Assembly: GCA_035084275.1 (NCBI GenBank)
Contig: CM068751.1
Location: 8,990,001-9,054,000, forward strand
Direction: 5' to 3'
DNA: 64,000 bases
DNA from: Hydrolagus colliei
Lineage: Eukaryota
The notes beneath the pieces were generated by a model that did not search any database, was not told where the DNA came from, and was given only the letters and a program-made list of their open reading frames with translations. The translations under genes were made by a program, and so were the position numbers. This document shows positions 1 through 64,000 of this stretch, one piece after another (position 1 is the first letter of the stretch; each line of letters begins with the position of its first letter).

Positions 1-665
1 CAGGGACGAAGAGCTACAAGTTATGAGGAGAGATTGGAGAAGCTGTTTTCAATGTAGCACAGCTTAAGAGTCCCGTAGCTCAGTGGTTAAAGCACTCGCC
101 TCGCAAATGGGTTCAATTCCCGGAAACATCTTGGGCAAGTTTCCTTACTCCACACGGCTGAAATTAATCCCCCAAGAAAGAATCCCAATAATTTGGTCAC
201 TCAATCCACGACTGCTTTTGGAACACTGTTGGGCACAATTGGCTGCCGCGTTTCACCCACAAATATACAATCAATTTACTTTACAGTATATTTTGTGAAG
301 CACTTTGAAACTTCTGGAGGTCTTGAAGGAGCTACATGAAATGCAAGGTTAATTATTATTATAAAGTTGGGGGGAATCTGATTGACATGTACAAAATTAT
401 GGGGGGGGGGGGGGGGAGGTGTCAACAGGAAAATACGGAGAACTTATTTCTGTGTCAGTGCCCAAGAGACAGAATTATAAACCACAATAGCAGCAAAAGG
501 AGAAATATAGGATTTCCTTCATCCAGTTTGGGGGACACAGTGCATAAGAAAGAGGGGCTTAAAGGGCTTGTGGTTAAGGCAGGGCAGTAGGACTTGTTTG
601 GTGAACGTTGCAGACTTGATGGGCCATATAGCCTTCTTCTGCACTGTAAATTTCTAAGTTTCTAA
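1..665 (+). mobile_element. CR1 LINE 3' fragment interrupted by a SINE
   Basis: YEERLEKL and GNLIDMYKIM remnants of the CR1 RT C-terminus, then a gatgggcc...cttct...ttcta tail. Confidence 0.7.
68..362 (+). mobile_element. tRNA-derived SINE copy
   Basis: GTAGCTCAGTGG A-box, GGTTCAATTCC B-box, family body and (ATT)n tail. Confidence 0.85.
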
Positions 666-973
666 ATGTTAAATGTAAACTACTTTGATTACATATTGTG
701 AAGAGTACTGATTCCATTATACCTAATTTTAGTGTCATAGATTAAAAGCTCTCTTTGAATTTTCTTTGGTATAAGCAAACTCATTGTAGTATGCTTAGTT
801 TTGAATCGTGATTGTGCATTCTAAGCTAAGTTCATAGAGCATGCATCGTATCAGACTATCCAGCAAATGCTGAACAATGGCTAACCAATGATCAGAAGAA
901 TTATCAACATCCGTGATTAATTCTAAGCCTAGTGTTCTAGCAAATATTTATCTTATGTACTAGTAAAATTTAC

Positions 974-1063
974 CACTCTGATGTCACTATCAAGGTCAGA
1001 GTCTTCACAAACATCTTCTTGAGGTACATTCCTTCGCTTTAACAAGTGCTCGTCCCGTTTGTT
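974..1063 (-). CDS. KPNA4: Importin alpha (KPNA4) coding exon 3
   Basis: 90 nt, tttacag acceptor and gtaaat donor; encodes [30 protein letters not shown] (IBB domain with KRR autoinhibitory motif). The gene continues beyond base 1. Confidence 0.96.
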
Positions 1064-1288
1064 CTGTAAAGGAAGAAACATATCTCTGGTCAATTAGAAC
1101 TAATAATATTGAACTTAAATGTTAATTATTTTAAAATTGAAATGCTCCAGATATGTTTGGTTACAAGAATCCAAGTTTGTCCCATAAATATATGCAAATT
1201 TTCCCCAAAGATAATTTCTCATGGAGCAAAACAAGGGATCAAAAATTTTTTTGGGGGTACATACGCAACATTTTTTAGCAAGTCTTAC

Positions 1289-1333
1289 CTTCCTTAGTTC
1301 TACGACCACCTCATTTCGTTGTCGTCTCATAGA
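1289..1333 (-). CDS. KPNA4: KPNA4 coding exon 2
   Basis: 45 nt, ttag acceptor and gtaaga donor; encodes SMRRQRNEVVVELRK. The RRQRNEVVV string is KPNA4-type rather than KPNA3-type (RRHRNEVTV). Confidence 0.96.
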
Positions 1334-1539
1334 CTAAGGAGAAAGAAAAGTTTACAGTTTATTGTTTCTTGATTATCCAGGTTACAAAGGCTTCTTTCTA
1401 CCTATTGTTTGAGTCACTTAAGGCAGACAGGTGAATGTTCACTGGAACAATTATGACTGAAATTTATTACTTATATACACACACTTTTTAGTAAAGTAGT
1501 CACTCAGATTACTACAATTGCCTTAGGACCCCATGGCAT

Positions 1540-1690
1540 GTGTACTGCGGGAGAGGGGGAACAAAAGTCAGGATTTCCAATCAAGATTTATCTCTATTGA
1601 ATACTAAAGTGTGCAACAGGCATTAGGTAAAGAAGATTACTAACAGCTGTGATTTTACTCCACAATAAATGATTCTTTCCAGCCAAGCTC
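1540..1690 (+). mobile_element. Ancient LF-SINE-like relic
   Basis: Degenerate similarity, from memory, to the body of LF-SINE-type repeats; a related head fragment lies at ~2980-3125. Confidence 0.3.
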
Positions 1691-1829
1691 AGGGACAAAG
1701 ATCTGTGACCCGCACAAGAAACCAGAGGGTGTATGATCCTCAGTACTACTCACTACCTTTAGCAAAAAAAATGCAAACAGCAGCATTGACTTCATCTACA
1801 TACTGGAGCCCATACGGCTTCCTATACAG

Positions 1830-2488
1830 AACAACAACAACAACAATTTACATTTATGGAGCGCCTTTCACGTCGGGAGGACGTCCCAAGGCGCTGAACA
1901 GGAGGCGTGTGACCCAAGCTGGGAGGGGAGTGTTTGGGAAGGGGTGAAACACGAAGGGGAGGTAAAAGAGTTCGGGGTGGAACAAAAGGCACGATCGAAG
2001 AGGAAAGTCTTCAAACCGGCCTTGAAAGAGGAAAGGGAAGAGACGAAATGGAGGGTTTGAGGGATGGCATTCCATAAGGTGGGAGCGGAGAAACTGAAGG
2101 CCCGGCCTCCGATGGTGGGGCGGTTCGGGCGGGGGGCTTGGAGCAGGCCAAGTCCTGTTGAACGGAGGGTCCGGGTGGGCGTGTAGGGGGAGAGTAGATC
2201 GGTTAAGTAGGATGGGGCAAGGCCGTGTAAGGCCTTGTAGGTGAGGACGAGGATCTTAAACTCGATCCTCTGGAGGATGGGGAGCCAGTGGAGACGGGCG
2301 AGGGTGGGGGTTATGTGGTCGCGGAGGCGGGTGCGGGATAGTACACGGGCTGCAGAGTTTTGGATGGCCTGCAGCCTATGAATGGAGGAACTGGGGAGGC
2401 CGACTAGGAGAGAATTTCCGTAGTCCAGCCGTGAGGTGATGTATGCATGCACAAGTGTTTCGGCAGCGCGGGGGGTAAGATAATTACG
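1830..2488 (-). mobile_element. L2 LINE 3' fragment, young
   Basis: Open RT C-terminus HAYITSRLDYGNSLL...LHWLP...FKILVLTYKALHGLAP, a 3'UTR and a (TTG)n tail. Confidence 0.95.
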
Positions 2489-3535
2489 TAACTTGCAATT
2501 AAAACATTCAACATAGCCTTCCTACAAACATTATGTCATGGAAATGATCCATATATGCAGGTTTGGGCTGAAAACTGACAGGTAAACATCATCTGACTAT
2601 GACAAAATTAAGTGTGCAGATTATTTAAAATTGTCTTTCCTCTATCCTAAATAATCTTATATGAAGCTTTAAGCAAGTGTGTGTCAGTGAAACATAATGA
2701 ATGAATTAAGCAGGAAAAGATTGGAATTGAAAGGACAAGATGCAAGAGAAAGAACTCTTCCAACAATATCCTAAAATTGAACCTTCCTGGAACTTGTCGG
2801 TGCACGGATGTTGGGTGGAAACAGGATGTACCAGGAATACTTTCAAAGTGAAAATACCTTGATGTAACTCAACTGTTTAGGTTCACAACTGAAGAGTGGT
2901 CATTTGGGCAAGGTATTGGAGCACGACTGATATTTCTGGCCTGGCAGAATTTTTAAATATATATATCCTCTGGATTAATTAGCTTCCCTGAGGGCTTACT
3001 TGGTAAAGGCACAGCCAGTATGGACCAATACTAGATCAAACAGGCCAGAAGGTAAAAGTTTATACCATCATCTGTACTGAGTGAGCTGATCTCAAATAGG
3101 GTAGCAATTGATGGGCAGTCTCAGCATCCCAACTCTTCATCCAGAATTAGACTTTTCCCAGTTTGTATTTGAAGGAGTTAAACCTCTCTTAAAACAGGCA
3201 ATAAGAATGTTAATGACCATAGTGAGCTGAATGATCAATTTGAAGCGCTTCAGAGACACCTAGAAGATGTGAAAAGCCCTATATCAAATGCTAACATTAT
3301 TAATGTGATAGTAAACTCAGGGATAATTCAGCATTAATATGGTATGCTAATTCACCTCAGTTTCTCAATCCCACTGGGCTGAGAAAAGAAAGTGCAACTG
3401 CTGCATATTGTTATCACTTAAAGGTCCAAAGCATATGAAGTCTCCCAAGGTACACTTTACTCACCCGCTAAAAAATAAATCCATTGTAGTACTACTCAGA
3501 AATCTAGAATTCCACCCTCGCATACCAAAATAAAG

Positions 3536-3690
3536 CTGTGGATGTTGGATCCATCTACACCTTCAAGGGTGAGGTTGATAGGTTGAAATTTCAATTGGAA
3601 TTGAAAGGATTAGTTGAGATACAGTTCAGCCATGATCTAATTAAATGGGGGAACAAGCTCAGAGCTGAATGGCCTATTCCTGTTCTTATG
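3536..3690 (+). mobile_element. CR1 3' tail fragment
   Basis: gatacagttcagccatgatct...gctgaatggcctattcctgttcttatg, a typical CR1 3' end. Confidence 0.65.
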
Positions 3691-4645
3691 TACTACATGA
3701 CGAATGAAGCCATTTCATTGCTCATATAAGTAACCATAGCTTTTCCACTGAACAAAACAATCCTTCCAATTCAAAATCAATAATTCCCCCCAAAAGAAGT
3801 CACCTTAAACAATTACCGTAAACGTAAAATTGCCTTAAAGAATTATCAGTACTTAATGTTCTGGGGGCAGTTATCAGCAACAAAATTAGCTCCCAAACCA
3901 ACTAAAATAATTGTGCAATGCATTACATCACCTGAAACATTGTCTTCCAAAGCAGAAATTCAATGGTTAAATTTCACCTGAGGCATCAGAAATATTCAAA
4001 CTTCCTGCACGTCATTCTTGTCCTTTAACTCATCCTCCCAAACCCTCAAATTAGCACCTTGCAAACCATTACCATATTTCCAATGCACCAATAAGAAAAA
4101 TTTACCCCATTCTATTTTCCATACTACAATTGCTCCATGTGGTGTCCGAATATCAACCTCATAAAGCCACCTCAATTATGGGAAACAATGAACAAAAACA
4201 TCTAGCTGTGGAGTTCACAGTACAGCACTTATCTTAAACCAAACCAAGCCTCCACAAGACTCATGACGTTTAATTTCCTGTTAAGCAGCTTTCTGCAAGT
4301 TCACAAATCACGACTTCTGTGTACAGGCTGTTTTTGTTTTGTCGTTTCACCTTCCCTCTTCACAAATCGTTGCCCAAACACAATGTACACAGAGAGAAAA
4401 GCGAATTTAAGGCGCAACTAATTTCTTCCTTCTCCTCTTTCCCCCGCCCCCCTTTTCCAGGTGGATGTGTAACGTACTTTTAAAGATGGGAGCTTTCGTT
4501 GTTGTTTTTTAACCCAAGGTCTCAAATCCTCCAGACAAGTTTTATCTCGCTCACAACTAAAACCCAAGGCGCTTTAGTGATTCGGGGTAAAAGTTCGCGG
4601 CGTCGCTCCGAAAATCTCCTGGTTCTCTATTGTTTTCTCTCTCGG

Positions 4646-4972
4646 AAAGGAAAGCGGAGAGGAAGGGTCGGGGCGAGAGAGATGGGGGTGAGAAGAGAGG
4701 ATGGTGGGAGGGAGAAGGGAGAGAAGGGGTGGGAGAGGGGGGGAATCGAAGATAGAGAGGGAGGCAAGTGGAGAAGCGAGGGGGAAAGAGGGAGAGGGGA
4801 AGAGAGAGAGGGGAGAAGAGAAATGGAGAAGAGATGGAAGGAGAGAAGAGAGGAAGGGGAGAAAAGAGGGGAGGGGGAGACAGAGCGAGACAAACGAGAG
4901 GGAGGAGAGAAGGGAGGGAAGAGAAGAGAGAGATGGGGAGGAAGAGGAGAAGGTGGGTGGGAGAGGAGCAAA
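4646..4972 (+). repeat. Polypurine (GA-rich) low-complexity tract in KPNA4 intron 1
   Basis: About 330 bp almost entirely G/A on the + strand. Confidence 0.9.
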
Positions 4973-5310
4973 CGGGACATTTTGGTTGAACTTTTAAACG
5001 CTTCTGGGCCCGAGGTGGAAGGGGGGGGCTCCTACTTCACGCCTTTCCCTATAGCTCCTGGTGAAATCTAGGCCTCACAGTTAGTCAGTCAGTGCCTCTC
5101 TCTCTCTCTCCTTCCTCGAGCCGGCCACTCGGGTTTACTTTGACGTCTCCCAGAGAGAAAGAAAGCAGAGAAAAAGAGAGATGGGTCAGGAGCTGTTGGG
5201 GCGGCGGCATCGACATGGCGGCCAAAGCCGGGAGGGGGGGGCGCGGGAAAACAATGCCGCCTTTGCCGCTGTCGCCCTTGTTGTTGTTGTAGCCGCTACC
5301 ATTTGCTCAC

Positions 5311-5379
5311 CTCCAGATCCCGCCCTTTGTTCTTGAAATTCTTCAGCCTCTGGTTCTCCAGCTTGTCGTTCTCCGCCAT
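5311..5379 (-). CDS. KPNA4: KPNA4 coding exon 1
   Basis: ATG at 5379 in context CAACATGG; encodes MAENDKLENQRLKNFKNKGRDLE (69 nt), then a gtgagc donor; phase 0 joins exon 2. Confidence 0.96.
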
Positions 5380-5780
5380 GTTGGCGCCGCTCGGGGACGA
5401 GGCGAGGTGGGGCGGACTTGTCTTGTCTTCCCTACCCTCTGCCCCTCACCCCCTTTAGGCCTCTTGTGTCGTCGTCGTTCACCTCCCTCGATATTTTTTT
5501 TTGAGGACGAACCGGGTTCCCTCCCTCCCTCCCTCCTCTCTTTTCCTCTGTCTCACTCCAGCACCGCACTTCTCCTCACACTTGGCTTCTACTTGTGTAT
5601 TTTTTAAAAAAAAACACCTCCCTCACGGCTTGGGCCAAAATGCCGGTAAAAAAAACCGCTTTAGCCTCGCTCTCGCCACAACTGAGAGGGGTGTTGGGGC
5701 GGGGGAGGGGCAGGGAGGAGGGAGCGGGAGACAGATTGCAGGAGGAGCCTGGGTTGCCCCACGTTCCAGTAAGCTGCGCG

Positions 5781-6060
5781 ACTATTGGTCAGCCTCTCCC
5801 GGCTGTCGGGCGCCCATTGGTCAGCGATTCCTAGTTGCCGGGCGCCCATTGGTCATCAACTCCAGATTGCCCATTGGCCAGCATCTCCCGATTGCCTGGT
5901 ACCCATTGGCCATCGTCTCCAGATTGCCTGCCTCCCATTGGTCAGCGGCTCTCGGCTGAACCGGCTTCCCATTGATCAACGTTTCCCGGTTGCCGTTCGT
6001 CCATTGGCCAGCGTCTCCCGGCTGCCTCGCGTCACGCGCTATCGCGGCTTCTGATTGGCA
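5781..6060 (-). repeat. Degenerate ~32-bp tandem array, one CCAAT box per unit
   Basis: ATTGG at 5784, 5816, 5848, 5873, 5905, 5937, 5971 (ATTGA variant), 6003 and 6054; unit consensus ~CCCATTGGTCAGCGTCTCCCGGTTGCCGGGCG. Confidence 0.9.
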
Positions 6061-6195
6061 GAGACTGGGTTTCCTCCCCCACCACCGGGCCGGTGCCGCC
6101 GCCTTCTGTCTCTCTCCTTCTCGAGCTCCTTAGCAACCGCCTCGGGCGCCATCTTTGGAACTAGAAGCGTCGGTTTGGGCGGCGCCGGCTGTTGT

Positions 6196-6579
6196 TGTTA
6201 TTCTAATGACAATCCTCCTCTTCCCATTTGATAATCGCGTCTTCCAGACGTCTGAAAGCGCTTGACCGAATATACCGGAAAGTGAATTGACGTGCGTGTG
6301 TGTGTGTTTTTGTGGGCGAAAGGCGGCAGCCGATCGCGCAGTGGCGTCTCCCCCCCCCCCCCCCCCCCCCGGCAAGCAGCCATTGAGATTGAAGTGACCA
6401 AATCACTATTCTTATTTGTTTTATGGTTTCGTGAGGGTAAGGAGGTTTCTCCCTGTCCTGACCAGCAGGGAATCGAACCCAGCTCTCTCTATCTCTGTCA
6501 GTCTCACTCTTATAACTCGCTTGTTTGATTGCTTGCCAGGGAGTGAGTGCACTTATCGCTGAGCCAAGTGAGTCTCCAC
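6196..6579 (-). mobile_element. SINE copy at the edge of the CpG island, CpG-rich, with poly-C and head insertions
   Basis: Family tail and body; B-box at ~6468-6480 and A-box at ~6555-6566. Confidence 0.75.
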
Positions 6580-6696
6580 GACACTGTGAGGTGTAGTGAC
6601 TGTGTGTATTTCGCTCAGCGGCCACCAGCCCCGGGATTGAGCGGCCAGATTGTTGTGATTGTAAAAAATATATATTTTTTGGAAGGGATTCTGGAA

Positions 6697-7150
6697 AATT
6701 ACATTGAGAGAGCGCCTTTCACATTGGGAGGGCGTCCCAAGGCGCTGAACACTCCGAGCGGGGGACAGGGGGAGGGAGAGAGAGTTGGGAGGGCGGCAGA
6801 AGTGGAGGGTCTCGAGACCGGCCTTGAAGGAGGCAATGGAGGAAGCGAGGCGAAGGGTCTGTGGGATGGAGTTCCAGAGTGGGGGGGGGGGGGGGTGCAG
6901 AGAGGCTGAAAGCCCGTCCGCGGATGGTAAGGTGGGTCGGGCGCGGGACATGGAGCAGACTTGAGCCTGCTGAACGGAGGGGGCGGGCAGGTCAGAGAGA
7001 TAGGAGGGGGCAAGGTCGTGAATGGCCTTAAGAGGGAAGACGAGGATCTTAAATTGGATCCTCTGGGGGATGGGGAGCCAATGGAGCCGGGTGAGGGTGG
7101 CAGTGATGTGGTTGCGGAGCTTGGTGCGCGAGAGGACACGAGCTGCGGAG
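6697..7150 (-). mobile_element. L2 LINE 3' fragment
   Basis: NSAARVLSRTKLRNHIT...LHWLP...FKILV plus the L2 tail. Confidence 0.9.
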
Positions 7151-7438
7151 TTTTTATGAGTGGAAGAGTTTGGGAAGGCCAACGAGGAGGAAGTTTCCGT
7201 ACTCAAAACACTTGAGCTACAGGACTGGCACCATGTTACAAAAAGCAAAATCAAATATAAACAGTCATCAGTAATACAGAAGTAAATCAGTGTTAAATCA
7301 AGTCTCGGCTCATGGATTCCAAGCAACATTCTCACCCAGAATGAACAGGAATATCCTTTTTTAAAAAAAAATTGGTAAAAGAACAACAAATTACATTTGT
7401 ACAGCGCAAATTTCACATCAAGAGGACATCCTATTATT

Positions 7439-7529
7439 ACAAGGTTGTATTCAAAACACCAAAGTCAAATTTTAAGTTCAAGGCATTGTTTGTCAGTGAT
7501 ACTTTAAATAATTTAACCTAACAATATTT
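7439..7529 (+). repeat. 91-bp direct repeat, copy 1
   Basis: Two mismatches to 9725-9815. Confidence 0.9.
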
Positions 7530-9084
7530 TATTTCCCTGCGAATCTCTCATATATTGATTACCTCTGTTCCCAAATGCAATTCTTAGCTCAATGACACTA
7601 CATTATATTCGTCCATATCAGCGGTTGATGGTCTATGGTCGGCCAACCAAATACATGTTTCTTTATTGATTTTTTTCTTCATTTATGGCTGCTCCATGGA
7701 TTTCGTGGCTCAGTAGCCACTGGAAACCAGGTTTAGATTTGCCTGGACTGGTGCAGGTGGTTGATGGGGCACTTCTTAATGAGTTGGCAACCACCGATCT
7801 ATACTGTACTGTATTTTCCAATTCAAAGATCAACTGTCAGTCAGAAAAATATACTTAGGTGTAATGTGTGGTATGCTTGAGTTAGCACACCTCTGGGACT
7901 CAGGTTTAAATGAACTTGCTAGAAGGTTAGCATTATCTGAAGTTTAGAATGTTTCATATTCTGAAAGCTGCACAAATAATGAGCTGCTATTATCACCTGA
8001 GCAGACTTATCCAATAATACAGTATTACCAATGTATTGTAACTTTTTTTTTCATTGGAGTGTTGTACATTTTGCAGGATTACACCTGTGCACTTTAAATG
8101 CATTTTTAGTAATAAAAATATATTCTTAATATTACACTTCGATTAAATTTACTGCAAACCGAAGGAAATGGAAACTACAGGTCCTAAGGTCCCCTTCAAC
8201 TCAAAATGCTGTATAAAAGTCTATGATAAACTTGGAACTTGCAGTGTTTAACATCTTTTTGGTAGTATCAATATTTTGTTGCAATGTTTGGTCATTTTCA
8301 TCTAATACATAACAGATACCTTTTTGCATTTCGTGGGAGAATCTTAACTCTTCCAGCAAATGATTGTGATTTTCCTTACTACAAGCAATTTTCCTCAGAA
8401 CGAGCTGAAAAGCATGTTGTACAGAAAGGGAAAATTATTCAAATCATTATCTGAGTTCAATGACTTGCTGGAAAATAGAATGTTTTGTGCAACAGAAAAT
8501 TGGAAAGACATTGGTGTTTATCCTCCTGCACAACATTGCTTTTGAATGATATTGCTAACAATTGGAAAAAACATTTTTATTTATAATATTTGTTTGTCTT
8601 TGTGATTTAGATAGTTTTACAACGTAGAAAATGAACACTGATGCAGGGACTGAATTCTATCATCCAAAGTGCAACTTACACTTCAAGTGTAATGTAACAT
8701 TGTTGGTTCCACTTTAAAACTCGATTTTGTTTGTCTCATTTTGAGTTACTTTCTGTTCCTATTGAGATTCCCAATGATGATTGTTTAAAAATACAGCACT
8801 ATTAAAGCAGAGTTGTTACTCTTGACGTTTTCCATCTTTGCCCATTTTCCCGTAGCTATTGCTACACATGATCAATAAATTATTGCTCTTGATATGTTGC
8901 CTAGTTGTGTTTGATTGAACATAAAGCAAAAACTCAAAGCTCCATTGCACAACTGATCCGCTGAAGTGCTATCAGACTATTACATATTTCATTTTTTTTA
9001 AATCACCCAAAAAACGGTGTATCTGACACCATAATTTCCAAGGAATGCAATCCTATCAACAAAGGGCAGACAAGTGGTTTAACT

Positions 9085-9430
9085 GAGATCGACTTCAAGA
9101 TCCTCACTTTCGTTTACAAATCCCTTCACGACCCAGTACTTCCCTACCTCTGACCCGCTTTCTCCACTCGGCTGGCTCTGGCTTCCTACTTGTGTCTCTT
9201 CCCCTCCGCTCCATTCTTTCAGCCACAACGGCCTGAAATTTTGGAACCCTCTCGCTCAATCCCTCTGTCTTTCTCCCTCCCACTTTTTCACAGCTGAAGA
9301 CCTTCCTGTTCGAAAGTGTTTACGGTCATCTCCCTCCCCCAGCACTGTGTCAGATTCCATTATTCCATTACTGTTAAGCACTCTGAGACACGACCTCATA
9401 TGAAGGGTTCTGCATAAATGTAAGTTGTTG
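9085..9430 (+). mobile_element. Older L2 3' fragment
   Basis: IDFKILTFVYKSLH remnant and a taaatgtaagttgttg tail. Confidence 0.75.
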
Positions 9431-9724
9431 ATCCTGGTCTCTACTGTGCTAACAGAATGAGACATGTAAGTGCACTGTAGCAACTCTAATGTACCTTCAT
9501 TAAATACAAATCTTATTTATTCATGATCCCATTTTCAATTACAATTGAACCCAGGGCCAATTTAACTTATTATGCAGATGGACATTAAAGGATCCACCTT
9601 TGCTGTTCCCCAAACTAAACGGGAGTTTTGCTGAAGAGTACTGGCAAATAATCCGTAGAAAAACAATCAAATTAATTCCTCATTGCTGTTATATTTGGGA
9701 TATTGAGCATATAAATTAATTTTC

Positions 9725-9815
9725 ACAAGGTTGTATTCAAAGCACCAAAGTCAAATTTTAAGTTCAAGGTATTGTTTGTCAGTGATACTTTAAATAATTT
9801 AACCTAACAATATTT
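9725..9815 (+). repeat. 91-bp direct repeat, copy 2
   Basis: Two mismatches to 7439-7529. Confidence 0.9.
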
Positions 9816-10136
9816 ACACAGTTTGCCAACTTTAACATTATTCACTTAATTTATAATGTTAGTACTATTTTGTGAGGGCCTTCCAGGCATTATTTTTTTT
9901 ATCTGTGAAAGGAATTACGCAACAAAGTTAGTGCCGAATCTCCATGTTAAAACCTGCAAATATTGCAAGCGAAAAAGTCATCTTAAATAAAATAGTTACC
10001 CAAAGCATTTCTAGCTCATTATTATTTATTGATAAATTCATCTCAGTTAATAATGGTTGATGTTGTGCACTCGCACCAAAAGCCTGTTTCGATTTAAATT
10101 ACTCAGGTTTAATTGTTCCAATTTTCAATCAGCAGC

Positions 10137-10572
10137 ATATAGAATCATAGAATTATACAGAAGAGGAGGCCTTTTTGCCCATTGAGTCTGTGCCGGCTCT
10201 TTGAAAGGAGCTGTCCAACAACAACAACAAAATTACACCTGTATAGTGCTTTTCACGTCAGGAGGACGTCCCAAGGCCCTGGACATTCAGACCCGAGTTG
10301 CTTCAAGGCTGCTTCAGACCCGAGCTGAGGCCAGGGGGAGAGGGAAGTGGGGGATTAGGAGTTGCAGATGGATCCATCGAAGAGGAGAGTCTTGAGGTGA
10401 GACTTGAAGGTGGCCAGGGAGGGGGTGAGGGGGAGGGACTGGAGTTCCAAAAGTCCAAATCAATCCCTCTCTCCCGTTCTCCCCCCATAGCCCTGTAAAC
10501 CTGTCCTCCCCATATAATTAGGTTCTTTTCTTAAAAGTTATTGTCAAATCGGCTTCTGCCACCCTTTCAGGC
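10137..10572 (-). mobile_element. CR1 tail interrupted by an L2 tail (~10217-10448)
   Basis: atagaatcatagaa CR1 end; the nested (CAA)n-led L2 3' end splits it. Confidence 0.75.
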
Positions 10573-10631
10573 CAGTGAAGCCTGAAACTGAACACAGCTT
10601 ATATTTCTCATACAATATTCGCATATATAAA

Positions 10632-10937
10632 ATAATAAACTAATCCTTGCATTTGATATAGCGCTTTTCGGATCTTTGAGATGTGCCAAAGTGCTTCACA
10701 GAATATACTGTAAAGTGAATTCACTATATATTTGTGGGTGACATCCAGTTATGCACAGCAGCGTCCCACAAACAGTCGTGTATTGAAATGACCAATTATG
10801 GTATATTATTGTTTTTTTGGAGGGATTATTATCAGCCGTGTGGAGTAAGGAAACTTGTCGAAGGTTTCGCGCTGCTTGGAATCGAGCTCATGACTCTCGC
10901 TTGAAAGGCAAATGCTCTAACCACTGAAGATTCCACA
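10632..10937 (-). mobile_element. SINE copy
   Basis: Near full-length match to the family consensus. Confidence 0.85.
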
Positions 10938-11343
10938 TACATATACTATAGAGATGTACAATACAATACCCCCACAAACGTTTTGTGATCTAAGTTATAA
11001 ACTATAAAGCTATCGATCGATTAATTGAACCTTTTGAACTTACATAAATAGGTACCCTCACTTAGAGCATGAAATTGGACCTTCTTACTTACCAGTGTAC
11101 ATTTCAGACTAGATTATTTCATTCTTGATACAAGTATTAAAAGTTGACATCACTGTTTATATAATACAATATAAGCAACGATGTAAACAGAAATATAAAT
11201 AAATAAGTTGTCCTGATCTTTAGATTAGTTCCATCACAAGAATCTTGAACGCGCTCACAGCATAGCATTGCCAAGTCATGAATAGCAATGAGTTAGTGGA
11301 ACAAGTTCCTTACAGGTCTGTTTTTTTGTTGTTTGACTTTGTT

Positions 11344-11934
11344 TCACAACCTGTGTTCTTCGAAACCAGGCTGTATGCCTTCGTTTTTATAATTCACTTT
11401 TCTCTTGACGTGTGAAATGATGGTCTTCAAAGCCACGGACAGCCCTTGGCCTGTTTTGGCACAGCACGGCTGTACGTACCAGTCTCTATCCGAGCAGCAT
11501 CTCTTCAAACGCAAACATCTGGTCACTTCCTCTGCGGTCATGGCATTGGGGAGATCCTGTTTGTTGGCGAGAACCACCACCGGGACTCCCTTCAGATGCT
11601 CGTGTTTCAGCAGGCGCTCAAATTCCTTCTTGGACTCTTCCAAGTGCACCTTGTCAGCACTGTCCACAACGTACACAATCCCGTCCGTGTCCTGGAAGTA
11701 ATTGGGCCAAAACTGCCGCAGTTTGCTCTGCCCTCCCACGTCCCAGACGGTGAGAGAGATCTGTTTATCGCCCTCCAACATCTCCACGTTGAAGCCTATG
11801 GTGGGCACAGTGAAACATTCAGTCTCACTGAACTTCAGTTTGTGCAACAGAGTGGATTTCCCCGCTGCGTTCAGACCCAGCATTATTACTCGAGCTTGCT
11901 TCCTTTTCGATTCCTTGGAGGTTAACAAACCCAT
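11344..11934 (-). CDS. ARL14: ADP-ribosylation factor-like protein 14, single coding exon, 196 aa
   Basis: MGxxxS myristoylation motif, G1 GLNAAGKST, G2 PTIGFNVE, G3 WDVGGQ, G4 NKQD and the ARL14-type CSDRDWYVQPCCA; located between KPNA4 and PPM1L. Confidence 0.93.
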   Translation of the reverse strand: MGLLTSKESKRKQARVIMLGLNAAGKSTLLHKLKFSETECFTVPTIGFNVEMLEGDKQISLTVWDVGGQSKLRQFWPNYFQDTDGIVYVVDSADKVHLEESKKEFERLLKHEHLKGVPVVVLANKQDLPNAMTAEEVTRCLRLKRCCSDRDWYVQPCCAKTGQGLSVALKTIISHVKRKVNYKNEGIQPGFEEHRL

Positions 11935-12104
11935 TGGAAACTATTCAGAGCCACTGTGTGTGTGTGTGTGTCTATGGATCCACTATTTCAATTTCCCCCC
12001 CACCCCCACAGATTTTGAGTAGAAGTTTTCTGTGAATTTAGGCACAACTGTGTCAGTCTTTACACTCAAATCTGTGAGGTTATTGTCACACAATACTTAG
12101 AAGT

Positions 12105-12160
12105 CAGTGGCTATTTATTCAGCGTCCCCTTATCACAAAGATAAGGTGATGTTTTACTAA
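12105..12160 (-). promoter_or_regulatory. Putative ARL14 proximal promoter (TATA-like element plus paired GATA sites)
   Basis: AATAAATAG on the minus strand at ~12111-12119, ~180 bp upstream of the ATG; inverted GATA pair CCTTATC-acaaa-GATAAGG at 12128-12146. Confidence 0.5.
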
Positions 12161-12347
12161 GGCGCTGGTGTTACCTAAACACAGGGTGTGTGCTGGTACA
12201 ATGTGGGATGTCCACATAAGCAACTGGAGGTGAAAGTACACTTTTTTGTGAGTAATTGGGAGCTGTTGCCTCAAGTGAATTACCTAAATGTTCAGGCTTA
12301 GATTGACTGGGTCATTCATTACATAGCACCATTAAGATTATATTGCA

Positions 12348-12389
12348 GTCTGACCCATTTTATTTTGTGTCTGACCCATTTTATTTTGT
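12348..12389 (+). repeat. 21-bp tandem duplication
   Basis: gtctgacccattttattttgt x2. Confidence 0.85.
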
Positions 12390-13982
12390 CTCAAAGGGAT
12401 ACTCGGACTGATTCATTTGTTCCCCCGACGAATACAGATTTATATAAATCCACCCTTATATAAAGTGGTCTTTACGTAAGGGTGGACTCAGAGTAAAGGT
12501 TTAATAATCCTCTGGTATGCATTTGATATAACGGCTTATCACACACCAAAAGATGTGCACTCTACACTTTGAAATTCTACTAGAATTGAAGAATGACATT
12601 TCGCATCTATCCGAATCCATAAATTAAGTTGATTTTTCAATACTTTTAACAAATTAATTCGTTTTGAAAATGACCAACAATGACCAATAATTAAGTTACA
12701 ATCACAAGTCATTACTGTTCGCCGAAAAAGTTCCTAAACCTTTTCTGATGGGCGCTCAAATGCCTATTTCCGGACCGTTTCTCATAAATGATCATTATTA
12801 AATACTTGACCCCGGAAAAGAGTGTCGATTCAAAGGCACAGGGTGTAAAAATGACTAATAAAGTGAGGCTAGTGGTTGTATTAGATGGGTGGTTGCTGAA
12901 TAAAGGTGGCTGATTATGCAAAAACCTATCTAGGTGATTGGTGAATGGAGGCGGTTGCTTGTGCGGGTTTGATCCTACAGTCAGTACACTTCACAATAAA
13001 TCCTGTGAGGTTCTTTGAGATGCTCTCCTAATGTGAAAAACACTATAAATTGCAAGGATAATTATTTACTGGAACTCATCTATTTACTCTTTTCTTTGCA
13101 GACAGCCACTGGAACACACTGAGCCCCATTGAAACAAACTTCTTGAATAACTTGCCCATCAGTGGTTTCATTAACATTGTTAGCTGAGAATATTACTTGC
13201 CCTTGATTCTATATCCATATATTGAGCTTTTTTAAAAAAAGTGCTGAATTTCCACCAGGTTCACACAACTTCAGTTTTTAACAAATACAAATACCAACAA
13301 CAACTTGCATTTATATAGGACCGTCCACCCTCCTCACAGCCTCTCTGAGCTCCTACATAACCTAGTTAACTCATTTGCTATAGAACACAATTTTATTATT
13401 ATCAATTTGCTTGAGCTATATATTTTTAAAAAACAGACCCAAACATTTCTAAAGCTTCTTGTATGTAGGGAAGAACTGAGCGTATAATATATCTGTTGGG
13501 GCTAGGCAGCAGTTCCTGATCGCATCTTTGTCATTTTTTTGGTGTGACATGAAATTCAGATTGAAAGGTTCGAGGAGCAGAGCAGCTTCTTGATGTACAC
13601 AGGGCCATGTTTCCACGTTGCACTCCATAAAACAATCAGGGAGTTGACCTTCCTATCTCGTATCAAGCCACCAAGTGGCACCAAATGGTGTAAACTAACC
13701 GTTGCAACAGACGCTTCGCAAATAACCATGCGTATTTAAAGCAAAGTCCTGCCTGCTAAAGTAAAGAGACGTATATTGCGAGGATGGAAATAAAACGGAA
13801 CCCGTCTATCTCACTGTGAGTCAACTTCAGAGTTTCTTTTCAAATGAATTCATATTGTGTGGTCAACACTAAGGAGATTATGCAACATGCTCTAAATCAA
13901 ATACAGTACATAACTAATAACCAATGCATATGGAGAGTTTTCCAATTCAGCAAGTGGGTACATAAAACAAGTAAAATGTACA

Positions 13983-14300
13983 ACTCCTGTAGCTCAGTGG
14001 TTAGAGCACTCGCCTTACAAGTGTGAGACCTGCGTTTGAATCCAGGCAGGTCAGGGCGAAACCTTGGGCAAGTTTCCTTACTCCACACGCCTAATAATAA
14101 TCCGTCCAAAAAAGACCCCACAATAATAAAAATTGGTCATTTAAATCCACAACTGATTGTGGGACGCTGCTGTGCATAATTGGCTGCCGCGTTTTGCCCA
14201 CAAATATACAGTCAAATTCACTTTACAGTATATTCTGTGAAGCGCTTTGAGATGTGAGATGTGAAAAGCGCTGTATCAAAATGCAAGGATTATTATTATT
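13983..14300 (+). mobile_element. SINE copy, full length
   Basis: tRNA head, body and tail. Confidence 0.9.
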
Positions 14301-15784
14301 AACACAAAAATCCCAATATAGCAAACTGAAGACCCTTCCAGGGTGATAAAGGCACTGATTTCCATTATCTGTAACTATGGCTACATGTGATATTATTCTG
14401 GAAATAGAATAAAAATAATAATCCTTCCATTTGATATGGTGCCTCATCATATCTGCGAGAGAAAGGGAGTACATAAAACGAGCAGCGCTAAAAGTAAATT
14501 ATTTCATATCTAAGTCTCTGTCAACAACTTCAACAACAACAACTTGGATTTATACATCCCTCTCCACGCTGGATGGCGTCTCAGAGAGCTTACCCACACA
14601 ATTAAAAAGAAGATATTGCTTAATTCTTTCAATTGCTTCAAAATTACCGGAAGAGTTTCTGTAATCAATTAGAAAGTATTCAAGAGAGTGTCCTCTTTGA
14701 GAGTGTCTTTGGTCATTCAGACCCTTGCCTCCCCACCCCCTGCAAAGCCAGGATTGTCAAGCACCTTGTGATGTCCTCTCGATGTTAAAGGTGCTGTATT
14801 AATGTAAATTTATATTGTGCTACGTTGCGGAAACGTCAGCCAGGGTAGAGCTTTGGTCAAAGTACTGTGTTGTTTTAACAGAGAGCTGAGTAAGGAATCC
14901 TGCCCAATCCTGACCAATCAGTGTAACGTGATGCTGATCAAAAATCCCAGATTGTTTAATCAGCAATATCATGGCGCACGCACGTGACAGACTGTAACAA
15001 AAAACCCACCGCTCTCTGCCAATGTCATTCATATCCCCGTCCTTAGGAACACTACCTCTGATAATGTGACAGAAAGCTCCTAATAACCATAACTTGGATC
15101 AGACAAAGGGACACATGCCCATTGATGTGAATAGAAGTCTCTACATTCAGAAGAGGAGTGGAGTGAAAAGGAGAAACAGAATGCATTAGCTAGACATGTT
15201 TTGAGACAGAGAAGTGCAGATGTGATATTAGCCAACCTTACGTGATTAGATTCTGACTGCACCTAATACTCTCCTTTGCTCATTGTACTATCAGAACCAA
15301 GCGTTGAGAGATAAGAAAGCAATAAATTAGATAAATGGAGTTTGTGGATATTTTACACTCTTCAATGGTCTTTGGACTTTGTTGCAACAACTGTCACTGT
15401 TAGATGTGGCATTCAATACATGTTGACACTACATACTCCAAAGTAACCGCTAATGATCAAAGGGATTCCGCGTTTTATTGCGAGTTGAATTTTGCTATAT
15501 AATTTTTTATGACAATAAATCGGTTTCATGCATGTAAAGGAAAGGAGTGCCTGTTAAAAAGCTTTAATGATCAATCCTGATGTAAAATACTATCTACGAA
15601 CCTAGCTATTATTGAGCGAGAAAGATGCAGCAAACATCATTTAGAAGCTTTTTTTAAGATCATTGTCAAATCCCCATCACTCAGAACGATCTAATCTATT
15701 TTAAGAGGTACACTCGCTCATCTCTGGATGTGCTTGCAGTTTTGCACTTCTGTTTGTATTGGTGATTGGTGAACACAGATCTAA

Positions 15785-16013
15785 ATAATAATGAAAAACC
15801 TTGCATTTGATATAGTCCCTAATCACGTCTGCTAGACGTCTCAAAGCGCTTCACAGAATATACCGTAAAGTGAATTGACTGTATATTTTGTGGGCAAAAC
15901 GTGGCAGCCAATTGCGCACAGCAGCGTCCCACAAACAGTCATGGAATGAAATTACCAATTTTTTTTTCTTGAGGAATTATTATCAGCTGTGTGGAGTAAG
16001 GAAACTTGCCCAC
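15785..16013 (-). mobile_element. SINE copy, headless
   Basis: Body and tail only. Confidence 0.85.
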
Positions 16014-16069
16014 GGTAATGGTGCTAATCCATAACATGAACAAGTTGGAATAAGAAATTAAATAATTCT

Positions 16070-16735
16070 TTGAAGGTAGCAGGACAGGTAGACAAGCCTG
16101 TTAAAAAACCAGGATACTAGGCTTTATAAGTAGAGGCATAGAGTATAAAAGTCATGAAGTTCTGACTAACCTCTATAAAACTTTGGTTAGACCTCAGCTA
16201 GAGTACTGTGTTCAATTCTGGTCACCACACTTTAGGAAGGATGTTAAGGCATTGGAAAAGGTGCAGAGGAGATTTACCAGGATGGTACCAGGACTGAGGG
16301 ACTTTAGCTATGAGGAAAGGCTAGAGAGGCTAGGTTTATTTTCATTGGAACTGAGAAGGTTACGAGGAGACCTAATAGAAGTTTTTAAGATCATGAGGGG
16401 ATTCAACAGAATTAACAAGGAAAAACAGTTTCCAGTTGGTGGTTGTATCAGTGACTCGTGGTCACAGATTTAAAATAGTTTCAAAAAGAAGCAGAGGGGA
16501 GGTGAGGAGAATTTTTTTCACTCAGCGAGTTGTTCGAATCTGGAATGCATTGCAGGTGGTGGAAGCCGATTCGATAACAACTATCAAAAGAGAGGTAGAC
16601 ATTTACTTGGGTAGGACCGGTTTGCGCGGTTATGGGGAGAGAGCTGGGGAGTGGGATTAAATTGCTCTTTTTAAAGAGCCAGCACAGACTCGATGGGCCG
16701 AATGACCTCCTTTTGTGCCGTAAGATTCTATGATT
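16070..16735 (+). mobile_element. CR1 LINE 3' fragment (RT C-terminus plus 3'UTR)
   Basis: LYKTLVRPQLEYCVQFWSPH...YEERL...LRGDLIEVFKIM, TRGH and FFTQRVV; frameshifted; attctatgatt tail. Confidence 0.95.
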
Positions 16736-17129
16736 TCATCAGGGTTTCTCTGCTGCAATGGCACATTGTTAGATGAGTACATACTTAAGTGGAGCCTTTG
16801 ACCATATTTTGTAATGAAACTCCCATAGAATGTATTCGCAGCAGCATCCACCACTGGCAATGCACTGGCATAATCGATCCTTTTATTATACACTCCACTC
16901 GATATCAATGTCATGAAGTCTATTGCAAAATGGTTGCAAATCGTTAACACCCTAATGGGATTGTAAATGCGTTTGTCATTTTATTACGTGAAAAGTGAAC
17001 TTGGTCTCCAAAAGGAACAGCATTTCCTTTACCCGCCGATACTTCCTCTTCTGAAAACAGTGAGTCATAATGGAGCACCTTTCCCGTTGAACTGAGGAAT
17101 GTGTGTATATATATGAACGCATGGAGATG

Positions 17130-17447
17130 TGAAGCTCAGTGGTTAGAGCACTCGCCTTACAAGCATGAGACCTGTGTTTGAATCCAGGCAGATCAGGGCA
17201 AAACCTTGGGCAAGTTTCCTTACTCCACAAGCCTAATAATAATCCTTCCCCAAAAAATCACAATAATAAAATGGGTCATTTCAATCTACGACTGTTTGTG
17301 GAGACGCTGCTGTGCGCAATTGGCTGCTGTGTTTTGCCCACAATTATACAGTCAATTCATTTTCCAGTATATTCTGTGAAGTGCTTTGAGACGTCAAGAA
17401 GACGTTAAAAGCGCTATATCAAATGAAAGGATTATTATTTTTTATTA
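17130..17447 (+). mobile_element. SINE copy
   Basis: tRNA head, body and tail. Confidence 0.9.
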
Positions 17448-19456
17448 GTCCTGCATCCCCAAAGGTTATAGTAGAAAACTTCACTGTGTTCTTTGCCCTC
17501 GTGCTTATATGCCTCACGTTTAAGGGTGCAAAAGATCACCCCAAACTTGTAGAACATGCTGTGCTTTCAAGACATTTCCGCTTACGTGTCTAGGCTGGAC
17601 GTATTTTTTGAACTCTGTCCACCTATGAGATATTATCGGTGCCAGACAACTATCAGCAATTTTATTTTCAACCCTTCAACGACAACCACAAATATGTAAG
17701 CTAATATTGCTAGTTTATCTGCCCTTTATTGCTTTCAGTCATTTTTTTTAACTCACCCTGCTAAAGAGTTTTAAGATAAACGTATTTTGAAGAATTAATT
17801 ATTTTTCAAACTAATAAAAAATACTTCTAAAACAGGAAGCAACCTTGGAGAGACATAATATTTCTACTCCATCCTCCTACGCCACTTTGAACGTAGATCA
17901 GATTGATGGGATCAATGTTTTGTATCTCTACTGAATGTAGGTGTTTTATGTAAAATGAGTTTGAAGATCCTTGTGGGTATAATCTGCAGCATTGAACTGT
18001 TCACAAATTGACAGTAAATGTGACTTGGGGAGACCAAAAGGATAGTTGTTTAATGCTTTGCAGTGTGGCTTTGAACTGTAAGCTCTTGATACTGACATTG
18101 GGTGTTGCCTCATCATTGCAGTGCACTTTACATGTCACTGTAAATCACTATATAAAAAACACTTGTGTGACGTCTTGCAGCCAATTACACAGTGACACTT
18201 GCAAAAAGCTAGAAGCAGATCGCCTGCCTGATGCCTTGGCAGGATAATTATACTTGACACAGAAGCATTTTAAAGAGAGGCAGAAAATTAGAATTAAACT
18301 TTGAAGAAGAAATAACAGCTAATAGTTTTTTTAGGCAGTAATTGCAGAATCATTAACAATTGAATTACTGGTGAGGCTAATACTGTATAATCAATTCATA
18401 TGTGACCATTCCAATGCAAATTGACAAGCCATTCATGTGTTTGCAGTTTGACCTAAATTAGTTGGCTTTCTGCCAATGTTATCCATCCAGCAGGAAAAGA
18501 AACACAACAGAGATAGGTTGTTTTGTAGGCAAAATGATTGAGAGACCAATGCGTTTACACAAAGCAATGTTTCTGCAGGATATGATGTGTGTTTTTCGCG
18601 CTGGGAATTGAATTCAGCAATTTATTTTTTGGATTTTTTGGATGCTTTTTAGTGCATTAGTGTCCGCCTTTGTCTACATCTTCCTTTCATCCCAGCTTTG
18701 TTTAAAAGCTGTTCCATTTGTACATCGACTGCAAGGTCACAGGATGCTCAGGTCTTTTATGTGGGTGACTGGAGCAGCTGGATCTGTGTGCTTCACTGAC
18801 TGCTGACAGCACTGACATGCATTTGTCATGTTTCTGCATTTCCCCAGAACTGCAATGCCTGCTGCTGACCTGTTAACAGGCGAGTGGCCTGTTTGGGTTT
18901 GAAAATACCTCTGGATGCCTGAACTGAAACTGAGAGTTTACCTTTATTTTGATGAAATTGAAGACTATAAATTCGCCCCCACAAATATACAGTCAATTCG
19001 CTTTACCCTATATTCTGTGAAGCGCTTTGAGACATCTAGAAGACATGAAAAGCCCCATATGCATGATCTGTTCACCTCCGTGGTCATTTATAGTTTCAGT
19101 AAATGTGAAAACAGAAATTTGTCTGATGATATCGACAGTATATTGACAGTTTTATGAAATTTGCTTTTGTTACATACAGTTGACATTGACGCCGTTAGCT
19201 CAAGTACATGAAAGTATTTCCAGACAACTTCGATAAATGTAAAAAAAAGTGATAACTTAATTAGGTAATTAAAGGCCAGATTCTCATTTTCCAAGTTCAG
19301 TGAGCCTTTGCTAATCTTCGGTTTATGTTTTTTAACTGATTGCACAAAATTTCTAAGACTCAGACTAATAATCTTTATATTTGGTGTCATGCCTACAACA
19401 TTACGAGTGTTTCAAAGCGCTTCACTAGGTTTGTATGGTGTTATGGCTGTGTGTAT

Positions 19457-19772
19457 GTGGAACCCCTGCAGCTCAGTGGTTAAAGCGCTCGCCTTGCAAG
19501 CGTGAGATTTGCGTTCGAATCCAGGCAGGTCAGGGCGAAGTTTTTTTTACTCACACGCTTAATAATAATCCCTCCAAAAAAAACACACTAATAAAATTGG
19601 TCATTTCAATCCACGATTGTTTGTGGGACACCGCTGTGCACAATTGGCTGCCACATTTCACCCACAAATATGCAGTCAATGCACTTTAGAGTATATTCCG
19701 TGAAGCGCTTTGAGATGTCGATAAGATGTGGAAAGCGCTATATCAAATGCAAGGATTATGATTATTATTATT
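19457..19772 (+). mobile_element. SINE copy
   Basis: tRNA head, body and tail. Confidence 0.9.
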
Positions 19773-19794
19773 AGATTATATATTATATCTCGGT

Positions 19795-20037
19795 AGATGC
19801 AGCAGCCAATTTACACACAGCCATAAAGTGAATGACCATCTGGTTGATTGTTGATCAGGATTCCTGAAGAAACATGCGTCTCCTCAACATGGGATCTTTC
19901 ACATCCAACTGAGCAGGCAGATTGTACCTCAGTTTAATGTCTGAACGATGGCCTTTCTGACAAATGTAGAGCTCCTTCCCTCCAGCCCAATCTGGGACTT
20001 GAGCCAACAAGCTTCTAACCCAGAGACAAGGGCATTG
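19795..20037 (-). mobile_element. Old Deu-domain SINE (SacSINE1/AmnSINE1-like)
   Basis: atgggatctttcacatccaactgagcaggcaga...cctcagtttaatgtc resembles the Deu domain; other relics at ~9570-9710 (+) and ~60165-60340 (-). Confidence 0.65.
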
Positions 20038-20320
20038 CAACAACAATAACAACAACAACAACAAAACTACATTTGTAGAGTGCCTTTCATGTCGGGAGGA
20101 TGTCTCATGGTGCTGGACAGTCAGGAGTCAAGATCCGAGCATGGGTGAGGGAGCAGAGAGGAAGGAGGGCAGCTGAAGGCATGGTCGAAGAGGAGAGTCT
20201 TGAGACTGGTCTTGAAGGAGGCAAGGGAGGGAGCAAGGAGAAGGGATTGTGGGATGGAGTTCCAAAGTGTGGGGGCAGAGGGGCTGAAAGCCCAGCTACT
20301 GATGGTGGGGCAAGTTAGGC
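20038..20320 (-). mobile_element. L2 3' fragment
   Basis: (CAA)n tail and L2 3' end. Confidence 0.85.
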
Positions 20321-21021
20321 AGGAGACACTACCAACTGATTCAGACTCTAATTAAATTAGAAAACAATAATAAGTTTATTTTCCCATTGTCCTCCCCACT
20401 CACTTCAATATTTGAAACATCTAGAAGCTCTATATGACGTGAAAGGCACCACACACATGTAGTTTTGCTGCCGTACATCAAATGCAAGGATTGTTATTAC
20501 TATTATATCAATCTCCCTCTTGTAAGACGTTTATCTGCTGCGACTGAGAAAGCTTGATGCCACATCAAGGACTGTTTGATACTAAAGTTATGTTTCCAAA
20601 GAGAAAGAGACTGATTCAGTCTCCAGCACTGACATCACTCAATGAGCATAGAAAATTCATTCATCATGAACTTAGAGGAGAAGTTTCTTACTTTGAAACA
20701 TATTCATCAGAGTTGATTGGCCTGTGTTCACCAGTTATTAGATTTATCCCATAAACAGAAATTTATGGGCATTACTGTGTAATTATTTCATTTTGAAAGC
20801 TCATTTGTAATGCTAGGACAAAATATGTAAATTGGTTCTGCTTGTTAGAGCTAATTAATATACACAAACTAGATTCATTTGAAAAACAGTACGCATTTGC
20901 ATAACGGAAAAAAAATACCCCCCCCCCCCCCCCCTATGACTTTGAAGATATCATTGATGAAATAACACGGTAAGGAAGTATATTAATTGCATCAAATTTA
21001 CATAAGCAGGTTAGGATGATC

Positions 21022-21325
21022 ATAATAATAATGATTCTTACATTTGATATAGCGCTTTTCACGTCTTCTAGACGTCAGAAAAAGCACTTCACAGAACACA
21101 GTATACTGTAAAGTGAATAAACTGTACATGTGTGGGCGAAATGCGGCAGCCAATTGCGCGCAGCAGTGTCCCACAAACAGTCGTGGATTGAAATGATCAA
21201 TTTTATTACAGGTATTTTTTGGAGGGATTATTATTAGGCTTGTGGAGTAAGGAAACTTGCCCACGGTTTCGTCCTGACCTGCTTGGATTCGAACACAGGT
21301 TCCCACGCTTGCAAGGCGTTTGCTC
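21022..21325 (-). mobile_element. SINE copy
   Basis: Matches the family consensus. Confidence 0.85.
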
Positions 21326-21719
21326 TGACTCCACATTATAAAATCTTCTGCAAGCAATTGTTACACAGGAACAATTTAAACCATCCTTTTCCAGACGAGC
21401 CTCAAACTTAAGTTCAGGATGTGTGTTTACAGTCTGTCCGTTCCCTTTTGTTTGCAGTCATCACTTGCTTTAGACAAAGAATGATCTAATCTCCAGACCT
21501 TAAAGACACAATCCTTCGCATTGATTCAGATAGAAAGTCTCCACACAGCTGTGGAGCAGATAATCTAATATATATGAATGATGGTTTGTATAGATCGATT
21601 TAATACAATCTGATGTCTGTGCTCTCCTGATACTTACTGTCAGGTGACAGAAATATGAAGGATAACGCTTTCAATTTCCTTGAGCATTCTGTTCGGAATC
21701 TGAATTGTTACCAGGAAAA

Positions 21720-22688
21720 TAACAACAACAACAACAAATTACACTTATAAAGCGCCTTTCACGTCGGGAGGATGTCCCAAGGCGCTGCACAGGAGGCGTG
21801 TGACCCGAGCTGGGAGGGGAGTGTACGGGAAGGGGTGAAACACGAAGGGGAGGTCGAAAAATTTGGGAGGGAACAAAAGTCACGGTCGAAGAGGAAAGTC
21901 TTCAAACCGGCCTTGAAAGAGGAAAGGGAAGAAACGAGACGGAGGGATTGAGGGATGGCATTCCATAGGGTGGGAGCGGAGAAACTGAAGGCCCGGCCTC
22001 CGATGGTGGGGCGGTTCGGGCGGGGGGCTTGGAGCAGGCCAAGTCCTGTTGAACGGAGGGTCCGGGTGGGCGTGTAGGGGGAGAGTAAATCGGTTAAATA
22101 GGGCGGGGCAAGGCCGTGTAAGGCCTTGTAGGTGAGGACGAGGATCTTAAACTCGATCCTCTGGAGGATGGGGAGCCAGTGGAGACGGGCGAGGGTGGGG
22201 GTTATGTGGTCGCGAAGGCGGGTGCGGGATAGTACACGGGCTGCAGAGTTTTGGATGGCCTGCAGCCTGTGAATGGAGGGGCTGGGGAGGCTGACGAGGA
22301 GAGAGTTTCCGTAGTCCAGCCTTGAGGTGATGTATGCATGCACGAGTGTTTCGGCAGCGCGGGGGGTAAGATAGTTGCGGAGCCTGGCAATGTTGCGCAG
22401 GTGGGAGTAAGCGGTGCCGGTCAAGGCGCGGATGTGGGGGAGGAAGGAGAGTTTTTGGTCGAACATGATGCCGAGGTTCCTGACTGGCTTTGTGAGGTGG
22501 AGAGTGCAGCCTTGGATGTTGAGGCTGGCAGCGCCCGATGTGCGGAGGCGCTGGCTTGAGCCAATCAGGAGGGCCTCGGTCTTACTCACGTTCAATTGCA
22601 GGAAGTTTTCCCTCGTCCAGGAATCGATGTCGGACAGACATGCTGTCAGAACATCGACGGTCTGGGGGTTGAGGGATAATAGGTAGAC
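21720..22688 (-). mobile_element. L2 LINE 3' fragment (~970 bp), young
   Basis: Uninterrupted RT thumb and C-terminus (WTRENFLQLNVSKTE...VRNLGIMFD...LHWLP), truncated just after the YADD region. Confidence 0.96.
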
Positions 22689-23413
22689 TCTTGCCTGGGG
22701 AGTGGGCATGAATTTGAACAACACAAAATAAGTATTACATTTTGCAGTATTTATGCAATGATCCAGTTTTCTCAACGGATAATAATAATAATCCTTGCAT
22801 TTGATACCATGATTGCAATACTTACATGTCTCCAAAGCACATCACAGGCAATTCCTGTGCTGTCTGATAAGAGAATGCAATTGTTATTTTGCAGGCTTGT
22901 GTCTGAACTGTGAGCAATGAATGTCTGCCGGGAAAATCCCACATTCCTAGGATATGATGCAAAGGGAAATCTCAATGCCCGCAGCAAGAATTCAGAAGTG
23001 TTGACGAGGAAATATTTGCGTCCGTTCATTTATACAGCTCGGTTTCATTCATTTCCTTTTATTCCAACAATATTGCACCAAGGAAATGTTGTTCTCTCTA
23101 ATTTCATAACTTTATATTTATAACTTTGTATAACTTTATATTCTGTGAGGTGCTTTGAGATGTCTAGAAGACTGTTTGTGGGACGCCGCTGTGTGCAATT
23201 GGCTGCTGCGTTTCACCCATAAATATACAGTCAATTCACTTTACAGTGTGAAGCATGGTAAGATATCTAGAAGATGTAAAAAGCGCTATATCAAATGCAA
23301 GGATTATTATTATTAACTTTAAATTAAACTCAGAAATGATGACTAGAACATAGCATTAATTTTTTTTGCTGTGCTGTACAGTATTTATTTACTGTAGGTA
23401 TTTGTCCTTTCAG

Positions 23414-23426
23414 CCACTAGATGGCA
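23414..23426 (+). promoter_or_regulatory. CTCF-like core motif
   Basis: CCACTAGATGGCA closely matches the CTCF core; lies between the PPM1L 3' end and ARL14. Confidence 0.5.
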
Positions 23427-23650
23427 ACACAGATGGTACGTTGATCCATCACATTATTGAGTTGCCAGTGTTTGCGTCAAGCTTTCCTTGAGATCCATCA
23501 TCAAACAGGAAGGCAGAAGGAGCAGCTGAAATATGGCCACTTTTATTTGAAAAGGCGATTAGCAAGTGGGTCGGCTGTGCACGTGTTCAGGGCATGGTGT
23601 CCACGGTTTAAATTGACAAAACATCTGGGGAAAGTATGCGCCGAGGAGGC

Positions 23651-23963
23651 AAGTCCTGTAGCTCAGTGGTTAGAGCACTCGCCTTACAAGCGTGAGAACT
23701 GTGTTCAAATCCAGGCAGGTCAGGGCGAAGTTTCCTTACTCCACACACACGCCTAATAATAATAATCCCTCCAAAAAAACAATGATAATAAATTGGTCAT
23801 TTCAATCCATGACTGTTTGTGGGACACTGCTGTGCTCAATTGGCTGCCGCATTTCGCCCACAAATATAGTCCATTCACTTTACAGTATATTCTGTGAAGC
23901 GCTTTGAGACATCTAGAAGATGTGAAAAACGCCGTATCAAGTGCAAGGATTATTATTATTATT
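23651..23963 (+). mobile_element. SINE copy (rearranged fragment nearby at ~23135-23315)
   Basis: Matches the family consensus. Confidence 0.9.
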
Positions 23964-24714
23964 ATCTGGGGAAAGTATGTGTCGAGGAGGAAAGTCAATT
24001 TGTATCGTCACACTCATAGACATTGTTCAAACGAACAGTTCTCCTTCAGGATTCTGGGCTCCTGGGTATTGCAGCTGAATGGTTTCCTCTGACGCCACAT
24101 TTGCGTAGTTCAGGATCGAGTACAGTATTGAGGTGGATTTGTGGTAAACAGGGGAAACAGCGAGAGGGAGTTCTCCAGCCTACACTGGAGGTGGAGTCGG
24201 CACCCATGTCGATTTGTTAAAGTCCCTTACGTGAAGACTCCTATCCTCCATTACTCCTGTGCTCACCGGCTGGCATTGAATCGAGGGAAATGTAGCCTTG
24301 ACCCGTCACTACATGCGCATTTACTGGCTGCATTGAATTCTGCATGTGTAATGCAGATTATTGATTAAATCGCATTTTATACTCACGTAACACAGACTTT
24401 GTGCAAGTATATTAAATATTCTGGTCCTGACTGATGACGATTTATGTAAATTTTACTGTATATATTTGCATCTTCGATAACTTATGTTGAATATCACAAA
24501 GTATTGTGAGGAATTATTGCAGCAATTGCAATGCACAGGCTGATTTCATTGCATTTATTCTCCTGAATGTAATTCTGTAGGTATCTAATATACAGTCAAT
24601 TCATTTTACAGTATATTCTGTGAAGCGTTTTGAGATGTCGATAAGATGTGAAAAGCGCTCTATCAAATGTAAGGATTATTATTTTATATCTGCCGTTACA
24701 TGAAAACTACTCAA

Positions 24715-27266
24715 GTCACAATTACAAATTTCAATCTTTATTTTTTTGCACAACACAACTGCTTGCCCACGTTTTCAGTAGTTTTCTGATGTTCATCATT
24801 ACACCGATTTACATATAGTTAGTACATATGTATAATCCTTTCACTAGTTCTGTGTAACTACGACCTTTAGCAATATAATTAATGTCTCGGAATTGTGTAC
24901 TGTACATTTAAGCATACAAAGGATGGCACTTTGTTGCCCAGTAAATAACTAAGACAGTATGGTTTATTTACATCCCAAACAATTAAAGATTCATTTCTAG
25001 CAGTCTGTACTGTCTCCTAGAGACAAATGTAGAACCATGCAGGGTGTCAGAACCTAAAACAAGAGATTGTTGTGTATTTCATTCCCTACTTATCCTAAAC
25101 TCCATCTCTGCAATCCATTGAATTCAACACAAATAAAGCATTGAACATGAGATAAAATACAATTAACTAGGAGTAAGGCAACAGAATGGATGAAGCTGGA
25201 ACCACCTGATCAAACTACATTGATATCCGGACTGTGCTTCCGTTCAGAAAGCTTGGGAATTGGGAACAATAAATTTCAGTCATGAAAACAGACCGATATA
25301 TGTTTACTGTGGTTTAACTTATTCTATGCATTCTGCGTTCTTTCCTTATCCAGAGTCAATAACATCTTAATATTAGAAATCGGAACGTTTTCAATTTAAG
25401 ACACCGACATTGAAATGCTACGAGGGAATCACACATATTACAGTGATATCCAACAGGTCAAAAAAGCAAACTGTATCCGCTCCTTTTCGATTTGATCAAC
25501 TACACTACAATTTTGGCACAAATTTGCGTGAAACCCAAATCCCCTCATGTCACAGAAATGTTTGCAGCAGGTTTACAGTAAGTGTTGAGAGATAATTGTG
25601 GCTTAGCTGAGAGAAAAAAAAATTGCGAGGCATATATAATGTGACTTGATCTATATAAAGCATGGACTAAACAATTAGTTTAAAAAAAAATAAAAAATTC
25701 CAACTCTTTCTTGTTTGTGTGAGAATTAATATCAGATATGGAAAAAAGGTGGCGATTATTTAGCAGATACTGAAAAATCAGCCATGCAATTTACTCCTAT
25801 TTACAAAACAGTGTTAGGATCACTGCACCAAGGGCAACATATTGCTTCACTGTATATTTTTAGATCCCCCCCCCCACCCACCCTGTTAATCTGAATGAAT
25901 TATTCTGATGGGGAAAGCTAAACAAGTACATTCGCAATACTGTACATCCATTTTAGACAGGGCTCAGGTGGAGACTGTTTTACTGATGTCATTTTTCAAA
26001 GACTGTAAGTGTATACAGTACTGTGTTAGCTAACGTTAAGGTTTTTTTTTGATACGAGGTTCACAAATTGGGACCCCGTTTTGCATATTTGTATTTGGAA
26101 TTGTAATAATGACTGTAAATTGCCAGTATGAAATACTATTTGTACTTACTCTAAGTGATGCCGAGATACTTTACATTACTGAAAGTTAAATATAATTCAA
26201 ATAATCATATGACGACCATAGAAACATTGCTATCTTAGCAGCGGAACAACTTTCAAATCCAAAGTTCTTTCCCCCTATTAGCAAAAAAATATATTCTGTT
26301 GAACTATTCTTTTACCCCCAGTGTTCTCCTCTCCTGCAGGCTGTGCCCGAGGACAGTGGAAGGTCAAGGCTGAATCCAATCTTGTCCTCAGCCAACAAGA
26401 CAGAGGGCACTATTCAGCAATCAGGACTGGAAACCCCTGGACTGAGGCCACTTACATAATACTGTATCCCTTTGTATTCTCTTAATTGAATCTTATTTGA
26501 TCAGGTTTTCCTATTCATCCACCTTCCCAAGATGACAATTTCTATTAGAAAATCTAGGCGATTGGATTGTGTTCAATTTAATACCGGTTGGTGTCTTTTT
26601 GTTTGTACAATGACAAAAAACATTGTGAAAAATATCGTGAAATCATACTCGCATCCTGTTCTTATCAGTTTCAAAGCACATTTTAATACTCAGAAGTGAT
26701 ATAAGGCCAACACTGCAGCTCTATTTACCTCTAGCTTCTATGGTGAGTGAGTTAACTGGCCTCCCCTTTCGCAAGGGCTGTTCAGAATTATTCAGCTTTT
26801 CAATTCACAGTTCCTCATTGCCAGTGACAGCCAGTTGATAAAACAAATTGCTAAAACAGCAACAGGGTTCCTGAATGTTTTTTTTTGTATTATTGCTTAA
26901 ATTGGTTCATTTAAAAAAAACAAAGGTGATCACAATTAGTGGCACATTAATAACATAAAATTCGCACTTTTTGTTAACACAGTAAGTGTATTACAGTATA
27001 TATAATAGAAATATAATAAGAATTAGACAATTGAAAACAGTTGCAGATAAAAAGGATGACATTTTGACCTCAGCCTGTTAAAATGAATGTGTAGCTACAG
27101 TACTCAGTTTAATGGTGTTCTACAAGCCATCTACACTGACTGTTCGGATGTGACAATTAATGACCATAACTATTACTATCACACACGTTGCTAAAATTTG
27201 CACAGCGTTAATCTGAAGAACCTGGTCTTCTTAGACTTGTTTTCTTTTTCTTCTTCAAATGCAATT
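24715..27266 (-). other. PPM1L: Probable PPM1L 3'UTR
   Basis: Follows the stop codon; AT-rich, lacks young SINEs, carries TGTAAATA motifs and miRNA seed matches. Confidence 0.6.
24737..24742 (-). terminator. Probable PPM1L polyadenylation signal AATAAA
   Basis: TTTATT on the + strand at the end of a ~2.5 kb stretch free of young TEs after the stop codon; an alternative AATAAA lies at 24963-24968. Confidence 0.55.
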
Positions 27267-27613
27267 TCACTGGTCTTCAGTCTTGCTGTTGTTTCTGAAT
27301 TTCACCACCATTACAGTTATGTTGTCAGGGCATCCTCTGTAGAAAGACTGCAGGACGATGCTCTTTGCGCCAAAGTGAGGCTCGTCGAGACGCTCTTTGA
27401 TAAACCTCACGGCTTCTTCGTTGCTGAAAGCATCCCACAGGCCATCGGAAGCCAGGATCATGAACTGGGGCTGCAGCTTATCCAGGTCAAAGGACAGGAT
27501 GTCAGGGTCAGATATGACCACGTTGAGGTTCTTGAGAGGGTAATCTCCCAGAGAGCGAGACATTGCCAAGATGCCTTGGACTCGCCAAGAACCGTTGAAA
27601 CTTATGAAACCGC
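27267..27613 (-). CDS. PPM1L: Protein phosphatase 1L (PP2C-epsilon) last coding exon (exon 4)
   Basis: 347 nt, cacag acceptor; encodes GFISFNGSWRVQGILAMSRSLGDYPLK...LASDGLWD...CPDNITVMVVKF..., stop at 27267-27269. Confidence 0.97.
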
Positions 27614-27702
27614 CTGTGAAGAGGAAACACAATAGACATGATTCACGCTTGCCACAAAACGTGAAGACATTCCTTTGTTCTATTCATAGGGCTTAATTCA
27701 CA

Positions 27703-28010
27703 TCGTCCTTGCATTTGGTACAGCACTTTTCACGTCTTCTAGACGTCTCAAAGCGCTTCACGGACTATACTGTAAAGTGAATTGACTGTATATTTGTGGG
27801 TAAAACGTGGCAACCAATTGCGCACAGCAGGGCTCTACAAACAGTCATGGATTGCGTGACCAAATTTTTTAATGGGGTTTTTCTTGAGGGTTTATTATTA
27901 GCCGCGTGGAGTAAGGAAACTTGCCCAAGGTTTGGCCTCAACCTGCGGGGAATTGAACCCAGGTTTCTCGCTTGCAAGGTGAGTGCTCTAACCACTGAGC
28001 TACAGGACTC
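27703..28010 (-). mobile_element. SINE copy
   Basis: Family consensus with the GGGTTCAATTCCC head variant. Confidence 0.9.
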
Positions 28011-28502
28011 TGCAATGTACCATATCATATGTACATATTGCTAACAGATTCTAACAAAGTATTTAAAATTCAGAAAGCCTTTCCACCTCAACCTTTTCTT
28101 TGTGACAGGTTCCCCAGTAATTTAATGTGCTAATTAGTTGGAAAAATTGCAGTTAATCAGCTTTTAAAAGCCTACTTTTAGAATATGCAGTAACTCCACT
28201 TTACAATAGATTCTGTGAAGTGCTTTGAGATGTCTCGACGATGTGATGAGGTGCTACATCAAAGGCAGAGATTATTATTATTTTTATTATTATTAATGTC
28301 TTTAAATTGTGGATCGTAAGTGGAAGCTTTACAAGATACAATCCAGTCAAACTCTTCGAGACGGCCTCCTAATGTGAAAGAAAAGGCCATGGGTACTCTA
28401 ACATTGTAGCCCTCATAGATTCCTGATAAAAGAACAGGAACGTTAACTTGTACATTGAAATATACAGCACAGAAACAGGCCATTAAGCCCAACCGGTCTA
28501 TG

Positions 28503-28824
28503 TGAAGTCCTGTAGCTCAGTGGTTACAGCACTCGCCTTACAGTTGTTAGACCTGTGTTTCAAATCCAGGCAGGTCAGGGTGAAAACTTGGGCAAGTTTC
28601 CTGAATCCACAAGCCTAATAATAATCCGTCCAAAAAAAACACATTAATAAAATTGGTCATTTCAATCCATGACTGTTTGATGGGACACTGCTGAGCGCAA
28701 TTGGCTGCTGTGTTTCACCCACAACTATAGAGTCAATTCACTTCACTGAATATATTCTGTGAAGCGCTTTGAGATATCTAGAAGATGCGATAAGCGCTTT
28801 ATTAAACGCAAGGATTATTATTAT
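28503..28824 (+). mobile_element. SINE copy nested in a CR1 tail (~28453-28940, - strand)
   Basis: The CR1 tail ccggtctatg|ctggcatttatgc is split by the SINE. Confidence 0.85.
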
Positions 28825-29897
28825 CATGCTGGCATTTATGCTTCACATGAGTCTCCTCTGCCCCTCCTCAACTAAGCCTACAAGCATAACCTTCTATTCC
28901 TTTCTCCCTGATGTACCTATCAAGCTTCCCCTTTAATATCGCAGATCTTATGAGTTCCAGGTCTCTCTGAGCACAAAAGAGCTGCAGGCAGGGACTAAAG
29001 ACAGTAATGTGGTTCAATACATTTGGAAGAAAATATATTACTCTAAAGAAGTACAACATCGATCTTTGGAATTAAATTAGTAACCTTAGTTTTACAGTCG
29101 ACATTCAAACTATAGTGCACTTGCCTTGCACCACCACCAACAACAAAATCACGCTTCTATAGCGCCTTTCACGTCAGGAGGACGTTCCAAGGCCTTCTAC
29201 GAACCTCACCCAGCTGGACACAAATGGAGAAGGCACCTGCTCGCAAAATATCCATTGCAGAGACTGCAAGGTTAATACTAACAAGTCTGGTGACTTGATA
29301 CCGTTGTAAAAATGAGACGTTCTCAAAGACGTGATCAGGCGCTACATCAAACCCGAGGATTATTTTTTATTATTAAAAATAGCGAGTTCAATGGCCTGTT
29401 CCATTATATTTATCAGACTTTTTCTGTTACGATAACTATGAGAACACTAAAACTATTTTACTCTGGAAAGCACCTGTTCCATGCTTTCCCAAATCGTGGT
29501 TACACAGTGAATGCTGGCTGACAGATTACACAGTGTGTACAGGTGATGGATTTCACACTTGATGCGTGAAGGGCGCCCTAGAAAAGCACAGTCAATTCAC
29601 TTTACAATAGATTCTGTGAAGCGCTTTGAGATGTCTAGAAGACGTGAAAAGCGCTGTATCGAATGCAAGGATTATTATCATCATCATTTTGTTATAGTTG
29701 TTGTTCTCAGAATTCGAAATATCACGCTTGTATTAATCTTTGGCAAACTGTGAAGATGTGTTGAGGCAGGGAGGGGATTCTGAGGGTACAATGGTACATG
29801 AGGTACTAGGGTATATTGTCCCTGGATAAGATCTCACTATAAAGTATTTGCCCCTGCCACAGATTGATGATATTATTTTGCGAAAGGTCGTGATAAT

Positions 29898-30348
29898 AAA
29901 CAACAACAACAAAATTACACTCGTATAGCGCCTTTCTTGTCAGGAGGACGTCCCAAGGTGCTGGAGAGTTACTGCTTTGGACCCGAGCTGAGGACAGGGG
30001 TTCGGGGGTGGGTGGGGGCGGTGAGGTACACAGGTGGAGGATTAGGAGTTGCTGATGGGTCCATCGAAGAAGAGAGTCTTGAGGGGGGATTTGAAGGAGG
30101 TCAGGGAGGGGGCAAGGCAGAGGGACTGCGGGGTGGAGTTCCAGAGGTTGGGGGCAGAGAGGCTGAAGACCTGCCCGCCAATGGTGGGGCGGGCGGGTCG
30201 AGGGATGAGGAGCTGGCCAGAGCGGAGGGAGCGGGGGGGCAGGTTGGTAAGGGGCTAGGAAGTCACGGATGTAGGATGGGATGAGCTTGTGGAGGGCTTT
30301 AAATGTGAGGACCAGGATTTTGAATTGGACCCTCTGGGTGATGGGAAT
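29898..30348 (-). mobile_element. L2 3' fragment
   Basis: PITQRVQFKILVLTFKALH plus the L2 tail. Confidence 0.9.
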
Positions 30349-30675
30349 CATCCAGAGGATCCAAAAAGCGGAATTAAAGGAAAACTGATTGTATTTTGCC
30401 TATCGAGGGTGCAGAATTTATATTTACTCAACAGTTTAACAAAATTTGGTTTCTGGTTTGATGAAATATATGGCACTGCAGTATAAACAGCAGCCTGGCC
30501 CGTCTTTCTGATTGACTGTACCTCGGATGTTGGTGAGAACGCTAATCTCTCTCAGCAACACCCCTCCACTCTCTCCCGCCACCACAACCCACCACACCAA
30601 CAGTTTCTTGACAATGTTATCGGTAGGTCTTCAAAAATGGAATACTCGCCCGGCTCTCGTTCGCTCCCAGATTAC

Positions 30676-30837
30676 CTGCTCGTTTTATCCTCTTCCGTTC
30701 TTTGAGCTGATAAGGCTTGTGGTCGTGTGAAAGTGGAACTGCATTCCCATCCTTGTCACACAGTACGCCTCGTGAATCTCCAACGTTGGCGACCGTGAGC
30801 TCCTTGTCAGAGAGCAGAGCGACCAGACATGTTGTAC
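30676..30837 (-). CDS. PPM1L: PPM1L exon 3
   Basis: 162 nt, ccag acceptor and gtaat donor; encodes TTCLVALLSDKELTVANVGDSRGVLC...LSHDHKPYQLKERKRIKRA. Confidence 0.97.
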
Positions 30838-31119
30838 CTGGAGACAGAAGAACACAGAGGTTACCGTTCACAGGGGGAAATAAAGCAGATCTTGCAATTG
30901 GCGCGCGTTAGCTTTCTGCGCCACAATGATGGATGAGGCATTTGAGTTATTCAAAAATAAATATACAATTTGCGCTGGATCCACGGTGTTGTGTGAAAAG
31001 TAATGAGAGTTTGTCCAGATTTCCTGGACAGCAATATCTCCCCACCCCCCACCCCACTCCCCATCCAGAAATCAATTGGTCATTTATAATAAGAATAAAT
31101 GCGTTCTTGCGTTCGCTTT

Positions 31120-31340
31120 TAGCGTTTTTCACGTCTTCTAGATATCTCAAAGCGCTTCACAGAATATACTGTAAAGTGAATTGACTGAATACTTCTGGGC
31201 GAAACACGGCAGCCAATTGCGCACAGCAGTCTCCCCACAAACAGTCTTGGATTGAAATGACCAATTACTATTATGTAATTTTTGGAGGGATTATGAGGTG
31301 TGTGGACTAAGGAAACTTGCCCAAGATTCAAACACAGGTC
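31120..31340 (-). mobile_element. SINE copy, internally deleted
   Basis: Matches the family consensus. Confidence 0.85.
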
Positions 31341-32629
31341 TACAAACATCCATACGCTAAATATGTTTAAAAATCTAAAACAATTTACCAATTTTAACTA
31401 TCCCCACCCAAACATGCTTATGCTAGAAGTATTTCCTTTACATGGCTGTTTTGGGACATTGATGTGCTCACTGTGTCTGCTGCATTCACCCACAAAAATA
31501 CTGTCACTACACTTTGCAGCGAACACTGAGAAAAGTCTTCCTGTTATGAAGGTGCTATATCGGATGCAAGGATTATTTATATGGCTGTAGAAGTGTTCAC
31601 TACCTTCAACAAATTCCACTAACAGTCACAGAGACATTGACAGGATAATAAAACGTTAATATAAACTTGCTCTAGATACACATCAATCAAGGTTATGTGT
31701 TCAAAATGCCTGTGCTTGTAAACAGTCTGCAGAAGCAATCGTAGAATCGTAGACTTTTTCAGCACAGAAGGAGGCCATTTGGCCCATGGAGTCTGTGCTG
31801 GCTCTTTGAAAAGAGCTACTCAAAGTCAATCGCACTCCCCGGCTCTCTTACAGTCACTTCCTGCCCTGGCTTAAATCCTGCGAGACACTACACAGCGCAC
31901 TATATAAATCCAAGCTATTACGAATATTTATTGCATTGAAATAGCTGCTGTATTAAATAAGTGTATTTTCTTCTAGTAATTGACGCGTAGATATTTTGGT
32001 ATTGAAACGAAGAAATCACAGTGCCCCCAAAAGCTTTAACAACAACAAGCACCTACGCGAGGTAGCAACCCGGACAGCTTAGACATTTTGAAGGGAAATG
32101 CAAATAGGGTTCATTTAAATCTACACTCTGCTTCACATATACTTAAAACAATTGTGTTTAAATAAACGCAAATATTATAAAATCCTATGTTCCTATGAAT
32201 ACTATTCTGTAATGCAAATAACATTTATTGCACAGAGCTTATATTTACATATATTAGATATAGAGAAATGTCTGAAAAGCATGCCCTGTCAGAACAAAGA
32301 TTATTGCTGAAAATCCAATCATTTTAATGTGCGCTAGAGACATGCAGCATGACTTCAAAACACGTTCAGTATGCTCGTGCCCAAACAATAACTACATTAA
32401 TCATGATAATGCTTTATCGACATGAAGGCATCAACGCTGAAGAAAACACAATATATAATTCAAATATCCTTCCAATGGTATAGAATAATATGCTTCAAAT
32501 CCAATTTCATTTCCTTCACAATCAGCACTGACCAAATAAGTTTGGTGGTTTTCAGGCAAGCTATACAAAGTTTTAAAACACTCACTGTGTAAAATCCCCA
32601 AATCAAAAGAATAAATAATATTTATAAAA

Positions 32630-32940
32630 CTAATAATCCTTCCATTTGATATAGTGCTTTTCACATCTTCTGGATGTTTCAAAGCACTTCACAGAATATA
32701 CTGTAAAGTGAATTGACTGTATATTTGTGGACGAAACGTGGCAGCCAATTGCGCACAGCAGTGTCCCACAAATAGTTGTGGATTGAAATTACCAATTTTA
32801 TTATTGTAGTTTTTTTTGAGGGATTATTATTAGGCGTGTGGAGTAAGGAAACTTGCCGAAGATTTCACCTTGCCTGGGATCGAATCCAGGTCTCTTGCTT
32901 GTAAGGTGAGTGCTCTAACCACTGAGCTACAGGATTCCAT
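32630..32940 (-). mobile_element. SINE copy
   Basis: Full length. Confidence 0.9.
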
Positions 32941-33913
32941 AGAAGATATGCTTTGATGCCCTGATAATAATAAACACCATCATTTACTGTGTGATAACTC
33001 TATCTGCATTCACCCTTATATCTAATACAACGAACATGTCCTGATAATGCTTACATAAGTGGAGAAGGTGTGGAAGTCACAGAGTGCTTCTCAATTGCAT
33101 ACTATTTGAGCTGGGCTCATAAAACTCAGCCAAGACATGTGATAGGTAAGGCACAATAAAAATATAAACAGTCCTTTGTCTATTGAAAATGTAAGGCTTG
33201 GCCCTAAGAGCACATTTAGCTTATGTTATGGTCAGCCAACCATGGTCTTATCAACAGCAGTAAACTGCATTTATATACATACGCCTTTCACATCAGATAT
33301 GGAAACCCATCAGTCTCTAAACCAAAGCCGAGAGTTATATGTACACACAGTTCCCATGTTTAATCCCACAAATCTTCATTTCAAACGTCCGTTGGTGCAG
33401 ATTTACACCTCGGTGGACTCCTTTTGTTCCTAACACAACATTTGGTTATAAACTCACAACGCAACTGTAGGCTTCTATCAATAACTCAGATATATACACA
33501 CGCACAACCAGAGTAATACTGATTATCTGAAAGATGACTAATATGTGTTTTACGAAATGCTGGGGATCATCATCTGTCAGTAAGATGGATGAAAACAGGG
33601 TTTCCTGTTTAATTGCCTGTGAAAGAGAGGCCTGGATCGGTACTTATTGCCGAGTGTTGATTGAGAAACGGTAGTGATGCACAACGCAAACAGCTGCAAT
33701 TTGTGCAGAAAGTAGCCATGGGATGAATTGGTTTAGAAAGTTCAATGCAGCATTTGGCGAATATGAAGTAAGGAACAATGCCCATGAAAATATATTTGGT
33801 GCCTTAACACTGAGACAACATGGGCTCTGCATTCTGCATATTAAGGATAGATTAGCCTGATGTCTCGAGTTACAATAATAATAACTGTTGCATTTGATAT
33901 AGCAACGTAATCA

Positions 33914-34236
33914 TGGAGCTCCTGTGGTTAGAGCACTCACCCTACAAGCGTGAGACCTGTGTTCGAATCCAGGCAGATCAGGGTGAAAACCTTGAACAAG
34001 TTTCCTTACTCCACACGCCTAATAATAATCCCTCCAAAAACAACAACACAATAATAAAAATTGTTCATTTCAATCCATGACTGTTTGTGGGACGCTGCTG
34101 TGCGCAATTGGCTGCCGAGTTTCGTCCACAAATATACAGTCAATTCACTTTACAGTATATTCTGTGAAGCGCTTTGAGACGTCGATAAGATATGAAAAGT
34201 GCTATATCAAATGCAAGGATGATTATTGTTATTATA
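33914..34236 (+). mobile_element. SINE copy
   Basis: Near full length. Confidence 0.9.
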
Positions 34237-35274
34237 ATGTCTCAAAGCATTTCACAGATTTACCGTAAGGTGCCTTGGCTGTGTGTCACTCAATTGTATG
34301 ACAGTAAGGCCATACAATCAGCCATGAAATGAATGGTTAAATTTATCTGGGGGTAGATTTTCTGGTTAAATTAAAATTGTATTCAATTAAATTCTTTCTA
34401 AATTCTCTTACTGCAATAAATGTGTTTCCCTGTGTGCATATTACTGGACACAGTCTCCTCCACCATTATTACACCCATCAAATATACTAGTCAGTTTACT
34501 TCACAAGATATTCTGTAAAGCCCTTTGAGACGTCTCAATGATGTGATAAGACTCCAGATCATTATTAATAGAAGGCAGACTCACAAATGAAGCCACAAGG
34601 TTAATGTAGAACCCAGTCTAATACTTCTGTGAAAATACAGAGGCAAATGGAATGAAGATTATATCAGATTTTCTGTTTATCTCTCCCGTTTGTATTTGAG
34701 TCAAGGTTCACATTGTTCCATTGTTTATAATTGTCCAGTCTAAGCAATGGAAAAAAATGCTATTTAAATGTCTGCCGCTGGGCATCTCTAGGGAATAATG
34801 TGTTGGAAGGTGCTCTGGCTTTATCTCAGAAAGTTCACAGCAATATCTTGTTAACTACTGCTAGCCCCTGAAGAATACAGTCTACCTTAACACTATCTTT
34901 AATAACAGCCCTTATTTGTGCAACATCAATTGCTTTTGGTGCATTCGCTTTCCCCGTGTGTTTAAGTCAAGGCTGAAGGTCTTAATGCCAACGTCAGAAA
35001 TAGTGAAAAATAGGTTTCAGAGAAAAATTGGAATTTAATTTATTAAAATATCACCAGTGAGTTTAAAAATCTACAGAAAACCAAGCATAAGGCAGATAAA
35101 CCCCAGATAAATTTGTTGAGCGAATATTTGGACAGAATGTGAAAGTTTCTAAGTGAGCTTGAAGGCATTAGGATAAAATTGTTAGTTTTACATATCACAT
35201 TTCTTAGCTTAATTGATGCCAGTGTTACTTATTACACACACACGCTATGTTGGTTAATTAAGTTTAGGAATAAT

Positions 35275-36295
35275 TTCGCCCACAAATATACAGTCAATTC
35301 ACTTTATGGTGTATTCTGTGAAGTGCTTTGAGGCGTCTAGAAGATCTGAAAAGCGCTGTATCAAATGCAAGGATTATTATTATTATTATTACCACAAATT
35401 TTGCCTCAGTACATTCACGCAAATGAGAATTCCTTCAATCAGTATCATAAAGTTTATTTTTTTAAAAATTCTCAAAGAAAATTTACTCCTACCAAAGGCC
35501 AACGATTTTGAAAAGTTTAAAGCTTCCCCCCCACCCCACCATCGGTGTAACCCGCACCTTGGGTTACCAAATGGCAACAGATAAGATATTTTTGTTAACT
35601 CAAACTCTGCTTGTTGTTGAGGAAGAAGACTTCACAAAGAATGTTGAGGATGTGTATCATTCTCACAGAGACTAACATTTTAACACAGGTCTTAATACTT
35701 CTCGAGGGTTTCAGACACATTGTTGAATGATAAGTGGGATGTGTTGTGTCATATTACCTTCATAAGCTGAAAGGAAAAGGGAAACATAAGAGGGAATTTT
35801 TTTGCTCAAAGCTCCTCTCTCAACTCTCTCAGAAAAGAAGTTATAAATATAGTTATTTTCGTCAATTTTCAAGGTCAACGAAAACTCGCCATTTTCACCC
35901 GCCAATTCACTTTACAGGATGTTCTGTGAAGCGCTTTGAGATGTCTAGAATAGGTGAAAATCGCAATATCAAATGCCAGGATTATTATTATTGTTGTTGT
36001 TATTATTACATGACTTATAGGGAACGGCCACATGGAGTTCTGGAGGATCTCCATTGCATTTTAACAGATACCGATTGTCAGAGTGGATCTAGAAAAAACA
36101 ACGATAAATAGCACAATTTGTACACGTATACAGCAGGATAATAATAATAACAATTCTTGCATTTGATATAGCGCTTTTCATGCCTTCTAGACGTCTCAAA
36201 GAGCTTCACAGAATATAGTGTGAAGTGAATAGACTGTTTATATGTGGGCGAAATGCGGCAGCTGATTGCGCGCAGCAGTGTCCCACAGACAGTCA
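35275..36295. mobile_element. Three 5'-truncated SINE tails (~35275-35390 +, ~35895-36008 +, ~36137-36295 -)
   Basis: Family 3' consensus. Confidence 0.8.
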
Positions 36296-36964
36296 ATTAT
36301 TATTTATTTTTATCATTCAAAATAATACAATATTTTAAATAAATAATAAATAAAAAAGGATTAATATGGATAAATAATAAATGGATAAACTCTTAAAGGG
36401 ATTTACAACGATTGAGTAGGAGCTCCAACAAGGTGTTCGAAGGCACGGTCAAATAAATATATTTTAGATTGGCTGTGTAACATTGCTGCTCTATATTAAT
36501 TCTCTACTGAGATGTACATCTGAACTCTTGCTCATGAAGTGACATTTTAGAAGTTCCAGTGTTTGCCAGATTTACCAGAAAAGCAAAATCCATTCCGTGT
36601 GATATGTACTTTTAAATTTTTGTAATCAGTGTTTGTAATGACCAATTTCACAGTTCACTTACCTTTCAAGGGAACCTACATGATAAATCACCACTTCTTA
36701 CATTATTTTCATTTATCCTACATCTGTTTGCCCAAGCTGTTATTTTTTTGTGTGTGTGGAAATGAGAGGTTTTGTCTCTTTAATTTGACCCATTCACTGT
36801 TGAGTTCCCAGTACCCAGAACAGGTTCAACTCTGCGTAGATTCGACGATGGATTATGTAGGATTGCAGATGTAAAATAGTGGCAAACGCACAACCAGCAG
36901 CTCACTTACTAACTTTTAGGTTAACAAAGGCTATCAGGATTGGTATAGTCGACCGATTTTCTAA

Positions 36965-37183
36965 TAAATAATAATCCTTGCATTTTGATGTAGCGCTTTT
37001 CACGTCTTCTAGAGGTATCCCCCCACCCACCATGGCTCGGGTCTGAAGCAGTGACTGTCCAGCACCTAGGGACATGCTCCTGATGTGAAAGGCGCTGTAC
37101 AAGTGTAATTTTGTTGTTGTTGTCTCAAAGCGCTTCACAGAATATACTGTAAAGTGAATTGACTGGATACTTGTGGGCGAAAC
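36965..37183 (-). mobile_element. SINE tail interrupted by an opposite-strand L2 tail (~37014-37121)
   Basis: cttctaga|...ttgttgtt|gtctcaaag splits the SINE consensus cttctagacgtctcaaag. Confidence 0.8.
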
Positions 37184-38904
37184 GATTTTCTAAATGTAAA
37201 GGACAGATTGTTGCATTCTCTGTTGCTCGAAATCAAATCCAGTCATGGCAAATAACTTCCTTTTCCTTGTCTGATTTATTCTGTGGTTTTCAATTCTCCT
37301 CCTGTCAACGCCTGAGCTAAAGGCACATGCATCTGTTTTAATTTTCTAATGGATTTCTGATTAAAACTGACAAATTATTTTTGTTCTGACTGAGTGAGCC
37401 TTCAGGCTTTCAAAATCCCAATTTGATGAGCAGCTGAAACAAATAGAGAACAAATCATTTTGTAACTGATTTAATTCAGGCAACCACTATCAATACGTTT
37501 CTCATTATTAAATAGCTCCCAATTTGCGATGTTGGGATATGACAGCCATTTCTGATTAATTCTCGAGGCACAATTACATGTTTATGACAACGAAGTATTC
37601 AGAACGTATCGGTACACTCTAACCTGTTTCATCAAGACAGTGATTTCACATTCTCGGTCGTGAATGCAAATTCTTCCCTGTATTTTATTGTACGCTATCT
37701 GGGCAAATGGCACAATGTAAACAGAGTGATCCACCAAACACTTTATGGCAGAGAAATTACAAGGTAACCAAAGATAATGGATGAACATGCAGGAACGGAG
37801 GCCATCGGATGGAATGAAGGCAGCAAGTGTATGTGCTTCGCATGCATCACGCTCTGTGCTATTTTGTTACAGGCGCATTTCTATAATGCACAAAACAACA
37901 GTACTTGTTAATGGATTTATTCTGTAATGAATAAGGTACACAGTGTGGTATAGCATTGAAAGCAAAGCGATGGGATGATGGATAGCAACTGCAATATTTA
38001 GTTCCATGTATTTAACAAACCCTAACTAAAGGTGTTTTATTGCTGATTTATATTGCGTGGATATTCACTGAATGTTTAGTTCCGAGGTATTGATTTGGCC
38101 CCTGTGTCTTTGCCGATGTTAATTCCTCTACAGGAGCATCAACCTCAAATTCTATTTCCCATACTCTTAATATTTTTTCATCAATTTCATCAAATAAATC
38201 CAAATGATTTTGTTTGGAAACACTTATGAATACCTTACACGCAGGCACCGTTCATCACTCTACTCTATATAAAAAAGACCATTGTTTTTAAATGGAATCG
38301 TGTGATTCATAATAGAGTACAGAGCTCCTCAATTGCGGGATGAAACAGATGACTGAGCTGCACATGAAAAGTGCTGTAATGCCGTCAGACTTGTTTCTCA
38401 CTATCAACACCATTAGCACTCGATCAGTAGAGCTTTAACCTTTCAATGTGACAATTAAACAGAAGGAGTGTTGAACAGCGCTGCTCTGTGACCTCTCTGG
38501 GAATTAAAGTACAGCTATTTTGTTACATGAATGAATTGTCCAGCGATTTAGTGGCTCCCGTTGCTGACGGATGCCAAGGTAAAGAGAGCATTTTAACAAG
38601 TGAATTGAGAGATTCTTTTCAAGTGGGTTAGGCTCCATCCTTGGTCCTCTCCCCTTCACTATCTGTACGCTCCCGCTCACCGAAATCACCCGCAGACGTG
38701 CGCCTTGGGACGTCCTCCCGACATGAAAGGCTATAAATATAATTTTGTTGTTAACTTCCTCTTGTATGTGGATGACAATCAACCTGTAATGGGGCGGTTG
38801 AGTGTGGTGATAACACTCATCTACTCCAGGTTGTGAAATGTTCGGCTACTATGTTTGACACTGCATGTTTTCTGATAGTTAGAAGGAAATGGATGTCTTT
38901 TATA

Positions 38905-39095
38905 ATAATAACAATAATAATAATAGTACTCCTTGCATTTGATATATTATTTTTCACATCATATATTATTTTTATGTTTCACAGAATATACTGTAAAGTG
39001 AATTGATTGTATATTTGTGGGCGAAACACGGCAGCCAATTGCTCACAGCGGCGTCCCCACAAACAGTCGCGGATTGAAGTGACCAATTTCTTATT
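38905..39095 (-). mobile_element. SINE 3' half
   Basis: Matches the family consensus. Confidence 0.8.
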
Positions 39096-39550
39096 GTTTT
39101 AGAAGGACATAGTATGTCGCTCGGCTGAATTGGAATTGGAATAATCAATTACATTCTTTTTTACATGAATCTTTTCCCTTAAATTTAAAGAAAAGTCTAG
39201 GCTCCCCCACATAATTGTGTTGTCAGGCTGAAACACTTGCTGTTTTATCTTGCTTGAAACTGACAGTCACTTGTAGTGGTTAGATTAATCCACTGTGATG
39301 AACCTTAAATTAAACTCCGGATGCCAATGGACCATGTGGAAACTTGACATCGCAAGTACACACTATTAAGTCTGGAATGCACGGAGTCATGCTGATTGCT
39401 TCGGTAAGGTTGCTGGTGGCAGTGAGATTCTCAGTGTGCATTGGGCATGCAAGAGCGCTTCTGGTGTCAGCGAGACGGAGAAAAATTATTAAAACATAAA
39501 ATTATTCAAAGCAATCAAAATTTTGCAAAACGCTGCTGGATGCCACATAC

Positions 39551-39725
39551 CTGCCTCGTCGTAAGCCGACGAGAGCTTTTCGAGCAGTTTGCGGTCTATT
39601 GCCAGGATCTGCTGTTCAAGGATAGTCTGGTGTGAAAACACACTATTCTCTTTATCTTTCTCGTACTCCTGAAGATGTTGTTTCAGAGCCTCTGGCAGGT
39701 GTAGCTTTGCATACTCGGCGGCGGA
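39551..39725 (-). CDS. PPM1L: PPM1L exon 2
   Basis: 175 nt, gcag acceptor and gtatgt donor; encodes SAAEYAKLHLPEALKQHLQEYEKDKENS...AYDEA. Exon 1 (DGHGG motif) was not found in the window, so intron 1 is >24 kb. Confidence 0.96.
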
Positions 39726-42700
39726 CTGCACAGAAAAAGATAAGTATTTTCAGAGGCCAGTTATTTAAATATTTATCAGTCTGTGCTGCGCTCGGAATTC
39801 AGAAACATTTAGCACTGTAAGGATCCATAATTCACCCAACATTAATCATAATTCAGGTTATTTGCAATGATATTGGCGGTCAACTCGACTCAAACACCGA
39901 CAGGCAGGAGGAAACCCGAGGCAAGGTTCCTTTACCGAGCGATGAGTAGGAACCCGCTTGTTAGTGGATCGGCTGATCGCTTGAAGGTGGAGTTTAAACG
40001 AAAGATAGAGAAGGAGTGAGTTGGAGGGACGGAGGGAATAAATTCCAGAGGTTAGGGGTACAGTGACTGGAGGTTAGGCCACCGATTGTGGTGCCAAGGG
40101 GGTAAAGCAGATCTGTTTCAGTGGAGCGGAGGAGCTGAGCAGAGGAGTTCAAGCAAATCACGTAGACACAAAGAGGACATGCAGAGTTCGGTGCAACAAG
40201 TGAATGTCCTAAACCGTAACCACTGTAATCAAATGCACAATATGCATCAGTGGCTTTTTACCAATTGTCACTACCCAGATAATAATCTGATAATCTCCCG
40301 CGAAGAAGTAAATTCAGAGGCTCCTCTGAACCCAAAATAGGATTTGCTGAATCAGTTGCGTGATTCGACACAAAAGCGGGACATGGAAATGATGAACTTT
40401 TAAAAACATTCAAGTCTTGGGCATTGAACAAAATGATTTACGCTGGAACCTGCCAGCTTCACGAGCCAGCCACACCCCAGCCGTCAGCGCGAAATTGAAT
40501 TGCGAAGGCACATGTTTTATGCCTGCACAGCAGCGCTCTTGTTTATGAAAAATGACATTGCTCAAACATATAGTAAAGCTACCTGGCTTCCTGATGTAAA
40601 AATTGCCTACAGTTTAACTCAGGCAATACATTTGCTATAGAAAAGTCAAGGACGCAAACTCATTGCCCGAGTTGCACTTTAAATCTGTTGGAAAGGTAAA
40701 CACAAGTTTACGGAGGTGGGGTATGTGGTGGGAGGAAGGAAAGCACATTAATATAATAACCGACACAATTCAATCCCACATTTGTGCACATTCACAGACT
40801 GTATAGAGTGAATCATTTTGTCATCACACCGGTGGCATGAAATCTGTATGATTTGTTCTATACCCACTGAAGGATTTTCGGTGGATTTATGGCTCTGAAA
40901 AAGGAAATCAAGTTGGTGCTGTATTACCGCACTGCATTCGTCCTTGTAAATGTGGCACCAGAGCTACGAGTATACAGTAAATATAAAAGGATTTCCAACA
41001 GAGGCAGGATTGATTGACTCATTTCCGTTCCATTTGTCACACTTTAATTTTGTGCAGTTCTTTACTGAGGATGATAAAAGGCGAACAGTTGAAGCTTTTT
41101 CTTTGCTGCTGGAGGATACAACGGAAACACCTTTGATGTCTGTTTCTGAACCACACAAGCGAGGATATCACATTACCCTCGTTCTTGGTTGGGGGCAAAA
41201 GGAGTACAAAGAAAATATTTATTGGTGAGAACTTCTGAAATGATGTACGGGAAGTGCGAACAGCAAAGATTTTCTCCAGAAGCCAACATTTTAAGAGCAC
41301 CGTCACATGGAACACATGGTGGATTAACCATATACTGTATATATATTTTAGCTTTCTTTTTACGTTTAAAGGATTAGTAGTAACTCTGACAAAACAAAAC
41401 TTACCACCACCTGTCAAATGAAATAAATTTTCTCTGAAAAGTGGCAAGCGAATGTCTGTGTGCTGTTGGATTATCTCTTGACATGAGAATACTCTCAGAT
41501 AAGCAACCTGACTGCTTTGGTTGCCTCGTTGGGTGCACTTTGGTAGGATCAGCTCTTGCAGTACCTTTGTGCACATATAATTGAGGTTACTTTGAACTGA
41601 ATGGAAAGACCGTCACATAATAAGCTATCCGCGGTGTCATGTAAAATGTAAGCTTTTCTTTGATGAAATCCATAGACTCTGTGGTGTTTTTCAGACGGCA
41701 AAATGGGTGACAAAGATCACAATGGTTGTTGGACTGGCACTAGCCATCACCTCTATAGAAATGGGCATTAGCTGCTGCATTTAAGCATCACAGATTCAGG
41801 AACAGGGAGGAACATTTCATTGACTAGTTTGGATGTGGCTGTGATAACTATGGTCGAACAGTGTGTTATCAAGGCTCACATCTAAATATTGACTTGGCCA
41901 AGGAGTTGTACTGTAAAGTGGGGATTAGAATAATAAGAAGAATAAGATTGTAAGAATAAGAATAATGAGATTATCTCTGAAAATGATAAAAAGGAGTCAC
42001 ACTATGTAAGGAAAGGAAACCATTTTGTTTTGTTAAAAAAAAGGCAAAACAGACCATCAGAGGTTTGAACAGGTTTTGAAATTAGCACCCAAAATACATG
42101 CTTTGAAAATGAATTACTTTGACTGTTTGCTGATTGCTTTGTTTCTTTACTCGTTGACAAATCTGTAACACTTGGGTTAATGATGAGAAGTTGTTTTGAT
42201 TATGAAGCCTTGAAAGATGGTGTGTACAGCTGAATCCTTTTACCTTGGCAACTTGATAAAGGGTGGGTAGCCGTGGTAAAAATTAATTGGGCAAATGTAA
42301 GATATACACGCCAAATCCTTTGATTAATGTAACCAGAATGTTTTTTTTAATCTATAACTGAAACTAAGAGGAGTTTTTTTTCGCGCTGATATCAATCAAA
42401 TTTGCTGAAGTACTTGGTTTGTAGGAAGAGCAGTCGTTGAATTTCACAGAATTATAATTGTACTTTTCTTTGCTAAAATGCACAATTTTGTTAATGAGCT
42501 ACAACCATGATTAATAGTCATGGTATGGTATGTTCATTGCCTTGGGCTTGAAACCATAACATTCAGAGAATTATTTTAATCGCAATTTGAATTGATGGTG
42601 CAATGTTAATTATGTGCCTACAATTTTACAATATATTAGAATACATGGTAGGAAGCCAGAGGCTTACTGGTAATAGATTGTAGAAAGAATTGCAGTTTTT

Positions 42701-44224
42701 ACCATCTTAAAATAGAAATGTCCAATTAGTTAAAGGTTCTATCTATCCATTCATGACTAGGAAAAACAAAGATATCTTACAGTGGACCTTATAGATGTGT
42801 ACAAAATAATAATCAAAATAATCCTTGCATTTGATATAGTGACTTATCGCATCGTTGTTATGGCCACATATCAAAATGCTTCATAGAATATACTGTAAAG
42901 TGAATCGAGTCTATGTTTGTGGGCAAAACGCGGCAGCTGATTATGCACAGAATATGTAAAAATATGTATCAAATACTCCATAGATTTGAGAAAGTAAACC
43001 TAAAACAATACTCTCACACACCCTACAGAACCAGGACAAGAGAGCACAGGTTCAGAGAGTTGTCAATGGCAATTTTAGGACAGACACTAGGAAGTATTTT
43101 CTTAAGACAGTCCCAACGTTTCAAATATCTCCCCAAAGTTGTAACAGGTCAAGCTTATCTACATGAAACCTGGAAATCATTTGGTTGGGTTTGTAATTAT
43201 TTTGTTCTCATGTGTACGTCTCTATGTGTATGTCACGGTACAGAGCATGCAGAATGTTGTGCGGTATAAGGTAAAGGAGAACATAGCCAGAGTCTTGCCT
43301 CATTCCCCAAACATAGCAGGTTCGTGATGTCATTGAAGTGCCTTGTGAAGTTTTCTGGCGGTAAAAGAAGCTTCCAGCCGTCACCTTCTACGAGGCTTCA
43401 ATACAATAACAGCTTATAGCGTCCTTCAGCAGGGCAATGTCTCACTATACTGAACACTGATGTTACGCGAGTAATGTGGGTCGATTACAAGCATTAGTGA
43501 GTTGACAAAAAAACAAGTACAGCGCCCTGTGACGCTACCTGGATAGTGTGGAGGGCGGCGCTATCTAGGGAGAGTTGTTGTTGACAAGTAAGTTTTAAAT
43601 TAATGAGAATTCAAGGGAGCCTGTACAGTAAAATAAAACAAAAGTGTTGAAAGAGCACATTGTTTAGGATTGCGTGTTCCAGTATAAACTGTTGTAGATT
43701 ACCGGATAAGCCTCTGGATGACATTTTCCGCACTTTGGATTCCAACAGCAATATTAATCAAAAGAAGATAAGTTTCCCCGAGGCAAAGTTTTAAAATAGA
43801 CATTTAGGTTTTCCTTCAACACGAACCGTGACATGAACTTCAAATGAATTTAATTCTGTAATTCCCCCATGGTGAGAAACACTATGATTCTGATGTGCTA
43901 CATTGGCAATGTGCCAAACTTGTCTTTTAGTCCTGTCTTTTAGATTTTCAACACTTTTGGCCAAGTGTTGCACATTTTGCTGATGAACAGCTCTTCGGGT
44001 CACTAAAATCAGAAATGGCAGGAATCTACAGCATTTAGGAACATAAGAATTTGCTGGACGAAAGAGGACCGAGCTCCACCTCGTTTGCCTTTACCATCCT
44101 GACAGATACTTGGCATTATGATACCAAAACTGTACTCCCAGGTATCATATTCTAAATTCATTATTTTCTCAAAACAAATTAATCGGCCATTATTTGCGAT
44201 ATTTGTGAATCGTAAATTCCAGTT

Positions 44225-44508
44225 ATAATAATCCTTGCATTTGAGATAGCGCTTTTCACGTCTTCTAGATGCCTCAAAGGGCTTCACAGAATAGACTGTA
44301 AAGTGTATTTGTGGGCAAACGCGGCAGCCAATTGCGCACAGCAGTGTCCCACAACCAGTCGTGGATTGAAATGATTTTTATCGCTGGGGTTTGTTTTGGA
44401 TAGATTATTATTAGGCGTGTGGAGTAAGGAAACTTGCCCAAGGTTTCGCCCTGATCTGCCTGGATTCGACACAGGTCTCACGCTTGTAAGGCGGGTGCTC
44501 TAACCACT
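44225..44508 (-). mobile_element. SINE copy
   Basis: Matches the family consensus. Confidence 0.9.
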
Positions 44509-45029
44509 ACATTTCATAATTCCCAACTATGATTCCTATTTGTGAACATTTTTACTTCCAATAAGTAAGCTCAGCAGAAAAATGCATGTCGTCTAGACAC
44601 AAAAATGTCTAGAAGACGTGAAAAGCACGTTATCAAGTGCAAGGATTATTATTACAGTATTATTATTAGAAAGTGCATATGAGATTTCATAACGGAACAA
44701 ATTTCTTTGTTCAGCTAGTTTGACATCTTCTCAGATAGGAATCGTGCTTTAACGTCCTTCGTGGCAGAATAAGCGACCTTTGTCTTTCAGCAACTGAAGA
44801 GTTCAGTCCATTCATTTCCAGAGATTATCAATGCCTGGGAAGACCATGATGGACTTCTGTGACTGAGCCCACAGATCGGCCATTATAATGCACTCTGCAG
44901 CTGTGGGAAGCAGATAGAACCTTGCCAGAAGGAATGCAGGCCAAGATCAGGCGGAGCCAGCGAACTGCTACAGTATATGCATCTCAAGTACATAATAAAC
45001 ACAATTCCCTTTTAATCGGCTTCAAATAT

Positions 45030-45312
45030 GTGGAGTCCTGCAGCTCAGTGGTTAGAGCGCTCGCCTTAGAAGCGCGAGACCTGCGTTCGAATCCAGGCAG
45101 GTCAGGGCGAAACCTTGGCCAAGTTCCTTACTCCACACACGCGCCTAATAATAATCCCTCCAAAAAAAACCACGATAATAAAATTGGTCATTTCAAACCA
45201 CGACTGTTTGTGGGCTCACTGCTGTGCGCAGTTGACTCCCGCGTTTTGCCCACAAATAAACAGTCTTTACAGTATATTCTGTGAAGCGCTTTGAGACGTT
45301 TAGAAGACGTGA
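45030..45312 (+). mobile_element. SINE copy
   Basis: Matches the family consensus. Confidence 0.9.
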
Positions 45313-45559
45313 ATAGACGAAAATATTTATTTTAAAACATACATATTTTCATATATATGTCAAACACGCCAAACAACAGAACAATCCCCACCGTGTGGGG
45401 CCCTGTCTTTATCCTCTCGCAAAAAAAACTCCGTCCAAGCAAACATTTCTTGAATGTAGTGTTAAACTGCGCGTGGGCCATTTTTAATCAATCAAATAAT
45501 TGAGGCTGAGTTGGAGTGGCTTGAATGGATACACGTGCTATTCATGGTGTTTCACAACA

Positions 45560-45857
45560 TAATAATAATAATCCTTGCATTTGATATAGCGCTTTTCACA
45601 TCTTATCGACGTCTCAAAGCGCTTCACAGAATATACTGTAAAGTGAATTGACTGTATACTTGTGGGTGAATCACGGCAGCCAATTGCGCACAGCAGTGTC
45701 CCCATAAACAGTGGTGGATTGCAATGACCAATTTTTTATTATTGTGATTTTTTTTTAAGGGATTACTATTAGGCGTGTGTGTGTGTGTGTGTGTGAAGTC
45801 AGGAAAATTGCCCAAGGTTTTGCCCTGACCTGCCTGGATTCAAACACAGGTCTCAAA
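45560..45857 (-). mobile_element. SINE copy with an internal (TG)n expansion
   Basis: Family consensus; (TG)n at ~45776-45795. Confidence 0.9.
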
Positions 45858-47490
45858 CACATTAAAAACTGCATTGAAGAATTTGCTAAATTCTGGACAT
45901 TCTCAAATGCTGCGTCAATCCAGTAACTCCAGACCTAGGTGGAATTTCGAACCCATTGATTTCCTATCTAAATATCATGCATATTATATGATGCTGTAGA
46001 AAATATTCAATCTATCAAGATGCCTATCAATTCTCTCACATTGTGGTCTCACGGCTAAAAATGCAAAACAACGGATAATGGATTTAATTGAATTGGCTTT
46101 TCAAATTGAATTCTAGCTGCTAGTTAATGTCACAGCACGGATGAAATATCCGAAATTGTATCTCAGGCATTGTTGAAACATAACATCTGCTGCAATGGTC
46201 TATTGGCCTGGCCCGAATGTGCTGAATGGAGAGTATCGTACAATAAGGGTAATATTTTCCGCCAGCGTAACATTGTCGCACTAACCCCAATTCTCTTTCA
46301 AGATCTTTAGGAAAATAACTAATCTGATCGGTAGCTGGCTGAGTGACATAGCTGTTCAAAAAGGATTCATAAATTGAATCCACGAGGCAACTTTCCAGCT
46401 TTGCAACCGCTCACATGTTAACGATTTGTAGGAGCAAATGATGATTTACCATCGTGCCCATATTCCAAAAATATATTTCCATGATTGTTGATATAAATCT
46501 TCTTCACACTGTTGCTATATATAGCTGCCGATGCTCCCACCAATTCCCCTAACTGTCAGTTACGCTGGGTGGCAATGACCCTTTGAATTCCACTCACTCC
46601 TGCACAAAATAATTAATAAAATAAAACCACAAAACAGCTAAGGCACCTGTGGTGTCGTCTCCACAATAAAGAGTTTGATCCCCCCCCACCCCCTCTCTCT
46701 CTCTCTCTCCCCTAGTGCTGCCTCACCTCTACTCAGGTCAATGGTGCACTCGCTACTCTATTTATCCCAAGGTTTGCACAATCAGCAGCTTGATTTCCCC
46801 ACCACGAGGAAAAGAAAAAGGCAGAATACTATGGCCTTGGCCGAGTTAGCATCACCTGTTGCTTTTCCAGTTTTTCCGATTGCAATTCACCGACTATGCT
46901 TGGGGCGCGAAGGAGTTAAAAAGTGAAGGCTGACCAATTTATTTGGATACTTCTGCGCACTTAGTAGGAGTGTTACGTTTCAACGATGTTGGCACAGTTC
47001 CACGGCAGCATGCAATCCTGCTGAAAATAGAGCAAGACAGCTACGTCGATTGACCACGAAGGCGAGTTTACGCAGAAAATTTCTTGAACGTTGAGTGAAC
47101 CCATCCCAGCATGTGAACCTAACTTGTGCGCTTGATACAATCGCTAAGTTCTTCTGGAGAGATCATGGGTGGGATCCGCTGGTGGGAACTGGCGCCGATT
47201 CAACAATAACAAGAACTCTGATTTATAAATTCGGTTGTGCAAAGCACTTTCAAGACATACCACCATTGTGAATGTCGCCGCGTAAAAGTAAACTGTTGTT
47301 CGTTCTTTCCAGCATCGGAAACAAATGAACAAATCCCATTCTAAATGCACATCTTCACATTCACCACGCTCACCAGCGGGCAAGATCGCATCCCCTTCCC
47401 CCAAACAGACCGTGAGAGCCAACGGAAAAATAAATTCCGAAAATATAAGGGGAAGCGGGTGGGTTTAAAAGTAACTGAAGTGATTTACAC

Positions 47491-47625
47491 TTTGACGAAG
47501 GGTCGTGGAGCCAAAACGTTGACTCACTTTTTCTTTCTCCATAGATGCTCCCTGACCTGCTGAATGCTTCCAGGCCATTTCTGTTTTTGTTTCAGGTTTC
47601 CAGCATCTGCAGTATATTTTGGGGT
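47491..47625 (+). mobile_element. Penelope-like element terminal fragment
   Basis: tgacgaagggtc...aaacgttgact...agatgctccctgacctgctga...ttccagcatctgcagt; related copies at ~50375-50506 (-) and ~51430-51478 (+). Confidence 0.65.
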
Positions 47626-47932
47626 TTTGTTTTCGAAGTGATATACTGTTGTTTAGTGTGGTTCCGTATCATTTCCATTTTATAACATGGCTTTTCTCCT
47701 TTGTAATGAATGTACGGCTGAATGATCCTGACTGAACGGCCTAAATGTACTTCTTGGCAAACTGCAAACCGGGAGTCTGCATGATGAATTTGTTTGTGAA
47801 TTTATTTTTAGTTATGGCTGCTGATCAACAACTCTCTGAGTATCTTCTGTCAGTGAGAAATACTCTTATTTTCCATCTACCTAATTTCAGAACACAGCAT
47901 AGCACAGTAGGATATTCCAGGGAAGAACTAAC

Positions 47933-48242
47933 CTGGATTCCTGTAGCTCAGTGGTTAGAGCACTTGCCTTACAAGCTCGAGACCCGTGTTTTGAATCCAG
48001 GCAGGTCAGGGCGAAACCGTGGGCAAATTTCCTTACTCTACACCCCTAATAATAATTCCTTAAAAAAAAAAGGTCATTTCAATCCACGACTGTTTGTGGG
48101 ACACTGCTGTGTGCGATTAGCTGCCGCGTTTCGCCTACAAATATACAGACAATTCATTTTACAGTCTATTCCGTGAAGCGCTTTGAGACGTCTAGAAGAC
48201 GTAAAAAGCGCCATATCGAATGCAAGGATTATTATTATTATT
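47933..48242 (+). mobile_element. SINE copy
   Basis: Full length. Confidence 0.9.
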
Positions 48243-48659
48243 TACACCGAACACACAAGGTTATGAAATTGCTGGTGTTGCAAAACATGACATTTGCTGG
48301 AATGCTTTTCAGACAAATTATCGGTTAGATTAATTCTAGAACCTGCATTGCATTTTTCTTAGAAATAATTGCAATCTAGGAAAATTAAAATAATTTGCAT
48401 AAAAAAGGTAAAAGAAGCGTGTTTTTCCCTCCTCTTTGCCTTTATCTCTCACTGGAATCTTTTCGGTTTCATATTGAACATTGATCTGAAGTGACTGGGT
48501 CAACCTTCGATATTATCGATATGACGTCTATATTACCCATTTTCTCTTGTACACCATTTAGTGCAGTACAGATGTGATACACTACCGTGAATATTATTGG
48601 CATGAGGAGACTGTCAACAGCCCATCTATATGCATCCCACAAATATACAGTTGGTTTTC

Positions 48660-48920
48660 CTGCTCTCCTTTCCCCTGCCCCTACCCCTCCCCTTGCCATC
48701 TTTTCCCCCCTTTCTCCCCTAATCCCACTTCCATGACTGTCTGTGGGACACTGATGTGTGCAATTTGGCTGCTGCGTTTTGCCCACAAATATACAGTCAA
48801 TTTTCCTACTCTTCTTCATCCCTCCCCTCCCCCTCCCCCTCTGCTCTTGCCCCTACCTAACTGTACAGCACGTTGGGACGTCCTTTCGATGTGAAAGGCG
48901 CTATATAGATGTAAGTTTTG
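48660..48920 (+). mobile_element. Headless element: SINE-body block embedded in L2-like pyrimidine-rich 3'UTR and tail
   Basis: Shares taatcccacttccatgactgt...cagtcaattttc with the copy at ~57640-57870 (-). Confidence 0.7.
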
Positions 48921-49356
48921 ATGAATTGATGCATTCCCGTAGCTCAGTGCAGTTTCTTTCAGGAAAGAAACAAGGGTAAAAACTGAGGGCCAGTGATCAG
49001 CTGAAACCTAACAACCAAATACGTACTGCAAAGCATAATAAAAACTGCATCGTTGTCAGATTGCAGTGTGTCCCAAATACTCTCACTGTGAAATATGAAA
49101 CAGCCTAATTAAAGGAATCAGATGAATCATAAACCATTGCTGAATATGTTCTATGCACACAGGAACTTACTGGATTTCTCCCATGTGTTTCGAGCCATTA
49201 AAATATAAAAAGTTCAGGGACATTTCTTCGAGATGCTCCAATGGAATGAAATGAATGACACTGCTGCACATATTATTAAATCATAGTTTCTATCATTGAC
49301 ACTTCAACAGTTCCTGGTTCATAGGTTCAACCATGTTCCATACTTTTAACAAAGAA

Positions 49357-49683
49357 ATCATAATCCTTGCATTTTGATATAGCGCTTTTCGCATCATATC
49401 GACGTCTCAAAGCGCTTCACAGAATACACTGTAGAGTGAATTGACTGTATATTTGTGGGCAAAAAGCGGCAGCCAATTGTGCACAGCAGCGTCCCCATGA
49501 ACAGTCGTGGATTGTAAATGACCAATTTGTTTTATTGTGTTTTTTTGGGGACGGATTATTATTAGGCGTACGTGTGGAGTAAGGAAGCTTGCCCAAGGTT
49601 TTGCCCTGACCTGCCTGGATTCGAACACAGGTCTGACGTTTGTAAGGCGAGTGCTCAAACACTAAGCTATACAGGATTCCACA
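49357..49683 (-). mobile_element. SINE copy
   Basis: Full length. Confidence 0.9.
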
Positions 49684-50054
49684 CTTATGAATGGGCAGCT
49701 TTTGGTTAACCTGGAAATAAATGAGCGTTTCTCAATATGAGCATTTTAGGGTGGGCAAATCCCTCTATCAATTTGGAGGACGTGTCCTTCTGAACAATGC
49801 ACACTGCTTTCAGATTCCAACCACTGACTCCCCTGTCAGGACCATTGCTAGGTGAAATGCTGCAGATCAAGCCACTGTAACAAAGGTGGCTTGTTTATAA
49901 CAATACCTTATAGTACGGCAGATCTGGTGACAAGTATGTGCTGGGTTTTTGTCTAAGCACTCCATAGTGTTTTGTTGGTACTGTACTGTGTAGCATCGTA
50001 TCCCTTTGCCTTGCATAGTCAGAAGGAGGTAAATAGGAGAAATTGCTGCATTAA

Positions 50055-50330
50055 TTCACGTCTTCTAGACGTCTCAAAGCGCTTCACAGAATACACTGTA
50101 AAGTGAATTGCTTGTATGTTTGTGGGCGAAATGCGGCAGCCAATTGCACACAGCAGTGTCCCACAAACAGTCGTGGATTCAAATGACCAATTTTATTGTT
50201 TTTTTTTGGAGGATTATTAGGCGTGTGGAGAAGGAAACTTGCCCAAGGTTTCACCCTGACCTGCCTGCATTCGAAACACGGGTCTCATGCTCACGTAAGG
50301 CGAATGCTCTAACCAGTTAGCTATAAGGGT
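50055..50330 (-). mobile_element. SINE copy
   Basis: Matches the family consensus. Confidence 0.9.
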
Positions 50331-50690
50331 TCAACAAACTAGAGAACAGTGAGGAAAGAGAGGGAAGCTGATGGTAAAATACAGCTGCTGGATATCTGAA
50401 TTTAAAACAGAAATTAGCTGGAAACACTCAACAGGTCAGGCAGCATCTATGGAAGGAGGAAAAGTGAGTTAACGTTTCAGGTCCACAAACTTTTGCCAGA
50501 ACTGGAAAGCTAAGTGACTCAATATTGTGAAACCTCTCTTTGTTAACTGATCAAAAATAGATTGACCGCAATAAGACTGACAATCCAAAATAAAAGACAA
50601 AGCATGATGCACTGGATCTTAACTTGATATTTATTGTGTCATGCAAATTGACCACTGGACCATATTTCTCCGTCATCCAGAGGCAGTTGA

Positions 50691-51008
50691 GTGGACTCCT
50701 GTAGCTCAGTGGTTAGAGCACTCGCCTTACAAGCGTGAGACATGTGTTCGAATCCAGGCAGGTCAGGGCAAAACCTTGGGCAAGTTTCCTTACTCCACAC
50801 ACCTAATAATAATCCGTTCAAAAATAAAACAATAAAATGGTCATTTCAATCCATGACTATTTGTGGGACACTGCTGTGTGCAATTGTCTGCCGCGTTTCA
50901 CCCACAAATATATAGTCAATTCACTTTACTGTATATTCTGTAAAGCTCTTTGAAACGTCTGGAAGACATGAAAAGCGCTATATCAAATGCAAGTATTATT
51001 ATTATTAT
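50691..51008 (+). mobile_element. SINE copy
   Basis: Full length. Confidence 0.9.
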
Positions 51009-51545
51009 AAAAACTATTTTAATTGGCGATCAATCCTTTGCTCTTAACAAGCGCGAATTGGCTTGAGAAGCACTGTAAACTGGGCAAAGAGTGTGCAAAC
51101 TATCAGAAATGTCCCCTCACTGAAAGATGCTGTTTACATCCTTTGGGTTTTACTCACACAGGGTCGTGCGGTGATGAAGTGGAAAATATTTACTTTCCAT
51201 CAGTTTTGAAATACCAGCGATATTTTCTCCAAATATGAACATCTCCTCTGCACAGCCACAAGCGCAGAGATGATTAGGAAAAAGCAACAATGCACTTTAA
51301 AAAAAAAGTTTCCATTCACAGACATTATTCGCATATCGAAAAAAAATCACAGATTATTCAGGAATGTTACTGTAACAACCCATTAACATCAAAAGCATGA
51401 TATAAATTGAGCAGCATGATTAACAAGACTTCTGTTTGGGTTTCAGAATTCCAGCATCTGCAGTATTTTGCATTTTGTCCATCCTTATGAATCTCTCTGT
51501 GACTTTATCCCATGTGAGGACAAGCTAGCTTTATAAATATACTAC

Positions 51546-51853
51546 TAATAATAATAATCTTTGAATTTGATATCGCGCTTTTCATGTCTTCTAGATGTCT
51601 CAAAGCGCATATACTGTACTGCAAAGTGAATTCACTATGGATTTTTGTAGGCGAAACACAGCAGTCTCCCACAAACAGTCATGCATTGAAATGACCAATT
51701 TTATTATCGTGATTTTTTTTGAAGGGATTACTATTATTAGGTGTATGGAGTAAGGAAACTTGCCCAAGGTTTCGCCCTGACCTGCCTGGATTGGAACACA
51801 GGTCTCACGCTTGTAAGGTGAGTGCTCTAACCACTGAGCTGTAGGAGCTCCAC
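51546..51853 (-). mobile_element. SINE copy
   Basis: Near full length. Confidence 0.9.
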
Positions 51854-52151
51854 GTATGAATGTTGTCCAGGAGAAGGTTTTTGCCTTTCACCTCCTAATT
51901 ACTGTAAGCAGTGTAATTTACACAAGTTTCCTTTCTCTGACTCACCTCAATATTTTTCTTCCCAGAGTAGCACACTCCCTTTTGGAGCCTGACTTGATTG
52001 CCATGACCACTTTGAGGAACAGCTCAGGAATTCACAGCTCTGCAGTGTAAATGATTGAAGTCCCTGGTCAACGTGACTGGGAGCGCAAAGAATCAATTCT
52101 GTTCTTGGTCGCTCCATTACTGGAAACAATATTACTTGGCTATCAGCAGCA

Positions 52152-52446
52152 TGATCCTGTAGTTCAGTGGTTAGAGCACAAGCCTTACAAGACCTGTGAT
52201 CAAATCCAGGAAGGTCAGGGCGAAACCTTGGGCAAGATTTCTTACTCCACACGACTAATAATAATCTCTAAAAAAAAAGGTCGATTCAATCCACAACTGC
52301 TTGTAGGACCCTGCTGTGCATAATCGGCTGCCGCGTTTCGCCCATACATATACAATCAATTCACTTTACAGTGTATTCTGTGAAGCGCTTTTAGACGTCT
52401 AGAAAGTTTGAAAAGTGCTACATCAAATGCAAGAATTATTATTATT
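52152..52446 (+). mobile_element. SINE copy
   Basis: Near full length. Confidence 0.88.
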
Positions 52447-52676
52447 TCCCTTTTAAATATTCCGCATTTAATTTCTGTCCTTTTGGCCTTCACTAGTTCT
52501 CGTCTCCAAGAATCCTATTTCCACAACAACAAAATTACATTTGTAGAGCGTCTTTCGTGACAGGAGGACATCTCAAGGCGCTGAACAGCCAGCGGGCCAG
52601 AGTTTGTGCTAAAACAGTTCCATTGCTTGCAGGTCTGGCTGATGGCATTAGTTAGCAGGACGCTTTCAAATAAGCT

Positions 52677-53105
52677 ACAATAACAAAATTACATTTATAC
52701 AGCGCTTTTCACGTCGGGAGGACGTCCCAAGGCGCTGAACAGTCAGGTCGGGCACCTGAGCAAGGGTGAGGGCAGGGTAGAGGAGGGAGAGAGTTGGGAG
52801 GGGAGGGAGAGAGTTGGGAGGGCAGCAGAACGCATGATCGAAGAGGAGGGTCTTGAGACTGGCCTTGAAGGAGGCGAGGGAGGGAGCGAGGCGAAGGGAC
52901 TGTGGGATGGAGTTCCAGAGCGTGGGGTGGAAGAGAGGCTAAAAGCCCATCCGCCAATGGTAGGGTGGGGGACATGGAGCAGGCGGGAGCCCGCTGAATG
53001 GAGCGGGTGTGGAGGTTCATAGGGGGACAGCAGGTCGGAGAGGTGGGGGGTGGGGGCAAGGCTGTGAATGGCCTTGAAGTTGAGGACGAGGATCTTGAAT
53101 TCGAT
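52677..53105 (-). mobile_element. L2 3' fragment
   Basis: IEFKILVLNFKAIHSLAP plus the L2 tail. Confidence 0.9.
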
Positions 53106-53942
53106 TTTAGTTACATTTGATATGGAGAAGGGTTAGGGTTGCTTGTATATGGAGAGCATTGTGATGTCCACAGACTGTTGTTGGTTCCTCTTCTAGCAAC
53201 AAGCCGGACACCGCCAACATCATCTCTACGGGAACTACTAACTCAAGGTGATAAAACAAAAAATCACCTGGGCCTTTGCTTCTATCATTATCCAAAAATG
53301 CATTCCAACAGCACAGACCCATGCTGAGACACAGAGCCTTTCCCTTCACTTGTAGAAAATAGGAACTGACATTGCACTTCAGTTTACATCCTTTCCCTTT
53401 CACTCCTACAAGCCTTTATTGATCATGCTATCCTGAAACTGTCATGTCTTCTCTCCCTGAACTTTCTCAGGAGCACTTTGCATAGGACACCGTTATGGTT
53501 TTGTTTCAAGAAGATGTACAATATTCTGTTTAATTTGGATTCCAGCATCAAACAGAAGCACTGATCGATCTGGCTGCTGCTAACTCTATGTGGCCCCAAT
53601 CATTGTGTAACCCTTGAGGAATTCATTTAAAAAATATATATATATTGACTTCTTAACCTATAATAATTCTCGTATTAAACCAATTAATGATTTCCTTTCC
53701 TCTCCCTTGGTGCTCTTAGTCATGTATATATCGCTTTTCAGTTAACCAATTGCCTTCTTTCAGACACGTGAGCCTTTTGTTACAGACAGGCGTGAGAGTT
53801 GCGTTGTGATTGGGACATCAAATTTAGCAAAATAATACTACTGTATTAATATGATGATGAGAGTGCAGTAATCAAGCAGAGTTTGAGGATTATCAAGGGA
53901 AGATCAAATTGCCATGTTTATTAATTTATGTATAGTACAGTA

Positions 53943-54631
53943 CAGGTACCCCGCCCCAACCATGGCCTTGCCTTGCCAACCACAAACTCATGGATCCACG
54001 GTTTGCTAAATGCGACAACCCTCGCAAACCATGTTTTGCGTATCCGCGATTTAAATCCGCCGATTTAAATTTTCAAGTTTCACTCCTCCAAACAAGGGAC
54101 CGCATTCATCCGCGTATTGGTGTGTATTCATCCGGTCCGCGTTTCCCGCCTATCAGCATCTTTACTACCCCACGTGTTCTAGCTGCACTCGTGGATCTAC
54201 AGGTAGTGTGTGTGTGTGTGTGAGCAGCTAGTGTATAGCACTAGGACCCAGTTTGCAATGTTGCAATCAACCAGCGACAACACTTCTCTCTAAGGTAAAT
54301 ACAGTAACATGAATTTATTGTCGCTTCTCCGCAGCCTAGCTATTAAGTTTGGGAGCATTGGTCGCCAGGATCTGCATCCTCGCTCTCTCTGTGTGTAAGT
54401 GAGAGACTCACCTCTCTATTTCACCTTTCTCTTCCCCCCACCCCTCCGCGAACTTACTCCCCGTATCTCCATGTTCCACTAGGGCCGTGCATTGCCCAAC
54501 CTTGAAAAAGCAAACTTACTTTCTCCCCGAATCCCTGTGTTTCCCATAGGGCCCTGCATTTTCCAACTGCGATTTTTCCAACCACGGAGGTTTACAGGAA
54601 CGTATCCCCCGTGGTTGGGGAGGGATACCTG
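53943..54631. mobile_element. Non-autonomous Tc1/mariner (Tigger/pogo-like) DNA transposon, 689 bp
   Basis: 23-bp TIRs CAGGTACCCCGCCCCAACCATGG and CAGGTATCCCTCCCCAACCACGG (3 mismatches), flanked by TA on both sides. Confidence 0.85.
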
Positions 54632-57321
54632 TACAATTACATGTATTTGATTTTCACTCTGAGCTGAATCACTAAAACTCTCGATGAGCTGATGTGGTTT
54701 TCCTTTGTGAAAGAAGTCATGAAACTACTGGTAGCGCTTATCACACCCTCAGGTTCATGAAAATGCACACTGTATCCATCAGTTACAGCACAAATTATTA
54801 TCCCCATATAATGATAATAATCCCTGCATTTGATATAGCGCTTTTCACTTAGACGTCTCTCTCTCTCCCATCCATCTGAAGATATTGTGCTCAACCACTT
54901 AATCTTCTATTTTACACTGCGTCGAAACAACAAACCATGAGTTTCGAAAACTTTATTGCTTGACTTTTTCCATTCAGCATTGCATGGCGCAATAGCAATT
55001 GTCTCATCGTTCACAACTCTGCTCTGAACACAAAGTAAAGCATACTTTCTTAGTGTGCTTACGTTGTTTGCATAGTGTACCTATATTTATGTCCATCCAT
55101 GCATGCAGTTAGGCTCAAAGCACAACAGAAAGAAAATTGGAAAAAAGGAGAAGCTTTTGTGCATCATAAGTGGAACATTAGCAGGTGTAGTCGTGTTGAA
55201 TTTCCATAGGCCTCTGGGGCAATAGCTACGGAGAATTCAAAAGGATTCAATAATAGTTTAATTGAACATCTGTGAATTGGGAATTAATTGATTTCAAAAG
55301 AATGAGAACAAATGCAAGGCAAGGGACCCCCAAAGAGCTCAAAGGGAAGGAAACGACCGAATCAGCATTGTTTCTTTGGGCCATTTTACATGTGCACAAA
55401 TCTTCTTCATTGAAATCCCTCAAAACTTCCCGATTTAAAAAGAATATGATTCCACAAATAAGAAACAAAAGAATATGAAACGTCCCTTTAGGCTACGATA
55501 ACCCTTCCCGTTTGCAGGAAGCAGAATATGCAGAAACAATTGCTTCCTACCAAGCTATTCTGCTGAGTGGGATGGAGATGAAATGCGCAGTTTTGTATAA
55601 ATAAATCATTGCCTGTTCAGCCTTTGCTTAGGAACAAAGTACTTTCCTGTACCTCTTTTGGTGTTGCTACTTCTCAGTCACTGGCTATAACACAATGATT
55701 TGCTTGTTCAGTTATTATCGCTTTGTCAGTAATTACTTGGTTGCTGTTCATGCCTGAATACTTTTTTTCTGGTTAAGTACAAAAAAAAAGGCAAGAAACA
55801 CAAAGAGAGGAATATTGACTGTTGTAACAGGGCAGCGCGTCCCTGTTGTCCAAGGAAGGGAATCAGACTAACGTCATAGCAAATAAATAAGGTTGCTTTT
55901 CCTTTTTTCTTCCCTTTTTGACTATTTTCCATTTAATGTTGTGTTGATATTTATTTGATCAATTTACTTTACAGCGCTGTGAAGCGCTTTGAGACATCTG
56001 AATGATGTTGTAAGGCGCTATATTAAATGCAAGGATTATTCTTATTCTTATTGTTAAGTTCCTCATCTTTCCTTGTTGTCTCTGTGAGCCAGATAGTTAC
56101 TCTTCACCGCAATGGGAGCGTTTCACCTGTGACACATCAATTTGCAATACATTTCTTGCAGCATTCCAGAGTTCTTTTAATCACCATTTGTCTCCTATCT
56201 TGTGCATAGGTTAGATTGCATCAACTTAATTGCTGTGTCGACAAATTCCATCCCATTTACAGTATATACAGTCATCCATATCATCCTTTCGAACTTAAAT
56301 TGATCATGATATTAAGTCATGTCTCTAATGCAATGGATGTAGAAACAAAACATCTCCTTTTAGAGTGAGATCAATGCATTCCTTGCCTTATTCATAGTCA
56401 TTTGGCCAGTGAATAGCAGGAAGCTATTCAGCCCACCAAGCGTAAATTGGTGTGAACTCATTCAATAGATTTGACTATTCTAATCCCAATGCTTTTACTC
56501 ACTCCCTTCATTGTTTGCCAAATTTTAGCCAATTCCCTTTTAAATATTGGCACAGTAACTATGTAATACAATACTATACAAAATTACTTTGTATAGCACC
56601 TTTGACCGGAGGACTTCTCAAGGTGCTGGACAGTCAGGGAATTTCAATAAATGTCTTCAGGAAAATGCTTCTTCTAACTCTACCCTCTTTGATTCTTCCA
56701 ATAACAATAATGGTCTTATGTCCCTGGTTACTAGTTGCAAAACATTAGGAATAAATCTATTAAATCACTATGTATCATCTCCAAACCTTTCAGCATTTTG
56801 AAGACATCTGAATGATTGCTCTCTTAAATCCTTTCTGTTCTAATAAAGGCAGTCTATTTTTTGTAGCTCCCGTTCTTTACCGTAACCCTCTCATCCTTGC
56901 TATCATTTGTGCGATCCTAAATTATACCCTTTCTGATGATCTGATTTTTTGAATTTTATGAGATGGGGCTCCCAGATTTCACACAGTATTTCAAACATAT
57001 TATCCAACCTATGTCTTGAATTAATGTAACATAATTGCTTTGGGTTTCAATTTCTCTCTACATATAAATCCAACAAATCCATTTTCTTTTTATAGCTTTT
57101 TCTACCTGTGCTGCCATCTATGTCACCCTGACAGCCTGTCACCTATCATCCTGACTAATTTGATATCATGTTGTGATGGACAGAGGGATCAAGCATTCAG
57201 AAAAGCATAAAAAAGAGCATTTAGACAGGACACTCTTCCCGTCATTTTCATACATTCAATTTACAAAGCAGAATGTAAGAATTATTAGTAAATGTAATTA
57301 CAGATTTATCCAGACTTAATC

Positions 57322-57359
57322 TGAGATTAAATGGTCGAGATGAGATTAAATGGTCGAGA
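57322..57359 (+). repeat. 19-bp tandem duplication
   Basis: tgagattaaatggtcgaga x2. Confidence 0.85.
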
Positions 57360-57639
57360 TCACAAATTACACTCTTTCACACCCACCGCGGTTTGAATGT
57401 ACAATTTCTATGGACTGATGGTTGTCAAACAGGCTGTCATTTTTCCCTCTACTTTTTTGTCACCTTTGCATAAAAGAGTTGAGTCAGGACGAATAGGGAA
57501 ATAAATGGACTCAAAAAAAGTGTCAAACAAAAACCAAATCCAATACTGCCTAAAGAAGCAGAGAAACCATGCAGAATGATCAACAGCAAAATTATATTTT
57601 TCTTTGCAGTCAAACATATTTATTTTAAAAAAATGTAAT

Positions 57640-57870
57640 AATAATAATACTTACATTTATATAGCGCTTTCCACATCTTATTGACGTCTCACAGCGCTTC
57701 ACAGAATACAACAACATCCCAAAGGTAGGGACCAGAGCGGGTGTGGGGGTAGGGAGAAGGAATATAAGAAAATTGACTGTATATTTGTGGGGGAAACACG
57801 GCAGCCAAATTGAGCACAGCAGGGTCCCACAAACAGTCATGGAAGTGGGATTAAGGGAAATGGGGGGTAA
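57640..57870 (-). mobile_element. Second copy of the headless SINE-body/L2-like element
   Basis: See 48660-48920. Confidence 0.7.
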
Positions 57871-58249
57871 AGATGTCAAGGGGATAATATCAGATTATTG
57901 CCCATACTCAGTATGGCACGGTGTATAATTAAAAGTACTGTATCTGTATTTAAATCACCTAGGATAATCTAATCTTCATCAAATGACCTACAAGGTCCTG
58001 GCATTTTAAGAACTGCTTGGTGCAAATGTAAAAATGTTCTTGTGTCTCTTTTCAAAGTCCGTAATTGATTTTTGGGGGTTTATCCTCTGAACAGAATTTG
58101 ACTTCAATTTTGCGGCATTGGGAAATAGATGGAATATTTTTTATCCCGACCCACGTCCAAACAATCAGCATTAAAGATTCAACGAACGGTAATTCTTGAG
58201 ATTCAAAGTTGATGAACAACAATTTCAATGTTATGAATGGTGTATGGAA

Positions 58250-58540
58250 AATAATAATAATCCTTGCATTTGAAATAGTGCTTTTCACATCTTCTAGATG
58301 TCCCAAAGTGCTTCACAGAATATACTATAAAGTGAATTGACAGTACATTTGTGGGGGAAACGCGGCAGTCAATTGCACACAGCAGTGTCCCAAAAACAAT
58401 CGTGGATTAAAACGACCACATTTTTTTGTGGGATTACGTTTGAAGTAAGGAAACTTGTCCAAGGTTTCACCCTGCCGGGAATTGAACCCAGGTCTCTCGC
58501 TTGGAAGGCGAGTGCTCTAACCACTGAGCTACAGGACTCC
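58250..58540 (-). mobile_element. SINE copy
   Basis: Family consensus with the GGGTTCAATTCCC head variant. Confidence 0.9.
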
Positions 58541-59217
58541 AGGCAACTTCCGTACATTTGTATTCTGAACCAGATCGGAATCCTATCTGCTCATCAGAGA
58601 AAACAGCTTAGACCAAAAGAACTGGTTCAATAGAAACCATTTTGAATTAAAACGGTTCATTAATATCTAAAAGTATTCTTTGTGGCCATTTATTTATGCT
58701 GGCAAATGAACACAAATGAATACTCTGGTTAATGGAGAATGACTCGGTTTCAAAAACAAACAAACCTCTCACTTGTGGAATGCCTCAAGGAAAGAAATGA
58801 CATTTATAGATTTCTGAGAAGCTGAAACTGAATTACGAAGATGAGATAGATTTTTTTTCAAAACGTAAAGAGCCATTTGACCTCTCCAAGGGGATGTGTT
58901 CATTCAATACACGGCTTGCAAAAAAAGAATGCCTAGTCCTTTTTGACATAATTTTGTTATGTTAATAAAGCGTGATGAAAATCAATTTCTTTCTTCCTGA
59001 TATGTGGCAGTCAGTTACTAACTTCATCAGAAAAGTTGCTCGGTTTGCACGTTAGTCTGAAGGCAGCCTCTCAGTCCATTACAACATATTGAAACATAAA
59101 ATGCACTGATTCAGAAGAATCCCAACAATCTGATTGCAAGTTAGTTCAAATCACGGTTACAGTAAACAGCAATTGCTGCGTATCTGCCTTTTGACGGGAA
59201 GAAAAACGATTCATTGG

Positions 59218-59670
59218 AAGTCTTCATCACAAATCGACTCGACTACGCCAACACCCTCCTTGTTGACCTTCCCAAATCCCCCCTCCATAGGCTGCAGGTA
59301 ATCCAGAACTCTGCGGCCCGTGTCCTCCATCGCTCCAAGTTTCATGGCCCCATCTACCGCATCCTCGACCAACTCCATTGGTTCCCCATCATCCAGAGGA
59401 TCCAATTCCAAGTTCCTGGTCCTCACCTTCAAAGCCCTCCATGGCCTCCAACCCGCAGTCCCCCTGCCTCGCCCCCTCCCTAGCCTCTTTCAAGTCCCTC
59501 TGTCTCAAGACTCTCCTCTTCGATGGTCCCATCGATCATCCCACATCCCCCACTTTTCCCTCCACTCTCCCAGTCGCCCGACCCCAGCTCGGGTCTGAAA
59601 CAATGACTGTCCAGTGCCTTGGGATGTCCTCCTGATGTGAAAGGCGCTATGCAAGTGTAATTTTGTTTTT
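59218..59670 (+). mobile_element. L2 3' fragment
   Basis: FITNRLDYANTLL...QNSAARVL...LHWFP plus the tail. Confidence 0.9.
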
Positions 59671-60808
59671 GGTATTGTTTGAATAACAGATACAACGTGA
59701 GCTATACTACACAAGTATTTTGTGGCCAGTACCGAAATTGTTCAACAAAAAATACTCACAAAGTAGAATAACATTGAGCAATTCTGATGAGATCAGGTGT
59801 TGGAATAACCTTTGTATCCATTTCAATGTGAAACATAAATTTTCAAATGCTGTATGATCAGGTTGCATATAAAATCAGCAGACAGTACAACTGTGCGAGG
59901 AAATATACTTGTGTTCTCTTGTAGCTTCACTAGTTAATTGCCTTCAATTTCTTCATAGATCTGCAATCCGCATCCCATTTAAAATCAATGACGATTAATA
60001 ATGTGAACAATTTCCATATCAAGTATGGAACAGAAGCAGGATAAGCACAATATTTTCTTTCAATCCAATTACCACTGGTATTGGCTTTATGGGTTAGATG
60101 TGGTTGAGCCATTGTCAGATTTAAATTGACGGAAACTATAACATCATTAATAAATAATATGCAATGAGGTAGCCAACTGCCATACAGCAATGTCCTACAA
60201 ACAGCAATAAAATGAATCACCAATCTCATTTGGTGGATTATTGGTCAGGACACTGGGAACTACTCTCAAATCAGAGGCACCCCGCAAGAGACAAGAGTCT
60301 TTTCAATTGAGCTGACACCTGATTTTATGTTACTGACAAGGTTCATCAAATGGCTTGATGCATCTCTGTAGCGTTTGATCGCAAATTGAAAGCCCCGATT
60401 AATTCAGTGTATTTGGACATTGTACAGTTTTTGGCATTATCTTCAAAAGGATATTAACAACAACAACTTGCCTTCATATAATGTTCTTCATCCGTGGTAG
60501 CATCTCAGCGTGGCTTTTAAAGTGTTGGAGGATAGAATCTGATACTGTTTAATGCAGCGTTTATAAATTATGAAGTGAGGCTCACAGAATTGGGTTTGTT
60601 TTACTCAGAGTTTATGATTGAGATTAGAAAAATGCAGAGACATGGAACATGTGAATGTAACCAGGTTACTTAAACTTTGGGACGTCCTCCCGACGTGAAA
60701 GGTGCTCTATAAATGTAATTTTGTTGTTGTCGTTTAACAATAGTCACAGAACGAGGACGTGATTACAAAATAAACAAACCTGAAATGGGGTTAGAGATCA
60801 GAAAAAGT

Positions 60809-61638
60809 TGGAGCTCCTGTAGCCCAGTGGTTAGAGCACACTCACCACAAGTGTGAGACCTGTGTTTGAATCCAGGCAGGTCAGGGCGAAATGTTAGGTT
60901 CAGAATTTAGACAATCTGTAACTAGAAAATAGTCAGTCAATACAGTCAAAAACAAGAGGTAAGTAGGTTTAGCAAAAACGATTTATTCAACTACATGCAT
61001 ATAAGTCATCAATTAGTCTCATATGCCCATAGGGTCAGTTGTCTCTCAGGCAGACAAAAGACCTCGTGTCCAGCGTTTTCACATCTTTTATACAGAAAGA
61101 GATATATCTTAAGAAAGGGGTATTCCCTTTCTTAAACCAATTACAATGCTGCCATGTATACATCTTGTAGCTGGAAATTACTGGTACAAACGGCTTTTAC
61201 CAGCTGCATAGTTAGGTCTAGCACATTCATTCTTACTTATCTCACCTGTCGCAGCCAAGGTGGCAGTTTTATCAGACAAGACAATGGACAAAGCGGTTAC
61301 CTCACCTACTAATCCTTAGAACAATAAGAGCTAACTAACCTAATCAGAAGAGGGAAGCAAAGGTTTTTAACATAACATAAACTACTATCTTTCCTCTATC
61401 AGAAATCTTGGGCAAGTTTCCTTACTCCACATGCCTAATAAAAATCCCTCCAAAAAACCACAGTGATAAAATTGGTCATTTCAATCCATGACTGTTTGTG
61501 GAGACGCTGCTGTGCGCAATTGGCTGCCGCGTTTCGCCCACAAATATACCGTCAATTCACTTTACAGTATGTTCTGTGAAGTGCTTTGAGACCTCGATAA
61601 GATGTGAAAAGCGCTGTATCGCAAAATTCAAGGATGAT
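60809..61638 (+). mobile_element. SINE copy split by a solo LTR
   Basis: Head at 60809-60891; the body resumes at 61402. Confidence 0.9.
60892..61401 (-). mobile_element. Solo LTR, 510 bp
   Basis: TG...CA termini with imperfect inverted ends; 4-bp TSD GAAA (60888-60891 and 61402-61405); on the minus strand TATAAAA (~61086-61092) precedes AATAAA (~60982-60987). Confidence 0.85.
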
Positions 61639-63302
61639 TAAGTTTCCTTTCTCACAGAACAGAGGACATGTGGAGCAGACCCATTAAAAGCAACGACTCC
61701 TTCAATAATAGCTGAACAGATATCTGGATGTGGAACAAGAAGGTTATCAGCGCAAGAACACAGAGGAAAGCAATCAAATGCTCTATAGAACACGATGGCC
61801 CCTCTTCTGTAAACTATACCTGGGAGTGTCATTTGTAGATACAAGTTAAATGAACATTCATCCATGGGGGTAAAAGACAGCCCATTATGTTGCTCATTTG
61901 TCACTATATTTGATGAATATGGTTATTGTTCCTCCTATTTTTTAATGTGCTCATGTTTTCAAAACATCAGATATTCTAAAATTTGATCCACCCAAATCGT
62001 TCGCTCGTAAAGTTTCAGTACACGAACAGCACCAATAAAATTTGAAAGCATGGAATTTGAAATCTTTTAAATTATATTTAAAAAAAGCTATGTGTATACA
62101 ATTTTCAGTCTGGAAATTCAATTTAAATGATATCGAGAAAATTATATAGCGAAATAACACACTGGAACTTTTTTCTTACAATTAGCATTTTTTCGAACCG
62201 CTTAAATGAGACATTCTCCCGGTTCTGGGCAAAGCTCCATTTTAATACATGGAAGAGCCCAAACATCCATGAGATTCATTGGAACGAGAACTATCCGTTT
62301 CAAAGCAGATTTCTGATGCAAGTGAAGAGTGAAGAACCGCAGATTTACTCTCAAGGTAAGAAGAAGATGAGCCTATTATGCACAGTTCTTACACTTGATT
62401 TGAAGAAGCAATATGAGCTGCCTGACCTTTTGGCATTCCATCGTGTTTCCATGTGTGGTAAATTCCCTTCCGTGTTATTTACAAGTTCAGAAAAAAAGGA
62501 ACTTTAACTGCAAATAGCTGACCGTTTCATTGACTGTATCAAATTGCTAAATTAATAACACCTTGTTACTTGTCATTTTATTTATGTTCCCTGAAGGAAG
62601 ACCATATATTAATCCAAGGTGCTGCATGATTTACAAAGCAAATATCCTTCTTGAAATTACCTCCAAAATTTTCCAGGGTTAAATCTTAGATCATTCCTTC
62701 CATGTAGAGCTATTGAGAGATGTAAGGAAAGTAACAGCTAACTCTGGTTACCGACCACATGCCTGGCTCAGAATCCTTGGATTTTCTTAAAATTTGTCTT
62801 TGCAATTGCAAATACATTTAGCTCTTTATAATTCAGGAAAATAGTACTATGGAATAAAGGCAAAGTGAAACCTTGTCACGTTAATGTGACAGATAATGTG
62901 AGAAACCTTACTTCACACATTTACACAGTACATTTGCATTTCAATTCGAAATGAATCTACATAAAACTCCTTGGGTACAGGGAGTTAATTGACTTCCAAA
63001 CAAAATACTCTGAAAGTGTTCAGCCTCCGGCTTGTAATTACAGAGCCGTAGCCATTAAAAGCACTGATTATAGTTGTTTTTTTTAAAAAAATAACTGCAC
63101 AGGTAGAACTTAAATAATCATTAACCGGAACCTTATTTCTTTTAACTTGTCTTGGTAAAAGCTGATTTGAATTACAGTGGTAGGTTATAACTGTACTGTA
63201 TTTAGCACAACTGCATTAAAAATATTGTGGTATGCATATCAGGTCATAAGAGATGAAAGCATGGGATTAGAATAGGCCATATTAAGTCCATGTCTTATTC
63301 AT

Positions 63303-63850
63303 AGTAATGATCTTGCATTTGATATAGCGCTTTTCATGCCATCTCGAAATCTCAAAGAGCTTCACAGAGTATACTAAGGAAACTACCAGTATATAAAGTG
63401 AATTGACTGTATATTTGTGGGCGAAACGTGGCAGCCAATTGCGCACAGCAGTGTGGAGTAAGGAAACTTGCCCAAGGTTTCGCCCTGACCTGCCAGGAGC
63501 TCCACAATGGCAGAAGAAATTGTCTAACTTTGTGTCGAGTCCTGTAGCTCAGTGGTTAGAACACCCGCCTTACAAGCGAGAGACCTGGGTTCAATTCCAG
63601 GCAGGGCGAAACCTTGCGCAAGTTTCCTTACACCACATGTCTATTAATAATCACTTCACAAAAAAACCCAATAATAAATTTGTCATTTCAATCCATGGCT
63701 GTTTGTGGGACACTGCTGTGGTTGGCTACTGCGATTTGCCCTCAAATATACAGTCAATTTACTTTACAGTATATTCTGTGAAGGGCTTTGAGACGGCTAG
63801 AAGATGTGAAAAGCTCAATGTCAAATGTAAGGATTATTATTATAATAATA
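63303..63850. mobile_element. Two SINE copies head-to-head (~63303-63505 -, ~63536-63850 +)
   Basis: Family consensus; the left copy is internally deleted. Confidence 0.85.
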
Positions 63851-64000
63851 ATAGTATTCAAATAAAATTACGATCACCGAATTTAGTTCTTCCACTGAAC
63901 AAGCATTTAACATTCAATAATCAACACTTACTGTGGACTCTACCAACAGCAACAAATTACATATAGCGTCTTTCACTACCAAACCATAAAACCCTTTGAG

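Follow-up and report, generated by a model that had tools for sequence, protein, structure and literature searches.

NF-Y recognizes CCAAT boxes that fit the 11-bp consensus YRRCCAATSRG, and promoters with phased pairs or triads of such boxes carry two or three of them with unrelated spacers, accompanied by a CHR in G2/M genes. According to Haubrock et al. (PMC4982600), the distance between paired CCAAT boxes peaks at 31 bp and again near 41, 52 and 63 bp. Each NF-Y trimer is reported there to bend DNA by 80 degrees, and two trimers, which require at least 24 bp, take an S shape at 24 bp and a U shape at 31 bp (PMC4982600). The cyclin B2 promoter has three CCAAT boxes at a spacing of 33 bp (as cited in PMC9448500 and PMC7470974). 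NF-Y is also reported to maintain a nucleosome-depleted region and to block upstream starts, and the promoters that depend on it are richer in CCAAT (PMC6624317). The bidirectional Mrps12/Sarsm promoter has four boxes involved in directionality between two genes, and the available text reports no repeat origin for them (PMC1802594). The CBF/NF-Y minisatellite of ABO, 4 × 43 bp at about 3.7–3.9 kb upstream, is polymorphic with one or four copies, and its effect is disputed (PMC7187371). ERV-9/LTR12 elements are retroviral, occur in thousands of dispersed copies and carry GATA and MZF1 sites (PMC11853044; PMC3730095). Since ABO and LTR12 already provide tandem CCAAT repeats to which NF-Y binds, an earlier note on the DNA analysed here went too far in proposing its CCAAT array as an undescribed element.

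This array lies upstream of KPNA4 in a 64-kb window, the whole stretch of Hydrolagus colliei DNA that was analysed. With a probability of roughly 0.6, it is a minisatellite that was seeded by a CCAAT pair and whose additional boxes have been retained as redundant NF-Y sites of the KPNA4 CpG-island upstream promoter, where they would hold a nucleosome-depleted region open. That the boxes are NF-Y sites at all is probable from their sequence. The coordinates of the features are collected in Table 1.

Table 1. Features of the KPNA4 promoter and its flanks (positions in the window)
Feature	Position	Strand	Sequence or remark
KPNA4 (importin alpha-3) coding exon 1	5311..5379	-	MAENDKLENQRLKNFKNKGRDLE, then GTGAG
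YY1-like site	5374-5382		AACATGGCG; overlaps KPNA4 start codon
Probable transcription start region (predicted)	5575..5690	-	Inr-like CTCAGT 5681-5686, TATA-like TTTAAAA 5602-5608, dA:dT tracts
GC boxes	5696..5715	+	GGGGCGGGG and two copies with 1 mismatch; between array and probable start region
Box 1 (proximal)	5781..5791	-	TGACCAATAGT; intact core, 3' flank deviant at array edge
Boxes 2-6	5813-23, 5845-55, 5870-80, 5902-12, 5934-44	-	all five perfect TGRCCAATGGG
25-bp unit	5845..5869	-	7-bp deletion
Box 7	5968..5978	-	TGATCAATGGG; sole unit with broken core
Box 8	6000..6010	-	TGGCCAATGGA
Box 9	6051..6061	-	CTGCCAATCAG (core 6054, TGCCAATCAG); strong CCAAT site, 51 bp from box 8, not in repeat
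YY1-like site	6147..6155	-	AAGATGGCG; 5' of array, opens 37-codon ORF
tRNA-type SINE	6232..6490	-	borders promoter; B-box-like GGTTCGATTCCC near 6470
LINE 3' fragment	6695..7204	-	several copies across window

The minisatellite occupies 5781-6031 on the minus strand and consists of eight head-to-tail units of 32, 32, 25, 32, 32, 34, 32 and 32 bp, each composed on the gene strand of a 21-bp spacer and the 11-bp NF-Y-type box TGRCCAATGGG. The units fall within the 10-60 bp of a minisatellite, and their homology extends over the entire unit. With box 9 included, all boxes are on the same strand, 405-680 bp 5' of the KPNA4 ATG (5379). ATTGG starts at 5784, 5816, 5848, 5873, 5905, 5937, 6003 and 6054, and ATTGA at 5971; the core-to-core spacings of 32, 32, 25, 32, 32, 34, 32 and 51 bp and the single orientation given in the earlier note were reproduced on recomputation. 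The count of 8-9 boxes built from a 32-bp repeat holds for the eight in the repeat, while the box at 6054 stands apart from it and that at 5971 reads TCAAT, leaving CCAAT intact in 7/8 units. Similarly, the motif CCATTG(G)(T/C)CA, thought to be nearly invariant, is found as an exact CCATTGG(T/C)CA in 6/8 units. The claimed fit to the NF-Y consensus is borne out, TGRCCAATGGG being exact in five of the eight units and one mismatch away in another two; against YRRCCAATSRG, five of the nine boxes are perfect, three have one mismatch (one of these in the core) and one has two. Box 7 is probably weak or dead, judging from its core.

The cluster of cores is not a product of chance, since no more than four same-strand cores per 280 bp turned up in any of 3000 dinucleotide shuffles of 5400-6400, and the window outside the array has at most three. 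Birth by tandem repetition, as first proposed, is confirmed by TRF (periods 32, 25 and 57 over 5784-6026), by alignment and by a leave-one-out profile of the spacer only. In the last of these, which covered the six full-length (32-bp) units, 6/6 outscored all 127,560 background positions, so that the repeat is recovered independently of anchoring on CCAAT. The profile of the full unit scores 23-42 bits inside the array and less than 9 bits elsewhere. The array is thus a true minisatellite, unique within the 64-kb window. Its units share 62-88% identity in pairs, with a longest exact repeat of 17 bp; an ABO-type VNTR, with near-identical units, does not agree with this divergence. The 7-bp deletion of the 25-bp unit could have arisen by slippage from one short GCC repeat to another, and the 34-bp unit has a 2-bp insertion. 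In the spacer of units 3-5 (5856-5901) there is also a CCAAT-like shadow, CAGGCAATCGG, with one mismatch to the 11-bp consensus and 14-18 bp off the main box; given this shadow, the 32-mer may derive from an older duplication of about 16 bp.

The proposal that the boxes are selectively maintained was examined by comparing them with their own spacers. Mismatches to the majority consensus number 1/40 in ATTGG and 36/161 in the spacer (Fisher p 0.0013), and 21/101 in the spacer when CpG columns are removed (p 0.004 versus the core). To account for the shared descent of the units, changes were also placed on trees: over all 10,395 trees there are 34 steps, of which the core takes one (0.2 per column) and the spacer 28 (1.33 per column). 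The relative rate on the tree is 0.14 for ATTGG (LRT p 0.007) and 0.18 for CCATTGG (p 0.004), which both rank among the slowest windows of the unit, and substitution in the core is about 6-7 times slower than in the spacer, with fixed-window p values of 0.003-0.04. In a neutral simulation from a perfect ancestor, 2.3-2.9 of eight cores are expected to stay intact while seven are observed (P 0.005-0.017), and the five perfect 11-mers have P 0.004-0.02. A free-window correction is relevant here, as the array came to notice through its conserved CCAAT. With it, p becomes 0.08-0.28 (uniform rates) or 0.15-0.57 (gamma rates) on the tree, and 0.12-0.66 by column permutation or 0.05-0.73 by random scatter in cruder tests; these values come from 8 units × 32 columns of one haplotype. 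The CCAAT columns are indeed slower, as had been supposed, but the significance of the difference is gone after post-hoc correction, and selection is graded as likely, not proven, because the free-window p is 0.05-0.7. Two observations tip the moderate evidence toward selection on the boxes: a motif defined independently of the array falls in the slowest windows, and no change recurs within the box except A/G at a position that NF-Y tolerates. Invariant spacer columns (6/21) are at about chance level for 1.33 changes per column, and a second conserved motif in the spacer is unneeded.

The array had been described as helically phased, which is true within triads only. With 10.5 bp/turn, boxes 1-3 have phases of 0, 17 and 34 degrees, boxes 4-6 of 171, 189 and 206 degrees, boxes 7 and 8 of 291 and 309 degrees, and box 9 of 257 degrees. 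The resultant length R reaches 0.92-1.0 inside triads 1-3 and 4-6 and is 0.20-0.40 for the nine boxes, a value at odds with an arrangement of all boxes on a single helix face. The two triads are about 140-170 degrees apart, on opposite faces, divided by the 25-bp unit. Five spacings of 32 bp, plus those of 25, 34 and 51 bp, lie on or near the published 31-bp and 52-bp peaks and the 24-bp minimum, which the 25-bp spacing exceeds by 1 bp. In a toy model with a kink of 80 degrees per box, an unbroken 8 × 32 array clashes with itself at 10.6-10.67 bp/turn (3.4 and 0.2 nm), not at 10.4-10.5, whereas the real array is free of clashes throughout (6.5-11.8 nm); the model serves as an illustration, not as evidence.

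Exon 1 of KPNA4 was identified by its match to importin alpha-3 (PDB 5tbk, E 1.8e-7), the sole PDB sequence match, and Pfam IBB, at a score under its curated cut-off, matches a later KPNA4 exon at 974-1063. The location of the array in a CpG-rich KPNA4 promoter, noticed earlier, is sustained by a CpG o/e of 0.91 within the array and by the adjoining matches to the GC-box motif. These GC boxes and the Inr-like site suggest that transcription starts about 100-200 bp below box 1. Three dA:dT tracts (5493-5502, 5602-5617 and 5648-5657), which would also disfavour nucleosomes, fall within what are probably the 5' UTR and the start region, and a long GA-rich low-complexity tract with purine/pyrimidine skew occupies 4690-4960 in KPNA4 intron 1. 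An RFX5 X1-like motif, CCTTAGCAAC, is present on the plus strand near 6128, between box 9 and the SINE; together with the distal YY1-like motif it makes an upstream or divergent start at 6120-6155 possible. Ten sense-strand ATGs are found in the array, seven of them within boxes, opening uORFs of 11-62 codons, so that a transcript starting above the array should translate KPNA4 poorly. There is no sense-strand ATG in 5380-5783, a depletion that is not significant (P 0.2-0.29).

The earlier note had seen, in most units, a motif resembling an RFX half-site. G(G/A)TTGCC is exact in 4/8 units, but the true half-site of the RFX consensus, GTTRCC, occurs in only two of the eight (5834 and 5989), within the reported NF-Y footprint. 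One near-full RFX site with a single mismatch is present at 5834-5846, +6 to +18 from the first C, and falls within the +17 zone reported as an NF-YB contact (PMC4982600). An RFX/NF-Y composite of the X-Y box type, in which an X-box would stand in most units and outside the NF-Y footprint, is therefore not supported. Exact TTTGAA is absent from both strands of 5300-6300, a negative CHR test on which a G2/M promoter of the cyclin B2/CDC25C type was rejected; E2F-like sites in the same interval were found only with a mismatch, and a scan for ERSE gave weak or no support. A coding or structured-RNA role of the array was likewise rejected: neither of its two frames (8 queries) matches a Pfam family, Rfam over the window has nothing in the array and only 10 tRNA-like matches elsewhere, and the folding z-score is -0.04. 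Translated frames of the array yielded no usable homologue that might point to orthologous arrays: a protein search with the plus-strand frame gave 0/5 candidates at E<=0.1, and that with the minus-strand frame gave one 2266-aa repetitive match (27% identity over 24 stretches), which is evidence for neither side.

Upstream of the array, TEs start about 170 bp past box 9. The tail of the SINE (6232-6353) has 0.112 CpG per base versus 0.047 in 21 other copies in the window, about 2.4 times as much, suggesting that it is inside a germline-unmethylated domain; the CpG-preserving domain thus runs past the array. Divergence is JC 0.20 between the SINE and its 21 relatives in the window, where matches with fewer than 70 aligned columns were dropped and local alignment biases JC low, and JC 0.48 between array spacers, so that the array probably predates the SINE. 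Four tRNA calls by ARAGORN (23652-23723, 27938-28009, 58467-58538 and 63539-63608) and the 10 Rfam tRNA matches are probably for the most part heads of tRNA-derived SINEs, the one at 58467 being best preserved (64 bits). Two LINE 3' fragments, 1854-2521 and 21759-22841, are closely similar and have open frames of 217 and 360 codons, suggesting a fairly young family. The single-exon ARL14 gene (11344-11934, minus strand) is 90% identical to that of Callorhinchus milii, while no shark or ray sequence exceeds 72% in the 120 of 256 matches that were listed. A PP2C-family last exon at 27267-27683 (minus strand) is presumably that of PPM1L. KPNA4, ARL14 and this exon are all on the minus strand, and ARL14 points at the KPNA4 promoter, its end lying about 5 kb above the array. 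We take the human neighbourhood to be KPNA4-ARL14-PPM1L with ARL14 and PPM1L pointing away from KPNA4, in which case the all-minus order here would imply local inversions. The spacers have diverged from their consensus by JC 0.24-0.27. If a rough SINE-based rate for C. milii is applied (1.0-1.1e-3 per site per Myr; PMC5499810), the array is perhaps 220-265 Myr old, although mutation and conversion in repeats may run at rates of their own; an alternative C. milii rate is six times slower (PMC5499810), and the holocephalan split is put at 421 Ma (PMC3692497).

The sequence of events that we favour would begin with a same-strand CCAAT pair 32 bp apart, the arrangement in which NF-Y sites of vertebrate promoters occur most often. 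Such a pair supplies a direct repeat of 11 bp, on which slippage or unequal crossover would then have amplified the 32-bp unit to eight copies. The 32-bp period was presumably inherited from the seed pair and needs no later selection, and the probability that a random 32-mer holds the 11-bp consensus is 5e-4. The copies have since drifted to their present identity and gained the 7-bp deletion and the 2-bp insertion, the box apparently changing some 6-7 times more slowly than the spacer and varying freely only at the tolerated A/G position, for which the statistical support is moderate. Several NF-Y trimers might occupy neighbouring boxes, each triad taking a U shape and the 25-bp junction between them an S shape, with two further boxes on the distal side. 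A stretch of about 280 bp would thereby stay depleted of nucleosomes, co-activators would be drawn to the GC boxes and Inr, and upstream initiation would be suppressed, while redundancy among the boxes would give steady housekeeping expression rather than a dosage dial. Exclusion of nucleosomes by the array is plausible by analogy with known NF-Y promoters. A link between KPNA4 and NF-Y was not found in the open-licence literature, from which subscription papers are missing, and Kpna has no match in four text supplements of PMC6624317.

The same array might have expanded neutrally, with NF-Y using the proximal two or three boxes, the others being passengers, and the conservation reflecting chance, ascertainment or patchy gene conversion from the longest identical stretch. 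The post-hoc p values are not significant, one core is broken, origin from a seed pair accounts for period and motif without selection, and the longest exact repeats (17, 14 and 12 bp) are centred on boxes, as conversion predicts too; the disputed effect of the ABO NF-Y minisatellite (PMC7187371) points in the same direction. However, the perfect boxes are interior ones (2-6) and not merely proximal, seven of eight cores are intact where 2.3-2.9 are expected, and the variable box position is the one that NF-Y tolerates, so that neutral expansion is considered unlikely, if far from negligible. It is improbable that the array is the relic of an LTR U3 with LTR12-like CCAAT repeats co-opted as the KPNA4 promoter. 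The U3 of LTR12 carries 5-17 repeats of about 41 nt in which CCAAT is conserved (PMC11853044), and 40% of the NF-Y sites of K562 cells lie in LTRs (PMC3730095), but the array has no second copy in 64 kb (a weak test at that size), 5380-6231 has no interspersed-repeat match except one of 37 bp, and AATAAA/ATTAAA is absent from 5300-6300.

The earlier note had further imagined a copy-number rheostat of importin-alpha dosage, in the manner of an active VNTR, or a shield against the SINE and LINE upstream, and both are very improbable. ABO alleles do vary in the number of 43-bp NF-Y units (PMC7187371), and TEs do begin close behind box 9, but units of 62-88% identity with no exact repeat beyond 17 bp are too diverged for easy slippage, the array is probably older than the SINE (JC 0.48 versus 0.20), and the CpG-rich zone extends over the SINE (0.112 versus 0.047), so that the array is not the edge of the island. 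Nothing found here supports an effect on importin dosage. It is equally hard to believe that the main TSS is farther upstream, close to the YY1-like site at 6155, and that the array is a stack of uORFs in the 5' UTR, with the AUGs of CCAATGG damping translation. Such a role would suit the ten sense ATGs in the array and their absence from 5380-5783, the upstream position of the YY1-like motif and the translated uORFs that upstream starts yield at NF-Y promoters (PMC6624317). Ten uORFs of 11-62 codons would almost silence an essential gene, however. The conserved block also extends beyond ATG in line with the NF-Y consensus, there are GC boxes and an Inr-like site on the downstream side of the array, and the lack of ATGs in 5380-5783 is not statistically significant (P 0.2).

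A bolder version of the favoured reading would join all of these elements: a self-amplified NF-Y-pair promoter with box-specific selection over about 250 Myr across holocephalans, occupied by seven or eight NF-Y trimers at once as a scaffold replacing nucleosomes, in which the 25-bp unit is kept to flip the bend and to prevent the coil from closing on itself and the ATGs of CCAATGG are a translational fail-safe against upstream starts. Dyad-seeded arrays might then be a general, overlooked route to homotypic clusters, readable in slowly evolving chondrichthyan genomes. This whole is speculative and rather unlikely to hold in all its parts. If selection on the boxes holds across species, the array would be a natural record of a homotypic cluster arising by tandem duplication, its spacers preserving the duplication history and every unit carrying its own neutral control. 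It would also offer a natural template for asking how many NF-Y trimers cooperate, and for 32- versus 25-bp geometry beyond pairs and triads.

No description of a CCAAT array of KPNA4 or of a chimaera, or of a frozen 32-bp housekeeping version of such a repeat, was found in the open-licence literature (subscription papers are missing from it), and the KPNA4 array reveals no new element class or factor. Like the ABO minisatellite, it lies upstream of a gene as a cellular tandem repeat, each unit having a single CCAAT and a length of nearly whole helical turns (PMC7187371); unlike it, the KPNA4 array is in the proximal promoter, has eight strongly diverged 32-bp copies with signs of constraint on the box, and is a putative NF-Y target. 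With the U3 of ERV-9/LTR12 it shares a long same-strand CCAAT array made by tandem duplication, with CCAAT conserved and, probably in the case of KPNA4, located upstream of the TSS (PMC11853044; PMC3730095), whereas the KPNA4 array is single-copy within the window and shows no sign of an LTR there. The same-orientation spacing of 32 bp and the GC boxes nearby are as in the phased CCAAT pairs and triads of vertebrates, which triads 1-3 and 4-6 resemble (PMC4982600), but there are eight or nine boxes here, the spacers are homologous, and 5300-6300 has no TTTGAA CHR. As in the Mrps12/Sarsm promoter, a same-strand array of several boxes stands in a housekeeping promoter, and the boxes are partly redundant there (PMC1802594), although no divergent gene is seen at KPNA4. 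Taken together, the sequence suggests that through plain duplication the KPNA4 promoter acquired functional activator sites in a series of unusual length.
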